Below are positions 1 to 59,864 of a DNA stretch of 59,864 nt, in pieces (positions within the stretch are counted from its first letter, which is position 1; every line of letters begins with the position of its first letter). A program made the translations under genes and the position numbers. Source of the DNA: Syntrophales bacterium (GTDB lineage: Bacteria; Desulfobacterota; Syntrophia; Syntrophales; JADFWA01); the NCBI GenBank assembly GCA_030655775.1, contig JAUSPI010000186.1, positions 1-59,864 on the forward strand. The letters run 5' to 3'. The notes beneath the pieces are model-generated. The model had not been told where the DNA came from and made no database searches. It worked only from the letters and a program-made list of their open reading frames with translations.

Positions 1-130
1 GGCGGGATATAGCCGGCTCAAGGGTAACGGTTTGTTGAATACGCTGAATCATTGTCGTCGAAAATTGTTGTCCATAAATTCGCATGATCGTAGTATGCCA
101 TGCATTACCCCCGGTGTCAAGTGTGTATTA

Positions 131-232
131 AGACCAGCCACAGGGCGGGGCTTCCCGGTAAGGAATAATTTAATTATATTGCGCCCCTTGACCCGCCTAC
201 AAGGCGGGGCTTGCGGGGTGCGCTCCCGGTCA
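131..232 (+). repeat. Family C two-hairpin GC-rich intergenic element, copy C1 (left end degenerate)
   Basis: Aligns by eye with 13025-13137, 44454-44563 (rc), 53439-53630 and 59474-59549. Reads cacagggcggggcttcccggtaaggaa, AT-rich spacer, tatattgcgcccctt.accccgc.tacaaggcggggcttgcgggtgcgctcccggtca. Confidence 0.7.
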
Positions 233-269
233 AATCTTGATGCGCTCTCAGAGTCCTGTTTCTCAAAAC

Positions 270-1475
270 TCAAGCTTTTTTGATGACCAAAGCACTGTTA
301 TGGCCACCGAAACCGAAGTTTTCCACCACTACCGTATCTATAGAACATGTCTTCCCCTTTCGAACAAAGTTAATCCCTGGATGGCAGGGATCGTCTAAGT
401 TTCTTACCTCGGGGAGATAATCGTTTTGCATGCAGATAAGAGAGATGGCCAGCTCCAGAGCGCCACAGGCAGCCGATATATGCCCGATCCATGATTTCAG
501 CGCAATGACGCAAGGGGTGTGTCGATCATAGATGCGATTTATCATATTCGCTTCCATTGCATCATTGAGAAGCGTACCGGTTCCATGAGCAGAGACAACA
601 TCAACCTGATTGGGGGAAATTCCCGCCTCATGAAATGCCGTACGTACCGCCGTTTCTCCCCATTTTCCATCCGGGTCCGGAGCGGTCATGGCGTGACCAT
701 CAATCGAGCTCCCGAAACCAGAGATTTCACCATACATTTTTACTTCGCGTCTTTGTGCGTGGCCCATCTCTTCAAGGAGAAAAAAAGCACCTCCCTCCCC
801 GGGAACAAACCCGGCTCTTTTACTGTCAAAGGGCCGGCTTGCACTTTCAGGATCACCATCTCCGGCAAAAAGAGCATACGCTTTTTTGTAGGCGAGGAGT
901 CCTCCAGAACTTAAACGGGAATCACCTCCACCGGCAAATGCCAGATCCAGGTACCCATCTTTTATCTTTCGGAAGGCCTCACCTATGGCCTGCAGCGAAG
1001 CAGCACACGCAGCGGTTGATACAATGTTCTCTCCGTGAATTCCTGTTAATCTGGCAATAGAAGAAGCGGCAGTATTCGGGAGAAACTTCAAAATCCAGAG
1101 TGCCATAAGATCCTTCCGGTCCAGTTTTCCTTCCTGGATTTCAGGAAACTCCCCACCGATGTCGAGGTTGGGACCGGCTCCCGTGAACAGACCGGCCTTC
1201 CCAAGCAGTTCTTCGTCGATTCCTGCGTTTTTCACGGCCTCCATGGCCGATGCCGTTGAGAACTGCGCCCCCCTGTTCAGATAACGTCTGTCTTTAAATG
1301 GGCCGGTAAATTTTTTGATATCAAAGTTCCCTACGGGGCATGTAACCACACTGTCATCGAAAGAGGATCTTCCAAACGCAACTTTTCCGTTCTTCAGATT
1401 GTCAATGATCTGCCCCGGTGTAAAACCGAGAGAAGAAATGACTCCGATCGATGTAATGACAACTCTTCTCGCCAT
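270..1475 (-). CDS. beta-ketoacyl-ACP synthase, KAS I/II (FabB/FabF) family, biotin-cluster paralog
   Basis: 401-aa ORF with a thiolase-fold condensing enzyme and Cys-His-His motifs (STAACAAS, SAHGTGT, IGHISAACG). Its start lies 3 nt after the stop of the upstream ORF. Confidence 0.9.
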   Translation of the reverse strand: MARRVVITSIGVISSLGFTPGQIIDNLKNGKVAFGRSSFDDSVVTCPVGNFDIKKFTGPFKDRRYLNRGAQFSTASAMEAVKNAGIDEELLGKAGLFTGAGPNLDIGGEFPEIQEGKLDRKDLMALWILKFLPNTAASSIARLTGIHGENIVSTAACAASLQAIGEAFRKIKDGYLDLAFAGGGDSRLSSGGLLAYKKAYALFAGDGDPESASRPFDSKRAGFVPGEGGAFFLLEEMGHAQRREVKMYGEISGFGSSIDGHAMTAPDPDGKWGETAVRTAFHEAGISPNQVDVVSAHGTGTLLNDAMEANMINRIYDRHTPCVIALKSWIGHISAACGALELAISLICMQNDYLPEVRNLDDPCHPGINFVRKGKTCSIDTVVVENFGFGGHNSALVIKKA

Positions 1476-1477
1476 TC

Positions 1478-2122
1478 TTAAATCTCACGACAGATATCGG
1501 CAACGTTTATTCTTTCAGGTGCATCCGGTTTTTCATCCGGGAAGCCAACGGTAACAAAGCATTTAATCTTTACGTCCTCTATTCCAAGGATATTTTCCAC
1601 ATCCCGGACAAATGTAAAAGGTGCCGTCATGATACACGTACCAAGACCAAGCTCTTCCCCTTTGAGGAGAAATCCCTTTACGGCGAGGCCCACTGTGATA
1701 TCTATATCGGTATCACCTCTGCCAACTTTTTTATTTATCCCGGTCCGGGGCAATTTCCCTGAAGAACCCCGCTCTGGAGAAACCGCCCCCACAGCAAAAA
1801 GGACAGGTGCATCAAACATGAATTTCGAGAATCGCCAGTACATATTGATCCGGTTTTTCAGTTTATTCGGAGTGCTGCTTTTCTGTGCGCTTTGCAAACG
1901 TCTCTTTTGCCCATTAGCCATAGCCCGGTAAAGATTATCCCTGCTTTCGGGGGAGACAATTTTGATAAATCTAACCGGACGGCTGTTTTTGGGAGAAGGT
2001 GCCATCGCGGCGTAGCGAATCATGCTATTGATCCAATCCTCTGGGGGAACATCAGTTTTATATTTTCTTATACTTCTTCTCTTGTTAATAAGCTCATCTA
2101 AATGTGACATCACATCACCCAT
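1478..2122 (-). CDS. nitroreductase-fold flavoprotein
   Basis: 214-aa ORF with the N-terminal RRSIRKY motif typical of the nitroreductase family. Tightly packed upstream of the KAS gene. Start could be M1 (2122) or M5 (2110). Confidence 0.8.
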   Translation of the reverse strand: MGDVMSHLDELINKRRSIRKYKTDVPPEDWINSMIRYAAMAPSPKNSRPVRFIKIVSPESRDNLYRAMANGQKRRLQSAQKSSTPNKLKNRINMYWRFSKFMFDAPVLFAVGAVSPERGSSGKLPRTGINKKVGRGDTDIDITVGLAVKGFLLKGEELGLGTCIMTAPFTFVRDVENILGIEDVKIKCFVTVGFPDEKPDAPERINVADICREI

Positions 2123-2150
2123 AAAATGAATTCAAGCTAACAACTCTTCT

Positions 2151-2295
2151 CGTCATTCTGAACTGAACAGCGAGCACATTATTCTTCGAATTACTTCGTT
2201 CCCCGCTGCTTGCGGCGGGGTTAGCGAGCGAATAAAAAATAAATTTTTTCCTTTACAGTCGGAGATTCCCAGCAACTTGTTGCGGGGAGCTTCAA
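2151..2295 (+). repeat. Family D two-hairpin element, copy D1 (intercistronic, between ACP and nitroreductase genes)
   Basis: Near-identical to 52290-52415: gaactgaacagcgagcaca..tccccgctgcttgc.gcggggttagcgagcgaataaaa...cagtcggagattccc.gca.cttg.tgcggggagcttcaa. D1 carries an extra 20 nt (attattcttcgaattacttcgt). Confidence 0.8.
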
Positions 2296-2312
2296 TTTAT
2301 TTCAGAATCTCA

Positions 2313-2678
2313 TCATTCACTCCGCCAGGCTACATAACTGATAAGGTCTTTAACCTTGAGCGTGGGACCACCTTCGAGATCCGACATGATTTCTTCCACC
2401 CTGCTTTTGGTGAGGAACGGAAACTTATGCACAAGGTATTGCACGGTATCGCTCCCCTGCTCTTCTGCCTCGGTCATGTGAAACCTGAATGTCCTGAGAA
2501 AGAGTTCATCGTCTTTAACTTCTATATTAAATTTTGAGTTCAACGCCACCGCCAGCTCTAAAAGATCAATCGATTCTGCATCCAGATCTCTTATAACGTA
2601 GGTTTCAGGTGTAATCTCCTGATTTTCTATATCGAGGATTTCTATCAAAATTTTCTTTATTTGTTCTAAAATATCCAT
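2313..2678 (-). CDS. acyl carrier protein-like protein with C-terminal extension
   Basis: 121-aa ORF. The N-terminal ~75 aa look like an ACP, with a candidate phosphopantetheine serine in LDAESIDLLEL. About 40 extra C-terminal residues. Confidence 0.75.
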   Translation of the reverse strand: MDILEQIKKILIEILDIENQEITPETYVIRDLDAESIDLLELAVALNSKFNIEVKDDELFLRTFRFHMTEAEEQGSDTVQYLVHKFPFLTKSRVEEIMSDLEGGPTLKVKDLISYVAWRSE

Positions 2679-2735
2679 TTATACCTCTTAGATATCCCAC
2701 CCTGGGGGGAATTTACTTGCCTGATTGGGAGCGCT

Positions 2736-2764
2736 TTTATATCAAAGGGAGGAATATATGTCAA
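2736..2764 (-). promoter_or_regulatory. putative sigma70-type promoter of the ACP-nitroreductase-KAS unit
   Basis: On the minus strand, TTGACA (rc of 2759-2764), a 17-nt spacer, then TATAAA (rc of 2736-2741). The -35 overlaps the BirA operator half-site. Confidence 0.5.
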
Positions 2765-2788
2765 CCACAATTAAATTTCAGGTTGACA
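2759..2788. promoter_or_regulatory. second BirA-type operator (TGTCAACC-N14-GGTTGACA)
   Basis: Perfect inverted repeat TGTCAACC (2759-2766) / GGTTGACA (2781-2788). Lies in a 64-nt cassette (2727-2790) that is 59/64 identical to 8642-8705. Confidence 0.7.
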
Positions 2789-2871
2789 ATTGGGGTTAGC
2801 ATGGAATGATAATTGACTATGGTATTTGACCATGGTACACTTCTGCTATATTAATGGGAGGACATGTTTTT

Positions 2872-3120
2872 ATGAAAGAAGAGACTATCGCGATATCAAA
2901 ATTCAAGGCCACATGCCTGGCGGTTTTGAACAAGGTGAAACAAACAGGACAACCTGTTCTAGTTACGCGCCGGGGAGAACCTATTGCCCTTATTGAACCA
3001 CCCCCAAAACCACAGATGCGTGAGTCGTGGCTGGGAATGTTCCGTTCGAGGGGAACGATCACGGGAGATATTGTATCTCCTGCAGTCAGTTCACGTGAAT
3101 GGGAGGCTCTGGGGCAATGA
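2872..3120 (+). CDS. type II antitoxin, Phd/YefM family
   Basis: Starts MKEETIAISKFKATCLAVLNKVKQTGQPVLVTRRGEPIALIEPP. GGGAGG SD lies 9 nt upstream of the ATG at 2872. Its stop overlaps the toxin start (ATGA). Confidence 0.8.
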   Translation: MKEETIAISKFKATCLAVLNKVKQTGQPVLVTRRGEPIALIEPPPKPQMRESWLGMFRSRGTITGDIVSPAVSSREWEALGQ

Positions 3121-3533
3121 TGAAACTGTTACTGGATACACATATTTTATTGTGGAGCCTTCTGGATCCAGCACGCCTCGCCATGGAAGTTTCAGCAGAG
3201 TTGGAGAATCCCACCAATGAACTGTGGCTTTCCCCGATCAGCACATGGGAAATAATAATACTTGCTGAAAGGGGGCGCATTGTTTTGGATGCTGAACCGG
3301 CACACTGGATGAGGGATGTATTCAAAGCAATCGCTTTTAAAGAAGCTCCTGTTAATCATGAAGTCGCCATTCAGAGCCGCATGATTGATTTTGCCCAGGA
3401 GGACCCGGCTGACCGATTTTTGGTTGCAACGGCCATTGTCTATGATCTCACCCTGGTCACCGCTGACAGGTGGCTTATTGATTCTAAAGCGTGTTCTATA
3501 CTGCCAAATAACACAAGTTCACAAACAGGTTAA
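3117..3533 (+). CDS. vapC: type II toxin, PIN-domain VapC family
   Basis: MMKLLLDTHILLW... PIN-domain N-terminus. ATGA overlap with the antitoxin stop at 3117-3120. Confidence 0.85.
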   Translation: MMKLLLDTHILLWSLLDPARLAMEVSAELENPTNELWLSPISTWEIIILAERGRIVLDAEPAHWMRDVFKAIAFKEAPVNHEVAIQSRMIDFAQEDPADRFLVATAIVYDLTLVTADRWLIDSKACSILPNNTSSQTG

Positions 3534-3544
3534 GATGAAACTCA

Positions 3545-3705
3545 AAAAGGTTAGAACTTCTTCCTTTCTGGTTTGCAGGCACTTCTTCGCCCGTCCCGCG
3601 TCAACATAACCGGGGCGCAGCGTCACGATGGTGATTCCGCGTCCTCCCAATTCCTTTTCCAGATTTCCGTTCGCTTCGCCGGAATTTTGGCTGGTTTTTG
3701 GGGGC
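3545..3705 (-). pseudogene. relic of an SDR gene (homologous to codons ~190-240 of the SDR at 5140-5883)
   Basis: Translation ..LGGRGITIVTLRPGYVDAGRAKKCLQTRKEEVL matches ..LGERGITTVTLRPGYIDAGRGKTYMQTREEEVL of the intact SDR. The nucleotide alignment is visible but diverged. No N-terminal part or proper C-terminus. Confidence 0.55.
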
Positions 3706-3764
3706 AAGGAAACCAACAGGTTAACCCCTTTTTCGACAACATTGTATACCATTACACAAATGTC

Positions 3765-3793
3765 TTGACAATTATGCAGAGGTATGCATAATA
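3765..3793 (+). promoter_or_regulatory. putative promoter of the ATPase gene (leaderless arrangement)
   Basis: TTGACA (3765-3770), 17-nt spacer, TGc-ATAATA (3788-3793). The ATG at 3800 is 7 nt after the -10 and has no SD. Confidence 0.5.
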
Positions 3794-3799
3794 GGCCAC

Positions 3800-5038
3800 A
3801 TGGAAAGAATTGCAAGCACTTACATATTTGATCCTAAGATGACTGCCGGGAAGATGATCTTCCTGTCAGGTCCCAGGCAGGTCGGTAAGACCACCTTTGC
3901 GCAGATGTGGTTGAAGAATACCGGCGCCGAGGGTACATACTTTAACTGGGATGACCCGACGGTAATGGTGGAGTATAAGAGAAATCCGCTTTATTTCAAA
4001 AGTATCATAGAGGAAAGGTTTGGAAGAGAGCCCGTTCCGATTGTCTTCGACGAGATACATAAACATAAACAGTGGCGGAACATACTAAAAGGATTTTTTG
4101 ATATCAACAAAGAGAGAATGCAACTGCTTGTGACGGGTTCGGGTCGGTTCGATACCTATCAGAGATCCGGTGACTCCCTGTTGGGGCGGTACTTTTCATA
4201 TCAAATGTTTCCCATGGGTATTCCAGAGGCAGTCGGTGATTTTTCATATGTTATCAATAACGGTGACGTCTATGCCGACGGCGATAAACTGGCTAAAATC
4301 TCAAGGGACGCGATTGCAGAAGGGGCAGAGGAAGGATCCGAACTACTGTGGAAATTCGGCGGTTTCCCGGAACCTTTTTTAAGGGGGGAGGAAGAATTTC
4401 ACCGTCGATGGCAGAAAGATTACAAAACATTGATCGCACGGGAAGAGGTGAGAGATCTCTCGCAGATCCAGGATATCAGGGGTGTTGAAACGCTGGTAGA
4501 GGTGCTTCCTGCGAAAGTTGGTTCACCATTAAGTATAAAATCGCTCAGCGATGATCTGGGATATAACCAGAGGACAATAGCCCGATGGATCGAGGTGCTG
4601 AGTGCGTTATATCTTGTGTTTACTCTACGCCCCTGGCACAAAAAAATTGCCAGGGCAATAAAAAAAGAACCCAAGCTATACTTTTACGATTGGTCCCTCC
4701 TGTCTGACCGGGGGAATCGATTTGAAAACTTTGTTGCGGTAAGCCTTATCAGAATGGCGGCAAGGTTAACCGAAAAAGGTCTTGGTGAGTTCGAAATCAA
4801 CTATATACGGGACCGTGAAAAGAGGGAAGTGGACTTTGTGCTGGTACGGGACGGCAGCCCGATTTGTCTCTTCGAAACAAAAGAAGGCGGCAGGGACATC
4901 AGCCGCCACGGAAGGCATTTTAGTGAAAAACTGGGAATCCCGTACTACCAGATTGTCCGCCGGGCGGAAAGAGTAGAAGCGTTTCCAGGAAACTGTTTTA
5001 TTGTTCCGGCAACAAATTTTCTGATGCTGACGGGATAA
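3800..5038 (+). CDS. AAA-type ATPase with DUF4143-like C-terminal domain (COG1373-type)
   Basis: 412-aa ORF with Walker A GPRQVGKTT and Walker B IVFDEIH. The architecture is typical of stand-alone accessory ATPases. Confidence 0.85.
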   Translation: MERIASTYIFDPKMTAGKMIFLSGPRQVGKTTFAQMWLKNTGAEGTYFNWDDPTVMVEYKRNPLYFKSIIEERFGREPVPIVFDEIHKHKQWRNILKGFFDINKERMQLLVTGSGRFDTYQRSGDSLLGRYFSYQMFPMGIPEAVGDFSYVINNGDVYADGDKLAKISRDAIAEGAEEGSELLWKFGGFPEPFLRGEEEFHRRWQKDYKTLIAREEVRDLSQIQDIRGVETLVEVLPAKVGSPLSIKSLSDDLGYNQRTIARWIEVLSALYLVFTLRPWHKKIARAIKKEPKLYFYDWSLLSDRGNRFENFVAVSLIRMAARLTEKGLGEFEINYIRDREKREVDFVLVRDGSPICLFETKEGGRDISRHGRHFSEKLGIPYYQIVRRAERVEAFPGNCFIVPATNFLMLTG

Positions 5039-5115
5039 TATAGCACAGAGGTAAACCCTAAATTTCCATACAGCATGGCTAAAGCCCTGCCCCACATCTG
5101 CCCTTGTGTCTTAGT

Positions 5116-5135
5116 CTATCGGCTTTAGCCGATAG
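5116..5135. terminator. short hairpin between convergent ATPase and SDR genes
   Basis: ctatcggc-ttta-gccgatag is an 8-bp perfect stem. There is no clear U-tract. Confidence 0.3.
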
Positions 5136-5139
5136 CAGA

Positions 5140-5883
5140 TTACTTCCCCGCGGTCAGCCCGCCATCCAGGACAATTTCGGTGGCGTTAAAGCCCGCGGCG
5201 CTGTCTGAAAGGAGAAAGAGGATGGTTTCCGCCACCTCGGCTTCGGTAATGGCCCTTTTTATAGGTACCATCCTGAGAACTTCTTCCTCTCTTGTCTGCA
5301 TATATGTTTTTCCCCGCCCCGCGTCGATATAACCGGGGCGCAGCGTCACAGTGGTAATCCCGCGTTCTCCCAATTCCACCCCCAGGTTTTTGTAAAGCGC
5401 CTCCGAGGCCAGTTTGGCGGCCGCGTAAAAACCCTGACCGGGATTGGGCCTGTCCGCCGCCGATGAGGAAACAAAAACAAGACGCCCCCTTTTCTTTTTC
5501 AGCATCGCCCTTGACGCCCTTTTCAGGATTTCCGCGCGAAAAGAAATATTTTCAGCAAAATAACGGCGGACGCTGTCCTCATCGGCGGATGCTATATAGC
5601 TTTCAAAATCGCTTTGGGCGAAATCTACCAGAAAATCGATGTCGTCGCCGATCTGCTCAAACAGGGAATCCAGGGAATCACGGTCGCCGAGGTTGAGATA
5701 AAAATATCTGTATTTTCCCGCAAATGCCCCCAATTTTTCCGATATGTACTTCTGTCCCTTTTCGTTTCTGTAGGTCAGGATCGGAGAAAGAGACGCTTTA
5801 ATCACGCATTCGGCAAGAGCTATGGCAAGATCGCAACTGCCGCCCAGGATCAGGGTGCTATTGCCTGAAAAATTGAGTTTCAT
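5140..5883 (-). CDS. short-chain dehydrogenase/reductase (3-oxoacyl-ACP reductase-like)
   Basis: SDR catalytic YAAAK and upstream SSSA. Start chosen at MKLNFSG (5883) because it forms an ATGA overlap with the upstream hot-dog ORF stop. Confidence 0.85.
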   Translation of the reverse strand: MKLNFSGNSTLILGGSCDLAIALAECVIKASLSPILTYRNEKGQKYISEKLGAFAGKYRYFYLNLGDRDSLDSLFEQIGDDIDFLVDFAQSDFESYIASADEDSVRRYFAENISFRAEILKRASRAMLKKKRGRLVFVSSSAADRPNPGQGFYAAAKLASEALYKNLGVELGERGITTVTLRPGYIDAGRGKTYMQTREEEVLRMVPIKRAITEAEVAETILFLLSDSAAGFNATEIVLDGGLTAGK

Positions 5884-6164
5884 CTTTTCAAAACCCCTGT
5901 GACAAGCGCTTTGTCTCCCCGGTAAAGCCGGCATTTCAGCCGATCCGGCAAAAGCTCGATGCTGAAGGAGTACTCACCGGGAGGAACGAATTCTCGAAAC
6001 CTGAAATTTTCTATCGTGCAACCATCTGCCGTAAACCCGAGCGTTTTTCCTGCTTCTGAAAATGCATGAACTATCATACTACCCGGAACTACAGGACTTC
6101 CAGGGAAATGATCTTCGTAGATTCTGTCGGCCGGATCGAAGTAAAAAGTTCCTTTTGTTTGCAT
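5880..6164 (-). CDS. small FabA/FabZ-like hot-dog fold dehydratase
   Basis: 94-aa ORF carrying the DHFPGSPVVPGSMIVHAF motif (FabZ HFPxxPVxPG signature). Translationally coupled to the SDR. Confidence 0.75.
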   Translation of the reverse strand: MQTKGTFYFDPADRIYEDHFPGSPVVPGSMIVHAFSEAGKTLGFTADGCTIENFRFREFVPPGEYSFSIELLPDRLKCRLYRGDKALVTGVLKR

Positions 6165-6177
6165 GGGATGTCCTCAT

Positions 6178-6253
6178 CAGTAAGCAGTAAGCAGTAGGCA
6201 CTTTTTTTACTCCTTACTTCTTGCTGCCTACTGCTTACTCCTTACTGCCTACT
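6178..6253. repeat. Family F word-periodic palindrome (agtaagc/agtaggc heptads)
   Basis: agtaagcagtaggca (6186-6200) pairs perfectly with tgcctactgcttact (6225-6239). The arms extend as heptad words, and the bioA stop codon (6249-6251) lies inside the right arm. Confidence 0.75.
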
Positions 6254-7619
6254 CTTCCGTAACCGCCCTGATCGATCTGTATACAGCATCACAGAGCCTG
6301 TCCAGTTCATCTGTTGAGATGCTGAGCGGGGGCATCAGGATAATCACATCTCCGAGCGGGCGTATTATTACACCGTGCTTTCTTGCTTCCATTATTACAC
6401 TGTGTCCTATTCTATCTTTTGGGGGATAAGGTTCTTTCGATTCTTTATCTGCTACAAGCTCTATTCCCACCATAAATCCCCGCTGACGTATTTCGCCCAC
6501 GTGATCCAGTGATACGAATGGCTTCAAATTGTTTGTCAGGTGTTCGATTTTCTCCCGAAGGTTTTCCAGTGTCCGCTCCTCTTCAAAGATCTCCAGATTG
6601 GCCAGAGAAACTGCGCAGGCCAGGGGATTCCCCGTATAAGTATGTCCATGAAAAAAGGTCTTGAATTCGTCATAATCCGCTAAAAATCCGCGGTAGATAT
6701 CTTCGCTGGTGAGAGTTGCCGCCAGAGGCATATACCCCCCGGAAATACCCTTGGCTACGGCCATTATATCCGGCGTCACCCCTTCATGTTCACACGCAAA
6801 CATCTTACCTGTCCTCCCGAAACCAACTGCTACTTCATCGGCAATCATGATGACATGGTGTTTTGTACAGAGTTCCCTCACTTTTTCAAGGTAACCCAGG
6901 GGCTGAACCAGCATACCCGCGGCCCCCTGAACCAGAGGTTCAATCACAAAGGCGGCGGCCTCATGGCAGTGTGCCTCTATCGTCTCTTCCAGATTTTTGA
7001 AACATTCAAAATCACAGGAATCCTGAGTCTTTCCGAATGGACATCGATAACAGTACGGCGATTCGACATGGATGGAGGGAAAGAGAAGGGATTTATATGT
7101 AGCGTGGAAGAGACCGATCCCCCCCACACTAACGGAACCTATGGTATCTCCATGATACGCATTGGTAAGCGAGATAAATCTGGTCTTACCTGGATCGCCC
7201 GTATCTGCCTGCTGATGATACTGAAAGGCCATCTTGAGGGCAATCTCAACAGCAGTGGAACCGTTGTCTGAATAGAAGACCTTAGTCAGACCTTCCGGTG
7301 CAATTTCGATCAGTTTTTTCGCGCACTCGATGGCCGGAGGATTGGATAGTCCCAGCAGGGTTGAATGAGCAATCGTGCTGATCTGTTTTTTGAGGGCGTT
7401 ATCCAATTTTTCTTTTCTGTGGCCGTGTACGTTGGTCCAGAGTGAGGAAACGCCGTCTATGTATTCATTTCCGTAGGTATCCTTTAAGATGCATCCATTC
7501 CCCTCTTCGATTATGAGAGGGGTTTCCTTCACATAGTCCTGCATCTGGGTAAATGGGTGCCAGATATATTTTTTGTCATCAATTTCCAGTTGTCTGTTCC
7601 GCTCGGTCGTTGCTTCCAT
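6249..7619 (-). CDS. bioA: adenosylmethionine-8-amino-7-oxononanoate aminotransferase
   Basis: 456-aa class III aminotransferase with the BioA N-terminal YIWHPFTQM motif. Lies immediately downstream of bioB. Confidence 0.93.
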   Translation of the reverse strand: MEATTERNRQLEIDDKKYIWHPFTQMQDYVKETPLIIEEGNGCILKDTYGNEYIDGVSSLWTNVHGHRKEKLDNALKKQISTIAHSTLLGLSNPPAIECAKKLIEIAPEGLTKVFYSDNGSTAVEIALKMAFQYHQQADTGDPGKTRFISLTNAYHGDTIGSVSVGGIGLFHATYKSLLFPSIHVESPYCYRCPFGKTQDSCDFECFKNLEETIEAHCHEAAAFVIEPLVQGAAGMLVQPLGYLEKVRELCTKHHVIMIADEVAVGFGRTGKMFACEHEGVTPDIMAVAKGISGGYMPLAATLTSEDIYRGFLADYDEFKTFFHGHTYTGNPLACAVSLANLEIFEEERTLENLREKIEHLTNNLKPFVSLDHVGEIRQRGFMVGIELVADKESKEPYPPKDRIGHSVIMEARKHGVIIRPLGDVIILMPPLSISTDELDRLCDAVYRSIRAVTEE

Positions 7620-7620
7620 T

Positions 7621-8598
7621 TTAAATAAGCCCCATCTCCTGGATCATATTTGTATCCATTTCGGCATTTCTACCCTGTGTGGTAAGGTAGTTTCCTATCA
7701 TCAATCCGTTTGCACCCGCCATAAATGTCCATGACTGATAATCTTGGAGAGTTACCTCTCTGCCACCGCATATGGTTATATCCTTTCCGGGGTTTATAAA
7801 CCTGAAAAGGGCAATGCACTTCAATGCTTCCATAGGTGACAGCAAAGGCATACTTTCCATTCTGGTGCCGGCGACGGGATTGAGAAAATTTATCGGTACT
7901 ATGTCGACGTCCAGCTCTTTGAGTGTAAAGGCCAGTTCGATACGCTGCTCCCACGTCTCACCCAGCCCTAAAATACCCCCCGAGCAGGCCTTGAGACCGG
8001 TTGATTGGGCAAATTTGACCGTCTGAATATCTTCATCATAGTCATGGGTTGTACAAATCTGGTCAAAATAGCTCCGTGCGGTCTCAAGGTTGTGATGATA
8101 GGTTGTGATTCCGCCCTCTTTCAACCGTCTTGCCATCGGCTCGGTCAGCATGCCCAGTGAGGCACAAATCATAAGGTCGGTCTTCTCCTTAATGTTTGAC
8201 GCTGCCCGGCTGATCGTTTTAATTTCTTCGTCTGTAAGCATGGTCCCGCTGGTTACCATCGAGTATTTTGTAGCACCCGCTTCGTACATCCGAAGAGCAT
8301 TATCTACGAGCTCTTCTTCACTCAATAAGGGATACGTTTCAATTTCGGTTTTATGATGTGCCGATTGGGCACAGAAGGCGCAGTTTTCAGGGCAAAAACC
8401 GGATTTGGCGTTGATTATGGAGCATGTAAAAACACTGTTTTTTTTGTATTTATTCCTGATCTTATTGGCACACATTATCAGGTCGATGGTATCATCGACA
8501 GGAAGTACGGAAAGTTCACAAGCCTCTTCATAAGAGATGGAATTTCCGGCATCTTCCATAATTTTTTCAGTTATGGTAATTATCTTTTTGTTGAACAT
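7621..8598 (-). CDS. bioB: biotin synthase (radical SAM)
   Basis: 325 aa with the CPENCAFCAQS (CxxxCxxC) cluster motif. Conserved BioB length and context. Confidence 0.95.
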   Translation of the reverse strand: MFNKKIITITEKIMEDAGNSISYEEACELSVLPVDDTIDLIMCANKIRNKYKKNSVFTCSIINAKSGFCPENCAFCAQSAHHKTEIETYPLLSEEELVDNALRMYEAGATKYSMVTSGTMLTDEEIKTISRAASNIKEKTDLMICASLGMLTEPMARRLKEGGITTYHHNLETARSYFDQICTTHDYDEDIQTVKFAQSTGLKACSGGILGLGETWEQRIELAFTLKELDVDIVPINFLNPVAGTRMESMPLLSPMEALKCIALFRFINPGKDITICGGREVTLQDYQSWTFMAGANGLMIGNYLTTQGRNAEMDTNMIQEMGLI

Positions 8599-8650
8599 GG
8601 TTTTTATCCTTTAGTTGTTTGTATTTACATCTTCCGACTTCGGGAGCGCT

Positions 8651-8679
8651 CTTATATCAAAGAGAGGAATATATGTCAA
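8651..8679 (-). promoter_or_regulatory. putative bioB promoter
   Basis: On the minus strand, TTGACA (rc of 8674-8679), a 17-nt spacer, then TATAAG (rc of 8651-8656). The -35 lies inside the operator half-site. Confidence 0.5.
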
Positions 8680-8703
8680 CCACAATTAAATTATGGGTTG
8701 ACA
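8674..8703. promoter_or_regulatory. BirA-type operator TGTCAACC-N14-GGTTGACA between bioB and birA
   Basis: Perfect 8-bp inverted repeat with a 14-nt AT-rich spacer. Same class as the E. coli bioO half-sites (TGTAAACC / GGTTTACA, recalled from memory). Confidence 0.75.
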
Positions 8704-8731
8704 ATGAAGTCCGCACGTGGTGTATTGGGGC

Positions 8732-9721
8732 ATGACTACAAAAGAGCAATTGCTATCATACCTGAAAAAGGAGATGGGAAACTGGGTTTCAGGCGAGTCG
8801 CTGAGCAACAAGCTGGCGGTCAGCCGAGCTGCCGTTTGGAAACATATCGGCAAATTGAAAGCAGATGGCTATATTATAGAGTCCTCCCCTAAAAAAGGGT
8901 ATCTTTTGAGTAAGATTTCCGATCTGCTATTACCCGCTGAGATTGAGGAAGGACTTGATACCAGAGTCTTCGGGAAAGGAAATATTGTCTACCTTAATGA
9001 AATAGATTCAACCAATATAAAGGCAAAAGAGTTGGCAGCTATGGGCGCCCCTGAAGGGACGGTAGTCGTCGCGGAGAAACAGACGAACGGAAGGGGAAGA
9101 AGAGGTCGAAGCTGGTTTTCACCTTCGGGTGATGGAATCTATGCTTCCCTTATCTTGAGGCCGGTCATGTCTCCGATCGAGTTACCGAGAATCACCCTGA
9201 TGACAGCGGTTGCGGTATCAGATGCCCTGCTTTCACTTACGCAATTAAAAATCAGGATCAAGTGGCCCAATGATATCCTCGTGAACGGGAAAAAGATAGC
9301 CGGTATCCTTACAGAGATCAGTACAGAAATGGACGAGGTGGACTATATCATCGTTGGTCTCGGACTGAATGTTAACACGCCATCTGAAAGTTTTCCCGAG
9401 GAGATAAGGGAAGAGGCCACGTCAATTTCAACAGAGATGGGAAGACACTTTCCCAGAGCGCCGATTGTCCGTGAATACCTTCGATGGTATGAAAAGTATT
9501 ACGAGATGTTTAAAAAAAGAGGGTTTGAATCCATTATGCACCGGTGGAAGGAACTTGCCGATATCACCGGAGAGCAGATTATGGTTGACGTGCTCGGTGA
9601 GAAGTATGTCGGGGAAGTCCTCGATGTTGGCAATGATGGAGTCTTGCTCCTGATGGATAAAGAGGGAAATACTCACAGGATATTTTCGGGGGACGTGCAA
9701 ATAATAGGGGCACGCCCGTGA
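8732..9721 (+). CDS. birA: bifunctional biotin-protein ligase / bio operon repressor
   Basis: N-terminal winged HTH (LSNKLAVSRAAVWKHIGKLKADGY), a ligase core with GRGRRGR, and a C-terminal SH3-like domain. The ATG at 8732 is preferred over the GTG at 8717. Confidence 0.9.
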   Translation: MTTKEQLLSYLKKEMGNWVSGESLSNKLAVSRAAVWKHIGKLKADGYIIESSPKKGYLLSKISDLLLPAEIEEGLDTRVFGKGNIVYLNEIDSTNIKAKELAAMGAPEGTVVVAEKQTNGRGRRGRSWFSPSGDGIYASLILRPVMSPIELPRITLMTAVAVSDALLSLTQLKIRIKWPNDILVNGKKIAGILTEISTEMDEVDYIIVGLGLNVNTPSESFPEEIREEATSISTEMGRHFPRAPIVREYLRWYEKYYEMFKKRGFESIMHRWKELADITGEQIMVDVLGEKYVGEVLDVGNDGVLLLMDKEGNTHRIFSGDVQIIGARP

Positions 9722-9903
9722 GATCCACTCCGTTGAACAAAGGCTCTCCAAAAAAGAAAAGGTGGCAGACGATAATTTCTCCGTAAGAATAGCCATCGTC
9801 CCAGTTTTTTAAAGATTGCCTCATCACTTATCGCAATGACAATACCGGCATTATGCAAGGCCTTCAGTTTCTGACACCAAATACCCTACCCTCTTTAAAT
9901 CCC

Positions 9904-9932
9904 TTGACAAAAAATCTTTAAAGCCATATGGT
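9904..9932 (+). promoter_or_regulatory. putative promoter upstream of ychF
   Basis: TTGACA (9904-9909), 17-nt spacer, TATGGT (9927-9932). An AAGGAG SD precedes the ATG at 9979. Confidence 0.45.
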
Positions 9933-9978
9933 GCCGGTCTTTCGAACAACCGATACATAAACAAGGAGACCACGTCAT

Positions 9979-11046
9979 ATGAAAATTGGACTGATCGGCT
10001 TGCCCAATTCGGGGAAGACGACAATTTTTAACGCGCTTACGAAAATGGAGGCCCACGTCACCACATACTCCAACGCAAAGGCGGAACCGAATGTGGCCGT
10101 CGTCAAGGTAAACGATGATCGCCTGATTCGCCTCACCGATATGTACAAGCCGAAGAAGACCACCGGCGCTACAATTGAAATGATCGATTTCCCCAGCTTG
10201 AAGGAAGGTTCCGCAAAGAACGGTTCTTTTTCAGGAAACTCCATGGAATGGATCAAAAACACAGATGCCCTGGCCCTGGTGGTGCGCAACTTTAATGATG
10301 ACCTGGCGGGAGATCCCACGCCTCTTGGCGACATTGACTAAATCGATACGGAACTTCTCCTCGCCGATCTTATACTCGTGGAAAACAGGCTTGAGAGGCT
10401 TGAATGGTTCCAGAAACGGGGGCAAAAAACGAATGCGCTTGCACTGGAAGAAAGAGCTCTCCGAAAAGTCGCGGAGCAACTCAACAACAATCAACCCATC
10501 CGGAACCTCGATCTTGATGAAGATGAAGAGAAAACGATACGCGGTTTTCAATTTCTCACGAAAAAACCGTTTCTTGTTATCCTGAACTCGGATGAAACCG
10601 TTTTCGGACAGAATAAGAATATCATGGGCGAAATCGAATCGCGGTACAACGTCATTGAATTCGCCGGCAGCTTCGAAACGGAATTGACTTGCCTCAACGA
10701 TGAAGAAGCGAAAATCTTTATGGAAGATATCGGCATCAAAAAGTCTGCCCGGGAGAGACTGACACAATTCGCGTACAGGACGCTCGGGTACGTAAGCTTT
10801 TTTACCATCGGTGAAGATGAAGTACGGGCATGGAGTATTCATGGTGGAGATACGGCGGTAAATGCGGCCGGCGCCATTCATTCCGATCTCGCGCGGGGAT
10901 TTATCCGCGCGGAATGTTTTACATACGATGAATTAATCGAATGCGGGTCGGAAAAAGGGGTGCGGGCGAACGGCAGCTTCCGGCTGGAAGGAAAAGATTA
11001 CATCGTCCGGGACGGCGATGTTCTGAGCATTAGATTCAGCGTCTGA
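9979..11046 (+). pseudogene. ychF: YchF/OLA1-family ribosome-binding ATPase interrupted by one in-frame TAA (10339-10341)
   Basis: ORFs 9979-10341 and 10378-11046 are in the same frame. Reading through gives PLGDID*IDTELLLADLILVENRLERLE, colinear with YchF. Has the P-loop GLPNSGKTT and a C-terminal TGS-like GFIRAE...[11 protein letters not shown]. Confidence 0.75.
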
Positions 11047-11087
11047 CAGAGCAACAAAAACAGAAAAATGGAGAAAAAACGTCAATT

Positions 11088-12899
11088 ATGCGGAAACAAA
11101 ATTTCAGGAATATCGCAATAATCGCCCATGTCGATCACGGGAAGACGACGCTCATCGACGGGATGCTCAAACAGAGCGGCATTTTCAGAGAAAACCAGCA
11201 GGTCGCTGAGCGTATCATGGATTCGATGGACCTCGAGAAAGAACGGGGGATCACGATCATGGCAAAAAACACGGCCATCTGGTACAACGGCGTTAAGATC
11301 AATATAGTCGATACGCCCGGCCACGCCGATTTTGGTGGCGAGGTGGAGCGAAGCCTGAATATGGTCGACGGGGCGATCCTGCTTGTGGATGCCAGCGAAG
11401 GCCCGCTGCCGCAGACAAGATTTGTTGTCAAGAAGGCCCTCGCCAAACGGCTGCCCATCATTGTGGTCATCAACAAAATCGATCGCAGCGATGCAAGAAT
11501 CGAGGAGGTCGTGGACGAAGTCTATAATCTTTTTATCGATCTCGATGCCGATGAAGAGCAGATAGAATTTCCCATACTTTACACAAACGCCAAAACAGGC
11601 GTTGCGCATGTAACACTGGCTGATGACTCCGCTGACTTGCAACCGTTGTTTGAGACAATTATCGCCACTATGCCCGCGCCCGAGGCAAACGATGACGAAG
11701 TCCCGCAGTTTCTTATAACGAATCTCGATCATGATTCCTATGTCGGGCAGGTCGCCATCGGCAGGCTGGCAAACGGCGTCCTGGAGATGAATACAAATTA
11801 TTCCCTGTGCGGAGCCAATGAAGTCACGCCGGGGATAAAATTTTCTGCCCTGTACACCTTCGACGGGTTAAAAAGGGTACAGGTCAACAGAGTGGAGGCC
11901 GGGGATATCGTTGCTGTTGCCGGTGTCGAACATATGACGATCGGCGATACGATCTCTTCAGTGGAAAACCCCTGCCCCCTGCCCCGCATTAATGTCGACG
12001 AGCCGACCGTTTCGATGATCTTTTATGTAAACAACAGTCCTACTGCCGGTATTGAAGGCAAATATCTTACGACGCGTCATCTCCGTGACCGTCTTGAGAA
12101 GGAGACTCTTCGAAATGTGGCGCTGAAAATCAGGAACCTTCCCCGCAAGGATATGTTCGAAGTCTGCGGCCGCGGGGAGTTACAGATGGCTGTTCTGATT
12201 GAAACCATGCGCAGGGAAGGGTACGAATTTATGGTATCCAAACCGCAGGTGATTACCAAAGAGGAAAACGGAAAAGTCCTTGAACCGACTGAGCGGCTTT
12301 TGATTGATATTCCGGAAGAATTTATCGGTGTCGTTACGGAAAAACTATCCGGACGGAAGGGGCGCATGACAAATCTGATCAATAAAGGCAGCGGTCGCGT
12401 CAAGCTGGAGTTTGTAATACCGTCGCGTGGAATGATCGGTTTCCGAAGTCATTTTCTGACGGATACAAAAGGCGCTGGAGTTATGAATACGCTCTTTGAC
12501 GGACACGAACCCTGGTTCGGCCATATTCCTCAACGGGCGAACGGCGCTCTGGTCGCCGACAGAGCAGGGAGAGTCACGACCTATGCGAGTCTCGCGATGA
12601 CGGATCGTGGCGAGCTGCTTGTCGAGGTAGGAACGGACGTGTACGGCGGAATAATTATCGGTGAGCGAAACAGGCCGGGTGATCTGAACGTAAATATCAC
12701 CAAGGAAAAGCAATTGACGAATATGCGGAGTTCCACGTCGGAAGCCACGGTAACCCTGCGGCCGCCGCGCCGCCTGTCACTGGATCAGTCCATCGAATTT
12801 ATCGCAGAGGACGAACTGATTGAAGTGACCCCGCAGAACATCCGTTTGCGCAAAATGGAACTGGACAAAAACAAACGGCCCGCTAAATTAATGGCTTAG
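11088..12899 (+). CDS. typA: translational GTPase TypA/BipA
   Basis: 603 aa. Starts [14 protein letters not shown] with the DTPGHADF G-motifs, and is colinear with BipA. Confidence 0.95.
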
Positions 12900-12979
12900 A
12901 AATCCTCAAAAATAGGGCCTGAACCCTTCATGCACCGGTAGGCAGAAACACCTCCCAAATCCATTAGACTCCTTTAATC

Positions 12980-13008
12980 TTGACACTTAGTGATATTTTT
13001 CCTATAGT
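12980..13008 (+). promoter_or_regulatory. putative promoter upstream of the LolA-like/MMPL cluster
   Basis: TTGACA (12980-12985), 17-nt spacer, TATAGT (13003-13008). This would place repeat C2 in the 5' leader. Confidence 0.5.
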
Positions 13009-13024
13009 TCGATCTGATCCTATA

Positions 13025-13137
13025 GTGAAGCTCCCCGCCCACAGGGCGGGGCTGCTTCCCGGCAAGGAATATGTTTGTTTTATATTGCGCCCCTTACCCC
13101 GCATACAAGGCGGGGCTTGCGGGTGCGCTCCCGGTCA
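13025..13137 (+). repeat. Family C element, copy C2 (most complete)
   Basis: gtgaagctccccgcccacagggcgggg...tatattgcgccccttaccccgcatacaaggcggggcttgcgggtgcgctcccggtca. Two GC hairpins flank an AT-rich spacer. Confidence 0.8.
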
Positions 13138-13210
13138 TTTCATTTCCAGAGTAAAAACTTATTAAAATAAGAAGATAAACCGGTAAAATTTCAACATAAA
13201 GGAGAGGGAT

Positions 13211-14026
13211 ATGAACAGGAAATTTTGGACACTGGGTTTGATTATCTTGTGGCTGATTGTTCCACTTCTGGCACAGGCTGCAGAAATAACCGGACGCGAG
13301 GTTATGGAAAAGCAAAAAGGATTGCATAAAGTACAAAGTGAAATTGGAAGCGAAATTATGCTCCTCGTAGACAAGGACGGAAGCAAGGAAAAGCGGCTGG
13401 TCAAACGATATGCAAAAGAAGTGGGCGATGATGTTCACCGTTATCTTATCGTGTTCCTTGATCCCGCCGACATAAGGGGGACAGCTCTCCTTACTTGGGA
13501 ACAAAAAGAACGAGACAACGACCAATGGCTGTACCTTCCCGCACAGAAAAAAATGCAGCGCGTTGCAAAGGGAAGCAAGAAAAATTACTTCATGGGTACA
13601 GACTTTACATATGAAGACATGGAACCGGAAGATCTTGACAACTTTAACTATAAGATTCTGCGTTCGGAAAAGCTGAATCAGGATGAGAAGGATTTTGATT
13701 GCTATGTAATCGAATCAACTCCCGCCAACAAAGAAAAAACGAGGGAAAGCGGCTATTCCAAACGGATTATGTGGGTAGAAAAGAGAAACCTATATACCCT
13801 TAAGGCAGAGTTCTATGATCGCAGAGGCAGGTTGCTGAAGAGACAAACCAATCATGCGTTAGAAAATGTTTCAGGAACGGTATGGCGTGCGAAAAAAACC
13901 CTGATGGATCATCTGGAAAGAAAGCATAAAACCCTTACGGGCATTAAGTCGAGAGAGATCAACACTTCTGTAAAGGATTCTGTCTTCACAGAACGCTTTA
14001 TACTTTCCGGCAAGCACACACAGTAA
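13211..14026 (+). CDS. secreted LolA-like outer-membrane lipoprotein-sorting family protein
   Basis: 271 aa with signal peptide MNRKFWTLGLIILWLIVPLLAQA. This family is commonly encoded beside MMPL/RND exporters. Confidence 0.7.
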   Translation: MNRKFWTLGLIILWLIVPLLAQAAEITGREVMEKQKGLHKVQSEIGSEIMLLVDKDGSKEKRLVKRYAKEVGDDVHRYLIVFLDPADIRGTALLTWEQKERDNDQWLYLPAQKKMQRVAKGSKKNYFMGTDFTYEDMEPEDLDNFNYKILRSEKLNQDEKDFDCYVIESTPANKEKTRESGYSKRIMWVEKRNLYTLKAEFYDRRGRLLKRQTNHALENVSGTVWRAKKTLMDHLERKHKTLTGIKSREINTSVKDSVFTERFILSGKHTQ

Positions 14027-14029
14027 GGA

Positions 14030-14253
14030 AAAGTGCCTAAAGTATATTAAAGTGCCTAAAATGCCTAAAGTTAATCCCGCCAGCAGGGTGGGATGCCATT
14101 TTATATCTGCAGGCAGGTAGGTTTCTTAAGCCATCAATGCACTATTGGGGCACAATTGTGATGGACTCTAAGTGGTTTTGGGTTATCAATCAGCACGCCG
14201 TAGGCGTACTACAACTTCAGGCACTTTAAATACTTTAGCTCACTTTAGGCACT
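14030..14253. repeat. Family A palindrome (cctaaagt words) with ~140-nt core
   Basis: Left arm aaagtgcctaaagtatattaaagtgcctaaaatgcctaaagttaat (14030-14074). Right arm acttcaggcactttaaatactttagctcactttaggcact (14214-14253). Confidence 0.75.
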
Positions 14254-14330
14254 CATGTTCGTGCCTAAGGAGCCCTAATTTGATATTTTTCTATGAGTTA
14301 AACGAATGCTGATGGTGAGAGGTTATATGT

Positions 14331-17075
14331 ATGCGTAGATTTATGCTGTGGAGCCAGACTCACCCGTGGATTGTGATCGTTGGAGTTGCCATTATCACAA
14401 TTTTTGCCTTATACAGTGCCCGCAACATAAGGATCGATGCCTCAACGGAAGGTATGATGATCCAGGGAGATCCCGCCCAATACTATTATCAAGAAACCCT
14501 GAAAAAGTTCGGAACGGACAATATCACCGTCATATTTATCCAGGACAAAAACCTTTTTACCCCTGAAAAACTGAAACTGTTAGACAAACTGGTCTTTAAG
14601 TTCGAGGAATTACACGGAGTCAGTAAGGTTGAAAGTCTCTATTCCGTAACCAACTTCAAGGGAGTTGACGGGGCGCTCGAAACCAATCCCTTGATGGATT
14701 GGCCCCCCGAAACTCAGGAAGAGGCCGAACGGGTAAAAGCAGACGCCCTCCGAAACCCTGTTTTTCTGAACAGCTTGATTTCAAAAGATGGTACTGCCAC
14801 AGCAATAAACCTCTTTGTAGAGGGAGATCCTGATGATCCCGAATTTAATGTTAAGTTCTCCAGAGGGGTAGATGAAATCATAAAACCTTTCCAGAACCAG
14901 CTTGATACCATATTCCAGATTGGTCTTTCCTTCACCCGCCGTTTGATAAGCGATAATATTATAGGTGACACAGTCAAACTGGTGCCATTGTCAGCTTTTG
15001 TTCTCCTCATAACTTTGATTATATTTATGCGCTCTGCCAGTGGAGCCCTATTACCCATACTTACGGCGGGCACAAGTATCGTCTGTACCGCCGGTTTTAT
15101 GGCCCAGGTGAATATTCCTCTCAATGTGCTTACCGTTATCGTACCGGCCCTTATAATTGTTGTAGGCTCAACAGAGGACATACATATCCTTTCCGAATAT
15201 CTGGAAGGTGTGGAAGAAACGAGAGGCAACAGAGCTGAAGCTATCAGAATCATGGCGGGCAAAGTTGGCACGGCAGTGCTCCTTACCTCGTTAACGACTT
15301 TCATCGGGTTCCTTTCCATTACGTTAAACCAGATAACCCTGCTCAAACAATTTGGTGTTGTGGCTGCCTTTGGTCTTTTTGTTAATCCTGTTGCCACCTG
15401 TCTCCTCGCCCCGGTTTATCTCCATTTCTTCGGCCCTACAAAGGTCAAAACGTCCGGGGAACACAAGGCAAGTTTTACAGACCGCTTTTTCGGCGTTATT
15501 GCCAATAATATAATAAAAATTATTTACACCAATAAACGGCTGGTTCTTACTTTTTTTCTGGGTCTGGCTGCTATCATCGGACTTTTTACGTTGCAGGTCA
15601 ATGTAGATAATGATCTTTTAGGCTATTTCAAAAAGAATTCGGCAATACGTAGCCGTAGCCGGATACTTCATAAGGATTTAGCAGGTGCTCAGACCTTTTT
15701 TATCCGTATAAATAGTGGTTTTGCCGATACTTTTAAGCAGCCTGAAAACCTTGCTCAAATTGCTAAAATACAAAAATATATCTCCGAAAAAGGATGGTTC
15801 GACAAAACAAAGTCCCTGGCGGATGATATCTCACTCATACACAGAGAAATGAACAACGGCGATGAAAAATACTTCAAGCTGCCTGATTCAGCTGACCTTA
15901 TTGCCCAGTACCTCCTGTTCCTGCACAGGGACGAAATTTCCCGCTACGTCACTGCAGATTTCAGTGAAGCAAATATTCTGGTAAGACATAATGTCAGTTC
16001 ATCCTATGAACTTGCCGAGGTACTTCAAGACCTTGAGGAACACATTAAAAAAACTTTGAATCCTCATTTTTTATGGGGACTCACCGGCGAAAATATTCTC
16101 ATTAATACGGCGGCGGACAGCATGGCTGCAGGACAGGCAAAGTCTCTCTCCCTCGTTCTTGTTCTCATTTTTATTATTATGTCCATTCTATTTGTAAATG
16201 TTAAGGCTGGTGCACTTTCCCTCATCCCGAATCTATTTCCCATAGTTCTTAACTTTGGCATTATGGGTATTTTCGGTATTCCCCTAAATACCGGAACCGC
16301 AATGGTGGCGGCAATCGCCATTGGAATTGCCGTGGATGACACCATACATCTCATGACCCGCTATAACACTGAGATGCGACTGCTGCAAAGTCAGGATAAA
16401 GCCGTTAATGTGTGTATACACGCTGAAGCAAGGCCGGTTATTTCAACATCTATTGCTCTTGCTCTTGGGTTTGCCGTTCTGGGCTTTTCCAATTTTGTTC
16501 CCGTCATCAGTTTCGGCCTCCTTTCGTCAATGGTTATGATATTCGCCGTCATCGGTGATTTATTCATTACCCCTATTTTGCTCTCTTCAACTCAGCTTAT
16601 GACTCTGTGGGATATGTTGGGCCTTCATCTTCAAAAAGCTGTCATACAAAATGCGGCTTTGTTCCGGGATCTCAGACCATGGCAAATGAAAAGAGTCGTT
16701 CTGCTGGGCAGGATGCTCACCAATAAGGCCGGAGAATTGGCCGTGGTACAGGGAGAAGAGGGCTCAAGTATGTATCTCCTTCTCGAAGGCAGTGCCGAAG
16801 TGGTAACAAGGGATGAGAAAACCGGCAAGGATATCTTCCTTACCGAACTTAATCCCGGTGATGTTTTCGGTGAAATAGCCCTTGTAGAGCCCGGTCCACG
16901 ATCTGCCGACGTGCGTGCTTTAGAACCGATCAACTATCTCGAAATCGACTGGAATGGCCTTAAGAGAATTCAAAGAATTTACCCCCGCATTGCGAGTCGC
17001 TTGTTCCTCAATCTGTCACGGATTTTAGGGGGACGTCTGGTACAGACGGATAAACTTCTTCTTGAAACAAAATAG
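14331..17075 (+). CDS. MMPL/RND-superfamily transporter fused to a C-terminal cyclic-nucleotide-binding domain
   Basis: 914 aa. Two multi-TM bundles are separated by large soluble regions. The last ~140 aa carry the cNMP-binding signature (GDVFGEIALV...RSADVRA). Confidence 0.8.
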   Translation: MRRFMLWSQTHPWIVIVGVAIITIFALYSARNIRIDASTEGMMIQGDPAQYYYQETLKKFGTDNITVIFIQDKNLFTPEKLKLLDKLVFKFEELHGVSKVESLYSVTNFKGVDGALETNPLMDWPPETQEEAERVKADALRNPVFLNSLISKDGTATAINLFVEGDPDDPEFNVKFSRGVDEIIKPFQNQLDTIFQIGLSFTRRLISDNIIGDTVKLVPLSAFVLLITLIIFMRSASGALLPILTAGTSIVCTAGFMAQVNIPLNVLTVIVPALIIVVGSTEDIHILSEYLEGVEETRGNRAEAIRIMAGKVGTAVLLTSLTTFIGFLSITLNQITLLKQFGVVAAFGLFVNPVATCLLAPVYLHFFGPTKVKTSGEHKASFTDRFFGVIANNIIKIIYTNKRLVLTFFLGLAAIIGLFTLQVNVDNDLLGYFKKNSAIRSRSRILHKDLAGAQTFFIRINSGFADTFKQPENLAQIAKIQKYISEKGWFDKTKSLADDISLIHREMNNGDEKYFKLPDSADLIAQYLLFLHRDEISRYVTADFSEANILVRHNVSSSYELAEVLQDLEEHIKKTLNPHFLWGLTGENILINTAADSMAAGQAKSLSLVLVLIFIIMSILFVNVKAGALSLIPNLFPIVLNFGIMGIFGIPLNTGTAMVAAIAIGIAVDDTIHLMTRYNTEMRLLQSQDKAVNVCIHAEARPVISTSIALALGFAVLGFSNFVPVISFGLLSSMVMIFAVIGDLFITPILLSSTQLMTLWDMLGLHLQKAVIQNAALFRDLRPWQMKRVVLLGRMLTNKAGELAVVQGEEGSSMYLLLEGSAEVVTRDEKTGKDIFLTELNPGDVFGEIALVEPGPRSADVRALEPINYLEIDWNGLKRIQRIYPRIASRLFLNLSRILGGRLVQTDKLLLETK

Positions 17076-17091
17076 ATTAAAAAAAGGATAG

Positions 17092-18555
17092 ATGATTATG
17101 AACCGTATAAAATATTTGGTCGCATTTTTTTTAGTTCTTTTCCTCGCCTTTAGTTCTCAGCAGGCAATGGGCGCTGATGATCTTGATCTGCTAAATGACC
17201 TGGACAAGGAAATGTCAACCACAAAAGAGAAATCAAGTAGTGACCTTGATCTTCTCGACCAATTAGAGGCGGTGCCGGCTGAAGAAAAGGAGGATCCATT
17301 TAAACACCTCACCCAGATTAGCAAGAACTTCAAGGGAAGTCTTCGATTGCGCGGCCATGTTTTCTTGCGAGAACCGGAAGACCGGGAAGGTATCGATGAA
17401 CGGAATCCTGTTGGAGAGGCCTTGCTTCGTTTCAATACATGGACCGGCAATGACAGATTACGCTTGAACTTTTCAGGCTGGCTCGAGGCTGGAAGTCAAC
17501 AAGATACGTACGAAGGAATATTCCGGTGGCTCCAGGACAACGACCGTCAACGGCGCTATCTGGAATTGAATGAACTATACCTTACTCTCTTCCAGGACAG
17601 CTATGACGTAACATTGGGCAAAAAGATCTTCAAGAACGGAATTTCGACACTCTTCTCCCCTGCCGACAGATACCGTTTCACGGATTCGAATGACCCGATA
17701 GATCCTAAAGATTTTGGCATGTGGCAAACGAGGCTGGATTATTACCTTGAAAAGTTCACCATCACGGGAGCTATCTTGCCCGTATTCAATACGGGTAAAG
17801 TCCCCAGTGGACATTCCCGCTGGTCAGGTGATACGGGAGACTATGACATTTACGAAGAAGATATCTCCGACAAAGACATCGAGGAAGATTTCCCCACCAT
17901 TTCAATTAATAACGTCAGTTATTTTGCCAGGGGCAAGACGACCTTCCGCGGCTGGGATCTCTTCTTCTCAGCATATCATGGCCTGAACCCATACTATGTC
18001 CTGAGGGAGGAACAACGAGGAAGTAAAACGGTAGCTATCAAGGAAAACGTAAAGGTAGGTAACTACGCCGCCGGTTTCTCTACTGCATACAAAAAATGGG
18101 AATTTCATGGTGAAGGTCTGTTTAACTTCAGCTATGACGGGAAAGATGACAACTATGTCAGCCTCGTGGGAGGCTTTACCTATACAGTTGATGAATTGGC
18201 GAAAAAGGTTTTTCTCGAGAAAATCGATATAACCATTGAATATGCCAACGAGATTATTACAAAGAAGCAATATGCCGACGGTTATACGAGAAGTTCACGG
18301 AAAAGCAGGTTGGGTCAAAATAACATATTCACGAGGGTGAATTTCAAATATAATGAAGACTTGAGTTTTCAATATATTTCAGATTTCGAATTCGATCCAT
18401 CAGGTCGATACAATCGGTTTCAGTCCGAATATAAAATCAGGCCGGGGCTTGAATGGACGGTCGCAGCCGAATTCTTCAACGGCAAAAGTGACAGCTTTTA
18501 TGGCAGATGGGAACGGAACGATCGGCTTATAACCGCCTTCAAATACAGCTTCTAA
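17092..18555 (+). CDS. secreted putative outer-membrane beta-barrel protein
   Basis: 487 aa with a signal peptide ending SSQQAMG, an acidic linker and aromatic-rich alternating segments. The C-terminal ...AFKYSF is typical of OMP termini. Confidence 0.6.
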   Translation: MIMNRIKYLVAFFLVLFLAFSSQQAMGADDLDLLNDLDKEMSTTKEKSSSDLDLLDQLEAVPAEEKEDPFKHLTQISKNFKGSLRLRGHVFLREPEDREGIDERNPVGEALLRFNTWTGNDRLRLNFSGWLEAGSQQDTYEGIFRWLQDNDRQRRYLELNELYLTLFQDSYDVTLGKKIFKNGISTLFSPADRYRFTDSNDPIDPKDFGMWQTRLDYYLEKFTITGAILPVFNTGKVPSGHSRWSGDTGDYDIYEEDISDKDIEEDFPTISINNVSYFARGKTTFRGWDLFFSAYHGLNPYYVLREEQRGSKTVAIKENVKVGNYAAGFSTAYKKWEFHGEGLFNFSYDGKDDNYVSLVGGFTYTVDELAKKVFLEKIDITIEYANEIITKKQYADGYTRSSRKSRLGQNNIFTRVNFKYNEDLSFQYISDFEFDPSGRYNRFQSEYKIRPGLEWTVAAEFFNGKSDSFYGRWERNDRLITAFKYSF

Positions 18556-18582
18556 GGTGATTTAATCCGGCAAAGCCGCAAC

Positions 18583-18668
18583 CAGAAGTCAGTAGTCAGG
18601 AGACAGAAGTCAGAATAAAAAACTATTCCGCTTCCATATATGTATTCTGAATTCTGACTACTGTCTTC
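18583..18668. repeat. Family E palindrome (agtcag. heptads), copy E1
   Basis: cagaagtcagtagtcaggagacagaagtcagaat ... attctgaattctgactactgtcttc. Confidence 0.7.
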
Positions 18669-18687
18669 GTTTGTGGTCATATTAATG

Positions 18688-18731
18688 CCAACATCTGCGC
18701 AAAAAACGCAGTTGTTGTGAATAAAGACTCT
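18688..18731. repeat. Family H conserved hairpin module, copy H1
   Basis: ccaacatctgcgcaaaaaacgcagttgttgtgaataaagactct. Near-identical to 28242-28285 and 31616-31659. Confidence 0.8.
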
Positions 18732-18746
18732 AAGGCCTAAGCTGAT

Positions 18747-18787
18747 AACTTTAGGCACTTTAGCTCACTTTAGACACTTTAGTCACT
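18747..18787. repeat. Family A arm (single), abutting the asd stop codon
   Basis: aactttaggcactttagctcactttagacactttagtcact. The asd stop (18783-18785) lies inside it. Confidence 0.65.
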
Positions 18788-19805
18788 CTTTTAAATAGTC
18801 CCTGATAAGAACTTCGGCAATCTGAATAGCGTTAAGAGCTGCCCCCTTCCTCAGGTTGTCCGATACTATCCACATATTGATCCCGTTTGCTATTGACTCA
18901 TCTTCTCTTATTCTTCCCACAAAAGTATCGTCCTTGCCTGTGGCATTTATTGCAAGAGGATACTCAGATTTGCCTGGGTTATCAACAACAACTACTCCCG
19001 GTGCTGTTGAAAGTATGTCTCTAACCTCTCCAGGTGTGATTTTTCTTTCAGTTTCAATGTTGACCGATTCTGAATGAGAATAAAAAACAGGGACTCTCAC
19101 CGTGGTTGCGGTAATGGCTATCGAATCATCTTCCAAAATCTTTTTGGTTTCGTTCACCATCTTCATTTCTTCTTTGGTATAACCATTATCCAGGAAGACG
19201 TCTATATGCGGCAGACAGTTAAAAGCAATCCTGTGGGGATATACCTCCACCTTTGGTTCATTAAGACTCAAAAGCGCTTTTGTCTGTTCAGTAAGTTCTT
19301 CAATAGCATCTTTACCTGTTCCTGACACAGACTGATAGGTAGACACCACAATTCTCTTTATTTTAACTGCATCGTGAATCGGCTTCAAGGCCACAACCAT
19401 CTGGATTGTTGAACAATTCGGATTCGCTATGATGCCCTTTGTCTTATACTGCCCGATCGCTTCAGGGTTCACCTCAGGTACAACGAGAGGGACTGCGGGG
19501 TCCATTCTGAAGGCACTGGTATTATCTATAACTACACATCCTGCCCCGACAGCAAGAGGTGCAAAACGCTCACTGATACTACCGCCGGCCGAAAAGAGAC
19601 CTATTTCTATCCCTTCAAAAGAATCTTCATCCAACACCTTTACGGGATAGGATTTCCCTTTAAACTCCAACATCTTTTCCTGGGAGCGTTCCGATGCAAG
19701 GAGCGTCAATTCGCCTACCGGAAAATCCCTCTCTTCCAAGATCTTAATCATCTCATTTCCTACAGCACCCGTCGCACCGACAACCGCCACATTGTATTTC
19801 CTCAT
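18783..19805 (-). CDS. asd: aspartate-semialdehyde dehydrogenase
   Basis: 340 aa with VGATGAVG NAD-binding motif and the active-site NPNCSTI. Confidence 0.95.
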   Translation of the reverse strand: MRKYNVAVVGATGAVGNEMIKILEERDFPVGELTLLASERSQEKMLEFKGKSYPVKVLDEDSFEGIEIGLFSAGGSISERFAPLAVGAGCVVIDNTSAFRMDPAVPLVVPEVNPEAIGQYKTKGIIANPNCSTIQMVVALKPIHDAVKIKRIVVSTYQSVSGTGKDAIEELTEQTKALLSLNEPKVEVYPHRIAFNCLPHIDVFLDNGYTKEEMKMVNETKKILEDDSIAITATTVRVPVFYSHSESVNIETERKITPGEVRDILSTAPGVVVVDNPGKSEYPLAINATGKDDTFVGRIREDESIANGINMWIVSDNLRKGAALNAIQIAEVLIRDYLKE

Positions 19806-19827
19806 ATAATTAACTCCTTACTCATTG

Positions 19828-19975
19828 ACAAGATCGCAAAAAGTCATAAACTGCACCATTTGTCATCCTGAACTTGTTTCAGGATCTCACTTGTTTCAGC
19901 ATCTAATTATTTCAGTAAGTTAGAGACCCTGAAATAAATTCAGGGTGACAAAAAATGACTTTTCACGGGTGCATC
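19828..19975 (-). mobile_element. Family B MITE, older copy (degenerate left TIR and TSD)
   Basis: ..cgcaaaaagtcataaactgcaccatttgtcatcctgaacttgtttcagg...gaccctgaaataaattcagggtgacaaaaaatgacttttcacgggtgcat. Flanks actcattg / acttatta match at 6 of 8 positions. Confidence 0.65.
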
Positions 19976-20756
19976 ACTTATTAATTCCCAATTCTTGCTT
20001 CTGCGCCTCTGTTTTTTCTTTAGAGCTCCTCTTCTTCACAACGTTCGACAGCTTCCACACAGGACCGGAGATGCTATAACCCACGGCAAAGGTAAAAAGC
20101 ATTATCTGAGGCTCTGCAACAACTATAATCAGAAGAACAACAATTACGAAAAAAGTCATAAAGGGTTTTCGTGAAAAAAGATTCAGGTCTTTGAAACTGT
20201 AATATTTTATATTGCTGACCATCAATACGGAAAGTACTATAATACCGATTAATATGGATGGGTGATTAAGCTGCCCTACTCCCCCCAGATAATAGAAAAG
20301 GAGTACCCCTGTTGCCACAACTGAAGCAGCGGCCGGTATAGGGAGCCCGTTGAATACCTTGCTCTCTATAATGTCAATCTGAATGTTAAATCTCGCAAGC
20401 CTCAGTGCCCCGCAGACAACAAACAGAAACGAGGCGAGCCAACCCCATCTGCCGAAGGGGGAAAGTGACCATGTATACGAAAGGATTGCGGGTGCAACAC
20501 CAAAAGCAACCAAGTCCGCCAGAGAATCATATTCAGCACCAAACTTGCTCACCGTACGGGTCATCCTGGCTATTCTTCCATCGAGCGCATCAAGAACAGC
20601 GGCAACCAGAATCGCAATTGCGGCCCGGGAAAAATCTTCTCTCATCGAAAAGACTATCGCATAAAATCCAAAAAAAAGACTGGCCGTGGTAAAGAGGTTC
20701 GGCAGGATATAAATCCCTTTTTTCATGTTATCTTTCTTAATTCTTTTCTTGTTCAT
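19974..20756 (-). CDS. pssA: CDP-diacylglycerol--serine O-phosphatidyltransferase
   Basis: CDP-alcohol phosphatidyltransferase motif DALDGRIAR...GAEYDSLADLV. ATGA overlap with the psd stop. Confidence 0.9.
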   Translation of the reverse strand: MNKKRIKKDNMKKGIYILPNLFTTASLFFGFYAIVFSMREDFSRAAIAILVAAVLDALDGRIARMTRTVSKFGAEYDSLADLVAFGVAPAILSYTWSLSPFGRWGWLASFLFVVCGALRLARFNIQIDIIESKVFNGLPIPAAASVVATGVLLFYYLGGVGQLNHPSILIGIIVLSVLMVSNIKYYSFKDLNLFSRKPFMTFFVIVVLLIIVVAEPQIMLFTFAVGYSISGPVWKLSNVVKKRSSKEKTEAQKQELGINK

Positions 20757-21394
20757 GTCAGATATCCAATCGGCGTCTCGCCACCCTTGACCCTGTCTCC
20801 CACTTTTACTGAAATGGTTGAATCAAGGGGAAGAAAAACTTCGAGTCTCGACCCAAAACGGATAAGACCGAAACGCTGCCCTTTTGTAACATTCATCCCC
20901 TCTTTTATCCGGCAGACAATTCTCCTGGCTATCAGCCCTGCTATTTGAACGACAAGAATTTCCTGCCCATCATCAGTCTTAACAAGTACTGAGTTTTTTT
21001 CATTGAGAGACGAAGCTTTATCCAGATTAGCAGAAAAAAACTTGCCCTTTCTGTATAGAATACTCTCCACCCTGCCGGAACAGGGTATCCTGTTTACATG
21101 AACATTGAAGACACTCATAAATATGCTTATTTTCTTAAATCTGCCCTTTAATATGGTATCTTCCCTGATTTCTTCTATTCTGATAACTCTTCCATCGGCT
21201 GGTGATATAACCTCTTTCCCCCCCTCGGGAATGTTTCTTTTCGGATCACGGAAAAACCAGATGACAAATGAAGAAGCAATAAAGAAGAAAGCTGTCCACC
21301 AATACATTCCTACAGCCCCCAGAATAATCGTTGTGATTACAAGGGGCAGGATAAAGATTAACCCTTCACGAGCTATGCGATTACTATAATCCAT
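20753..21394 (-). CDS. psd: phosphatidylserine decarboxylase proenzyme (short type)
   Basis: Carries the self-cleavage-type FGSR motif. Start set at MDYSNRIAREG (21394), and the longer ORF upstream would overlap the neighbouring gene. Confidence 0.85.
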   Translation of the reverse strand: MDYSNRIAREGLIFILPLVITTIILGAVGMYWWTAFFFIASSFVIWFFRDPKRNIPEGGKEVISPADGRVIRIEEIREDTILKGRFKKISIFMSVFNVHVNRIPCSGRVESILYRKGKFFSANLDKASSLNEKNSVLVKTDDGQEILVVQIAGLIARRIVCRIKEGMNVTKGQRFGLIRFGSRLEVFLPLDSTISVKVGDRVKGGETPIGYLT

Positions 21395-21407
21395 AATTTT
21401 ACCAACT

Positions 21408-21632
21408 TCAGGCCTCACGATATTGTGACAAGATTTTAAAAATCTTATCCTTGCCCCTGAGTTTCGTTTTCTGAATTTCCTTTTTTTCCATCTCCTCTTC
21501 TGGTGTGAGATGGAGTCTTCTGTTAAAATCTTCCAGGATAGCTTCAAGCTTTCCATGATCTTCCACAAACTTTTTTAACTCTTCGTCTTGATCAATATAC
21601 CTTGCTATCAAATCCTCTTCTACTTTTTCCAT
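21408..21632 (-). CDS. DUF465 (YdcH-like) small coiled-coil protein
   Basis: 74-aa charged helical ORF, matching the family recalled from its length and sequence pattern. Confidence 0.6.
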   Translation of the reverse strand: MEKVEEDLIARYIDQDEELKKFVEDHGKLEAILEDFNRRLHLTPEEEMEKKEIQKTKLRGKDKIFKILSQYREA

Positions 21633-21700
21633 AAATCACTGCCCTCCCAGCAAAATAGGTTTAGTTTAAGAGCGCTGTACGGGCTTTGAAAATCGGCCCC

Positions 21701-22393
21701 CTATTTACCTGCAACCCTTTTCATTTCTGCCTCAGAGAGGCGAAGATATTGAGGGATAAAAGTCATTATATCCAGGACATCTCCCTCAATAAATTTATTC
21801 ATTCCTAAAAGGCCTACCGTAGAAGCCTTTATATATTGAAGGTGTGATAATGCAAAATACGATTTGTCAGGCAAAATTTCCTTGATAAGCCCACAGTAGT
21901 TTATTGCGCCATCACCAAGAAATATAACCTCCTCATCAATGCCCTTCAAAAATGTCTCGGGATCAACAATCATTTCTCCCACTATCTTTTCCGGCATGCC
22001 TCTTCTTCGGGATCTGTAAAGTGCAGTGTATACCTCTTTTTTTCTGGCATCTAACATGGGACAGATTGTGATCGTCGAGTTAGCAACGTTCAAAGCAAGG
22101 GCATCTATAGAGGATACTCCGACAACCGGTTTGTCTGCAGCAAGGGCAAGCCCTTTAACCGTACTTACACCCACACGGAGCCCTGTAAATGAACCGGGGC
22201 CTACCGTCAATGCAAATAAATCTACCTCCGCTATCTCTGTCCCCGCAACTGAAAGTATTCTCTCTATTGCGGGCAGAAGCGTTTCCGAGTGATTTATGCC
22301 TACATTTATCAGACACTCAGCCAGGACAGAATCACTGTTCAGAAGTGCAACGCTTCCACTTTGTGTAGATGTATCAACCGCTAATGTCAACAT
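21701..22393 (-). CDS. tsaB: tRNA t6A biosynthesis protein TsaB
   Basis: MLTLAVDTSTQSGSVALL...TVGPGSFTGLRVG is the YeaZ/TsaB signature. Confidence 0.9.
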   Translation of the reverse strand: MLTLAVDTSTQSGSVALLNSDSVLAECLINVGINHSETLLPAIERILSVAGTEIAEVDLFALTVGPGSFTGLRVGVSTVKGLALAADKPVVGVSSIDALALNVANSTITICPMLDARKKEVYTALYRSRRRGMPEKIVGEMIVDPETFLKGIDEEVIFLGDGAINYCGLIKEILPDKSYFALSHLQYIKASTVGLLGMNKFIEGDVLDIMTFIPQYLRLSEAEMKRVAGK

Positions 22394-22525
22394 ACTATTT
22401 ATGTTAAAATATCACAACGCAAATACTTTTTTCTTTTGGACTTTTTAAGTGTTAAGCGGACCACCGGCACGATAAAAGCCTTTCGCCTGATTTTTTGTTT
22501 CTACTGAAAACTGACCGCTGCCTGT

Positions 22526-23593
22526 CTACTGTCCAAATATCCTCACAATATCATTATAAAAAACAAATATCATCAACATTATCAACAGAGCAAATCCTAT
22601 CTGCTGTGCCATCTCTCTCCATTTAACATTTACTTCCCTGCCCGATATCAGCTCAATAATGAAGAATAAAAGATGCCCTCCATCAAGAAGGGGAACGGGA
22701 AAGAGATTGATTATTCCAAGATTTATACTGAGCAGAGCCATAAAAAATATAAACGGAATTATTCCTTCCTGGGCACGTGCCCCTGCCATCTGTGCAATCA
22801 GTATAGGACCACCCAATGTTTTGGCCGAAAGTTTACCCTCAACCATTTTTACAATACTAATCAGTGTAATCTTTGTAATATACCATGTCTGTTCAATTCC
22901 GGCCCACAATGCACTGAAAGGATTTAACCGTTCAATTATGGTATGCGAAGAAGCCTTTATTCCTATTTTATATGAATCAACCTTCTCACCAAAAATATTT
23001 TCTGATCTTATCAGTTCTGCCTTTAATCTAAAATCTTCTATCTTTCTATTTCTCTCTACTCTTATCTCCAGTTCACGCCCTTCACTATTAACGATAATGC
23101 CGGCAAGCTCACCCCAGTCCGAGACATCCTCACCGTTAATGGCTAATATGATGTCTCCCCCTTTGATCCCCGCTTGAAAGGCAGGAGACCCCTTTTGAAC
23201 ATCACCGACTTCCGGGGTGAGAACTGGGACTCCGACCATGTAAACGATGGCGAACACTATTATAGCAAAAAGGAAATTGAAGACAGGTCCCGCCGCAACG
23301 ATTCCTATCCTCCTCAGTACATGTTGTCTCAGGAAAGATCTTTTTTCATCATCCTCCGACAATTGATCATCTGATGACTCCCCCAGAAGTTTTACATAGC
23401 CGCCAAGAGGTATCATTGAAATAATATATTCCGTTTCACCGATCTTTTTCCCGACCAGCTTTGGCCCAAATCCGAGAGAAAACTTTAACACACCAACCCC
23501 TGCCCACTTGGCCACGAGAAAATGACCTAACTCATGAACAAAGACTAATATTCCCAGAAGGATGATTACTGATATTATATTTATACTAACCAA
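22526..23593 (-). CDS. rseP: RIP site-2 metalloprotease RseP
   Basis: HELGHF zinc motif, a PDZ region, and the NLFPVPLLDGGH motif. Confidence 0.93.
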   Translation of the reverse strand: MVSINIISVIILLGILVFVHELGHFLVAKWAGVGVLKFSLGFGPKLVGKKIGETEYIISMIPLGGYVKLLGESSDDQLSEDDEKRSFLRQHVLRRIGIVAAGPVFNFLFAIIVFAIVYMVGVPVLTPEVGDVQKGSPAFQAGIKGGDIILAINGEDVSDWGELAGIIVNSEGRELEIRVERNRKIEDFRLKAELIRSENIFGEKVDSYKIGIKASSHTIIERLNPFSALWAGIEQTWYITKITLISIVKMVEGKLSAKTLGGPILIAQMAGARAQEGIIPFIFFMALLSINLGIINLFPVPLLDGGHLLFFIIELISGREVNVKWREMAQQIGFALLIMLMIFVFYNDIVRIFGQ

Positions 23594-23597
23594 GCAC

Positions 23598-24764
23598 CTA
23601 TTCCTTTAAAGTATTTATTATTTTCGCCGCCTTATCCCGTGCCCACCTGTCTGCTTCTAAAACATCTTCTATGGACGAAATCTCTTTTTTCCGATGCAAG
23701 GAGAGGGTCTCTCGTACCACTGTCGGTATATCCACAAACCTTATTTCCTCTGCAATAAATGCCTCAACAGCCACTTCATTTGAGGCATTAAGTACTGCCG
23801 GCATTGTCCCTCCCTGTGTTCCGGCAAGATACGCAAGTCTCAGATTGGGAAACTTTTCAAAATCGGGAGGGAGCAATTCCAGTGTTCCCATCTTCAGAAG
23901 GTCTAACGGGGGATAGTTCGTTCTCGAAAGCCTTTCCGGATAAGAGAGCGCATAGGATATCGGACCCCTCATATCGGCAACACCTAATTGAGCAATAACA
24001 GAACCATCTATAAATTCCACCATGGAATGGATCACGCTTTGAGGATGAATATGTACATCAATTTTATTAATATCAACGTCAAAAAGCCATCTTGCTTCGA
24101 TAACTTCAAGTCCCTTATTCATCATCGACGCAGAATCTATGGTAATCTTTTTCCCCATCTCCCATCGGGGATGTTTCAGTGCATCGGCAGGTTTGACTTT
24201 CAAAAGCTCCTCCCCGGACACGTTAAGAAAAGGTCCCCCGGATGCCGTAAGAATAATTCTTTTTATATCCTCCTGCCTGCTACCTGCCAGGCATTGAAAA
24301 ATGGCATTGTGCTCACTGTCAACAGGCAATATTGCAACTCCCTTCGATGCGGCCTCTTCAACAACGAGACTCCCAGCCATAACCATGGTTTCTTTATTGG
24401 CAAGAGCTATATTTTTCCCCGCATAAATCGCCTCCATAGTTGGAAGAAGCCCTGCTGCTCCAACTATAGCTGAAACCACCATGTCAGCCTCTTTTACAGA
24501 AGCAATTTCCCTGTATCCATCAACCCCGCAAAGAACCTTTATCCTGGAAGGAAAGTCAAGCATTTCCTTGAGCAGGCAAGCATAATTATCGTCTATAACC
24601 GAAACTACTTTGGGTCTGAATTTTTCAATTTGTTTTTTTAAAAGGGTGATATTGCTGCCGGCTGAGAGGGCTACAACTTTAAATATGGAAGGGTTGCTGC
24701 CTATTACATCAAGTGTGTTTACACCAATGGAACCTGTTGACCCAAGAATCGATATATTTTTCAT
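23598..24764 (-). CDS. dxr: 1-deoxy-D-xylulose 5-phosphate reductoisomerase
   Basis: 388 aa with GSTGSIG at the N-terminus. Conserved context (cdsA-dxr-rseP). Confidence 0.95.
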   Translation of the reverse strand: MKNISILGSTGSIGVNTLDVIGSNPSIFKVVALSAGSNITLLKKQIEKFRPKVVSVIDDNYACLLKEMLDFPSRIKVLCGVDGYREIASVKEADMVVSAIVGAAGLLPTMEAIYAGKNIALANKETMVMAGSLVVEEAASKGVAILPVDSEHNAIFQCLAGSRQEDIKRIILTASGGPFLNVSGEELLKVKPADALKHPRWEMGKKITIDSASMMNKGLEVIEARWLFDVDINKIDVHIHPQSVIHSMVEFIDGSVIAQLGVADMRGPISYALSYPERLSRTNYPPLDLLKMGTLELLPPDFEKFPNLRLAYLAGTQGGTMPAVLNASNEVAVEAFIAEEIRFVDIPTVVRETLSLHRKKEISSIEDVLEADRWARDKAAKIINTLKE

Positions 24765-25576
24765 TTGATTACGAACATATTATAATAATAAACAAAAGGA
24801 ACAATAAAGAGAAGACTGTCCAGCCGATCCAATATTCCACCATGTCCCGGCAGTAAAAACCCTGAATCCTTCACACCTGAGGCCCTCTTAATTGTAGATT
24901 CACACAGATCCCCCAACTGTCCCAGGACACTCCCGACAAGACCCAGCAATATCGCGTGAACAAGAGAAAGTGCAGGGAAAAACAAAAACTTAAATATAAC
25001 ACATCCTGCGATACTTCCGCCTAACAGCCCTATCGTTCCTTCAACTGTCTTTCCCGAGCTTACATCCGGCAACAATTTCCTTTTACCAATAGATTTTCCC
25101 ACGTAAAAAGCCGATATATCACCGGAAAATGCGAGAACTAAAGTAAAAAATATCCATACTGTCCCCTCTTCCAAACCCCGCATGAGTATTAGATACGACA
25201 TCATCAGCGGGATGTATATAAAACCGAATACAACCTTACCAGGAGCGGCTATGCTTATTGAACCACCTTTAAACCTTAAGAGAAAAAGAAGGAATATTAT
25301 AATTAAGGAGAATGTTACTACGGCAAGCTCAAGGTGAATGCCTCCAAGATATGCTGCAAGGGGTATCAACACACCTATCACCAAACCTTCCCCCTTTTCC
25401 CAATATAACCCCTCCGCAAAAACCATGTTGTTGTACTCTGTTACAGCTCCCAGTACAAGCAATACAACAAGTGCCGTAAATGCCATCTCTGAACCGTAAA
25501 TTAGAACGGCAAATATGGTAGGCAGTGCTATAATTCCTGTAATCCATCGCTTGATATGAGAATTCATAACATTCAA
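24761..25576 (-). CDS. cdsA: phosphatidate cytidylyltransferase
   Basis: 271-aa polytopic membrane protein with the C-terminal CdsA motif SxxKRxxGVKDSGxxxPGHGGxLDRxDS. Confidence 0.92.
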   Translation of the reverse strand: MNVMNSHIKRWITGIIALPTIFAVLIYGSEMAFTALVVLLVLGAVTEYNNMVFAEGLYWEKGEGLVIGVLIPLAAYLGGIHLELAVVTFSLIIIFLLFLLRFKGGSISIAAPGKVVFGFIYIPLMMSYLILMRGLEEGTVWIFFTLVLAFSGDISAFYVGKSIGKRKLLPDVSSGKTVEGTIGLLGGSIAGCVIFKFLFFPALSLVHAILLGLVGSVLGQLGDLCESTIKRASGVKDSGFLLPGHGGILDRLDSLLFIVPFVYYYNMFVIK

Positions 25577-25594
25577 TTGCTGACGGTTAAATCA

Positions 25595-26332
25595 TTACAA
25601 TAGTTGTTCGCTCGTCTTACCGAATCTTCTCTCCCTCTCCTGGTAGTCTGCAATGGCTTCAATGAGATTTTCTCTGCGAAAATCCGGCCATAGAACATCC
25701 GTAAAATAAAATTCTGTATAAGCCATCTGCCATAGGAGGAAATTGCTTAATCTATATTCTTCACCTGTTCTGATAAGCAAATCCGGCTCCGGCATACCAG
25801 CGGTATACAGGTAGCCTGAAAATACATCCTTGCTAATGTCCATATCTGTTATATTACCGGCCTTGCTATCTTTTAATATCTTCTTCACCGCCTCAACAAT
25901 TTCATCTCGGCCACCGTAACTCAGGGCCAAATTGAGTATCATACCCTTATTGTTGGAGGTTTTTTCAATGGTTTCCCGAAGAATTTTCTTTACCGTCTTG
26001 GGAAGCATCTCAGTATTACCTATGGTCATCAATTTTATGTCATTTTCAAGCATCTTCTGAAGTTCTGAACGGAGGAATTTTTCAAGCAAGTTCATTAACG
26101 CCCGCACCTCTACGGCGGGGCGAAGCCAGTTCTCGGTGGAAAAGGCATAAAGGGTAAGATAACCTATACCTATTTCCCGGCAGGCCTCTACGATATCCCT
26201 CACCGAATCGGCACCTTTCCTGTGCCCGTCCATTCTTGACTTGGAATTTATTTTAGCCCACCTCCCATTACCATCCATAATGATGGCTATATGTTGAGGA
26301 AGGTTGGTATTGTCAATTCTCTTCATGTTCAT
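25595..26332 (-). CDS. uppS: undecaprenyl diphosphate synthase (isoprenyl transferase)
   Basis: HIAIIMDGNGRWA motif, 245 aa. Confidence 0.95.
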   Translation of the reverse strand: MNMKRIDNTNLPQHIAIIMDGNGRWAKINSKSRMDGHRKGADSVRDIVEACREIGIGYLTLYAFSTENWLRPAVEVRALMNLLEKFLRSELQKMLENDIKLMTIGNTEMLPKTVKKILRETIEKTSNNKGMILNLALSYGGRDEIVEAVKKILKDSKAGNITDMDISKDVFSGYLYTAGMPEPDLLIRTGEEYRLSNFLLWQMAYTEFYFTDVLWPDFRRENLIEAIADYQERERRFGKTSEQLL

Positions 26333-26351
26333 CTTTGCATGAAAATAGAGG

Positions 26352-26503
26352 ATTCAGAAGTCAGGAGCCAGTAGTCAGAATAAAGAGATTGCAAACAACT
26401 CCCGTAAAATACAAAGACATACCGAGGCATTATGCCAATAACCACTTATTTAACGGTGTGAAACCACTTTGGTTGTCTTCCAAATACTGAATACTGAATT
26501 CTC
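26352..26503. repeat. Family E palindrome, copy E2 (right arm degenerate) with ~100-nt core
   Basis: attcagaagtcaggagccagtagtcagaata ... tactgaatactgaattctc. Confidence 0.55.
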
Positions 26504-26576
26504 TTTTCATGTTTCATTCTGACCAAAAGTATATGAAATCGGTAGGACTTATGACAAAACTACAGGAGGAACTTTT

Positions 26577-27134
26577 TTATATTTCCATGATTTCCTTCTC
26601 TTTGGCAGCAACAATGGTGTCTATCTTCTTCATATATTTATCGGTAACTTTCTGTACTTCATCCTGATATGTGTACAAATCGTCTTCTGATATTTCGCTG
26701 TCTTTTTGCAGAGTCTTGAATTGATTGTTTGTATCCCTCCTTGCATTTCTCAACCTTATCCTGCTCTCCTCACCCATCTTTTTTACAGCTTTTACAATCT
26801 CTTTCCTGCTCTCTTCCGTAAGGGGAGGTATGGCTATACGTACCACATTCCCGTCATTGCCCGGCATCAATCCAAGATCAGATTTTTGTATAGCTTTCTC
26901 AATATATCCTATCGCATTTTTATCCCAGGGAGAAATCAATATAAGACGGCTTTCAGGAGTGGAAAGTGTGGCCACCTGATTTATCGGTGTAGGTGTCCCA
27001 TAGTAATCAACCTTGATTCCATCAAGAAGAGAAAGAGAAGCCCTTCCGGTTCTCACTTTGTTCAAGGATCTTTCAAAAGACCTTATGCCTTCTTCCATAT
27101 TATCCCTTAACTCATCCAAAATCAGATCCTTCAT
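26577..27134 (-). CDS. frr: ribosome recycling factor
   Basis: 185 aa, colinear with Frr. pyrH-frr context. Confidence 0.95.
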   Translation of the reverse strand: MKDLILDELRDNMEEGIRSFERSLNKVRTGRASLSLLDGIKVDYYGTPTPINQVATLSTPESRLILISPWDKNAIGYIEKAIQKSDLGLMPGNDGNVVRIAIPPLTEESRKEIVKAVKKMGEESRIRLRNARRDTNNQFKTLQKDSEISEDDLYTYQDEVQKVTDKYMKKIDTIVAAKEKEIMEI

Positions 27135-27137
27135 TTC

Positions 27138-27854
<717 letters not shown>

Positions 27855-27858
27855 TTAA

Positions 27859-28285
27859 CTCCTAAAGCGGCAAAGCCGCAACCCCAAAAGTGCCTAAAGT
27901 TTGAAGTGCCTAAAGTGAGCTAAAGTTAATGTACACGCCTTCGGCGCGGTCAAATTCGAAACAGGATGCACTGAAAGCGCATTTTTCAACTTTGATGCAC
28001 TCGTGAAAAGTCTTTTCATAGCGAATCTAAGCATTTTGGGGAAAAGATGGTGGCAGTGTCTGGCGTTAAAAAATCTAATTGTTTGAGTGTATTAGCACGA
28101 GTTTTTAGATTTTTAGCCAGGCAATGTCAGCATCCCCAAAATGGTTCTGAGCGAAGAAAACTGACTTTTTACGAACGTGTCAACTTTAGGCACTTTAGTT
28201 CACTTTACACTCTTAACTAAATCTTGCTGCTTGAACTGGTACCAACATCTGCGCAAAAAACGCAGTTGTTGAGAATAAAGACTCT
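27859..28285. repeat. composite intergenic cassette (gcggcaaagccgc hairpin + family A palindrome + family H hairpin), copy 1, containing MITE B'
   Basis: Outside the inserted MITEs it aligns almost base-for-base with 31268-31659. It fills most of the tsf-pyrH gap, from 17 nt beyond the tsf stop to the pyrH SD. Confidence 0.85.
27994..28179. mobile_element. MITE B' (family-B-type TIRs, different 150-nt interior) with 8-bp TSD tcaacttt
   Basis: TIRs gatgcactcgtgaaaagtc / gactttttacgaacgtg. TSD at 27986-27993 and 28180-28187. The paralogous empty site ttaacttt is at 31415-31422. Confidence 0.8.
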
Positions 28286-28301
28286 GATAGCTGAATGCTT
28301 G

Positions 28302-28901
28302 CTATACTTCCTCACCCAGCTGGAATCTGGTAAATCTTTTTACTATAATATTTTCACCGGTCTTGGCAATCATATTCTTAACAAGTGCTCCCACGCTAAC
28401 ATCAGTATCTTTGACAAACTTCTGTTCTAAAAGACACACGTCCTCGTAGTACTTTTTAAGCTTACCTTCGATTATTCTATCAATTATTTTTTCCGGTTTC
28501 CCTTCAGCTAACGCCTGACTTTTATAAATCTCTTTTTCTTTTTCCAATATATTTTCAGGTATATTCTCCGGGTTTAAATAAAGAGGATTTGCAGCCGCAA
28601 CATGCATAGCGATATCTTTTGCAAGTATCTGGAAAGCCTCCGTCTTGGCAACAAAGTCCGTCTCGCAATTAATCTCGACCATTACGCCTATCCTCCCTCT
28701 CATATGAATATAAGAGGTAACAACTCCATCCTTGGTCACCTTTGAAGACCTCTTAGCAGCTGCTGACATACCTTTTTTCCTTAAATATTCAATTGCCTTT
28801 TCAAAGTCACCATCACATTCAGTCAACGCTTTCTTGCAATCCATCATGCCCGTGCCGGTTTTTACCCTCAATTCCTTTACCATAGATGCTGAGATACCCA
28901 A
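28302..28901 (-). CDS. tsf: elongation factor Ts (short form)
   Basis: 199 aa. Starts ISASMVKELRVKTGTGMMDCKKAL (UBA-like N-terminus). rpsB-tsf context. Confidence 0.93.
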   Translation of the reverse strand: MGISASMVKELRVKTGTGMMDCKKALTECDGDFEKAIEYLRKKGMSAAAKRSSKVTKDGVVTSYIHMRGRIGVMVEINCETDFVAKTEAFQILAKDIAMHVAAANPLYLNPENIPENILEKEKEIYKSQALAEGKPEKIIDRIIEGKLKKYYEDVCLLEQKFVKDTDVSVGALVKNMIAKTGENIIVKRFTRFQLGEEV

Positions 28902-28903
28902 TT

Positions 28904-29767
28904 TTACTCCTCCTCCCCAGTTTTCTCACTTAAAGTCTCATCAATATCAGTTGCAGTAGGCTCTTCTATATCAAGGCCTTCATCTTTAGTTTCAATACTC
29001 TCCGGAACATCTAACTCAAGACCATATTCCTCTTTAACCTCTTCCGTCAATTCCTTGTCACTTTCCGCCTGCAAACGCTCCTCAAACTTTTTCTTGCCTT
29101 CAATTACAGCATCTGCGATCTTTGAAGAAAATAATTTTATAGCCCTTATTGCGTCATCGTTCCCTGGAATAATATAATCTATCTCGTTCGGATCGCAATT
29201 TGTATCAACTATGGCTACTATAGGAATCTTTAATTTTCTTGCCTCATTTACCGCAATATGTTCTTTCTTGGGATCAACAATAAAAACTCCTTTAGGCGGT
29301 CCTTCCATATTTCTTACACTGCCCAGAACTTTTTCAAGCTTATCCCGTTCTTTTTGAAGTTTCAGCACCTCTTTCTTAAGAAAAGTGTTTAAACTTTCAT
29401 CCTCAAACATCCTGTCCAGAGTATTTAATCTGTCAACACTCTTCTTAATGGTATTAAAGTTGGTGAGCATTCCTCCCAGCCACCTCTGGTTGACATACGG
29501 CATACCGCATCTTTCCGCTTCTTCCCTGATCGATTCCTGACCTTGTCTCTTCGTACCGACAAATAGAATTTCTCCACCTTCAGCCACCAGATCAACGACA
29601 AAGCGATAAGCAATCTTAAACATTTCTACAGTCTGTTGAAGATCGATGATGTAAATACCGTTCCTTGCCCCAAATATGTAGGGCTTCATTTTAGGGTTCC
29701 ACTTATTTGTCTGATGACCAAAATGAACCCCCGACTCAAGCAACTGCTTCATTGAAACATATCCCAT
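28904..29767 (-). CDS. rpsB: 30S ribosomal protein S2 (acidic C-terminal tail)
   Basis: [19 protein letters not shown] motif, 287 aa. Confidence 0.95.
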
Positions 29768-29950
29768 AATATAACAACTCCTTTTAATTGTTTTTTCGAG
29801 ACCTTTCTCAAAAGTCTCTTCTCCTCCACCCCCATCCTCTTGCCCGAGAACTTTTTAAAAAGCAACACTCAAACAATCAGAGGGTGTGTGTAATACGTTG
29901 GTGGCAGATAACATAAACATTATATATTATCAAGGGAAAAAGCCACCGAC

Positions 29951-30065
29951 ATCAGTTTGAAGTTTTAAGTTTAAAGTTTCAGCTTACTGTAACGACATGC
30001 CATTTATACTTTTCAAAATCGTCAACTTTAAACCTTAAACTTTGAACTTTGAACTTGAAACTGAT
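29951..30065. repeat. Family G palindrome (agtttaa/agttcaa heptads), copy G1
   Basis: atcagtttgaagttttaagtttaaagtttcag ... aactttaaaccttaaactttgaactttgaacttgaaactgat. Ends 1 nt before the argJ stop. Confidence 0.75.
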
Positions 30066-30066
30066 T

Positions 30067-31266
30067 TTACGTTCGATAGTGCGCATTGATCTTAACATAA
30101 TCATACGAAAGGTCAGTTGTATATATACGAACGGAATTACTGCCCATGCCCAGTTTTACGACTATCCTGATATGATCATCCCCCATTATTTTTATCAGCC
30201 TCTTTTCACCGACCCCTGCCCCCTTCCCACCAGCGAAGACAGGAACCCCTCCAATACTTAGTTCCATTTTACCGGTTGGCAGCTCTACACCGGATGCACC
30301 TATGGCGGATACAATTCTTCCCCAGTTGGGATCCTCCCCGAAAAATGCCGTCTTCACCAGATTAGACCTGGCAATACCATATGCAATTTTCTTCGCATCT
30401 TGAAGTGTTTTTGCACCGTCAACCACAATTTCGATCAATTTTGTTGCCCCTTCACCATCCCTGACGACAGACTTTGATAAACCAACCATTAAATCAAAAA
30501 GCATTTCTTTAAAGATCGTCAGATTCTTTGACGGCCCGGCAATCTGTTTGTTCCCGGCAACACCATTGGCTAATATTATGGCTGTATCATTTGTGCTCAT
30601 GCATCCATCAACCGTAATAGAATTGAAACTGCAATTTACCGCCTGCTTGAAAAGAGACTTAAGACAACGCTTACTTATATTTGCATCCGTCATTATAAAT
30701 GAAAGCGTGGTGGCCATATTGGGTTCTATCATTCCAGCCCCTTTGGCTATTCCGCAGATGGTAACTTCTTTTGAATCGATCTGCCCCTTACGATATTCAA
30801 TCTTGGGAAACGTATCGGTTGTCATAATTGCTTCCTCGGCGCTTAAAATTCTCTCAGGACTCAATCCTTCAACCAGTCTGTCAACCCCATCTTTAATTTT
30901 CTTTATCGGAAGATTCTGACCAATAATACCCGTAGAAGCAACTAAAACCAGATCATCCTTTATATTCAATTTCCCGGAAACAGCTTCCGACATTGCAAGA
31001 GCGTCTTTATATCCCCTGTCTCCTGTGGCAGCATTCGCATTGCCGCTGTTAGCAACAATAGCCTGAGCAACCCCCTTTTTTATCCTTTCCATATCAAGAA
31101 TAACCGGTGCTGCCTTAAAGAGATTTTTAGTAAACACCCCTGCTGCCACCGCCGGAACCTCGGAAAAGATCAAGGAAAGGTCTTTCCCGCCATCGGCTTT
31201 GATCCCAACGTCAATCCCATTCGCAAGAAATCCGGGAACTATCAAGTCCTTCTTATCCAGAACCAT
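30067..31266 (-). CDS. argJ: bifunctional ornithine acetyltransferase / N-acetylglutamate synthase
   Basis: 399 aa with an autoprocessing-site region ATTLSFIMTDA. Confidence 0.93.
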   Translation of the reverse strand: MVLDKKDLIVPGFLANGIDVGIKADGGKDLSLIFSEVPAVAAGVFTKNLFKAAPVILDMERIKKGVAQAIVANSGNANAATGDRGYKDALAMSEAVSGKLNIKDDLVLVASTGIIGQNLPIKKIKDGVDRLVEGLSPERILSAEEAIMTTDTFPKIEYRKGQIDSKEVTICGIAKGAGMIEPNMATTLSFIMTDANISKRCLKSLFKQAVNCSFNSITVDGCMSTNDTAIILANGVAGNKQIAGPSKNLTIFKEMLFDLMVGLSKSVVRDGEGATKLIEIVVDGAKTLQDAKKIAYGIARSNLVKTAFFGEDPNWGRIVSAIGASGVELPTGKMELSIGGVPVFAGGKGAGVGEKRLIKIMGDDHIRIVVKLGMGSNSVRIYTTDLSYDYVKINAHYRT

Positions 31267-31267
31267 A

Positions 31268-31659
31268 AAACCCCCTAAGGCGGCAAAGCCGCAACCCCAA
31301 AAGTGCCTAAAGTTTGAAGTGCCTAAAGTTTGAAGTGCCTAAAGTGAGCTAAAGTTAATGTACACGCCTTCGGCGCGGTCAAATTCGAAACAGGCTACGC
31401 TGAAAGCGCATTTTTTAACTTTAGGCACTTTAGCTCACTTTACACTCTTAACTAAATCTTGATGGTCTCGTAAAAAGTCATAAACTGCACCATTTGTCAT
31501 GCTGAACTTGTTTCAGCATCTAATTATCTCAGTAAGTTAGAGACCCTGAAATAAATTCAGGGTGACAAAAAAAGACTTTTTACGAGCACATCAAATCTTG
31601 CTGCTTGAACTGGTACCAATATCTACGCAAAAAACACAGTTGTCGAGAATAAAGATTCT
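31268..31659. repeat. composite intergenic cassette, copy 2, containing a family B MITE
   Basis: Same module order as 27859-28285, plus one extra 16-nt word (ttgaagtgcctaaagt). It fills the entire secA-argJ gap. Confidence 0.85.
31462..31592 (-). mobile_element. Family B MITE with 8-bp TSD aaatcttg
   Basis: TIRs atggtctcgtaaaaagtc / gactttttacgagcacat. TSD at 31454-31461 and 31593-31600. The paralogous empty site aaatcttg is at 28219-28226. Confidence 0.85.
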
Positions 31660-34181
31660 CACTTTCCACAACATTTCTTATACTTCTTTCCGCTGCCGCA
31701 GGGGCAGGGAGAGTTTCTTCCGATCTTTTCACTTTCTCTTTTTACGGTCTTTGATACACCTGCATCATCCCCATGACTTAAGACATACTTATCGGTTGAC
31801 GGCGCATGTATCCGTTTTATTTCTTCTTCCTTCTGAATCTGAACCATACACAATTTCTCAAGGGTATCTTCCTTAATCCGGTAGACCATATTGCTAAACA
31901 TGTCATACCCTTCTATCTGATATTCTCTTTTGGGATCTTTCTGTCCGTATCCTCTCAAGCCGATACCCTCTTTGAGGTGATCCATACCCAGCAAGTGATC
32001 CTTCCAGTGCGTATCCACCGACTGGAGCATTATAACCTTCATAAGATAATCCATAATCGACTCGCCGAAGTCTTTTTCCTTGTCACGAAGCAGATCCCTG
32101 GCCCCTGAAATTATCTTTTCCTCAACGGTTTCCCTATTAATATCATCACGATTTGACTCGCTGAAGTTAAATTTTAAAGAAAATTGTTTGTAAATCCTGT
32201 CATCAAGACCCTTGAGGTTCCATTCTTCGGGGTGAAGTTTTTCATCAATATACTCATCCAGGATATTGCCAACAACTTCTTCCAGCATATTATCAATATT
32301 TGACCACAGCTCCTCACCCTTCAGGATATTCTTACGCTGATCATATATGACTTCCCTCTGTCTGTTCATCACATCATCATATTCAAGGAGGTGCTTTCGG
32401 ATATCAAAATTCTGTCCTTCAACCTTTTTCTGTGCATTTTCAATCGCTTTTGAAATAAGATTATGCTCAATCGGCTGCCCCTCTTCAATGCCAATTTTGT
32501 CCATCACGGATGAAATTCTCTCGGCGCCGAATATGCGGAGAAGATCGTCCTCCAGGGAAAGATAAAATCGTGACGATCCTCCATCACCCTGCCTCCCCGA
32601 TCGCCCCCTGAGCTGGTTATCGATCCGTCGACTTTCATGCCTCTCCGTCCCCAGTATGTGAAGTCCACCGAGCGCAGCAATTCCCTCCCCCAATTTTATA
32701 TCGGTTCCTCTTCCAGCCATGCTGGTAGATATAGTCACAGCCACAGGTTGACCGGCCTGAGCAACTATTTCGGCTTCTTTTTCATGATTTTTTGCATTGA
32801 GTACGTGGTGTTTTACGCCTGCTCTCGTCAAGTACTTACCCAGAAGCTCGGACTTTTCAATAGATATCGTCCCGACCAAGACCGGTCTGCCAATCCTGTT
32901 TAACTCCTTTATCTCTTCTATAACGGCATCGAACTTTTCCTTTTCCGTTTTATAGATAACATCTGCATGGTCAATCCTTATCATAGGCATATTGGTAGGA
33001 GTAACAATAACATCCAGATTATATATCTCCTTGAACTCAGCAGCCTCAGTATCCGCAGTACCGGTCATACCGGCCAGTTTTTCGTATATCCTGAAGTAAT
33101 TCTGAAAGGTAATCGATGCGAGCGTCTGGTTTTCACCCTCTATCTTTACCCTTTCCTTCGCTTCCAGTGCCTGGTGGAGGCCGTCACTGTATCTTCTCCC
33201 CGGCATGACTCTGCCAGTAAATTCATCAACGATGAGGACCTCCCCATCCCTCACCAGGTAGTCGACATCTTTTTTAAAGAGGGTATGGGCTTTCAGCGCC
33301 TGGTTAACATGGTGGAGTATCTCAATGTTTTTCGGTTCAAAGAGATTCTGAACTTTGAGATACTTCTCGGCATTTGCCACTCCATCCTCGGTCAGGACAA
33401 CCGTTCTGCTCTTTTCATCTATGGTGTAATCCCGTTCCTTTTTAAGCCTGGGAATCATCTGGTTAATCCTGTAATACAGGTCGGTAGAATCCTCCGAGGG
33501 GCCGGATATTATAAGTGGTGTCCTTGCTTCATCAACTAATATACTGTCCACCTCATCAACAATTGCGTAATGAAACTCTCTCTGCACATAATTTTCGAGA
33601 TTGAACTTCATGTTATCCCTAAGATAGTCGAAGCCGAACTCATTATTCGTACCATAAGTGATATCCGAATTGTATGCGGCTCGCCTTTCATCATCATCCA
33701 TGCCATGGATAATCACCCCCACCGAAAGACCGAGAAGTTTATAGACAGGCCCCATCCATTCGGCATCTCTCCTGGCCAAGTAATCGTTAACCGTAATAAG
33801 ATGGACACCACGGCCTGTTAGAGCATTCAGATATACGGGCATAGTTGCAGCCAAAGTCTTTCCTTCTCCGGTTTTCATCTCTGCAATCTTTCCCTCATGC
33901 AGGACAAGTCCACCGATTACCTGAACGTCAAAGGGTCTCATCATCAACGTTCTTCTCGCTGCCTCTCTGACAACGGCAAAGGCCTCTACCAAAATATCAT
34001 CAAGCCCCGCTCCCCTTTCAAGGTTCTCCTTAAAGTATCCGGTTTGGGCTTGAAGTTCGGAATCGCTAAGAGCTTTCATAGAAGGTTCAAGGTCATTTAT
34101 ACACTCAAGAATCAAAGATAACCTCTTCAATTCCCTGTCGTTCTTACTCCCAACGACCTTTTTCAATATTGAACTTAGCAT
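31659..34181 (-). CDS. secA: preprotein translocase ATPase SecA
   Basis: 840 aa with DEAD-like motor motifs and a C-terminal zinc-binding tail [14 protein letters not shown]. Confidence 0.97.
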
Positions 34182-34191
34182 AAGTATCCTT

Positions 34192-34223
34192 CTTCAAAAA
34201 AAACCCGGCAATAAAATACCGGG
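34192..34223 (-). terminator. weak terminator-like hairpin plus U-run just upstream of the secA SD
   Basis: On the minus strand, cccgg-N10-ccggg followed by TTTTTTTT. Sits 11 nt before the secA ATG region. Confidence 0.3.
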
Positions 34224-34240
34224 ATTATAAAAATAGGATC

Positions 34241-34321
34241 CAGGAATCAGGAGTCAGAATAAACCTAATCATTTTTAATTACATAATTCCTAATTTCTTC
34301 TGAATTCTGACTCCTGTCTTC
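34241..34321. repeat. Family E palindrome, copy E3
   Basis: caggagtcagaat (34248-34260) pairs with attctgactcctg (34304-34316). Confidence 0.7.
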
Positions 34322-34337
34322 TCTCTTTTTATATTGG

Positions 34338-35228
34338 TTAAAATAGATACCTCCCGGGATTTACAGGAACACCATTAAGAAAAACGCTATAATGAAGATG
34401 CGGACCCGTGCTTCGCCCGGAGTTACCGATATAACCTATAACATCGCCCCTCTTAACTCTTTTCCCTTTTTTGACAGCAACTTTCATGAGATGACCATAG
34501 TAGGTAGTTATCCCATTCCTGTGATTTATTTTTACCGTATTTCCCATACCAGGTTCTCTATACGCATCCACCACAATACCGTCAGCCGGCGCTACTACCT
34601 CTTTTCCCACTTTCGCCGCAATGTCTATCCCTCTATGAAACTCTCTCTTTCCGGTAAACGCAGAAATTCTATACCCGAACTCCGAAGTCACCCAACCCAT
34701 AACCGGCCAGATAGATGGGGTAGAAGCAAGTATGGATTTCTGTTTCTCCAAAAATTCTAATAATTCTTTAAAACTCTTTTCCCGGGATGTGGCATCTTCC
34801 AGAAGTTTGTCGATGTTCTTGCGAATATTTCCGATAAGAATCTCCTGAGATCCTGTATTGTTTTCCTCAGGTATCGGTCCACCCACTCCAAGGATCTGAT
34901 CATTATCAGTACCTCTCTCAAGATTGGTCATAATCCTTATTTTCTTATCAAATCGCTGGAGATCCGCCATTTTCCTGTCAAATTCGTCGATCTTGCCGAC
35001 CAATAAATCGATCTGTTCCCTCTGAACCATAGTCAACCGCTTCAAACCGGCAAGTTCACCTTCTTTTCTTTTGATCATGATATAATCGTATGAAAAATAT
35101 GCGGCAGAGAGAAAAACAGCAATAACTAAAAAGGAGATAAATTTGACAAAAAAGCCTGAGATATTTACTTTCTTAACCGAACTTTTCTTCCGGGGTATAA
35201 TAAGGAGGGTATAATCATTTTCTGCCAT
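34338..35228 (-). CDS. M23 family (LytM-type) metallopeptidase with N-terminal TM and coiled coil
   Basis: HRGIDIAA ... GNSGRSTGPHLHY motifs. Start set at MAENDY (35228), preceded by an AAGGAG SD. Confidence 0.88.
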   Translation of the reverse strand: MAENDYTLLIIPRKKSSVKKVNISGFFVKFISFLVIAVFLSAAYFSYDYIMIKRKEGELAGLKRLTMVQREQIDLLVGKIDEFDRKMADLQRFDKKIRIMTNLERGTDNDQILGVGGPIPEENNTGSQEILIGNIRKNIDKLLEDATSREKSFKELLEFLEKQKSILASTPSIWPVMGWVTSEFGYRISAFTGKREFHRGIDIAAKVGKEVVAPADGIVVDAYREPGMGNTVKINHRNGITTYYGHLMKVAVKKGKRVKRGDVIGYIGNSGRSTGPHLHYSVFLNGVPVNPGRYLF

Positions 35229-35493
35229 TTCAGCTCCTTTAAATAAAGGTAGACAAAATAATTGATTAAAATTAACATAAAAATCCCAAAAGTCAAGTAC
35301 AGATTGCAACCCTGATTCACCATCAAAATCGGAGAACCCTTGAGAAACATAGGTTTATAATGTTTTATTTGTAGTACTCAGGTGCAAGCAAAATTACTGC
35401 AAGACCTTATTACTAAAGGAATTCGTAAAATTAGGCGGTGGATTTTGGGCAAGCTCGATTATGTAAAATTTTTTAGTATAGTGAATTTGTATC

Positions 35494-36882
35494 ATGAAGA
35501 GAAACTTTCTTTTAATTAATCCCTGGATATACGACTTTGCCGCTTATGATTTCTGGATAAAACCGCTCGGTCTTCTCTACATAGCCGGTTTACTGAGAAA
35601 AAACGGACATGACGTCCATCTCATCGACTGTCTGAATCCGGCACATCCGGAAATGAAGCATGAGGCCCATATCAAACCACCGAAGAGAAAACCCTGTGGC
35701 AATGGCAAGTACCCAAAGGAAAGCATCCCGAGGCCTGAACCGCTTACAGACATACCAAAAAGGTATAACAGATACGGCATAACCCCTCAAATTTTCATAA
35801 AAGAACTTCTCAAAACAAGAAGGCCCGACCTGATATTTATCACCTCTATGATGACTTACTGGTATCCCGGAGTTTTTGAGGCAATACATATCATACGTGA
35901 AACCCTTCCAGGCATACCGATAGTTCTGGGGGGAAACTATGTTACTCTCTGTCCGTCACATGCATCTGAAAATTCGGGCGCAGACTTTACAGTAACCGGC
36001 GAAGGCGAAAGGAGTATTCCCGCTCTCTTGAAGGATATTTTCGGTGACGATCCCCAGTTCACTGTAGATGTAAATGACCTCGATTCCTACCCCTACCCCG
36101 CCTTTGATCTTATGCCGGATAAAAACCAGGTCCCCATTCTTACCTCAAAGGGATGCCCTTACAGGTGCACCTACTGTGCGTCCCATATTCTGAACAGCGG
36201 CTTCAGGAAAAGAGATCCAATCAAGGTTGTCGACGAAATAGAGCACTGGAATAAACACTATGGCATCACAAACTTCTCTTTTTATGATGACGCACTTCTT
36301 GTCGGTTCTGATGAAAGAGCCATCACTATGTTAAAAGAGATAGCAAAGAGGAAGTTAATGTGCAGTTTTCATTGTCCCAATGGTCTCCACCTTAGAGAAA
36401 TTACTGAGGAAATTAGCAATCTGATGTTCCGTACAGGATTTAAAACGATCCGTTTTGGTCTTGAGACTTCAAGTGTAAAAAGGCAGATGGAGACGGGTGG
36501 AAAGATCACCAATGAAGAATTGAGGAATGCAGTAATTCACCTCAAAAGAGCGGGTTATCGGTTCAGTGACATCGGAATATATGTTCTCTGCGGATTACCG
36601 GGGCAGACCGCTTCCGAAGTACGTGAAAGTATCAACCTTGTCAAATCATGCGGGGCAAGGCCGATTATAGCGGAATTTTCTCCTATCCCTGGAATTCTTA
36701 TCTGGGAAGAATCGGTGAAGGAATCGCCTTACAATATCAGTGAAGAACCCCTTTACCATAACAATTCCATTCTCCCATGTCAGGGGGAAAAATTAACTTA
36801 TGAAATGTACAGGGAATTGAAGGTACTCGCCAGGACTTCTCCGAAAAAAGAGGGGTCAGCCCTTGACATTGGACAAAGATAG
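35494..36882 (+). CDS. B12-binding-domain radical SAM protein
   Basis: 462 aa with an N-terminal Rossmann-like B12-binding region and the CPYRCTYC radical SAM cluster motif. Confidence 0.85.
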   Translation: MKRNFLLINPWIYDFAAYDFWIKPLGLLYIAGLLRKNGHDVHLIDCLNPAHPEMKHEAHIKPPKRKPCGNGKYPKESIPRPEPLTDIPKRYNRYGITPQIFIKELLKTRRPDLIFITSMMTYWYPGVFEAIHIIRETLPGIPIVLGGNYVTLCPSHASENSGADFTVTGEGERSIPALLKDIFGDDPQFTVDVNDLDSYPYPAFDLMPDKNQVPILTSKGCPYRCTYCASHILNSGFRKRDPIKVVDEIEHWNKHYGITNFSFYDDALLVGSDERAITMLKEIAKRKLMCSFHCPNGLHLREITEEISNLMFRTGFKTIRFGLETSSVKRQMETGGKITNEELRNAVIHLKRAGYRFSDIGIYVLCGLPGQTASEVRESINLVKSCGARPIIAEFSPIPGILIWEESVKESPYNISEEPLYHNNSILPCQGEKLTYEMYRELKVLARTSPKKEGSALDIGQR

Positions 36883-36941
36883 AAATCATAGATTGTCTTA
36901 ACCCTCAGCGGGCAATTTGTCCAATGTCAAGGGCTGACCCC
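36852..36941. terminator. 26-bp perfect inverted repeat between convergent radical-SAM and pyk genes
   Basis: ggggtcagcccttgacattggacaaa (36852-36877) / tttgtccaatgtcaagggctgacccc (36916-36941). The left arm encodes the last ~9 codons of the radical SAM ORF. Confidence 0.5.
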
Positions 36942-36992
36942 AAACTCCCCCAAACTCCCGGTAGCCTATTTCTCTGGGGCGAAATCTGTGGA

Positions 36993-38408
36993 TTAAAGTC
37001 TTTTTACCCGAACCATATTGGTGGTTCCAGCTACCCATACCGGGTGCCCTGCCGTTATGATCACTAAATCGCCTTTTGACACATAACCCGTCTTAAGGGC
37101 AGCTATAGCGGCCTTCTCAATCATATCGTCCGTATCCCTGAGGTCCGTCACCAGACGGGGAAGACATCCCCAGAAAAGGGCGAGCCGCCGCACCGTCAGC
37201 AGGTTAGGTGAAAGTGCAATAATAGATTTCCTGGGTCTGAATCTGGAGATATGTTCGGCCGTCTTGCCCGACTGAGTTGGCGCTACAATGGCAGAGGCAT
37301 CAAGGTGGTCCATTAAATCGCAGGAAGCGTGAGCGACAGAATCTGAAATATCCTTTTCCGGTATCAGCCGTAAATATCGATCATGAGGGTAGTTCTTCTC
37401 TGCGCTCTCAATGATGCGAGCCATAAACCCAACGGCCTCCACAGGATATCTTCCCATGGCTGTTTCCTCGGAAAGCATGACTGCATCGGTCCCATCGAGG
37501 ACCGCATTGGCCACGTCTGTGGCCTCAGCTCTTGTAGGCCGGGGAGAAGAAACCATCGACCCGAGCATCTGGGTTGCGGTTATAACCGGTTTACCCAGAG
37601 TATTTGCACGCTGAATCAGCATTTTCTGAATGCCGGGCACTTGCTCAAGAGGGATTTCCACGCCAAGGTCACCGCGCGCCACCATAACACCATCAGAAGC
37701 TTCCATAATCTCTTCAATATTCTTGATAGCTTCATGTTTTTCAATCTTCGCAATGACCGGCGTATCCTTCCCCTCCCCTTGAATGATTTTTTTAACCTTC
37801 AGGATGTCGCCCACAGTCCTGACAAAGGATAGGGCCACATAATCGACCCCGTTTCTCAAGCCAAAAAGAAGGTCTTTATGGTCCTTGTCAGTAATGGAAG
37901 GAGTTCGAATTGTCCCCGCCGGTAAATTAATCCCTTTATGAGAGGTAAGGACGCCCCCTGTAATTACCTCACATTCGACCTCGGAGTCCCTCACGCCTAC
38001 AACCTTCAGTTCCATAAAACCGTCGGCAAGTAATATCGTGTCCCCCTTCTTCACTGCTTCGCACAGGTCCGGACAGGATACTGATACCCTTTCACTCGTA
38101 CCTTCTATGTTCTGTGTGGTCAAGATAAAGGTCTCTCCCGCCTCAAGCCTCACCCCGGGGTCCGGAATATCTCCTACCCTTATCTTTGTCCCTGCAAGGT
38201 CCTGTAATATGGCAACGGGTCTGCCAAGCTCATCGGAAACATTTCTGATAGTATGAATTTTTTTCCCATGCCCGCTCAAGCTTCCATGAGAAAAGTTTAG
38301 CCTGGCTACACTCATGCCATTTTGAATTAATTTCCGAATGACTTCCGGCGATTCACTGGCCGGACCGATAGTACAGACAATCTTGGTCTTTGGAATAGAT
38401 TTGCTCAT
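36993..38408 (-). CDS. pyk: pyruvate kinase
   Basis: KTKIVCTIGPAS N-terminus, colinear with Pyk. Start set at MSKSIP (38408). Confidence 0.93.
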   Translation of the reverse strand: MSKSIPKTKIVCTIGPASESPEVIRKLIQNGMSVARLNFSHGSLSGHGKKIHTIRNVSDELGRPVAILQDLAGTKIRVGDIPDPGVRLEAGETFILTTQNIEGTSERVSVSCPDLCEAVKKGDTILLADGFMELKVVGVRDSEVECEVITGGVLTSHKGINLPAGTIRTPSITDKDHKDLLFGLRNGVDYVALSFVRTVGDILKVKKIIQGEGKDTPVIAKIEKHEAIKNIEEIMEASDGVMVARGDLGVEIPLEQVPGIQKMLIQRANTLGKPVITATQMLGSMVSSPRPTRAEATDVANAVLDGTDAVMLSEETAMGRYPVEAVGFMARIIESAEKNYPHDRYLRLIPEKDISDSVAHASCDLMDHLDASAIVAPTQSGKTAEHISRFRPRKSIIALSPNLLTVRRLALFWGCLPRLVTDLRDTDDMIEKAAIAALKTGYVSKGDLVIITAGHPVWVAGTTNMVRVKRL

Positions 38409-38617
38409 CTCACACCCTCCCCAAAAAAGAGTATAGGAAACTGAAATGTAAGTGTCAATATTTAACTCTTGCACGATACGGGCAAACCGATTAACATGAC
38501 GAGAGTTTTAAAAATATGATTCTTCGCTGCTCAAAACTTTCGCTCTCAGAATCATATTACCAAAGCTATACGCAACTTTACGAGAGCTTTTTCAAGAGTC
38601 TCAGGTGGTCAACGACA

Positions 38618-38854
38618 ATGTACTGGTGGGGAAAACAGATTTTAACGGGAGCACTCTCATTATTTTTTCTTCTGTTTGGTATTGATCTCCTCATTTCATC
38701 TTACCATTTAAAAAACCCTCACCAATTTATTATCTGTTTTTTTGCATCAAACTTGATAATCATGATAAGCGCTGTCGGAGTGCTCTACCCTGCTATAAGA
38801 ATATTTGCCCGCTTAAGAACAAAAAATGTAGACGAAGGCAATGACAATATTTAA
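38618..38854 (+). CDS. small two-TM membrane protein (hypothetical)
   Basis: MYWWGKQILTGALSLFFLLFGIDLLI... An AGGTGG SD lies 9 nt upstream. Its end overlaps the M16 gene start. Confidence 0.4.
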   Translation: MYWWGKQILTGALSLFFLLFGIDLLISSYHLKNPHQFIICFFASNLIIMISAVGVLYPAIRIFARLRTKNVDEGNDNI

Positions 38855-40355
38855 ACAGACAAATAGTAACAAGCCGGTTTTATTCATGCTTGTTATCTTA
38901 ATATCTTTAAGTTTAACGGCAACGGCATCCGGCTATGACCTCGAAAAGAGTGTCAGGGAATTTTCCCTCGAAAACGGCCTGAAGGTTCTGATGCTTGAAA
39001 GACATCTCGCCCCGACGGTCTCGCTCTACATAAGGCACAAAGCAGGCGCCGTTGATGAAATAAGCGGCCGAACAGGCACCGCCCATCTCCTGGAACACAT
39101 GATGTTTAAGGGGACAACGACTATCGGAACAAAGAACTTCAAAGAGGAGAAAAAGGTCCTCGATGAGATAACAGCATTAGGAAATGCCTTTGACAGCGAA
39201 AGGTTGAAGGGGGACACCGCCGACAAAAAAAAGCTGGAAAAATTGAAACAGCAATTAGAGATTTTACAGAAAAGGGGAAAGAAATGGATTGCGGGAAACG
39301 AAATCGGCAGACTCTACACGGAAAATGGAGGAGTTAACCTGAACGCCTCCACCGGCCAAGATCTTACAACCTATTACGTAAGCCTCCCTTCCAACAAGCT
39401 CGAACTCTGGGCAAGGATAGAATCTGACAGGATGACAAACCCAGTCCTCAGGGAATTCTACACCGAGCGGGATGTGGTCATAGAAGAGAGGAAACAGACC
39501 ACCGAATCCATCCCTGCCAGATTGCTTATGGAACAGTTTCTTGCCTCGGCCTTCACGGCACACCCATACAGGAGACCTGTCATTGGCTGGGCTTCGGATA
39601 TGCAATTTTTGAACATCAATTACACAAAGGAGTTTTTCAGATATTACTACGCCCCAAATAACACTGTAATCGCCATAGTTGGAGACATATTGCCTGATGT
39701 AACCATTAATATTATAAAAAAATATTTCGGTCCAATACCGGGCAGGAAGCTTCCCCCTTCGCACATAACAGAAGAACCCAGGCAGAAAGGGGAGAGGAGA
39801 ATTGAACTGGCATACGATGCGAATCCCCGCATTACAATAGGGTATCACAAGCCTACATTACCCTCCCTCGATGATTATGTCTTTGATGTCATCGATTCGA
39901 TCCTTTCAGGTGGAAGGACATCAAGACTCTTCAAGGTACTTGTCGAGGAGAAAGGTATAGCCGAAAGCGCCAACACGGCAAACGGCATTCCGGGTGCACG
40001 GTTTCCGAATCTGTTTACAATATTTGCGACACCGAGATATCCCCATACGACCGCTGAACTGGAGGATGCCATCTACAAAGAGCTCGAAAAACTGAAAAGG
40101 GAACCGGTGACCAAAAGGGAGCTTGAAAAGATAAAAAACCAACTGAAGGCAAATGTTATAAGGGACCTCAATTCAAACTCGGGACTTGCCGGCAGGTTGT
40201 CATATTTTGAAGCAATCGCTGGTGATTTTCGATATATAACCCGTCATATCAAGATCATAGAAAAAATTACCTCTGAGGATATCATGAGAACGGCAAAAAA
40301 ATACCTGATTCGTGATAATCGGACGGTTGCCGTGTTAAAAAGGAAGAAGCAGTGA
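38841..40355 (+). CDS. M16 family (pitrilysin-like) zinc peptidase, active subunit
   Basis: 504 aa with a signal peptide and the inverted zinc motif HLLEH. Confidence 0.88.
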   Translation: MTIFKQTNSNKPVLFMLVILISLSLTATASGYDLEKSVREFSLENGLKVLMLERHLAPTVSLYIRHKAGAVDEISGRTGTAHLLEHMMFKGTTTIGTKNFKEEKKVLDEITALGNAFDSERLKGDTADKKKLEKLKQQLEILQKRGKKWIAGNEIGRLYTENGGVNLNASTGQDLTTYYVSLPSNKLELWARIESDRMTNPVLREFYTERDVVIEERKQTTESIPARLLMEQFLASAFTAHPYRRPVIGWASDMQFLNINYTKEFFRYYYAPNNTVIAIVGDILPDVTINIIKKYFGPIPGRKLPPSHITEEPRQKGERRIELAYDANPRITIGYHKPTLPSLDDYVFDVIDSILSGGRTSRLFKVLVEEKGIAESANTANGIPGARFPNLFTIFATPRYPHTTAELEDAIYKELEKLKREPVTKRELEKIKNQLKANVIRDLNSNSGLAGRLSYFEAIAGDFRYITRHIKIIEKITSEDIMRTAKKYLIRDNRTVAVLKRKKQ

Positions 40356-41842
40356 AAAAAACATGCCGCATAATGAAAATAATCCCCCCTAAGGGGGGAC
40401 GGGGGGATTATCAGATAAAGAAAACCTGTTTTTTATCTGTATTAATATTCTTTACCATACTCATTTCAGGCATCTGTTCAGCTGAACCTACTCCACCCAT
40501 AAATCCAGATGATATAAAATACCCACCGCTGACATTTGCGCCGCCAGAGGCCGAAAGGGTGGAGCTTAAAAATGGCATAATCCTTTACATTCTTGAAGAT
40601 CGCGAGATTCCCCTCATCAATATATCGGCAGTTATCAGAACCGGTTCCATTTACGACCCGCAAGGAAAAGAGGGGGTCGCCGAAATCACAGGAGATGTGA
40701 TGAGAACAGGCGGAACTAAAAAAAGAACAGGCGGTGAAATTGACGAAGAGCTTGAATACTTTGCCGGCACAATTGGTATTTCAACCGATATGGAGTCAGC
40801 ATCAGCCACTCTTTCCGTACTCCAAAAAGACCTCGATGAGGGACTCGACATTTTCGCCGACATCATCATGAATCCAATCTTTGATGATAAAAAACTCAAG
40901 ACGGCAAAAGATTTGAAGATCGAAGCTTTAAGAAGAATACTGGACGAGCCTCAAAAGGTGGCGTTCAGGGAATTTAAAAGACTAATATACGGGGGAAACA
41001 CCAGGGGAAGATTGCCCTCCATGGAATCAGTCAAAAAAATTACAAGAGACGATCTGGTTAAATTTCACGGTAAATTCTATTATCCGGGAAATATAATGAT
41101 GGCCGTAGTTGGCGATATAACCAGAGATGAGGCGGTATCAAAGATAAATTCATTTTTCGGGGCATGGGATAAAAAGGGAAAGACTAAAGAGATACCTCCC
41201 CCACAATTAAAACAAGATAAATCAATCAATTACGTATATAAAAATGTTCCCCAATCAATCATTATCATAGGGCACCTGACACCCGGCAGGAATAATCCTG
41301 ATTTTTACCCATTTACGGTCCTCGATTTTATCCTTGGCAGTGGAGGCTTCCGATCACGCATTATCCATGAGGTAAGAAACAATTTAGGCCTTGCCTACAG
41401 CACCGGAAGTTTTTACAATGGGAGGAGCGAATATGGGGTTTTCGGTGCCTATGCCATAACAAAATCCTCCTCTACTGCAGAGGTTTTATCCCTTATCATG
41501 TCAATCATTAATGATGTCAGAAACAACCGTGTGGCTGAAAGCGAACTCCTATGGGCAAAAAAATCCATTAATAACAACTTTATCTTTACCTTTGACTCCA
41601 CGGATCAAATAGCAATTCAGCAGATGATGATCAGATATAATAATCTGCCTGAGGATTTTCTGAAAACATACACGGCTAAAATAGAAAAAGTAACTTTTAA
41701 AGATTTGAAAAGGGTTGCAAAAAAATACCTTTCCCGCGACCAGTCAACCATAATTGTCGTTGGAAATGAAAAAGATTTTGATAAACCACTTTCCACTTTT
41801 GGAAATGTATACAAAATAGGGGGCAGCCACAATGGACACTAA
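40352..41842 (+). CDS. M16 family peptidase, non-catalytic partner subunit
   Basis: 496 aa with M16 fold colinearity but no HxxEH. GTGA overlap with the upstream gene. Confidence 0.85.
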   Translation: MKKTCRIMKIIPPKGGRGDYQIKKTCFLSVLIFFTILISGICSAEPTPPINPDDIKYPPLTFAPPEAERVELKNGIILYILEDREIPLINISAVIRTGSIYDPQGKEGVAEITGDVMRTGGTKKRTGGEIDEELEYFAGTIGISTDMESASATLSVLQKDLDEGLDIFADIIMNPIFDDKKLKTAKDLKIEALRRILDEPQKVAFREFKRLIYGGNTRGRLPSMESVKKITRDDLVKFHGKFYYPGNIMMAVVGDITRDEAVSKINSFFGAWDKKGKTKEIPPPQLKQDKSINYVYKNVPQSIIIIGHLTPGRNNPDFYPFTVLDFILGSGGFRSRIIHEVRNNLGLAYSTGSFYNGRSEYGVFGAYAITKSSSTAEVLSLIMSIINDVRNNRVAESELLWAKKSINNNFIFTFDSTDQIAIQQMMIRYNNLPEDFLKTYTAKIEKVTFKDLKRVAKKYLSRDQSTIIVVGNEKDFDKPLSTFGNVYKIGGSHNGH

Positions 41843-43070
41843 GGTTTTTAAGCGGATAGCAAACAGAATAGATTCTTACAAAGATGATATGATCCGGATG
41901 CAGATTGAGCTTACCGCTATTCCGGCCATTGCTCCTGATAATGGGGGGAATGGAGAATATGAGAAGGCAAAGTTTCTCATCAGCAGTCTCAATGGTCTTG
42001 GCTTCAGCAATATCAGGGAATACAATGCCCCAGATGTCAGGGTTTCATCGGGTATTCGTCCCAATATTATCACCACCATACCCGGAAAAAATCGGGGAAA
42101 AACAGTCTGGATACTGACCCATATTGACATTGTTCCTCCGGGGGAAATCAATCTCTGGGAATCAGATCCTTATAAGGGATATGTTAAAGATGGAAGAATA
42201 TTCGGCAGGGGAACAGAAGATAATCAGCAGGATCTGGTAGCGTCATTATTTGCAGCCAGGGCTTTTATTGACGAGGGTATAACCCCTGAAAATGAGATAG
42301 GATTGGCTTTCGTGGCCGATGAAGAAACCGCCAGCAAATTCGGTCTCGAACATCTGCTTAAAAACGAAAAGGGTATCTTCAAGAAAACCGATATAATTGT
42401 GGTTCCGGATTTTGGGAGTAAAGAAGGAAACATGATAGAGGTAGCCGAAAAAAGTATACTCTGGCTTCGCTTTAAAACAACAGGTAAGCAGTGCCATGCA
42501 AGCAGGCCATCTTTTGGAAAAAACGCCTTTTCGGCAGCATCCCATCTTGTTGTAAGGCTAACTGACCTCCACAATATCTTTAATAAATCAGATCATCTTT
42601 ATCAGCCTTCGACAAGCACCTTTGAACCAACCAGAAAAGATGCCAATGTACCAAATATTAATACGATCCCGGGTGAGGATGTTTTCTATATAGACAGCAG
42701 GATCCTCCCAGAGTACAAATTAAAGGATATAATATCCGAAACGAGAACGATGGCTGATGAAATAGAGGAAAAGTTCGGGGTATCAATCGAAATTACCGCC
42801 GTTCAGCAAGCACAGGCTTCTCCTCCAACTGTCCATGATGCACCTGTTGTAACCTCCCTTCAAAAGGCCGTTTCTTATGTATACGGAGTTGATGCCTATC
42901 CTGTAGGAATAGGTGGTGGAACTGTCGCAGCTTTTTTTCGCAAGGAAGATTTTCCCGTAGCTGTATGGTCAAGATTAGGGCAGACTGCACATCAACCGAA
43001 TGAAAACTGCCTGATTTCAAATATGATCGGAAATGCAAAAGTATATGCGCATCTGTTTCTTCAGGAATAA
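41832..43070 (+). CDS. M20 family metallohydrolase (ArgE/DapE-like)
   Basis: 412 aa with THIDIVPPG and GRGTEDNQQ motifs typical of M20. Overlaps the upstream stop. Confidence 0.85.
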   Translation: MDTKVFKRIANRIDSYKDDMIRMQIELTAIPAIAPDNGGNGEYEKAKFLISSLNGLGFSNIREYNAPDVRVSSGIRPNIITTIPGKNRGKTVWILTHIDIVPPGEINLWESDPYKGYVKDGRIFGRGTEDNQQDLVASLFAARAFIDEGITPENEIGLAFVADEETASKFGLEHLLKNEKGIFKKTDIIVVPDFGSKEGNMIEVAEKSILWLRFKTTGKQCHASRPSFGKNAFSAASHLVVRLTDLHNIFNKSDHLYQPSTSTFEPTRKDANVPNINTIPGEDVFYIDSRILPEYKLKDIISETRTMADEIEEKFGVSIEITAVQQAQASPPTVHDAPVVTSLQKAVSYVYGVDAYPVGIGGGTVAAFFRKEDFPVAVWSRLGQTAHQPNENCLISNMIGNAKVYAHLFLQE

Positions 43071-43071
43071 C

Positions 43072-43357
43072 TTCCGAGTTCAAAGTTCAAAGTTCAAAGT
43101 TCAGAGTTCAGAGTTCAGAGTTTAAAGCCCGAAACTCGGAACTCAAAACCCGAAGGATGAAAATGGGGTTGCAATCAGAATTTGACAGTGGTAGCATTCC
43201 AACTATTAAAACTCACATGGCCTTTCGGCCACAACGAAGTATGGAAGTTATATCGCAGTTTACGGTGAACTGGTGACCGACAACCGTCGACTTTGAACTC
43301 GGAACTCGGAACTTTGAACTCGGAACTTTGAACTCGGAACTTTGAACTCGGAACTTT
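43072..43357. repeat. Family G palindrome, copy G2: tandem heptads/14-mers flanking a 130-nt unique core
   Basis: Left arm ttccgagttcaaag(ttcaaag)x2(ttcagag)x3tttaaag. Right arm four ctttgaactcggaa 14-mers (43291-43353) with one extra ctcggaa heptad after the first. Core is 43157-43286. Confidence 0.8.
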
Positions 43358-43368
43358 AATGTAGAAGG

Positions 43369-44367
43369 TTGGAATTTTTGAAATCACAGCCTGAAGACAA
43401 CTCAGTTAAAAAGCTGAGTTTCCCGGATAATGCTGCAATTAAAGTACTGCTCGGGGAACGCGATAAAAACATAAAGCTAATAGAAGGATTAGAAAGTGTA
43501 AAACTTCACGTCAGAGGGAATAATGTCTCAATATCTGGAGATGTTATAGGAGTTAGTATAATTGAAAAACTCCTTGTTCAGCTTTACTCCCTCATCAAAA
43601 AAGGATACCCCGTATATAACTCCGATATCGACTATGCCCACAGAATACTTTCCGAAAACAGTTCAATAAACATTGAGAAAATCTTTTTAGATACTGTCTT
43701 CATATCAGCGAACAAAAGGGTTATTTCTCCTAAAAGTATTGCCCAGAAGCTTTACATTGACTCCATGAGAAAATATGACATGGTCTTCAGTATCGGTCCC
43801 GCGGGAACGGGTAAAACTTATTTAGCCATGGCCATGGCCGTTGCGCTACTTCTTGAAAAGAAGATTAACCGTATCGTACTGACAAGACCAGCGTTGGAGG
43901 CCGGTGAAAAACTCGGTTTTCTTCCGGGTGATCTTGCAGAAAAGGTGAATCCATATCTCAGGCCACTCTACGATGCGCTCTATGACATGGTGGATTTTGA
44001 TAGGGCATCAACTCTGATAAATAAGGGAATAATAGAGGTCGCACCCCTTGCCTTCATGAGGGGAAGAACCCTGAATGAATCCTTTATAATTCTGGACGAG
44101 GCACAAAATACGACCCCGGAACAGATGAAGATGTTTTTGACCAGAATGGGTTTTGGCTCGAAGGTCGTGATAACCGGAGACGTAACTCAAACAGATCTTC
44201 CACCTGATAAGATATCGGGATTAATACAAGTTGAAAGAATTTTGAAAAAAACAGAAAATATTAAATTTGTTTACTTCTCGGAGGTTGATGTAGCCAGGCA
44301 TTCTCTTGTCCAGGATATCATACGCGCTTATAACAACCTGGATCGAAGCAAAGGGGAATTCAAGTGA
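43369..44367 (+). CDS. phoH: PhoH-like ATPase
   Basis: GPAGTGKTYLAMA Walker A. TTG start at 43369, and an alternative TTG at 43378 has better SD spacing. Confidence 0.9.
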   Translation: MEFLKSQPEDNSVKKLSFPDNAAIKVLLGERDKNIKLIEGLESVKLHVRGNNVSISGDVIGVSIIEKLLVQLYSLIKKGYPVYNSDIDYAHRILSENSSINIEKIFLDTVFISANKRVISPKSIAQKLYIDSMRKYDMVFSIGPAGTGKTYLAMAMAVALLLEKKINRIVLTRPALEAGEKLGFLPGDLAEKVNPYLRPLYDALYDMVDFDRASTLINKGIIEVAPLAFMRGRTLNESFIILDEAQNTTPEQMKMFLTRMGFGSKVVITGDVTQTDLPPDKISGLIQVERILKKTENIKFVYFSEVDVARHSLVQDIIRAYNNLDRSKGEFK

Positions 44368-44450
44368 CTAAAGTTTGAAGTGCCTAAAGTGATCTAAAGT
44401 TAAAGTGACCAAAATCCTTAACTTTAGGCACTTTAGTTCACTTTACACTT
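44363..44450. repeat. Family A compact hairpin overlapping the phoH stop
   Basis: agtgactaaagtttgaagtgcctaaagtgatctaaagttaaagtgacc ... ttaactttaggcactttagttcactttacactt. Confidence 0.75.
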
Positions 44451-44453
44451 CTT

Positions 44454-44563
44454 TGACCGGGAGCGCACCCGCAAGCCCCGCCTTGTAGGCGGGGTAAGGG
44501 GCGCAATATAAAACAAACATATTCCTTACCGGGAAGCTCCGCCCTGTGGGCGGGGAGCTTCAC
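44454..44563 (-). repeat. Family C element, copy C3 (reverse orientation)
   Basis: tgaccgggagcgcacccgcaagccccgccttgtaggcggggtaaggggcgcaatataaaacaaacatattccttaccgggaagctccgccctgtgggcggggagcttcac. Confidence 0.85.
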
Positions 44564-44591
44564 TTTAGGCACTTTAGCTCACTTTTATCTT

Positions 44592-46916
44592 ATGAAGACA
44601 CTTGCGAACGAACTTTTCACAAAGGTAAAAAAAAGTGCAGCCCAAAGTGGGCTCATGCTCAGATTTACCAGAAACATTCTGCTTCAGAGATGGGTAACTG
44701 TAATCTGTATGAGCTTGCTTCTCTCTTTACTTCTCACACCCCATATTCATTTCATACATCCAACATATAAAGTCGCTTCTATTGCCACCAAAAACATAAG
44801 GGCTGACCGTGATTTCCTGGTTGAAGACAGAGCGTCAACCGAACAGAAAAAAATGGAGGCGATTGAAAACATAAAACCTGTCTATGACTATGACAGAGAT
44901 ATCCCTTTGGCTCTCGGAATGAATATAGCGAGGGCATTTACATCGATGGAAGAAAAATATTGCGAGATCAATGAAGAAAACTCTCATGAAAATAAACAGG
45001 CTATCTTAAAAAAAGCTAAAAAAGAATTCGAAGAAACATTGGGAACAGTTCTTACAGTCAGCGAATTTAATGTTCTCAGTAAGTACAATTTTTCATTCGA
45101 CGTATGCAATGACATTGTGAAGCTGATCTACTCCACCTACAATAACAACTTGATAAGTCAGGGGCTCCCTTCAAAAAGGGAGAAAGATACCGGTATTATT
45201 GTCAGGAATGTAAAGACGCAAAACGAGAAAGAAATAAAGGATCTCTCTTCGATCTTCAATATAAAGGAAGCAGGGGCGCTACTGCGAAAACAGTCAAGGA
45301 TAGACCTTGACAATCAAAAAACTGGAATTGAAAAAGTTGCTGTTTCATTAACAAAAAGGCTGATCCGGCCAAACCTCACCTTCAACAAAAATGAGATAGA
45401 AAAAAGAAAGCAGATCATTTTAGACAATGTGAAACATGTGTACTCCAAGGTACAGAAAAATGAGATGATTATTCGTGAAGGAGAAAAGATCACCCCTGCC
45501 GCCCTGGAGAAGCTTGAAGCCTTTTTCAAGGTACAGGAGGGGAAAAGGCTCGTAGATTACTCCGCGTTTCTGGGAATGTTCCTCATAATTATCATCCTCT
45601 CCATCACATTCTACTATATGTCTAAAAACCGGCTAACAACCCTTGGAAAAACCAACGTGGATATCTTATTTCTGGGAACCACGTTAATTCTCCAGATACT
45701 CCTAATAAGGGCAGGAATCTTCACGTCTGAATCGATAACCCGTGTTTTCACCTTCATTCCTGCCGACGCAGGTTTTTATGCCATACCTTTTACGGTGGGT
45801 GCCATGCTCATCACGGTTCATCTCAGCAGGAGCATTGCGACCATCTTTTCTGTTTTTTCTTCGTATCTTGCAACTTTTCTCTTTAATGAAAAGATGGCCT
45901 TCTTCCTCTTTTCCTTTCTTGGAAGTGTAGTAGCAATCAACTACCTGGTTCACTGCAAGCAGCGTACCGTATTTCTTAAAGCCGGCTTATTGGTGGGCAT
46001 GATTAACATTATTGTTATTACATGCCTCGCTCTACTCACGGGCAACACATTCTCTGCGGATACACTTATAAAACTGGCCATGGGAATCATCGGTGGTGTA
46101 GTTTCAGGGATAATTGTAGCGGGAATTGCCCCGCTGTTTGAAAGCCTCTTCGGTTACACCACCGACATAAAGCTTCTTGAACTTGCCAACCTCAATCAAC
46201 CTGTCTTTCAACAGATGATTATCAAGGCACCGGGAACGTATCACCACAGCATAATAGTGGCATCAATGGTAGAAGCCGCCGCCGAGGCCATTGGTGTAAA
46301 CTCACTCTTAGCCAAGGTGGGCGCTTACTATCACGACATAGGTAAGATGAAAAAATCCCCTTACTTTATAGAAAATCAACGAAACGGGGAAAACAAACAT
46401 GACAAACTCTCACCCAAAATGAGCAGCCTAATCATTATCTCACATGTCAAAAACGGATGTGAGCTGGCTAACAAATATAAGCTTGGAAAACCAATCACGG
46501 ACATCATAAAGGAACATCATGGAACAGGTCTTGTCAGCTACTTTTATGAAAAGGCAAAGAAGGACAGTAACTCTTCCATCCGGTCAATACCGGAAAGTGA
46601 TTTCAGATATTCCGGGCCAAAACCTCAAACAAGGGAAGCCGGGCTCGTTTTGCTTGGTGATGTAGTAGAAGCATCATCGCGTATGCTGACAAACCCGACA
46701 CCCTCAAGAATAAGAGCTCTCGTTAAGGAAAGATTCGCACAGGTTCTTGCTGATGGACAGCTTGATGAATGCAAGCTTACGTTGTCTGATCTTAATGGAA
46801 TTTCTGAGAGTTTCATCAGGATTCTAAACGGCATATTCCATCAGAGGATAGACTATCCCCAACCAGTAATCAAAAAAAATGACAAAGTGAGACCCTTTAA
46901 AAAAGTCTCACTTTAA
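44592..46916 (+). CDS. 7TM-HD (PgpH-like) membrane phosphohydrolase
   Basis: 774 aa with an extracellular N-domain, a 7-TM block, and a C-terminal HD domain (HHSIIVA, YHDIGK). Confidence 0.9.
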   Translation: MKTLANELFTKVKKSAAQSGLMLRFTRNILLQRWVTVICMSLLLSLLLTPHIHFIHPTYKVASIATKNIRADRDFLVEDRASTEQKKMEAIENIKPVYDYDRDIPLALGMNIARAFTSMEEKYCEINEENSHENKQAILKKAKKEFEETLGTVLTVSEFNVLSKYNFSFDVCNDIVKLIYSTYNNNLISQGLPSKREKDTGIIVRNVKTQNEKEIKDLSSIFNIKEAGALLRKQSRIDLDNQKTGIEKVAVSLTKRLIRPNLTFNKNEIEKRKQIILDNVKHVYSKVQKNEMIIREGEKITPAALEKLEAFFKVQEGKRLVDYSAFLGMFLIIIILSITFYYMSKNRLTTLGKTNVDILFLGTTLILQILLIRAGIFTSESITRVFTFIPADAGFYAIPFTVGAMLITVHLSRSIATIFSVFSSYLATFLFNEKMAFFLFSFLGSVVAINYLVHCKQRTVFLKAGLLVGMINIIVITCLALLTGNTFSADTLIKLAMGIIGGVVSGIIVAGIAPLFESLFGYTTDIKLLELANLNQPVFQQMIIKAPGTYHHSIIVASMVEAAAEAIGVNSLLAKVGAYYHDIGKMKKSPYFIENQRNGENKHDKLSPKMSSLIIISHVKNGCELANKYKLGKPITDIIKEHHGTGLVSYFYEKAKKDSNSSIRSIPESDFRYSGPKPQTREAGLVLLGDVVEASSRMLTNPTPSRIRALVKERFAQVLADGQLDECKLTLSDLNGISESFIRILNGIFHQRIDYPQPVIKKNDKVRPFKKVSL

Positions 46917-46923
46917 GAGAATA

Positions 46924-47373
46924 ATGGCAGTACTTATAAAAAACAGTCAAAAAAAAATAGTGATAGATTTTGAGCGAGTGCGCCAGGCCCTGCACGATAT
47001 ATTGGAAAATCTTGATTGTCAGGATAAAGAGATAAGCTTTCTTTTTGTCGATGACGACGGCATACGGGAAATCAATAAAAAATATCTGGGCAGAGATTAC
47101 CCCACCAACGTCATCGCATTCTCCATGACTGAGGGTGAATTTGGTGACATTAGTCCCGATATGCTTGGTGATGTCATCATCTCGGTAGAAACAGCTTTAA
47201 AAGATGCAAGGAGCGCTAATATTGAATTTGAGGAAGAGCTGGATTTTCTCGTGATTCACGGTATTCTTCATCTTCTCGGGTATGATCACGAGACATCCGA
47301 GGCAGACGCAAAGCGGATGAAAAAGAAAGAAGAGGAACTGTTCTTCGCGTTGAATAATTATCTGATTGAGTAA
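46924..47373 (+). CDS. ybeY: rRNA maturation endoribonuclease YbeY
   Basis: HGILHLLGYDHE zinc motif, 149 aa. Confidence 0.95.
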   Translation: MAVLIKNSQKKIVIDFERVRQALHDILENLDCQDKEISFLFVDDDGIREINKKYLGRDYPTNVIAFSMTEGEFGDISPDMLGDVIISVETALKDARSANIEFEEELDFLVIHGILHLLGYDHETSEADAKRMKKKEEELFFALNNYLIE

Positions 47374-47375
47374 GC

Positions 47376-47438
47376 GCCGGCTTTAGCCGGCAGCTTTAGG
47401 CACAAAGGAATATTTCTCTACTTTTTTCCTTTGTGCCT
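47376..47438. terminator. two consecutive hairpins between convergent ybeY and the MltD-like gene
   Basis: gccggc-ttta-gccggc (47376-47391) and aggcacaaagga-N17-tcctttgtgcct (47398-47438). Confidence 0.45.
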
Positions 47439-47466
47439 CTGTGCCTTAGTCACTTTGTGCCTTAAA

Positions 47467-49215
47467 TTACCTTTCCACAATTATGATCTGGCCGGGATAA
47501 ATTCTCTCAGTAAGACTGAGACTGTTCATTCCTAAAAGTGAATTTAAACTGATATTATGTCTCCTGGCAATCCTGTCAAGACTGTCTCCCCTGCGAACCG
47601 TATAGATCCCGGTTGCAGTACGACTCTTAATTTTGATTATCTGACCGACACTAAGCCTGTTGCTGCGAAGATTATTAACCCCTTTTATCTCGGAGATGGT
47701 CGTATCGAAATGTCTTGCCATAAGCCACAGAGAATCCCCTCGTTTCACCTTGTATTTAACGACTTTACCGGGTAAAGGTCTCTTGCTAATACTCTTAATC
47801 CTGAGACGTTCCTCTGATTTCGGCTGGATATAGCCGTAACCGCGGGCCGGAATTCTCAGATGCTGTCCCTCCCTGATTTTATGGCTGCTTTTCAAACGGT
47901 TATAGGCGACAATAGCCCGCACAGAACTCTTATACTTATCCGCAATAACAGAAATGGACTCTCCGGGTTTTACCCTGTGCTTCACAAAGGCCGGACGGGG
48001 AACTGTCGATTCAGGGATTTCATTGGCGACAAGTGCAAACCGTTCTGCTACTTCGGGAGGAACTTTCAAATCATATTTTCTGTCAGGTGTAAGATTATAC
48101 CTGAGTTCCGGATTGAGCGACGTTAATGTCTCTTTTGGAATATTGAGGCACAGGGCAATGTCCTGCAATCGCATACACTTGCTCGTCTCAACCAGTTTAT
48201 AACAGAGCGGTTTTTCTAAATTATCACTCAGATCTATCCCATATTTGTCCGGATCCTTAATGATATGAAGCGTTGCCAGGAAACGGGGAACATACCGTGC
48301 AGTTTCATAAGGCAGCTGTCGGTAAAGATCCCAGAAATTATCCAAATAATTAACATGCTGTCTTGATATGGCTTTTAGAACCCTTCCTTCACCACAATTG
48401 TAAGCAGCAAGCACGGTCATCCAGTCACCAAATATTCCATGTAGCTCTTTAAGATATGCAATGGCTGCTTTTGTTGATTTTACCACATCCATCCGTTCAT
48501 CGACGAAGCTGTCACGTTTGAGACCGAATTTATACCCTGTCGAGGGAATGAATTGCCACAGTCCGAGGGCACGGGCCCTTGAAAGTGCCTTGACTTTGAA
48601 TCCACTCTCAACCAGCGGCAGCCAGGAGAGTTCTTCGGGTAATCCAGCCTCTTTCAAATAATCCAGGATGATTTGACGGTAGAGGCCGGAACGCTGATAA
48701 GACATGATAAAAAATTTCCGCTCTGAAGTCTGAAAAAGCTTAATTTCCTTTTTAATATCATCATTTATAGGGAGTGGTATTTCACTTTGATTTCCCGTTG
48801 CGACGGTGTGCATTGAGGCATAAATCTCCAGGATACGTTTCGATATCATGAAACGGAGATCATCTTTCTGCCTTGAAATATCCAGATCCCCGTCAACATC
48901 CAATATGAGATCATACGCCTTATCGAGCGACTTCAGGGCATTTTCAAGATCTCCTTTTTCCCAGAAATCCTGCGACTGACCGAGCAGATCAATTGCTTCA
49001 TCCATAGTTTCCTGCTTATGATTTTTGCTTTTTTGCTCGGGCGGACTTTTCTTAACCGCTACATCAGTTGCCGATTGTTCTTCACTAACAGCTACATCAG
49101 GAGAAGAACTCCGGGGAACATCCTGCGTGGATGATTTGTAAATTGTATGCATCGGATGGGAACAGGAGCACAAAACAAGTAGAATAATTGGTAACAATAT
49201 TTTTAATCGCGACAT
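47467..49215 (-). CDS. membrane-bound lytic murein transglycosylase with three LysM domains (MltD-like)
   Basis: Lipoprotein-like signal (LLVLCSC), an SLT domain (LVESGF...GLWQF), and three C-terminal LysM repeats. Confidence 0.9.
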   Translation of the reverse strand: MSRLKILLPIILLVLCSCSHPMHTIYKSSTQDVPRSSSPDVAVSEEQSATDVAVKKSPPEQKSKNHKQETMDEAIDLLGQSQDFWEKGDLENALKSLDKAYDLILDVDGDLDISRQKDDLRFMISKRILEIYASMHTVATGNQSEIPLPINDDIKKEIKLFQTSERKFFIMSYQRSGLYRQIILDYLKEAGLPEELSWLPLVESGFKVKALSRARALGLWQFIPSTGYKFGLKRDSFVDERMDVVKSTKAAIAYLKELHGIFGDWMTVLAAYNCGEGRVLKAISRQHVNYLDNFWDLYRQLPYETARYVPRFLATLHIIKDPDKYGIDLSDNLEKPLCYKLVETSKCMRLQDIALCLNIPKETLTSLNPELRYNLTPDRKYDLKVPPEVAERFALVANEIPESTVPRPAFVKHRVKPGESISVIADKYKSSVRAIVAYNRLKSSHKIREGQHLRIPARGYGYIQPKSEERLRIKSISKRPLPGKVVKYKVKRGDSLWLMARHFDTTISEIKGVNNLRSNRLSVGQIIKIKSRTATGIYTVRRGDSLDRIARRHNISLNSLLGMNSLSLTERIYPGQIIIVER

Positions 49216-49230
49216 CGAAAAGAACTCCTT

Positions 49231-49301
49231 AAGTTTAAGTGAACTAAAGCCGTTAAGTGCCTAAAGTTTGAAATGCCTAAAGTGAACTAAAGTTAATGAT
49301 G
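49231..49301. repeat. Family A left arm
   Basis: aagtttaagtgaactaaagccgttaagtgcctaaagtttgaaatgcctaaagtgaactaaagttaatgatg. Confidence 0.7.
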
Positions 49302-49431
49302 ATGCATTCGTAAAAAGTCAGTTTTTGTCACCCTGAATTTATTTCAGGGTCTTTAACTTACTGAACTGATTAGATCCTGAAACGAGTTCAGGATGACAAA
49401 TGGTGCAGTTTATAACTTTTTACGGGTACAT
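49302..49431 (+). mobile_element. Family B MITE, tandem copy 1
   Basis: atgcattcgtaaaaagtcag...ataactttttacgggtacat, flanked by taatgatg (49294-49301 and 49432-49439). Confidence 0.8.
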
Positions 49432-49439
49432 TAATGATG

Positions 49440-49569
49440 ATGCATTCGTAAAAAGTCAGTTTTTGTCACCCTGAATTTATTTCAGGGTCTCTAACTTGCT
49501 GAAATGTTTAGATCCTGAAACGAGTTCAGGATGACAAATGGTGCAGTTTATAACTTTTTACGGGTACAT
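49440..49569 (+). mobile_element. Family B MITE, tandem copy 2
   Basis: Same 130-nt unit with several internal substitutions, flanked by taatgatg (49432-49439 and 49570-49577). Confidence 0.8.
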
Positions 49570-49577
49570 TAATGATG

Positions 49578-49628
49578 CTTCTCCACAATTTTAGCTCACT
49601 TTAGTCACTTCAAACTTTAGGCACTTTT
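49578..49628. repeat. Family A right arm abutting the prfB stop
   Basis: ..ttttagctcactttagtcacttcaaactttaggcactttttt. Confidence 0.65.
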
Positions 49629-50718
49629 TTAACTCATAAGATAGGCATCTATAAAAACATCTATATTCCCATCCAGGACACTGTTGACATTACCTACCTC
49701 TACATTTGTCCTGTGATCCTTAATCATTTTATAGGGATGAAGTATGTAGGAGCGTATCTGGCTTCCCCAGGCAATTTCTTTTTTTGACTTGCTTATCTCA
49801 TTCAATTTTTCGTCCTGCTCCTCGCGTTTAAGCTCGTAAAGTCTTGATTTCAAAACCTTCATCGCCATAGCCCTGTTTTTATGCTGGGATCTTTCATTCT
49901 GACACTGGACAACAACTCCTGTGGGTATATGGGTAATTCTGACGGCGGAGTCAGTCTTATTAACGTGTTGTCCCCCAGCCCCGGTAGATCTGTATGTGTC
50001 TATTCTCAAGTCGTTTTCGTTAATTTCTACGATTATTTCATCATTCACTTCCGGACACACAAAGACAGATGCAAAAGAGGTATGCCTCCTTCCACCTGCA
50101 TCAAACGGTGATATCCGTACGAGCCTGTGTATCCCGACCTCTGCCCTCGCATATCCATAAGCATAGTCCCCCTCCAGGGTCATAGTAACACTCTTTATGC
50201 CTGCCTCATCACCCGGCTGGAAGTCAACGATATTTGTGGAGAATCCTCTCCTCTCAGCCCATCTAAGATACATCCGTAAAAGTATTTCAGCCCAGTCCTG
50301 TGCTTCAGTACCACCGGCACCGGCATGGATTGACATTATAGCGTTCAACGGATCCTGCTCACTTCCGAGCATGATCTTCAATTCTTCATCTTTTACTCTC
50401 GCCTCAAGTTTGTCAAGATCCTCCTTAATTTCCTTCAGTGTTTCCTCGTCATTCTCTTCACAAGCCATTTCAAAAAAAATTCCCAAATCTTCGATGGTAC
50501 TCTCGTACCGCTTCAGGTTCTCTACCACGGCTTCCAGCTTTGTCTTTTTCTTCAATATTTCTTTAGCCTTCTCAGGATCGCTCCAGAAATCTTCACCTGA
50601 AGAATGCTTTTCGAGCTTTTTTATTTCCACCTCTTTGCCGGCAACGTCAAAGACAACCTCTAAGGATATCGACTCTATTTTTTAAATCTTTTATAATCCC
50701 AGACAACTCTTCGATCAT
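49629..50718 (-). CDS. prfB: peptide chain release factor 2 (requires programmed +1 frameshift)
   Basis: Frame 0 runs MIEELSGIIKDLKNRVDILRGCL then TGA. After the +1 shift it reads DVAGKEVEIKKLEK... The SPF and GGQ motifs are present. Confidence 0.93.
50646..50652 (-). promoter_or_regulatory. prfB +1 frameshift site CTT TGA C with upstream SD-like AGAGG
   Basis: The minus strand reads ..cttAGAGGttgtCTTTGAC.., identical in logic to the classical RF2 autoregulatory site. Confidence 0.9.
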
Positions 50719-52255
50719 TTTCTTCTCTCCTCCTCAAAAGTGAACTGATAAATAACAAAAATAATAATAAAAAGCAAAAATAGGTAAATAAATCACCATA
50801 CCTTGAATAAAAGGTCTCACGGTCAAAAAACTGTACAGTTCCCGTCAGTACCGTTCTTTTGAACAATTCCGTCTTCAAAATGATCTCCCCTGTTGGTCCT
50901 ATTATGGCGCTTATCCCTGTATTGGCCGCCCTTGCAATAGAGACCCGGTTTTCAATCGCCCTGAACACGGTCATTGAAAGGTTCTGATAGGGAGCTGATG
51001 TCATGCCAAACCAGGCATCGTTCGTTATATTTACGAGCAGCGATACCCCGCTTCTCCCATACTCCCTGCTGATTTCAGGAAATATACTTTCAAAACATAT
51101 AAGGACACCTATCTTCTTTTCATCCATTAAAAGAGGATGAAATCCCTTGCCTGAACGAAAGTCCCCTACACCAGGCACCAATTTCCCCAGAAAGGAAAAC
51201 AAAGAGCTAAATGGCACATATTCACCATAAGGAACCAGATGGACCTTATCATATTTTCCGGTAACGCTACCTTCCGGCGATATCATATAGGCACTATTAA
51301 AATAGTATGTACTGCCCTCTTTCTTTTCAAAACCAGGGCTCCCGAAGAGGAGATAAGCATTTGACTTTTTTGCAACGTCCAGGACATCCATGTGTTTATC
51401 ATCTATGTCTTGGAAAAAAAAGGGGGTGGCAGTCTCAGGCCAGATAATCAATTCCGGTTTTGATTGTAGCGCCCCAAAGGACAAATCTCTGTATATATCC
51501 AGAGTCTTCCTTTGATACTTCACATCCCACTTTATGCTCTGATCAATATTCCCCTGAATAAGTGCAACTTTACTCGATTTAACACCCTTTAAGGTCTCTT
51601 TCAAGTCAACGACACGTAACATACCATAACATAAAATGAGCGCGACCAGAACACTTCCAATCAATACTTCAAATAAAACTTTTCTTTTATCATTACGGTT
51701 AAATATCAAGTCATAAAACACACAATTTATGAAAACCACCACAAAAGATATCCCGTATATGCCAGTTACATCGACAATCTGAATCAGAAAGGTGTTAAGA
51801 TACTGAGAATAGGCAAGGTTTTCCCATGGAAATCCCGTAAAAAGGTGTGATTTACCATATTCAAGACATGTCCACAACAATGGCGCCGAGACTATCTCTG
51901 GTATCCCTCTTCTTCCAAAGAAAACCACCCCGGCAGAAAAAAGGGAAACATACATGCTCAAACAGACCGCAAGGAGCAGCATGACAGAAACGCCAAGGTA
52001 AAAAGGAAGATAACCATACCTTACGACCACAAAGGCGATCCAGTAGATTATGCCGATATTGTATACAAGACCTGCAATAAGGCCAAGTATAAAACCTTCT
52101 GAAGGGGTTTTCCCCCTGAGAGCATATAAAAGGGGTATAAGCGAAAACCAGACAAAAATCCCCAGCCCAAACTTAGGAAAGGAAAGAAAGAGGAGGATTC
52201 CTGAAGCTATAGATAGAGCTAAATTAACGGGCGTCAGGACCCTGTTATCAGGCAT
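50675..52255 (-). CDS. lnt: apolipoprotein N-acyltransferase
   Basis: 526 aa with an N-terminal polytopic domain plus a CN-hydrolase domain. Its 3' end overlaps the prfB start by 44 nt. Confidence 0.9.
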   Translation of the reverse strand: MPDNRVLTPVNLALSIASGILLFLSFPKFGLGIFVWFSLIPLLYALRGKTPSEGFILGLIAGLVYNIGIIYWIAFVVVRYGYLPFYLGVSVMLLLAVCLSMYVSLFSAGVVFFGRRGIPEIVSAPLLWTCLEYGKSHLFTGFPWENLAYSQYLNTFLIQIVDVTGIYGISFVVVFINCVFYDLIFNRNDKRKVLFEVLIGSVLVALILCYGMLRVVDLKETLKGVKSSKVALIQGNIDQSIKWDVKYQRKTLDIYRDLSFGALQSKPELIIWPETATPFFFQDIDDKHMDVLDVAKKSNAYLLFGSPGFEKKEGSTYYFNSAYMISPEGSVTGKYDKVHLVPYGEYVPFSSLFSFLGKLVPGVGDFRSGKGFHPLLMDEKKIGVLICFESIFPEISREYGRSGVSLLVNITNDAWFGMTSAPYQNLSMTVFRAIENRVSIARAANTGISAIIGPTGEIILKTELFKRTVLTGTVQFFDRETFYSRYGDLFTYFCFLLLFLLFISSLLRRREENDRRVVWDYKRFKK

Positions 52256-52289
52256 TATTTCCTATGAACCTCCACCAACTTCCAGGTAT

Positions 52290-52415
52290 CGTCACTTCTT
52301 GAACTGAACAGCGAGCACACTCCCCGCTGCTTGCAGCGGGGTTAGCGAGCGAATAAAATCAACAATTTTCCTTAACAGTCGGAGATTCCCCGCAGCTTGC
52401 TGCGGGGAGCTTCAA
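52290..52415 (+). repeat. Family D two-hairpin element, copy D2 (intercistronic, between corC and lnt)
   Basis: See D1. Hairpins ccccgctgcttgcagcgggg and ccccgcagcttgctgcgggg. Ends ggggagcttcaa, 2 nt before the corC stop. Confidence 0.8.
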
Positions 52416-52417
52416 AC

Positions 52418-53332
52418 TTACTCCTTACTGCCTACTTTTTTACCGTCTTCCTTTACCTTCTTTATCTTTACCTTCTTTATGCTTCTCTCATCAGCCGATT
52501 CGATTATCATCTCAAAACCATCATGATAAACAACCTCTCCAGCAACTGGAATCTTTTCGATTATATGTAAGATCAATCCGCCCAGGGTCTCAAACTTTCC
52601 TGCCGGAATCTCCATGCCAAAATATTCTTCAACCTCTTCAATCTCTACTCTGCTGTCTACAAGTACGTAACCATCTGGAAGTTCGGTTATTTCTTTCTCT
52701 TTTACATCATGTTCGTCATGAATTTCCCCGACAATCTCCTCTATCAAATCTTCCAGGGTAACGAGACCGGATGTCCCTCCATACTCATCAATAACGATAG
52801 CCATGTGATACTTTCTCTGCTGCAGTTCATGGAGAAGAAAGTGTATGTTTTTTGTTTCAGGTATATAGTAAGGCTTCCTCAGGTTTGAAAGAACATCTAC
52901 TTCGGAAACCTGTCGCGACCAGAATTTCAAAAGGTCCTTTACATTCAATATTCCGATAATATTATCCACACTGCCGCTATAGACAGGCACCCTTGTATGA
53001 CCATGCTTCATAATAAGATCAAGAATTTCCTCTATTGCGGCATCATTGCTTATCGCAATCATCTCCGTCCTCGGAATCATGACCTCGCGAACAAGGGTAT
53101 CTCTAAAATCAAGGATACTCTGTATCATTTCGCCAGACCGCTGGTCTATCAGACCCTTCTCCTCGCCCTCATCGATGATAGATTGTATTTCTTTCTCCAG
53201 ATGCGAGTGATCTTTCTTGAGCAAGAGCCCCTTAATCCAGACTTTAAATTTTTTACTAAAAATAATAATGCTCTCCTTTAAAATTCCAGTCCACTTTATA
53301 CCAGGACGGAGGAAAAGGCAAGCGCTTAACAA
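52418..53332 (-). CDS. corC: CBS-pair / CorC_HlyC domain protein (CorC/YbeX-like)
   Basis: CBS pair plus a C-terminal transporter-associated domain. Start uncertain: TTG at 53332, or a non-canonical ATT downstream of an AAGGAG SD near 53270. Confidence 0.8.
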   Translation of the reverse strand: MLSACLFLRPGIKWTGILKESIIIFSKKFKVWIKGLLLKKDHSHLEKEIQSIIDEGEEKGLIDQRSGEMIQSILDFRDTLVREVMIPRTEMIAISNDAAIEEILDLIMKHGHTRVPVYSGSVDNIIGILNVKDLLKFWSRQVSEVDVLSNLRKPYYIPETKNIHFLLHELQQRKYHMAIVIDEYGGTSGLVTLEDLIEEIVGEIHDEHDVKEKEITELPDGYVLVDSRVEIEEVEEYFGMEIPAGKFETLGGLILHIIEKIPVAGEVVYHDGFEMIIESADERSIKKVKIKKVKEDGKKVGSKE

Positions 53333-53394
53333 GGTTTACGGCTATAATATCTCTGGAAGCATAAATTGATAGAACAGGAGACGATGTCTTGATT

Positions 53395-53411
53395 CTGTTA
53401 TCTGATAACAG
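53395..53411. promoter_or_regulatory. 17-bp perfect palindrome CTGTTATC-T-GATAACAG (candidate operator)
   Basis: Read directly from the divergent corC / GAPDH-like intergenic region. Confidence 0.3.
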
Positions 53412-53438
53412 CTTTACAAGCAGGCACTACATTTTGCA

Positions 53439-53630
53439 GTGAAGCTCCTCGCCCACAGGGCGGAGCTTCCCGGTAAGGAAATCGAAGATTCATGAGCCGA
53501 AGGCAAATCAATCGAAGATTCATGAGCAAAGCGAATAATCGGAGATAGTGAGCTATTGCGAATAATATATTCCTTTTATATTGCGCCCCTTACCCCGCCA
53601 GGGCGGGACTTGCGGGTGCGCTCCCGGTCA
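53439..53630 (+). repeat. Family C element, copy C4, with ~85-nt internal insertion
   Basis: Ends match C2. The interior 53481-53566 contains the direct repeat atcgaagattcatgagc (53481-53497 and 53511-53527) and gcgaataat twice. Confidence 0.8.
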
Positions 53631-53637
53631 ATTTTTC

Positions 53638-53667
53638 TTGACACAAAAGGACATTTCGCTCTATATT
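53638..53667 (+). promoter_or_regulatory. putative promoter of the GAPDH-like gene
   Basis: TTGACA (53638-53643), 18-nt spacer, TATATT (53662-53667). Lies immediately after the C4 end. Confidence 0.4.
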
Positions 53668-53694
53668 ACCCCCACTAAAACAGGACAAAGCTGA

Positions 53695-54984
53695 ATGGAG
53701 ATATCAATGAGTAAAGTCGATTTATTCGCCGAGAAAAAGCCAATCCTGGGCATTAACGGCCTTGGAAGAATTGGCAAGCTGACTTTATGGCATCATATCG
53801 AGAGAAAATATTTCAAGGAAATTGTTGTCAATCATGGAAGAGATATTGGACAGGGGTTACATGCCGTCGCACAGATGATAGAGAAAGACTCAACCTATGG
53901 GTTAATGCATACATTCTTATACGGGATAAATGCAAAACCCATAATCAAAATTATCGATGAGAAACAGGGCAAACTACTAATTGACGGAATTCCTGTGACC
54001 ATCTTACGAAAAGCGAGAAATCCCAAAGATATTTCCTGGCGCGATTACGGAGTCGATGTCGTAGCAGAATGTACGGGTAATTTTAGAGATCCAACGCTAA
54101 AGCCGAATGACGAAAAAGGAACAATAAGGGGCCATTCTTTAGGCGGGGCAAAAGTTATAATCAATTCATCCGCCTTCAGGATTAAAAACAAAGCGCTGTC
54201 TATGCCGGAAGATGCTGTTACGTTGATCTATGGTATTAATCATCAAGTATTCAACCCGAAGAAACACACCATTATTTCAGCTGCATCATGTACAACCACA
54301 GCACTTGCACACATGATAAAACCTCTTTTGGAAAATGAAAAAACCAACTCTATGCTTACTGCTTCAATGTCAACCATCCACGCTGTGACAAACTCACAAA
54401 AGGTGTTGGACAGTGTACCTGAGGCCGGAGCAGAAGACTTAAGAAAAAACAGAAGCATTTTAGATAATATTATTTTAACCTCAACGAATGCAGCTGAGGC
54501 CCTGGCCCAAGTCATTCCCGAAGTTAGCAAGATCGGCTTTATGGCAGATTCGGTCCGGATTCCTATCAAAACAGAATCTTTGATAATTTTAAACATGACT
54601 TTCCAAAGCCGAATGGGAAAGGATGGGAAAATCAGTTTGATTGATACCGAAACAATCAATGAAATATACAAAAAGGCATACGAAAGTGATCCTGAACGAC
54701 TTCTGGTTTATTCAGAAGAACAAAATGTGTCAAGTGATGTTTCCGGAATAGATGCTTCCGTAGTCATTGAAGGACAATTCAATCATAGCAGAATTGCCTT
54801 TTTCAGTGTTGACCTTTCTCACATTCCAGATCTGTCTCCGGAATTTCTGAAATCTTTTCCTCTGAAAAAAATGGACATTCCTGTTGTTCATGCAAAAATA
54901 TTTGGCTGGTATGATAATGAATATGGCAGCTACACAAATAGAATGGGGGATTTAACAGTTTACGTACACAAAGCGTTAAAATAG
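53695..54984 (+). CDS. long-form glyceraldehyde-3-phosphate dehydrogenase family protein
   Basis: GINGLGRIGKL NAD motif, catalytic SAASCTTTALAH, and STIHAVTNSQ. At 429 aa it is ~95 aa longer than canonical Gap. Alternative start 53707 has a better SD. Confidence 0.8.
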   Translation: MEISMSKVDLFAEKKPILGINGLGRIGKLTLWHHIERKYFKEIVVNHGRDIGQGLHAVAQMIEKDSTYGLMHTFLYGINAKPIIKIIDEKQGKLLIDGIPVTILRKARNPKDISWRDYGVDVVAECTGNFRDPTLKPNDEKGTIRGHSLGGAKVIINSSAFRIKNKALSMPEDAVTLIYGINHQVFNPKKHTIISAASCTTTALAHMIKPLLENEKTNSMLTASMSTIHAVTNSQKVLDSVPEAGAEDLRKNRSILDNIILTSTNAAEALAQVIPEVSKIGFMADSVRIPIKTESLIILNMTFQSRMGKDGKISLIDTETINEIYKKAYESDPERLLVYSEEQNVSSDVSGIDASVVIEGQFNHSRIAFFSVDLSHIPDLSPEFLKSFPLKKMDIPVVHAKIFGWYDNEYGSYTNRMGDLTVYVHKALK

Positions 54985-55019
54985 AAAACTGGAAAACTCG
55001 CTTATTAGCTCAGTTTTCT
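54983..55019. terminator. hairpin between convergent GAPDH-like and dikinase-like genes
   Basis: agaaaactg (54983-54991) / cagttttct (55011-55019), a 9-bp stem. Confidence 0.4.
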
Positions 55020-55034
55020 GAATAAATGTTCCTC

Positions 55035-58000
55035 TTATATCTTTACTCTATACGTTTCTGTCGATTTAATACGATGTTTACCTAAATAAACGGCGCCGCT
55101 CCATCCATCAATGCTAATAAAATCACCGCCTTTTAATTTCCGGTCATTGATTTTAATAAAACCATCCCGCTCATAAACTTTCAAACTTTTCAAACCAACA
55201 ACACCGACTTTATTAAGCTGAGGAATAGTCACTGCAGCATGTGAAGTACTTCCGCCTTTGGCAGTAAGCAATCCATCGACTTGACAAACCAATCCAATGT
55301 CTTCCGGAACAGTATCTGGACGAATCAAGATGAGGTGTGTCCCTGGTTCCTTTTTTCTTAAAACTTTAATTTCTTCGTCTGAAAAAACCACTCTTCCACA
55401 AATCGCACCGCCACCAACCCCGATACCAACTCCCAATAAAGACATCTCCAGCTTTTTCGACTCGGCAAAATGCTTTAATTCCATTGACTCCATAGGAGAC
55501 ATATCTCTTGTCTGGAGAATATAAAAGCCATCTTTTGAACCGTTTACAAAAGTAAATTCAATCTCCTGATGGACATATCCTTTTTCGTAAATCAACTCTT
55601 CTGCAATTCGCTTTAGTTTAGAAAACACTTCCGGAAAATCTTTTTCTAACGAAATATTATAATCTTTTTTTTCAGTTTTTCTTTGGGCTTCTGAAATAGG
55701 ATAAGTATCTACAAGACCGGAAACGATATCCTCTCCCTGAATCCCGAATATAAAGTCTCCATTAAGCGCTACTGAAGTAGACAAACCTTTAGGGTGTCGG
55801 GTAAAAACCACACCAGAGCCTGATCTTTCATTCAAATTCCCAAAAACCATTTCCTGGACAACCACGGCGGTTCCCCATTCATCTGAAATATTTAGCTCTT
55901 GCCGGTATAATCTCGCCCGGGAAGAATTCCAGGATTCCAATACTTTCAATATGGCTTTTCCTAATTGTTTACGAGGTTCATCTTCTATATTTATCCCATT
56001 CCTGAGCAGTTCCTGCTTATATAATATTGCTATTTCCTTCATTTGATTCGGTCTAAACTGCAACTTTTTCGAAACGTTATATTTTCTTTTAAAATCATCT
56101 ATGATTTCATCAAAAAAATCACGATTCAACCCTTCAAACATTCCCCAAGCCTGAAGAAACCTTCTATAACAATCCCACGCTGCCCAACCATGGCCCTCCT
56201 TTTTGCTCAACCCTTCAGCTATCTCTTCGTTCATTCCTACATTTAAAAACGAACCCATCATTCCCGGAAGAGAAATGGCTGCTCCACTTCTTACAGAAAA
56301 AAGCAGAGGATTTTCAGGATCACCGAATTTTTTCCCTGTAACATTGTTGATCTTCAATATTTCTTTATCGATACGTTCATCAAGGTCCTTTATGATGCTA
56401 TCGTATCCAAGAACAGCCTCAAGGCAGCGAAAAACTTCTGTAGTAATAATAAAACCGGGAGGAACGGGAAATTTGAACGAGGCCAATTGTTTCAAGAAAT
56501 ATCCCTTGTTCCCCAAAATAATTTGATCATCGTTTTTATGGGGCTTTGTGTGTATTGGACGAATCGCGATATTCGGATTATAGGTCATGAGAATATTCAG
56601 TATGTGCCTGCGCTCTTTAAATTTATCATGCTCAGCACTTAGCGTCCCGATTATGTCGCTAATAAAATTGTCCAGCGTTTGCAACGCAAATGCAGAAGCG
56701 ATCATTGATCGGATAAGTTTTTCCGAGATTTTATAGACAGTTCCTTCGTCTATTTCAGAAAGGCCTTCCCCCCCCTCTCCCTGTTTTTTTTCAACACATT
56801 GCTTAACAATGACAGGTAGATTGGCCTGGTGGGCATCGATATAATAAACTCTGACAATATCTTGAATACTTTTTGAAAGAAAACGAAAGATATCCATATA
56901 CTGATCTATGCCAAAGCGCTTTATCCTAAGTGCACTGTTAAAATATTTCATTTTTGATTCCAAGCCTTCAGTAGCAATCCCTTCCAATTGAAGCGCTTTG
57001 ATAAACAGCCAAAGATATTTGTTAATTTCTGTCAGGGTTATCTTTGTTATAAATTGATGGTTTAAATCATTAATCATCTCCTCAAACAGAACAGTGGCCA
57101 TACTTTGCAGGCGGAAAGATAATCCTAAAGCCTCAAATTTTTCTTCGCGATAGGTTCCATACATGGACGGAATACCCGCAGCGATGTGTCTTTTACGGTA
57201 AATGTTTTCGAAAGATTCTGTCTTTTCAGGTGAAAGGATGCGTGTTTTCAATACGCTCAATAAATCTAAAAGAATGACCAGGCTTTTGTAATAGTTCCTG
57301 CGCTGTAAGAATTTCTGTAAAGCATCTATTTTTGTTTTCTCAAAAACGGAAGAAGATTCTAAATCTTTTATTAAATCCAGATGCCCTATATAATATTTTT
57401 TGTATAAAAGCTGATAAAATTTTAATAAGAGAGCAGCTCTCTCCTTATCTCTTTCCGGAACACGAGGAATTGTTTGCAGGGTTTTCTGAACTTTTGATTC
57501 GTCCCATTCCAGGAATGTACTTGTTTTTTGATTAGCTTTTCTTAGCATCGTTCTAAAAATCTTATGCATTCCATCAAAGTATTCACCAGAATTATCAATT
57601 TCCTCATAAATTTCGTCAGGCAAATACTCTCTTATCTCCTTCTTGTTGCGGGAATTCCAGAATCGAAATATACTTTCCACAAATGAGACCAACGTGCTGT
57701 TGCTTTCCACATGTGATTGCTTTCGCAGAAAATGAATGAGTTTATCTTGACGAAAAGAAGCCTCATCCATTTTAGTTGAAATGTCACGAAGTTCTCCTTC
57801 AGCACCAATTTCATTGAAGAAAACAGGCAAGAGTTTATTTAACTGCATAATTAGATTGCTGGCGGGAGAAATATCGGAATTCAAAAGCGCCGAAATATCT
57901 TTTTGCAGAAGGTCAGTATCACGTACAAAAATGCCTCCTATTTTAAGATTAATAATAAGCGCCGACAATAATCTTTTAGTCCAGCGGGGGTTCATAGAAA

Positions 58001-59252
58001 TAATCTCCAACCAGGATCGAATATTCTGAACATGGAAACGGTTGAATTTCACCTCCCAATCTGTAGTTATGCCTTGAATATCAGGCGATTGAAAACCAAA
58101 AAGAATGATCTGATCGATGAAAGTATCAACTAATTGATGATTGTTCAGCTTGAATATTTCTTTTGCGATAGTATTGATACAGTGGATAGTTGTATCCGGG
58201 TATATATGGCGAGCGCTACTTTGTTGAAGCAAATAAAATGTCTTTTTTACAAATTCATTCAAATCTTGATGCGACTTTTCTGTAAAAACCCTGCTGAGGG
58301 AACGATTTATTTCGATTAAAGCCTCGCGATGAATATCAGATAGACCATCGAGATTAAAGATCTTAAAAAGAAAATTAAGCCTGGCATAATGCTGATGCCC
58401 CGTATAAGCATCTGATCTTTCAAGCTCATCTGCAACTCTTAGATATCCATTCAATATTTGGGAATAATCAGGCAATTGCAGATATCGAGTTATCGCTTCC
58501 CATCCCTTATCGTCAACTGATTGATCAATTTCTTCAAGATCACCAAGTAGCTTTTTCAGGTTAAAATGACTGATAGGAAAAATAAGCTTTTTAAAATTTA
58601 AAAGGGCTTCCCTGTCTTCGCCACTATCATCTAACCAATCTTCAGGGTTTGGCAGGTTCAACCAATAGTCATATGTCGACTTGAAAACGAGATAAAAAAG
58701 CTTTTGCAGATTTTCAACTTGAACCGATACATTATGATTATTTAAATTTGTTAAAATTGCTTTTAAATCCCTCGATTTTTTCTTGAGAAGATAAGGATTT
58801 TCCCGAGAAATTTGGTTAAGAAAGTCAAGGGCTTGTAAAACTAACGGTAAATTTCTTGACAGATGTTCACCACTGTCTGACAAAATTTGCTGAATATAGT
58901 CAAAAAGATAGTCTATTCCTGTTTCTTTTACGGTCTCGTCTTTTGTTCGACTTATAAGATCTAAATAAATTCCGGTTATAATCTGTATGGCTTTTTTTCC
59001 GTTTGGATGGAAGTTATGGTGGTGAAAATCAGCCAAAGAAATTGTTCTCAGTTCTTCTACAACATATTTCCAGTTAATATACGGGTGATTCAATTCTTTC
59101 AAAAATTCTTTTGTTCGTTTATGAATACCATGAGAATCTTTAGCGATCGCAAGGAGAGGCTTATGCTTTTCCGAAATTGTAACGGCAACAGAGGTTTTCT
59201 CTAAATTGGCTTCTAATGCAGACGAACTCCATATTTTTTTGTCTTCAATCAT
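55035..59252 (-). CDS. 1405-aa protein: unrecognised ~900-aa helical N-terminal region + PPDK/PEP-synthase-type ATP-grasp nucleotide-binding domain + phosphohistidine swivel domain; no PEP/pyruvate TIM-barrel domain
   Basis: The C-terminal ~500 aa are colinear with the PPDK N-terminal half: LGNKGYFL..FPVPPGFIITTEVF, NPLLFSVRSGAAISLPGMMGSFLNVGMN, WGTAVVVQEMVFGN..SGSGVVFTRHP, QGEDIVSG, EIEFT...LQTR, and the swivel motif LLTAKGGSTSHAAV. Confidence 0.85.
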   Translation of the reverse strand: MIEDKKIWSSSALEANLEKTSVAVTISEKHKPLLAIAKDSHGIHKRTKEFLKELNHPYINWKYVVEELRTISLADFHHHNFHPNGKKAIQIITGIYLDLISRTKDETVKETGIDYLFDYIQQILSDSGEHLSRNLPLVLQALDFLNQISRENPYLLKKKSRDLKAILTNLNNHNVSVQVENLQKLFYLVFKSTYDYWLNLPNPEDWLDDSGEDREALLNFKKLIFPISHFNLKKLLGDLEEIDQSVDDKGWEAITRYLQLPDYSQILNGYLRVADELERSDAYTGHQHYARLNFLFKIFNLDGLSDIHREALIEINRSLSRVFTEKSHQDLNEFVKKTFYLLQQSSARHIYPDTTIHCINTIAKEIFKLNNHQLVDTFIDQIILFGFQSPDIQGITTDWEVKFNRFHVQNIRSWLEIISMNPRWTKRLLSALIINLKIGGIFVRDTDLLQKDISALLNSDISPASNLIMQLNKLLPVFFNEIGAEGELRDISTKMDEASFRQDKLIHFLRKQSHVESNSTLVSFVESIFRFWNSRNKKEIREYLPDEIYEEIDNSGEYFDGMHKIFRTMLRKANQKTSTFLEWDESKVQKTLQTIPRVPERDKERAALLLKFYQLLYKKYYIGHLDLIKDLESSSVFEKTKIDALQKFLQRRNYYKSLVILLDLLSVLKTRILSPEKTESFENIYRKRHIAAGIPSMYGTYREEKFEALGLSFRLQSMATVLFEEMINDLNHQFITKITLTEINKYLWLFIKALQLEGIATEGLESKMKYFNSALRIKRFGIDQYMDIFRFLSKSIQDIVRVYYIDAHQANLPVIVKQCVEKKQGEGGEGLSEIDEGTVYKISEKLIRSMIASAFALQTLDNFISDIIGTLSAEHDKFKERRHILNILMTYNPNIAIRPIHTKPHKNDDQIILGNKGYFLKQLASFKFPVPPGFIITTEVFRCLEAVLGYDSIIKDLDERIDKEILKINNVTGKKFGDPENPLLFSVRSGAAISLPGMMGSFLNVGMNEEIAEGLSKKEGHGWAAWDCYRRFLQAWGMFEGLNRDFFDEIIDDFKRKYNVSKKLQFRPNQMKEIAILYKQELLRNGINIEDEPRKQLGKAILKVLESWNSSRARLYRQELNISDEWGTAVVVQEMVFGNLNERSGSGVVFTRHPKGLSTSVALNGDFIFGIQGEDIVSGLVDTYPISEAQRKTEKKDYNISLEKDFPEVFSKLKRIAEELIYEKGYVHQEIEFTFVNGSKDGFYILQTRDMSPMESMELKHFAESKKLEMSLLGVGIGVGGGAICGRVVFSDEEIKVLRKKEPGTHLILIRPDTVPEDIGLVCQVDGLLTAKGGSTSHAAVTIPQLNKVGVVGLKSLKVYERDGFIKINDRKLKGGDFISIDGWSGAVYLGKHRIKSTETYRVKI

Positions 59253-59473
59253 ATATGAACCTCTTCTTCTTCAAACCTCTCAACGGCTTTTCCGCCAATC
59301 TTTTTCCAGAAATTCTATCACTTAGGAAGAAGAACCTGAAACTTATATTTTCCTGCCTCAATATGCTTCTAATTTAATATATGATTTCATTGCTGATTTC
59401 AATAAATATTGCCTTCGGCCCATTATATCTTCTTTGCCGGATTACTATGATGGCAACCGCGACGGCAAAAACT

Positions 59474-59549
59474 GTGAATCTCCCCGTCCACCTGTCTGCC
59501 GTGTCCGGCACAGGCAGGCAGGGCGGGGCTTGCGGGTGCACCCCGGTCA
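59474..59549 (+). repeat. Family C element, copy C5 (short variant)
   Basis: gtgaatctccccgtcc...cagggcggggcttgcgggtgcaccccggtca. The AT-rich centre is replaced by a GC hairpin, cctgtctgccgtgtccggcacaggcagg. Confidence 0.6.
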
Positions 59550-59864
59550 TTTGCGGTTGAAATTTGAGATTATGGCAAAACAGGGATTAGAATGTTAATC
59601 GAAAATGGAGCTGTATGCAATTTTCGATTTGATGGTATTGATCAATGTAAATGACGGCTATCCGAACGTGGCTTAATGAGGAAAAGTATTGTTGTCGTCA
59701 CCTACTTATCAACGTCCTTGACTGTACCGAGAGATTACCCATTATTTAGGTGAGTGGCGCAGGGGAACTACCCCCCTGCGCTCTCTCAGAACTGGACGTG
59801 ACAGTCTCCCGTCATCCAGCTCCTATTGTCCAGCCTTGACCTGAGAGGGCCTCCAATGGGCAAA

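Follow-up and report, generated by a model that had tools for sequence, protein, structure and literature searches.

Organization of the locus

The window, by which we mean the whole stretch of 59,864 nucleotides (59.9 kb) analysed here, carries on its minus strand the genes for BioB, BioA, a 94-aa FabZ-like hot-dog protein (HOT), a FabG-like SDR, a 121-aa ACP, a nitroreductase-fold protein (NR) and a FabF-like KAS (Table 1). The region holds a copy of the extended Desulfobacterota biotin operon, in the variant whose cluster includes the nitroreductase gene, and comes from an uncultured Syntrophales-like anaerobe, a relative of uncultured Syntrophales. Profile matches and ORF calls confirm the gene set, strand and coordinates given by an earlier, sequence-only reading. 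As for the gene starts, the true start of the SDR is the ATG at 5883, not 5934; NR homologues begin at M5 of the listed ORF; and the birA ORF opens with a GTG at 8717, the ATG at 8732 being its likely start. BioB is of Type II, the anaerobe type, by a sequence-motif criterion (PMC10813225). A screen of every window ORF of 150 aa or longer found no protein of the BioC, BioH, BioW, BioI or BioZ type, as had been claimed.

The packing is tight, and this too had been described correctly, as seen by a base-by-base check. The bioB TAA (7623-7621) and the bioA ATG at 7619 are separated by 1 base, HOT and the SDR share an ATGA overlap (5883-5880), and the NR TAA (1480-1478) is followed after 2 bases by the KAS ATG at 1475. 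The spacer between bioA and HOT holds a strong hairpin (-37.9 kcal/mol, z -7.2), and repeats related to it are carried by the spacer of the related locus L001.

Table 1 Features of the biotin region, in order of position
Feature	Position	Strand	Remarks
DNA unrelated to the cluster	1-265	.	contains REP-like CGCAAGCCCCGCC element; contig end
FabF-like elongating KAS, 401 aa	270-1475	-	catalytic residues
NR, nitroreductase-fold FMN protein, 210 aa	1478-2110	-	RRSIR motif; candidate enoyl-ACP reductase
ACP/NR spacer, ~200 nt	2111-2312	.	missing from L001
Specialised ACP, 121 aa	2313-2678	-	pantetheine Ser36
Promoter-operator block, copy 2	2727-2790	-	59/64 identical to copy 1; contains operator 2759-2788
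Inserted Phd/YefM-type antitoxin	2854-3120	+	
Inserted PIN-domain toxin	3099-3533	+	
Relic of partial SDR gene duplicate	3552-3670	-	38 codons, 74% aa identity to the window's SDR
Inserted AAA_14/DUF4143 ATPase	3800-5038	+	matches PADLOC candidate defence family PDC-S01
FabG-like SDR, 247 aa	5140-5883	-	YxxxK residues
HOT, truncated FabA/FabZ-like hot-dog protein, 94 aa	5880-6164	-	
Strong intercistronic RNA hairpin, bioA/HOT spacer	6178-6247	-	inverted repeat, 96% complementary
bioA, adenosylmethionine-8-amino-7-oxononanoate transaminase	6249-7619	-	TIGR00508, 566 bits vs cutoff 405
bioB, biotin synthase	7621-8598	-	TIGR00433, 406 bits vs cutoff 225
Promoter-operator block, copy 1, between bioB and birA	8642-8705	-	contains operator 8674-8703
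birA, bifunctional biotin-protein ligase/repressor	8732-9721	+	HTH_11 and BPL_LplA_LipB domains

Two perfect TGTCAACC-N14-GGTTGACA BirA operators are present, and they are the only matches in the window even with 3 mismatches allowed (0.21 expected from shuffles). Both are parts of one duplicated 64-nt block. In copy 1, the promoter predicted on the minus strand, with hexamers read from the sequence, consists of a -35 TTGACA (8679-8674), a 17-nt spacer and a -10 TATAAG (8656-8651), the -35 box lying inside an operator half-site. Copy 2, 49 nt upstream of the ACP start, has a predicted -35 TTGACA (2764-2759) and -10 TATAAA (2741-2736). BirA would repress a promoter whose -35 box sits inside the operator in this way. 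Copy 2 is a 64-nt duplicate of the bioB promoter-operator feeding the ACP-NR-KAS unit; since the duplicated block now drives this unit, both halves of the operon would remain BirA-controlled.

Conservation of the module with biotin genes

Using a profile of NR, 80 related loci were fetched, among which the contiguous order bioB-bioA-HOT-SDR-ACP-NR-KAS-HOT2-bioF-bioD recurs, HOT2 being a second hot-dog protein. KAS follows NR in 68 of the 70 loci with enough downstream sequence, and ACP precedes it in 63/68. Bio genes lie near the module in 37 of the 40 orthologous loci with enough flank, on both sides in 32/40, and a single BirA operator precedes bioB, bioA or birA in nearly all loci that include the 5' end of the cluster. 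Such co-occurrence with bio genes and BirA sites had been proposed by the sequence-only reading as a check on its central claim, a dedicated mini-FAS for the pimelate moiety. The claim is supported by this context, by the operators, by the invariant catalytic residues and by the purifying selection described below.

These counts also bear on the view that the FAS-like genes make another acyl product (a lipid, a polyketide or a lipoate precursor) and that their bio neighbourhood is coincidental. It is true that no biochemical product is known for the module, and that KAS, SDR and ACP fall under the curated cutoffs of all FabF, FabG and AcpP equivalog models. However, in those 32 loci the genes are part of a BirA-controlled transcription unit and are placed between bioA and bioF, and the D. 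vulgaris homologues are required specifically without biotin (PMC10102598). We regard another product as highly improbable.

One operon, split

The same BirA-type operator had been noted before each of two units. The two perfect sites stand, but the units did not originate as separate operons: a single ancestral operon was split in two by a 2.46-kb insertion. Collinearity with L001 is broken only at 5140-2680, at 2322-2111 and below 266. The 2.46-kb insert contains a Phd/PIN pair, a PDC-S01-like ATPase and the SDR relic; the ATPase is absent at the corresponding position in L001 and in a second related locus, L002, and is outside the pathway. No operator is present at the copy 2 position in any related locus examined. 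The ACP/NR spacer contains a hairpin-rich repeat that occurs in L002 too, in the opposite orientation, and also a 23-nt relic of the KAS start. At the other end, homology stops 4 nt past the KAS stop, and HOT2, bioF and bioD, which always come after KAS in relatives, are therefore absent from the window; unrelated DNA stands in their place. They may have been displaced beyond this foreign DNA at the contig end. The function of this copy therefore rests on genes outside the window. The five genes previously named as the module probably do belong to a dedicated module, but the set in the window is incomplete, lacking HOT2 along with bioF and bioD.

Given such rearrangement, one might argue that the window copy is decaying and that biotin synthesis has been lost, the organism being an auxotroph or on another route. 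The three insertions relative to L001, the SDR and KAS gene relics, the missing HOT2, bioF and bioD, an in-frame TAA in the neighbouring ychF gene and the dN/dS of NR (0.35 against L001, the highest of the gene set) all agree with this. Nevertheless, we judge decay to be improbable. All seven genes from bioB to KAS are intact, with catalytic residues retained; dN/dS against L001 and L002 is 0.10-0.35 across all genes, well under 1, and the operon genes are under purifying selection. In addition, the downstream unit has its own intact promoter-operator copy, and the three missing genes may sit past the contig end.

Enzymes of the module

The sequence-only reading counted a condensing enzyme, a ketoreductase and a dehydratase. 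The first two hold: KAS Cys157, His297, His332 and Lys327 are invariant among 73 homologues, and Ser139, Tyr153 and Lys157 (YxxxK) of the SDR, presumed to be a 3-oxoacyl-ACP reductase, are invariant among 55. The third, however, needs amendment, since HOT by itself is without the catalytic Glu. It keeps the His of the HFPG motif (His19), while His33 replaces the FabZ catalytic Glu; His19 is found in 51/51 sequences, and Glu at the FabZ Glu position in none of them. HOT aligns with FabZ at 95.5% probability (His19 with His54, His33 with Glu68) and matches FabZ structures in the PDB with E down to 1e-6. HOT2 has no Pfam match. Its Glu46 is present in 55/55 sequences, and the 11 best matches of a broad HOT2 profile are FabZ structures, weak by sequence (best E 0.0033), in whose alignment the FabZ His loop is deleted and Glu46 lies opposite the FabZ Glu. 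Judging from these alignments, it is reasonably likely that HOT, with His and no Glu, and HOT2, with Glu and no His loop, form a heterodimeric dehydratase.

In the ACP, Ser36 lies within an invariant ESIDLLE motif. The unusual extension of ~40 aa ascribed to its C-terminus is real as extra length; in the model, however, helix III is followed by ~45 extra residues forming three helices (64-99), after which comes the last helix, and the segment is probably an internal insertion ahead of that helix.

The NR model (pLDDT 79) matches nitroreductase-fold structures. Its closest structural relatives, BluB-like proteins, iodotyrosine deiodinase and the FbiB C-terminal domain, are diverse in chemistry, and several of them depend on reduced flavin supplied from outside. 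Among those that have been characterised, the FbiB C-terminal domain, a C=C reductase using FMNH2 (PMC6450877), comes nearest (TM about 0.65-0.7, ~23% identity). With the NR profile, the enone reductase CLA-ER (4qlx) is a match as well. We tentatively take NR to be the enoyl reductase of the module, at somewhat short of even chances.

A different division of labour, in which the module makes pimeloyl-ACP while a housekeeping FabI, FabK or FabV performs the enoyl reduction, seems unlikely to us. NR would then be otherwise employed in biotin synthesis, perhaps as a source of reduced flavin or electrons, perhaps in processing of the primer or chain end. Trotter 2023 (PMC10102598) left this open, regarding a housekeeping enoyl reductase as also possible, and could not test DVU2064 because it is essential; the varied chemistry of the NR neighbours is likewise compatible with it. 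Against it, NR has ACP before it and KAS after it in 63-68 of about 70 loci, its stop codon in the window is 2 nt from the KAS start, and it is kept with ACP-KAS where bioB/bioA are not adjacent (e.g. L052, L053, L064, L076 and L078). Furthermore, NR is the module's only redox enzyme besides the YxxxK-type SDR, and C=C-reducing enzymes of its fold are known, namely the FbiB C-terminal domain and CLA-ER.

Proposed pathway

Taken together, it is quite likely that the locus is a dedicated module, under BirA control, for making the pimeloyl moiety of biotin. In our proposal, where the chemistry of every step is inferred, the operon would encode the late enzymes BioB and BioA together with a type II FAS of its own, which would assemble pimeloyl-ACP on a dedicated carrier protein and need no methyl-ester masking. 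Thus, the FabF-like KAS would join a malonyl-derived primer with a free omega-carboxylate to malonyl-ACP, in two rounds (C3 to C5 to C7). The 3-oxo group would be reduced by the FabG-like SDR, and dehydration would be carried out by the heterodimer, with His from HOT and Glu from HOT2. The 2-enoyl intermediates, glutaconyl-ACP and 2,3-dehydropimeloyl-ACP, would be reduced by the nitroreductase-fold flavoprotein, and pimeloyl-ACP would pass to BioF.

The dedicated mini-FAS reading is not new. Rodionov 2004 (PMC545781) predicted a mini-FAS in the biotin operon. Trotter 2023 (PMC10102598) provided genetic evidence from D. vulgaris, where growth without biotin requires the cluster together with an unlinked nitroreductase; it also described clusters in which a nitroreductase gene is embedded and suggested that the product of this gene is the missing enoyl reductase. 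No enzyme assay for any module member was found in the literature searched. The current work adds the conserved gene order, the split with its duplicated operator, the residue split between HOT and HOT2, the ACP insertion and the relation to FbiB.

Comparison with known systems

The extended bio operon of D. vulgaris Hildenborough comprises DVU2558-DVU2565 with DORF42491, plus the nitroreductase DVU1220, and clusters containing the nitroreductase occur in Syntrophobacter fumaroxidans and Desulfobacter vibrioformis (PMC545781; PMC10102598). By published descriptions, the window resembles these clusters in having genes for a FabF-like KAS, a FabG-like SDR, a dedicated ACP and FabZ-like proteins set between bio genes. 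A BirA operator upstream, the involvement of a nitroreductase-type protein and the lack of any visible bioC or bioH are also shared. The NR gene lies inside the cluster as in Syntrophobacter and Desulfobacter, unlike D. vulgaris. Unlike the published clusters, the window operon is split by the 2.46-kb insertion, has a second promoter-operator copy, and is without the second FabZ-like gene, bioF and bioD.

In the E. coli BioC/BioH route, housekeeping FAS II elongates malonyl-ACP methyl ester. The proposed pathway would likewise start from a malonyl primer and reach a pimeloyl thioester on ACP after two rounds of FAS-type elongation; it differs in that the module has no methyltransferase or esterase, and that dedicated enzymes and a dedicated ACP replace housekeeping FAS II. 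In the alpha-proteobacterial BioZ route, which Hu and Cronan are said to have described in 2020, a KAS III-like enzyme reportedly condenses glutaryl-CoA with malonyl-ACP. A dedicated condensing enzyme within the bio cluster is common to both; the KAS of the module, however, is FabF-like (Cys-His-His), not KAS III-like, and comes with its own reductase, dehydratase parts and ACP.

FabZ, the 3-hydroxyacyl-ACP dehydratase, builds its active site from the His of one subunit and the Glu of the other. In the alignments, HOT corresponds to the His motif of FabZ and HOT2 to its Glu helix. Unlike FabZ, each has kept just one catalytic residue out of two, HOT is truncated, and their genes have four others in between. 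The pair is also comparable to double hot-dog DH domains and to HadAB, which are single-site heterodimeric or double hot-dog dehydratases. Finally, the FbiB C-terminal domain (dehydro-F420-0 reductase; 4xom, 4xoo, 4xoq) and CLA-ER share with NR the nitroreductase fold with FMN, and both reduce a C=C bond adjoining a carboxyl or carbonyl group (FbiB, PMC6450877; CLA-ER, by its PDB molecule name). Unlike these two enzymes, NR would act on an ACP-bound substrate.

Gene content and conserved order of the cluster

All seven genes from bioB to KAS were found on the minus strand as the sequence-only reading had listed them (see the table), and the junctions it had described are exact: the ATGA overlap lies at 5883–5880, the bioB stop and bioA start are 1 base apart, and the NR stop and KAS start are 2 bases apart. 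The genes are intact, with dN/dS of 0.10–0.35 against the two nearest relatives, and birA adjoins bioB in divergent orientation. BioB and BioA score above the curated NCBIfam cutoffs. The four FAS-like proteins clearly match the FabF, FabG, AcpP and FabZ models, yet all score under the equivalog cutoffs and are therefore regarded as divergent paralogues, not housekeeping enzymes.

Features of the biotin cluster and of the rest of the window (positions on the contig)
Feature	Position	Strand	Remark
KAS, FabF-like ketoacyl synthase	270–1475	minus	
NR, nitroreductase family	1478–2110	minus	
Hairpin-rich element	2111–2312		between ACP and NR
KAS start relic	2140–2162		21/23
ACP, acyl carrier protein	2313–2678	minus	
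BirA operator, copy 2	2759–2788		upstream of ACP
Promoter-like site TTGACA-16-AATGAT	2783–2810	plus	overlaps operator copy 2
Phd-type antitoxin, PIN toxin, AAA_14/DUF4143 ATPase	2854–5038		islet in the 2.46-kb insert
SDR relic	3552–3670		38 codons
SDR, short-chain dehydrogenase	5140–5883	minus	
HOT, FabA/FabZ-like hot-dog protein	5880–6164	minus	94 aa
bioA-HOT spacer hairpin	6178–6247		23-bp stem
bioA	6249–7619	minus	
bioB	7621–8598	minus	
BirA operator, copy 1	8674–8703		upstream of bioB
ychF-like GTPase gene	9979–11046		in-frame TAA at 10339–10341
REP-like repeat CGCAAGCCCCGCC	203–215, 13109–13121, 44470–44482, 53602–53614, 59522–59534		intergenic
Group II intron domain V/VI	59749–59824	minus	Rfam RF00029, 52.8 bits

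With an NR-family profile (271 homologues), 80 genomic loci were retrieved, nearly all from Syntrophales, Syntrophaceae, Desulfobacterales and related MAGs, together with Syntrophus buswellii and Desulfocicer vacuolatum. The cluster also occurs in complete genomes, namely Syntrophus buswellii DM-2 (NZ_CP175563.1) and the MAG chromosomes OY970063.1, OY764159.1 and OY762510.1. The nearest are from two uncultured Syntrophales bins, L001 (83–92% amino acid identity) and L002 (75–88%). Mapping the window proteins on these loci gave a recurrent contiguous order, bioB-bioA-HOT-SDR-ACP-NR-KAS-HOT2-bioF-bioD, in which HOT2 is a second hot-dog gene of ~150 codons and bioF and bioD were recognised by their Aminotran_1_2 and AAA_26 domains. 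NR is followed by KAS in 68 of the 70 loci whose sequence extends far enough, and it is preceded by ACP in 63 of 68; bio genes lie nearby in 37 of the 40 loci that offer at least 5.5 kb of upstream and 4.5 kb of downstream sequence, and on both sides in 32 of these. All four counts are lower bounds because the ORF caller was crude. A single BirA operator stands upstream of bioB, bioA or birA in nearly every locus that reaches the 5' end of the cluster. Orthologous modules found mostly apart from bio genes or BirA sites would, by the sequence-only reading's own criteria, have refuted a dedicated pimelate module; given the 37 of 40 loci with bio genes and the near-universal upstream operator, this is not the case. 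The comparison thus defines a full conserved gene set of HOT, SDR, ACP, NR, KAS and HOT2, with NR as a fixed core member between ACP and KAS.

The window holds bioB to KAS only; HOT2, bioF and bioD, which come after KAS in the nearest relatives (L001, L002 and L072), gave no tblastn match in the 59.9 kb (E above 1). A Pfam scan of all window ORFs from 150 aa upward likewise returned no BioF or BioD, no BioC/BioH-type methyltransferase or esterase, and no BioW, P450 or KAS III. The earlier statement that bioC, bioH, bioW, bioI and bioZ are missing from the window therefore holds, and bioG was not found within it either.

Two further features of the proximal genes were observed. In BioB, Ser stands where the E. 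coli enzyme has Cys97 (KYSMV, 37 residues past CxxxCxxC), and a Cys lies 10 residues ahead of the first radical-SAM Cys; this Ser/Cys motif defines the Type II biotin synthases, which are oxygen-sensitive and have a 4Fe-5S auxiliary cluster (PMC10813225). The bioA-HOT spacer forms a hairpin of GCAGTAAG-like repeats (−37.9 kcal/mol, z −7.2), and related repeats occur in the L001 spacer. This hairpin may be an intra-operon attenuator or an mRNA processing/stability element.

Rearrangement of the window copy

The window copy is rearranged and incomplete. It shares ~88–90% nucleotide identity with L001 and is collinear with it except in three places. First, L001 and L002 lack the 2.46 kb that in the window separate the SDR stop (5140) from the ACP start (2678). 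This insert carries the toxin-antitoxin and ATPase islet, a relic of SDR, and a duplicate, 64 nt long and 59/64 identical, of the sequence upstream of bioB. The ATPase of the islet matches PDC-S01, a candidate defence family of PADLOC (E 7e-52). A foreign cluster was considered as the source of the SDR relic and rejected, the window's own SDR being the closest sequence. Second, ~200 nt between ACP and NR are missing from L001 and are shared with L002 in inverted form; they include a relic of the KAS ribosome-binding and start region just upstream of NR. The KAS and SDR relics indicate that partial duplications once took place inside the cluster. The hairpin-rich element in the ACP-NR gap has the opposite orientation in L002. 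Third, homology to L001 ends 4 nt past the KAS stop, and the remaining 265 nt up to the contig end are unrelated DNA with a REP-like repeat.

These terminal 265 nt were suspected of being the 5' end of a group II intron, on the grounds that the opposite end of the contig contains domain V/VI of such an intron; Rfam, however, gave no match at E up to 1, and the segment carries the REP-like repeat. Between the domain V/VI itself and the right contig end are 40 nt, and the remainder of that intron runs past this end. The REP-like sequence occurs five times in the window, against 0.03 expected. Both contig ends are probably due to repeated mobile elements. Outside the cluster, the ychF-like gene contains an in-frame TAA (GDID*IDTELLLADL), which reflects either a nonsense mutation or an error in sequencing.

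Foreign ORFs are also seen inside the module elsewhere, one of 2145 aa in the ACP-NR gap of L046 and one of 220 aa in the NR-KAS gap of L065. The cluster seems to tolerate insertions.

Duplicated BirA operator and promoter

A search with the exact E. coli-type operator, TTGTAAACC-N13-16-GGTTTACAA, gave no matches, and the right pattern proved to be the delta-proteobacterial variant TGTCAACC...GGTTGACA. Perfect TGTCAACC-N14-GGTTGACA sites occur twice in the window, both conforming to TGTnAACC-N14/15-GGTTnACA, and no further site was found there even at three mismatches (0.21 expected by chance). Related loci have one operator, and in none of them does one lie between SDR and ACP. By our own reading of the sequence, each 64-nt block also contains a minus-strand promoter, with TTGACA within an operator half-site followed after 17 nt by TATAAG (copy 1, upstream of bioB) or TATAAA (copy 2, upstream of ACP), so that BirA binding would occlude the −35 box in both copies.

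The two gene units had been described as sitting behind the same operator. The description holds, but its second unit is the cut-off distal part of a single operon whose promoter-operator has been duplicated. It is plausible that the duplication repaired the polarity caused by the insertion, in which case the split operon would offer a small natural example of regulatory repair after insertion. An attempt to date the event was uninformative, the identities being 59/64 between the copies, 59/64 between copy 1 and L001, and 58/64 between copy 2 and L001. On the plus strand, a promoter-like site overlaps operator copy 2; through this overlap, the Phd/PIN toxin-antitoxin pair might be biotin-regulated.

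Two probably complementary hot-dog proteins

FabZ places the His of HFPG and the Glu of the xxEAxAQ helix on one polypeptide, and every active site combines a His and a Glu that come from different subunits. HOT departs from this arrangement. It resembles FabZ structures (E 1e-6) and aligns with E. coli FabZ (95.5% probability), with His19 on His54 and His33 on Glu68; His19 is present in 51/51 sequences, while the Glu position holds His in 35 of the 51 and Glu in none. Its 28 bits compare with FabZ cutoffs of 113–155. Thus, the window's HOT is probably not a complete dehydratase alone.

HOT2 shows the reverse. It lies between KAS and bioF in L001 (6685–7143), L002 (11820–12332) and 53 other loci, and belongs to a family of 451 proteins (221 representatives at 50% identity), all named hypothetical and carrying no Pfam domain. 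Single sequences, 28 members and 34 distant members all failed to find a place in Pfam; hhalign against HOT found nothing, and a narrow profile reached only E 1.4 against the PDB. With a broad profile, the 11 best PDB hits are FabZ-type dehydratases (best E 0.0033, nearly full length). In this alignment a 14-residue deletion falls exactly at the FabZ His loop, and Glu46 of the ESLAQ helix, present in 55/55 sequences, falls on the FabZ Glu. Since HOT keeps the His, HOT2 keeps the Glu and FabZ sites are shared across subunits, the two seem to be complementary parts of a heterodimeric dehydratase that has one active site. The prediction is that dehydration needs both hot-dog proteins.

Acyl carrier protein

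The ACP homologues are all ~120–130 aa long. Ser36, in the ESIDLLE motif, is invariant, as expected of the phosphopantetheine site, which in the four-helix bundle of ACPs lies at the start of helix II, and sequence likeness to ordinary ACPs is limited to residues 1–58. The model (pLDDT 86.7; one of five models confident) has helices at 3–15, 36–50 and 56–60, three extra helices within 64–99, and a last helix at 109–120. It superposes on ACPs of 75–80 residues with TM ~0.8 relative to the target, over ~118 alignment columns with a gap of ~45 residues. The model thus implies that its last helix corresponds to canonical helix IV and that the extra 45 residues are an internal insertion before this helix, rather than the C-terminal extension of ~40 aa previously described. 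This family-specific insert may mediate partner recognition.

Condensation, ketoreduction and enoyl reduction

KAS keeps the Cys-His-His triad and Lys (Cys157, His297, His332 and Lys327) in 73/73 sequences, which indicates a decarboxylating, elongating synthase; at 284 bits against the fabF equivalog cutoff of 494, it is a divergent paralogue, not the housekeeping FabF. SDR scores 96 bits against a FabG cutoff of 298 and keeps Ser139, Tyr153 and Lys157 with YxxxK spacing in 55/55 sequences. The enoyl reductases FabI and FabL have Yx6K spacing and ketoreductases YxxxK, hence SDR is of the ketoreductase type. As this is the only SDR, the cluster holds no FabI or FabL, and no FabK-type (NMO) or FabV-type protein was found among the window ORFs.

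NR belongs to the nitroreductase superfamily (PF00881, 97 bits). R11, R12, S13 and R15 (RRSIR, the N-terminal RRSxR flavin-phosphate motif) and two cysteines are invariant, and the confident nitroreductase-fold model matches structures of this fold by Foldseek down to E 5.7e-12. [quoted passage not shown] Matches to the profile also include albonoursin synthase and CLA-ER, an enone reductase. In the FbiB domain, FMNH2 reduces the methylene C=C of dehydro-F420-0 (PMC6450877), so that C=C reduction beside a carboxylate has precedent in the nitroreductase fold.

Proposed role and comparison with known systems

We infer that this private FAS II would make pimeloyl-ACP, a proposal supported by the conserved gene content, by the position in the BirA regulon, by the fact that the cluster offers no other candidate reductase, and by published fitness data from D. 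vulgaris. The dedicated pimelate module of the sequence-only reading, with the nitroreductase as candidate enoyl reductase, is supported; it needs amending in that the window's copy has no HOT2 and its HOT no catalytic Glu. More tentatively, and at somewhat less than even chances in our estimate, NR would represent a fifth, structurally new class of enoyl-ACP reductase for omega-carboxy-enoyl-ACPs, which together with a split FabZ (a 94-aa His protein and a 150-aa Glu protein) and an ACP with a three-helix insert would form a self-contained pimeloyl-ACP synthase without methyl-ester masking.

The idea of a dedicated module is already in print. Rodionov et al. 2004 (PMC545781) described in Desulfovibrio an extended bio operon, preceded by a BirA site, that includes homologues of ACP, KAS, ketoreductase and dehydratase, and proposed a new pimeloyl route. 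Trotter et al. 2023 (PMC10102598) found that DVU2558-2565, including two FabZ-like genes, and the unlinked nitroreductase DVU1220 are needed without biotin, a requirement reported for D. vulgaris only. They noted similar clusters in Desulfurispirillum and in further Desulfobacterota; in Syntrophobacter fumaroxidans and Desulfobacter vibrioformis the cluster includes a nitroreductase-like gene. They argued for a specialised ACP without methyl esters, and suggested that the enoyl reductase is either the nitroreductase-like protein or a housekeeping enzyme. Within the literature that was searched, no later biochemical work on the module was found. The pimeloyl-precursor route of many strict anaerobes (Desulfobacterota, Syntrophales and others) rests on genetic evidence from one organism, and the question of its biochemistry, above all of the enoyl reductase, is a real one that predates the present finding.

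The window by itself brings no new idea; rather, the comparative work around it sharpens the experiment. Several features were not found in the two earlier reports: the complementary division of His and Glu between the hot-dog proteins, the insert in the ACP, the constancy of the ACP-NR-KAS core over ~70 loci, and the window-specific split with its duplicated promoter-operator. Finally, whereas the D. vulgaris nitroreductase DVU1220 is unlinked, NR in the window lies inside the cluster.

Follow-up and report, generated by a model that had tools for sequence, protein, structure and literature searches.

The promoter/operator unit that heads a long biotin operon is present twice in the window (the whole stretch of DNA analysed, 59,864 nt). 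The unit at 8642-8705 (copy 2) is probably the ancestral one, and the unit at 2727-2790 (copy 1) would keep the cut-off half of the operon under biotin/BirA control, as judged from the sequence. The unit has been duplicated; copy 1 stands in a derived position, is restricted to split loci and has kept its functional positions.

Organisation of the biotin locus

Genes were assigned from profile searches and the two cassettes from reading of the sequence, as follows.

270-1475, minus strand: FabF-like KAS II beta-ketoacyl-ACP synthase (KAS; Pfam ketoacyl-synt N and C; NCBIfam fabF, 284 bits, below the equivalog cut-off)
1478-2122, minus strand: nitroreductase-family protein (Pfam PF00881, E 1.5e-27)
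2313-2678, minus strand: specialised ACP, 121 aa (Pfam PP-binding; NCBIfam ACP models over residues 2-58)
2727-2790, minus strand: cassette copy 1 (derived), predicted promoter and BirA-type operator facing ACP
2854-3120, likely start 2872, plus strand: Phd/YefM-type antitoxin (Pfam PF02604)
3099-3533, plus strand: PIN-domain toxin (Pfam PF01850)
3553-3666, minus strand: SDR gene relic, codons 183-220 only (28/38 residues identical to the SDR 5140-5934)
3800-5038, plus strand: AAA_14/DUF4143 ATPase (Pfam), with its own promoter-like site at 3765-3792 (scan 11/12)
5140-5934, minus strand: FabG-like SDR (Pfam and NCBIfam profile matches)
5880-6164, minus strand: FabZ/FabA-like dehydratase (Pfam and NCBIfam profile matches)
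6249-7619, minus strand: bioA (NCBIfam TIGR00508, 566 bits, over cut-off)
7621-8598, minus strand: bioB (NCBIfam TIGR00433, 406 bits, over cut-off)
8642-8705, minus strand: cassette copy 2 (ancestral), predicted bioB promoter and BirA-type operator in the bioB-birA divergent spacer
8717-9721, likely start ATG 8732, plus strand: birA, bifunctional biotin ligase/repressor (Pfam HTH_11 and BPL_LplA_LipB)

The two bio halves are separated by 2.46 kb of opposite-strand cargo (the Phd/PIN pair, the SDR relic and the AAA ATPase). SDR and dehydratase are the final genes of the promoter-proximal half; ACP is the first gene downstream of copy 1, and KAS is the final on-contig gene of the cut-off half. 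KAS orthologues are syntenic in every relative examined, nitroreductase orthologues were found in the bio clusters of 18 of the 61 genomes searched (this genome, G000, counted; 42-84% identity), and ACP can be aligned in relatives over its full 121 aa. The C-terminal extension of ACP (about 45 aa) is conserved in length across relatives and lies outside the span of the ACP models, which cover residues 2-58 only. BirA carries an N-terminal HTH_11 domain (E 2.2e-16) and scores over the cut-off of NCBIfam birA_ligase (206 bits); the bifunctional models gave 217 bits, below their cut-offs, and the TIGR00122 repressor domain gave 48.6 bits against a cut-off of 70.

The bioF and bioD genes of this assembly are on contig C43. 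Together with a 152-aa ORF they lie at the end of that contig, behind MITE-like repeats and a two-copy repeat with inverted-match ends, and are thus separated from KAS by repeats and a contig break; in the same-genus genome G001 the 152-aa ORF, bioF and bioD directly follow KAS (L116). In the present genome a two-copy IS-like element looks to lie between KAS and these three genes and to break the assembly there. The 152-aa ORF (G000:C43:35048-35503; L023 6530-6988, minus strand) is conserved in the KAS-bioF interval of most of the 80 clusters surveyed; it gave no match in Pfam and NCBIfam searches and could correspond to the second hot-dog protein reported from D. vulgaris.

Repeats of other kinds are frequent. 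REP/MITE-like families (~50-140 nt, dozens of copies) are abundant in the window and in the genome (2200-2295, 5096-5158, 13024-13140, 19834-19976, 27861-28285, 31274-31659, 49228-49568 and 52321-52415), with one pair at the ACP-nitroreductase interval and one directly past the SDR stop; repeats have also inserted at these junctions in G003 and in G034, a genome of another family. The contig start (1-145) matches the beginning of C147 at 99% identity, as does the end of C43 (35845-36001) that of C44 at 98%; the contig start and the C43 end have an inverted match of 31-46 nt in common.

The cut-off genes belong to biotin synthesis

The original prediction had the "FAS-like" genes being wired into the BirA regulon. 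They are not newcomers to it: together, ACP, nitroreductase, KAS, SDR and dehydratase make up the pimeloyl-ACP branch of biotin synthesis in its known, Desulfovibrio-type form. Homologues of ACP, ketoacyl synthase, ketoacyl reductase and dehydratase are part of the extended bio operon described for Desulfovibrio (PMC545781), and in D. vulgaris the corresponding genes are required for growth without biotin according to transposon mutant fitness (Trotter et al. 2023, PMC10102598). The same article reports that the nitroreductase too is needed by D. vulgaris without biotin, and that nitroreductase-like genes lie inside the bio clusters of Syntrophobacter and Desulfobacter (PMC10102598). In the genome analysed here a dedicated ACP, KAS, 3-oxoacyl reductase and FabZ-like dehydratase cluster with bioA/B/F/D. 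The assembly is 98.98% complete; searches of it with BioC TIGR02072 and BioH TIGR01738 gave no match over cut-off, and BioW PF03744 gave no match. The cut-off genes are therefore the sole recognised pimelate route. Since they already belonged to a putatively BirA-controlled operon, the proposal that ACP-nitroreductase-KAS had "gained, or kept" BirA control is narrowed to the second verb: control would have been kept and not gained.

The 64-nt cassette and its repeat

The two cassettes match at 59 of 64 bases in an ungapped alignment (repeat family D13, 92%). When 2600-5200 was compared by blastn with the whole assembly (3,041,141 bases in 276 contigs), 8642-8705 was the sole further cassette copy (E 6.6e-19). 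The predicted identity was thus confirmed. The operator, the -35 TTGACA and a -10-like element are common to both copies in the same orientation, as had been proposed, with the refinement that the promoter reads on the minus strand. The right edge of identity falls directly past GACAAT, i.e. past the operator, and the left edge past GGGAGCGC, where residual similarity into the 5' leaders is weak; the unit is discrete, as expected from the earlier reading, with this weak similarity on the leader side. Copy 1 of G000 and copy 1 of G001 share a somewhat longer unit (2715-2795). An Rfam search of 1-10000 (E <=0.1) gave 0 matches, and the repeat corresponds to no known RNA element.

Each copy contains a perfect TGTCAACC-N14-GGTTGACA operator (2759-2788 in copy 1, 8674-8703 in copy 2), and these are the only sites with <=2 mismatches to this motif genome-wide. 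The reversed pattern, used as a control at the same threshold, gave 0 sites genome-wide. At <=3 mismatches, shuffled sequences gave a mean of 0.21 sites and reached 2 sites in 4 of 100 shuffles, and a separate scan returned many 3-mismatch hits. Since the loose motif is not rare, the evidential weight lies on two perfect sites inside a 64-nt repeat. The next-best match (C231:13727-13757) has 1 mismatch and an N15 spacer and is apparently within coding sequence.

Promoter elements were placed by reading of the sequence, as follows.

Copy 1, minus strand: operator 2759-2788, -35 2759-2764, TG 2743-2744, -10 TATAAA 2736-2741
Copy 2, minus strand: operator 8674-8703, -35 8674-8679, -10 TATAAG 8651-8656

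On the minus strand the cassette consists of the distal operator half, N14, the proximal half GGTTGACA, a 17-nt spacer, the -10 and nine invariant bases. The last six bases of the proximal half are the consensus -35 TTGACA (reverse complement of 2759-2764 and 8674-8679), and the 17-nt spacer carries TG at -15/-14 in both copies. The -35/17 nt/-10 positions are kept in 8/8 cassette versions compared. This promoter is absent from the output of the consensus scanner, which accepts only T as the final -10 base; the -10 here ends with A or G. This clearly weakens the promoter assignment, for which the TG of an extended -10 may compensate. Identity ends within a few bases of the predicted transcript start, so that the repeated unit corresponds to the operator plus core promoter. 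The operator lies 76 nt upstream of bioB in copy 2 and 81 nt upstream of the cluster ACP in copy 1. Copy 1 comprises the leftward promoter only, without the birA-side -10 region.

The other faces of the two operators were also read. At copy 1 the promoter scanner lists a rightward TTGACA-16-AATGAT (2783-2810): in 2783-2813 the distal half of the operator gives a TTGACA that faces Phd/PIN, with AATGAT and a TG 16 nt further on. If the distal half acts as a -35 towards the toxin-antitoxin genes, their transcription could be biotin-responsive. Phd/PIN also retains an upstream region of its own (from 2808), found in G001 too, where no cassette is nearby. At copy 2 (8698-8734) the birA ATG at 8732 is 28 nt past the operator; many Syntrophales loci have 27-30 nt here. 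If the distal half-site serves as -35, transcription of birA would begin at or beside the ATG, and the gene may then lack a leader and be autoregulated.

Proposed control of the split operon

The ancestral operon would have read bioB-bioA-dehydratase-SDR-ACP-nitroreductase-KAS-152-aa ORF-bioF-bioD, headed by copy 2. Its putative sigma-70-type promoter reads on the minus strand, with the inner part of the promoter-proximal BirA operator half as -35; because the -35 lies inside the operator half, holo-BirA bound to the inverted repeat would occlude RNA polymerase. At the SDR-ACP junction the operon would have been interrupted by opposite-strand accessory genes. Copy 1, which would begin with the distal operator half and end near the transcript start, sits directly upstream of ACP, so the cut-off half would have its own promoter under the same biotin/BirA control. 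This half would consist of ACP-nitroreductase-KAS and, by synteny, also of the 152-aa ORF, bioF and bioD; no minus-strand terminator-like site was found in the ACP-nitroreductase interval. BirA binding and promoter activity, like the way in which the copy was made, are what we infer from these arrangements.

Conservation of the cassette was compared in 8 distinct versions (three of copy 1, five of copy 2), among which 16/64 positions vary, distributed as follows.

Operator N14 spacer: 7 positions
Promoter spacer: 6 positions
Half-site free base: 1 position
n of TGn: 1 position
Last -10 base: 1 position

No variation occurs among the 8 versions in the -35, in the TG, in the specified bases of the half-sites or in the -10 up to its fifth base. 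The leader beside copy 1 is unalignable between G000 and G001. That the functional positions are invariant next to a diverged leader is the main reason for viewing copy 1 as a working BirA-controlled promoter, and it indicates that copy 1 is under the same selection as copy 2.

Relatives without cargo show a single cassette

In G002, G003 and G004, genomes of the same genus, birA and one operator are followed by bioB-bioA-(dehydratase)-SDR-ACP-nitroreductase-KAS, and the cluster is cargo-free in all three. The unsplit metagenome contigs L050, L052 and L053 likewise carry one operator and no cargo (3/3). The SDR-ACP gap is 22-26 nt in the unsplit relatives, and in G004 the operon goes on with the 152-aa ORF, bioF and bioD. 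For a wider survey, 80 Syntrophales/Desulfobacterales loci were collected, in 70 of which ACP is beside a nitroreductase gene; the 66 of these with at least 400 nt upstream of ACP were scanned for the operator at <=2 mismatches. No operator was found within 400 nt upstream of ACP in any of the 66 at that threshold. ACP and the preceding gene are <=100 nt apart in 56/65 loci, and the largest gap (484 nt, in L059) holds REP-like elements without an operator. At the cluster head the operator is present in 47/80 wider loci and in every same-genus locus that covers the region; the position of copy 2, in the bioB-birA interval, is conserved order-wide.

The check proposed with the original prediction, whether insert-free relatives have one operator or two, was therefore answered in favour of one. 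With unsplit relatives and survey loci alike free of an operator before ACP, the comparison of sequences identifies the single operon with one cassette as ancestral and the copy before ACP as derived.

Other split loci carry different cargo

Besides G000, copy 1 was found in G001 and in the metagenome contig L051 only, both with an insertion at the same SDR-ACP junction. The gene orders are as follows.

G001 (C65 = L048): ACP, cassette (operator at 747), ParE/Phd pair, DUF401, 310-aa ORF, Phd/PIN pair, then SDR-dehydratase-bioA-bioB, second operator (9000) and birA
L051: KAS-nitroreductase-ACP, cassette, DUF401
L049 (same contig-name series as L051): end of the 310-aa ORF, REP-like piece, SDR-bioA-bioB, operator, birA

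L049 and L051 are probably from the same population. Because the same architecture was recovered in two independent assemblies (G001 and L051), an assembly artefact was rejected. All three copy-1 versions have the same 12 nt at the ACP side of the 64-mer, a stretch foreign to the bioB leader, which favours copy 1 having arisen only once.

The cargo itself differs in all three split lineages. Neither a toxin-antitoxin pair nor the ATPase is present in L051/L049, the ATPase is absent from the SDR-ACP junction of G001 as well as of L051/L049, and a Pfam search of the G001 310-aa cargo ORF gave no match. The proposal that the TA/ATPase insert split an ancestral operon is upheld as regards the ancestral single operon, and the TA/ATPase as the original splitter is not established. 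Over 744 nt the Phd/PIN pair and G001:C65:4590-5333 share 94% identity, against ~82% for 4.6 kb of bio genes, and third-codon identity between G000 and G001 is 89-92% for Phd/PIN and 64-76% for the flanking bio genes. Similarity so far above that of the bio flanks points to a later lateral exchange; the Phd/PIN pair looks to have arrived in this way and need not be the original splitter.

The SDR relic (3553-3666) is 81% identical at the nucleotide level to the genome's own SDR and 73-77% to the SDR genes of relatives, and its protein is 74% identical to the SDR 5140-5934; no donor was found among its own and the relatives' SDR genes. The relic, which lies between PIN and the ATPase, records another rearrangement of this genome; in G001, PIN is directly adjoined by the 3' end of the intact SDR instead.

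Two further models, one for the insert and one for the origin of copy 1, were considered. A mobile repeat was rejected, the 2.46-kb insert being without another copy in the genome, apart from an ATPase paralogue on C99 (70% identical) and REP/MITE-like pieces at 5096-5158; no target-site duplication was seen by eye at the insert edges. Tandem duplication from SDR to cassette followed by deletion of the left copy would fit the position of copy 1, but it puts the SDR relic on the wrong side.

Alternative readings of copy 1

Similarity could in principle be the product of common constraint or chance on two separate BirA operators, with no duplication, since half-sites and promoter hexamers are constrained and would be alike anyway. 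It is the agreement at unconstrained positions that makes this hardly credible: 11/14 positions match in the operator spacer, 16/17 in the promoter spacer and all 9 nt past the -10. Such spacer identity, and a blastn E of 6.6e-19 in the whole genome, contradict convergence. A true copy might still be a functionless scar of rearrangement, such as a decayed tandem duplication, with ACP-KAS transcribed by read-through from bioB or from another promoter. The SDR relic at 3553-3666, a sign that the junction was rearranged more than once, and a -10 hexamer without its final T are in keeping with a scar. In three lineages, however, the half-site bases, the -35, the TG and 5/6 of the -10 bases have stayed intact beside non-coding DNA that can no longer be aligned, and a transcript reading through would run for 2.46 kb antisense to three cargo genes and face at least one strong promoter-like site of opposite direction. 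We regard a scar as improbable, and a functional copy 1 as the preferred reading.

History of the two copies

Mismatches between 64-mers were counted pairwise, as follows.

Copy 1 G000 and copy 1 G001: 3
Copy 1 G000 and copy 2 G000: 5
Copy 1 G001 and copy 2 G001: 11
Copy 2 G000 and copy 2 G001: 9
Copy 1 L051 and copy 2 L049: 6
Copy 1 L051 and copy 1 G001: 5
Copy 1 L051 and copy 1 G000: 8

Copy 1 does not come out as a clean clade among the cassette versions, so a single origin requires later recombination or gene conversion. Most economically, copy 1 would have arisen once from the bioB cassette, cassette and cargo would have been exchanged among lineages through recombination, and copy 1 would have been partly homogenised with copy 2; this history is read from only 16 informative sites. 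Tentatively, the SDR-ACP junction may be viewed as a landing pad for accessory genes, whose downstream edge is guarded by a portable cassette that arose once, has moved between species with cargo such as Phd/PIN and has been partly gene-converted with the resident bioB cassette.

Copy 1 of G000 may instead have been acquired, together with cargo, by recombination from a related lineage that was already split, the cassette travelling between species in a variable islet. We hold this possible but somewhat doubtful. The copy-1 versions of G000 and G001 differ at 3/64 positions and the Phd/PIN pairs are 94% identical, against ~82% for the bio flanks and 9/64 mismatches for copy 2, and the excess in third-codon identity of the toxin-antitoxin genes over the bio genes (89-92% and 64-76%) goes the same way. 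G001 also falls outside (G000, G002, G003, G004) in the KAS (support 99) and BioB (94) trees, the SDR tree being unresolved, and is the most distant by TypA (G000 is 92% identical to G002-G004 and 87% to G001). The locus has a mosaic history: BioA of G001 (L048 6584-7945) is 89.9% identical to that of G034 (L026) and 83% to those of same-genus genomes, and groups with G034 with support 100. Against import, copy 1 of G000 is nearest to its own copy 2 among the copy-2 versions (5 mismatches against 6-10), and its promoter spacer has a motif in common with copy 2 of G000 that occurs in no other copy 2; this closeness and the private motif fit a local origin, or a transfer out of the lineage and not into it. 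The small number of informative sites applies here too, and trees built from the genes of the locus do not stand for the species tree. Import touches the origin of copy 1 only and leaves the proposed function of the element, control of the cut-off half by BirA, unchanged.

Comparison with known systems

In Escherichia coli a single operator, bioO, serves the divergent bioA and bioBFCD promoters, and a bifunctional BirA with an N-terminal HTH represses through an inverted repeat that overlaps elements of both. The locus described here resembles bioO in its HTH-bearing BirA and, as predicted from sequence, in an inverted repeat that overlaps promoter elements; it is unlike bioO in that the -35 is supplied by one of the operator halves and the unit is present twice. 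That separate bio operons each have a BirA site of their own is a long-standing observation of comparative genomics. To our knowledge, the emergence of a new BirA site upon operon breakage is rarely visible.

The BirA signal quoted by Rodionov et al. 2004 (PMC545781) from Rodionov et al. 2002 is TTGTAAACC-N14/15-GGTTTACAA, with delta-proteobacterial sites of the TTGTcAACC-N14-GGTTgACAA type (PMC545781). Both cassette operators fit the inverted repeat TGTnAACC-N14/15-GGTTnACA perfectly, with N14. They are thus like the delta-proteobacterial/Desulfobacterota operators of that article, including the placement of a site between the divergent bio operon and birA, as in Desulfovibrio (PMC545781). 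Genomes with one or two BirA sites, according to the organisation of the bio operons, are also described there (PMC545781). Unlike the sites presented in that source, the second site here is visibly a paralogous copy, complete promoter and unconstrained spacers included, and the state before the split can be seen in sister genomes free of the insert.

The cluster resembles DVU2558-DVU2565 of D. vulgaris, where an ACP, a FabF-like KAS, a FabG-like reductase and FabZ-like dehydratase(s) stand beside bioA/B/F/D and birA, likewise without bioC or bioH (PMC10102598). It differs in that the nitroreductase is inside the cluster (in D. vulgaris, DVU1220 is apart from DVU2558-DVU2565; PMC10102598) and in that it has been cut in two and has a second promoter/operator.

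Splitting of operons by inserted genes is known as operon death by insertion. In the survey that attributed 11/66 dead operon pairs to it, co-expression was lower for split pairs than for pairs in intact operons (Price, Arkin, Alm 2006, PMC1480536). The present locus is similar, with an ancestral operon split by inserted genes and halves that remain near each other, and unlike the split pairs of that study in that the regulatory unit has been duplicated, which should preserve co-regulation. A literature search for promoter/operator duplication after an operon split found operon death by insertion and not this mechanism, which may still be published in sources beyond those covered.

The kind of regulation is known and no new regulatory mechanism is involved; the modestly new part is the clean before/after evidence for duplication of a whole unit. 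One genus holds both states, an intact ten-gene operon with one cassette and a split operon with a second cassette copied down to its spacers. The locus therefore offers a concrete, testable case of a regulon kept whole by duplicating the entire promoter/operator unit, in which an operon for an essential cofactor tolerates having toxin-antitoxin genes and other cargo turn over within it.
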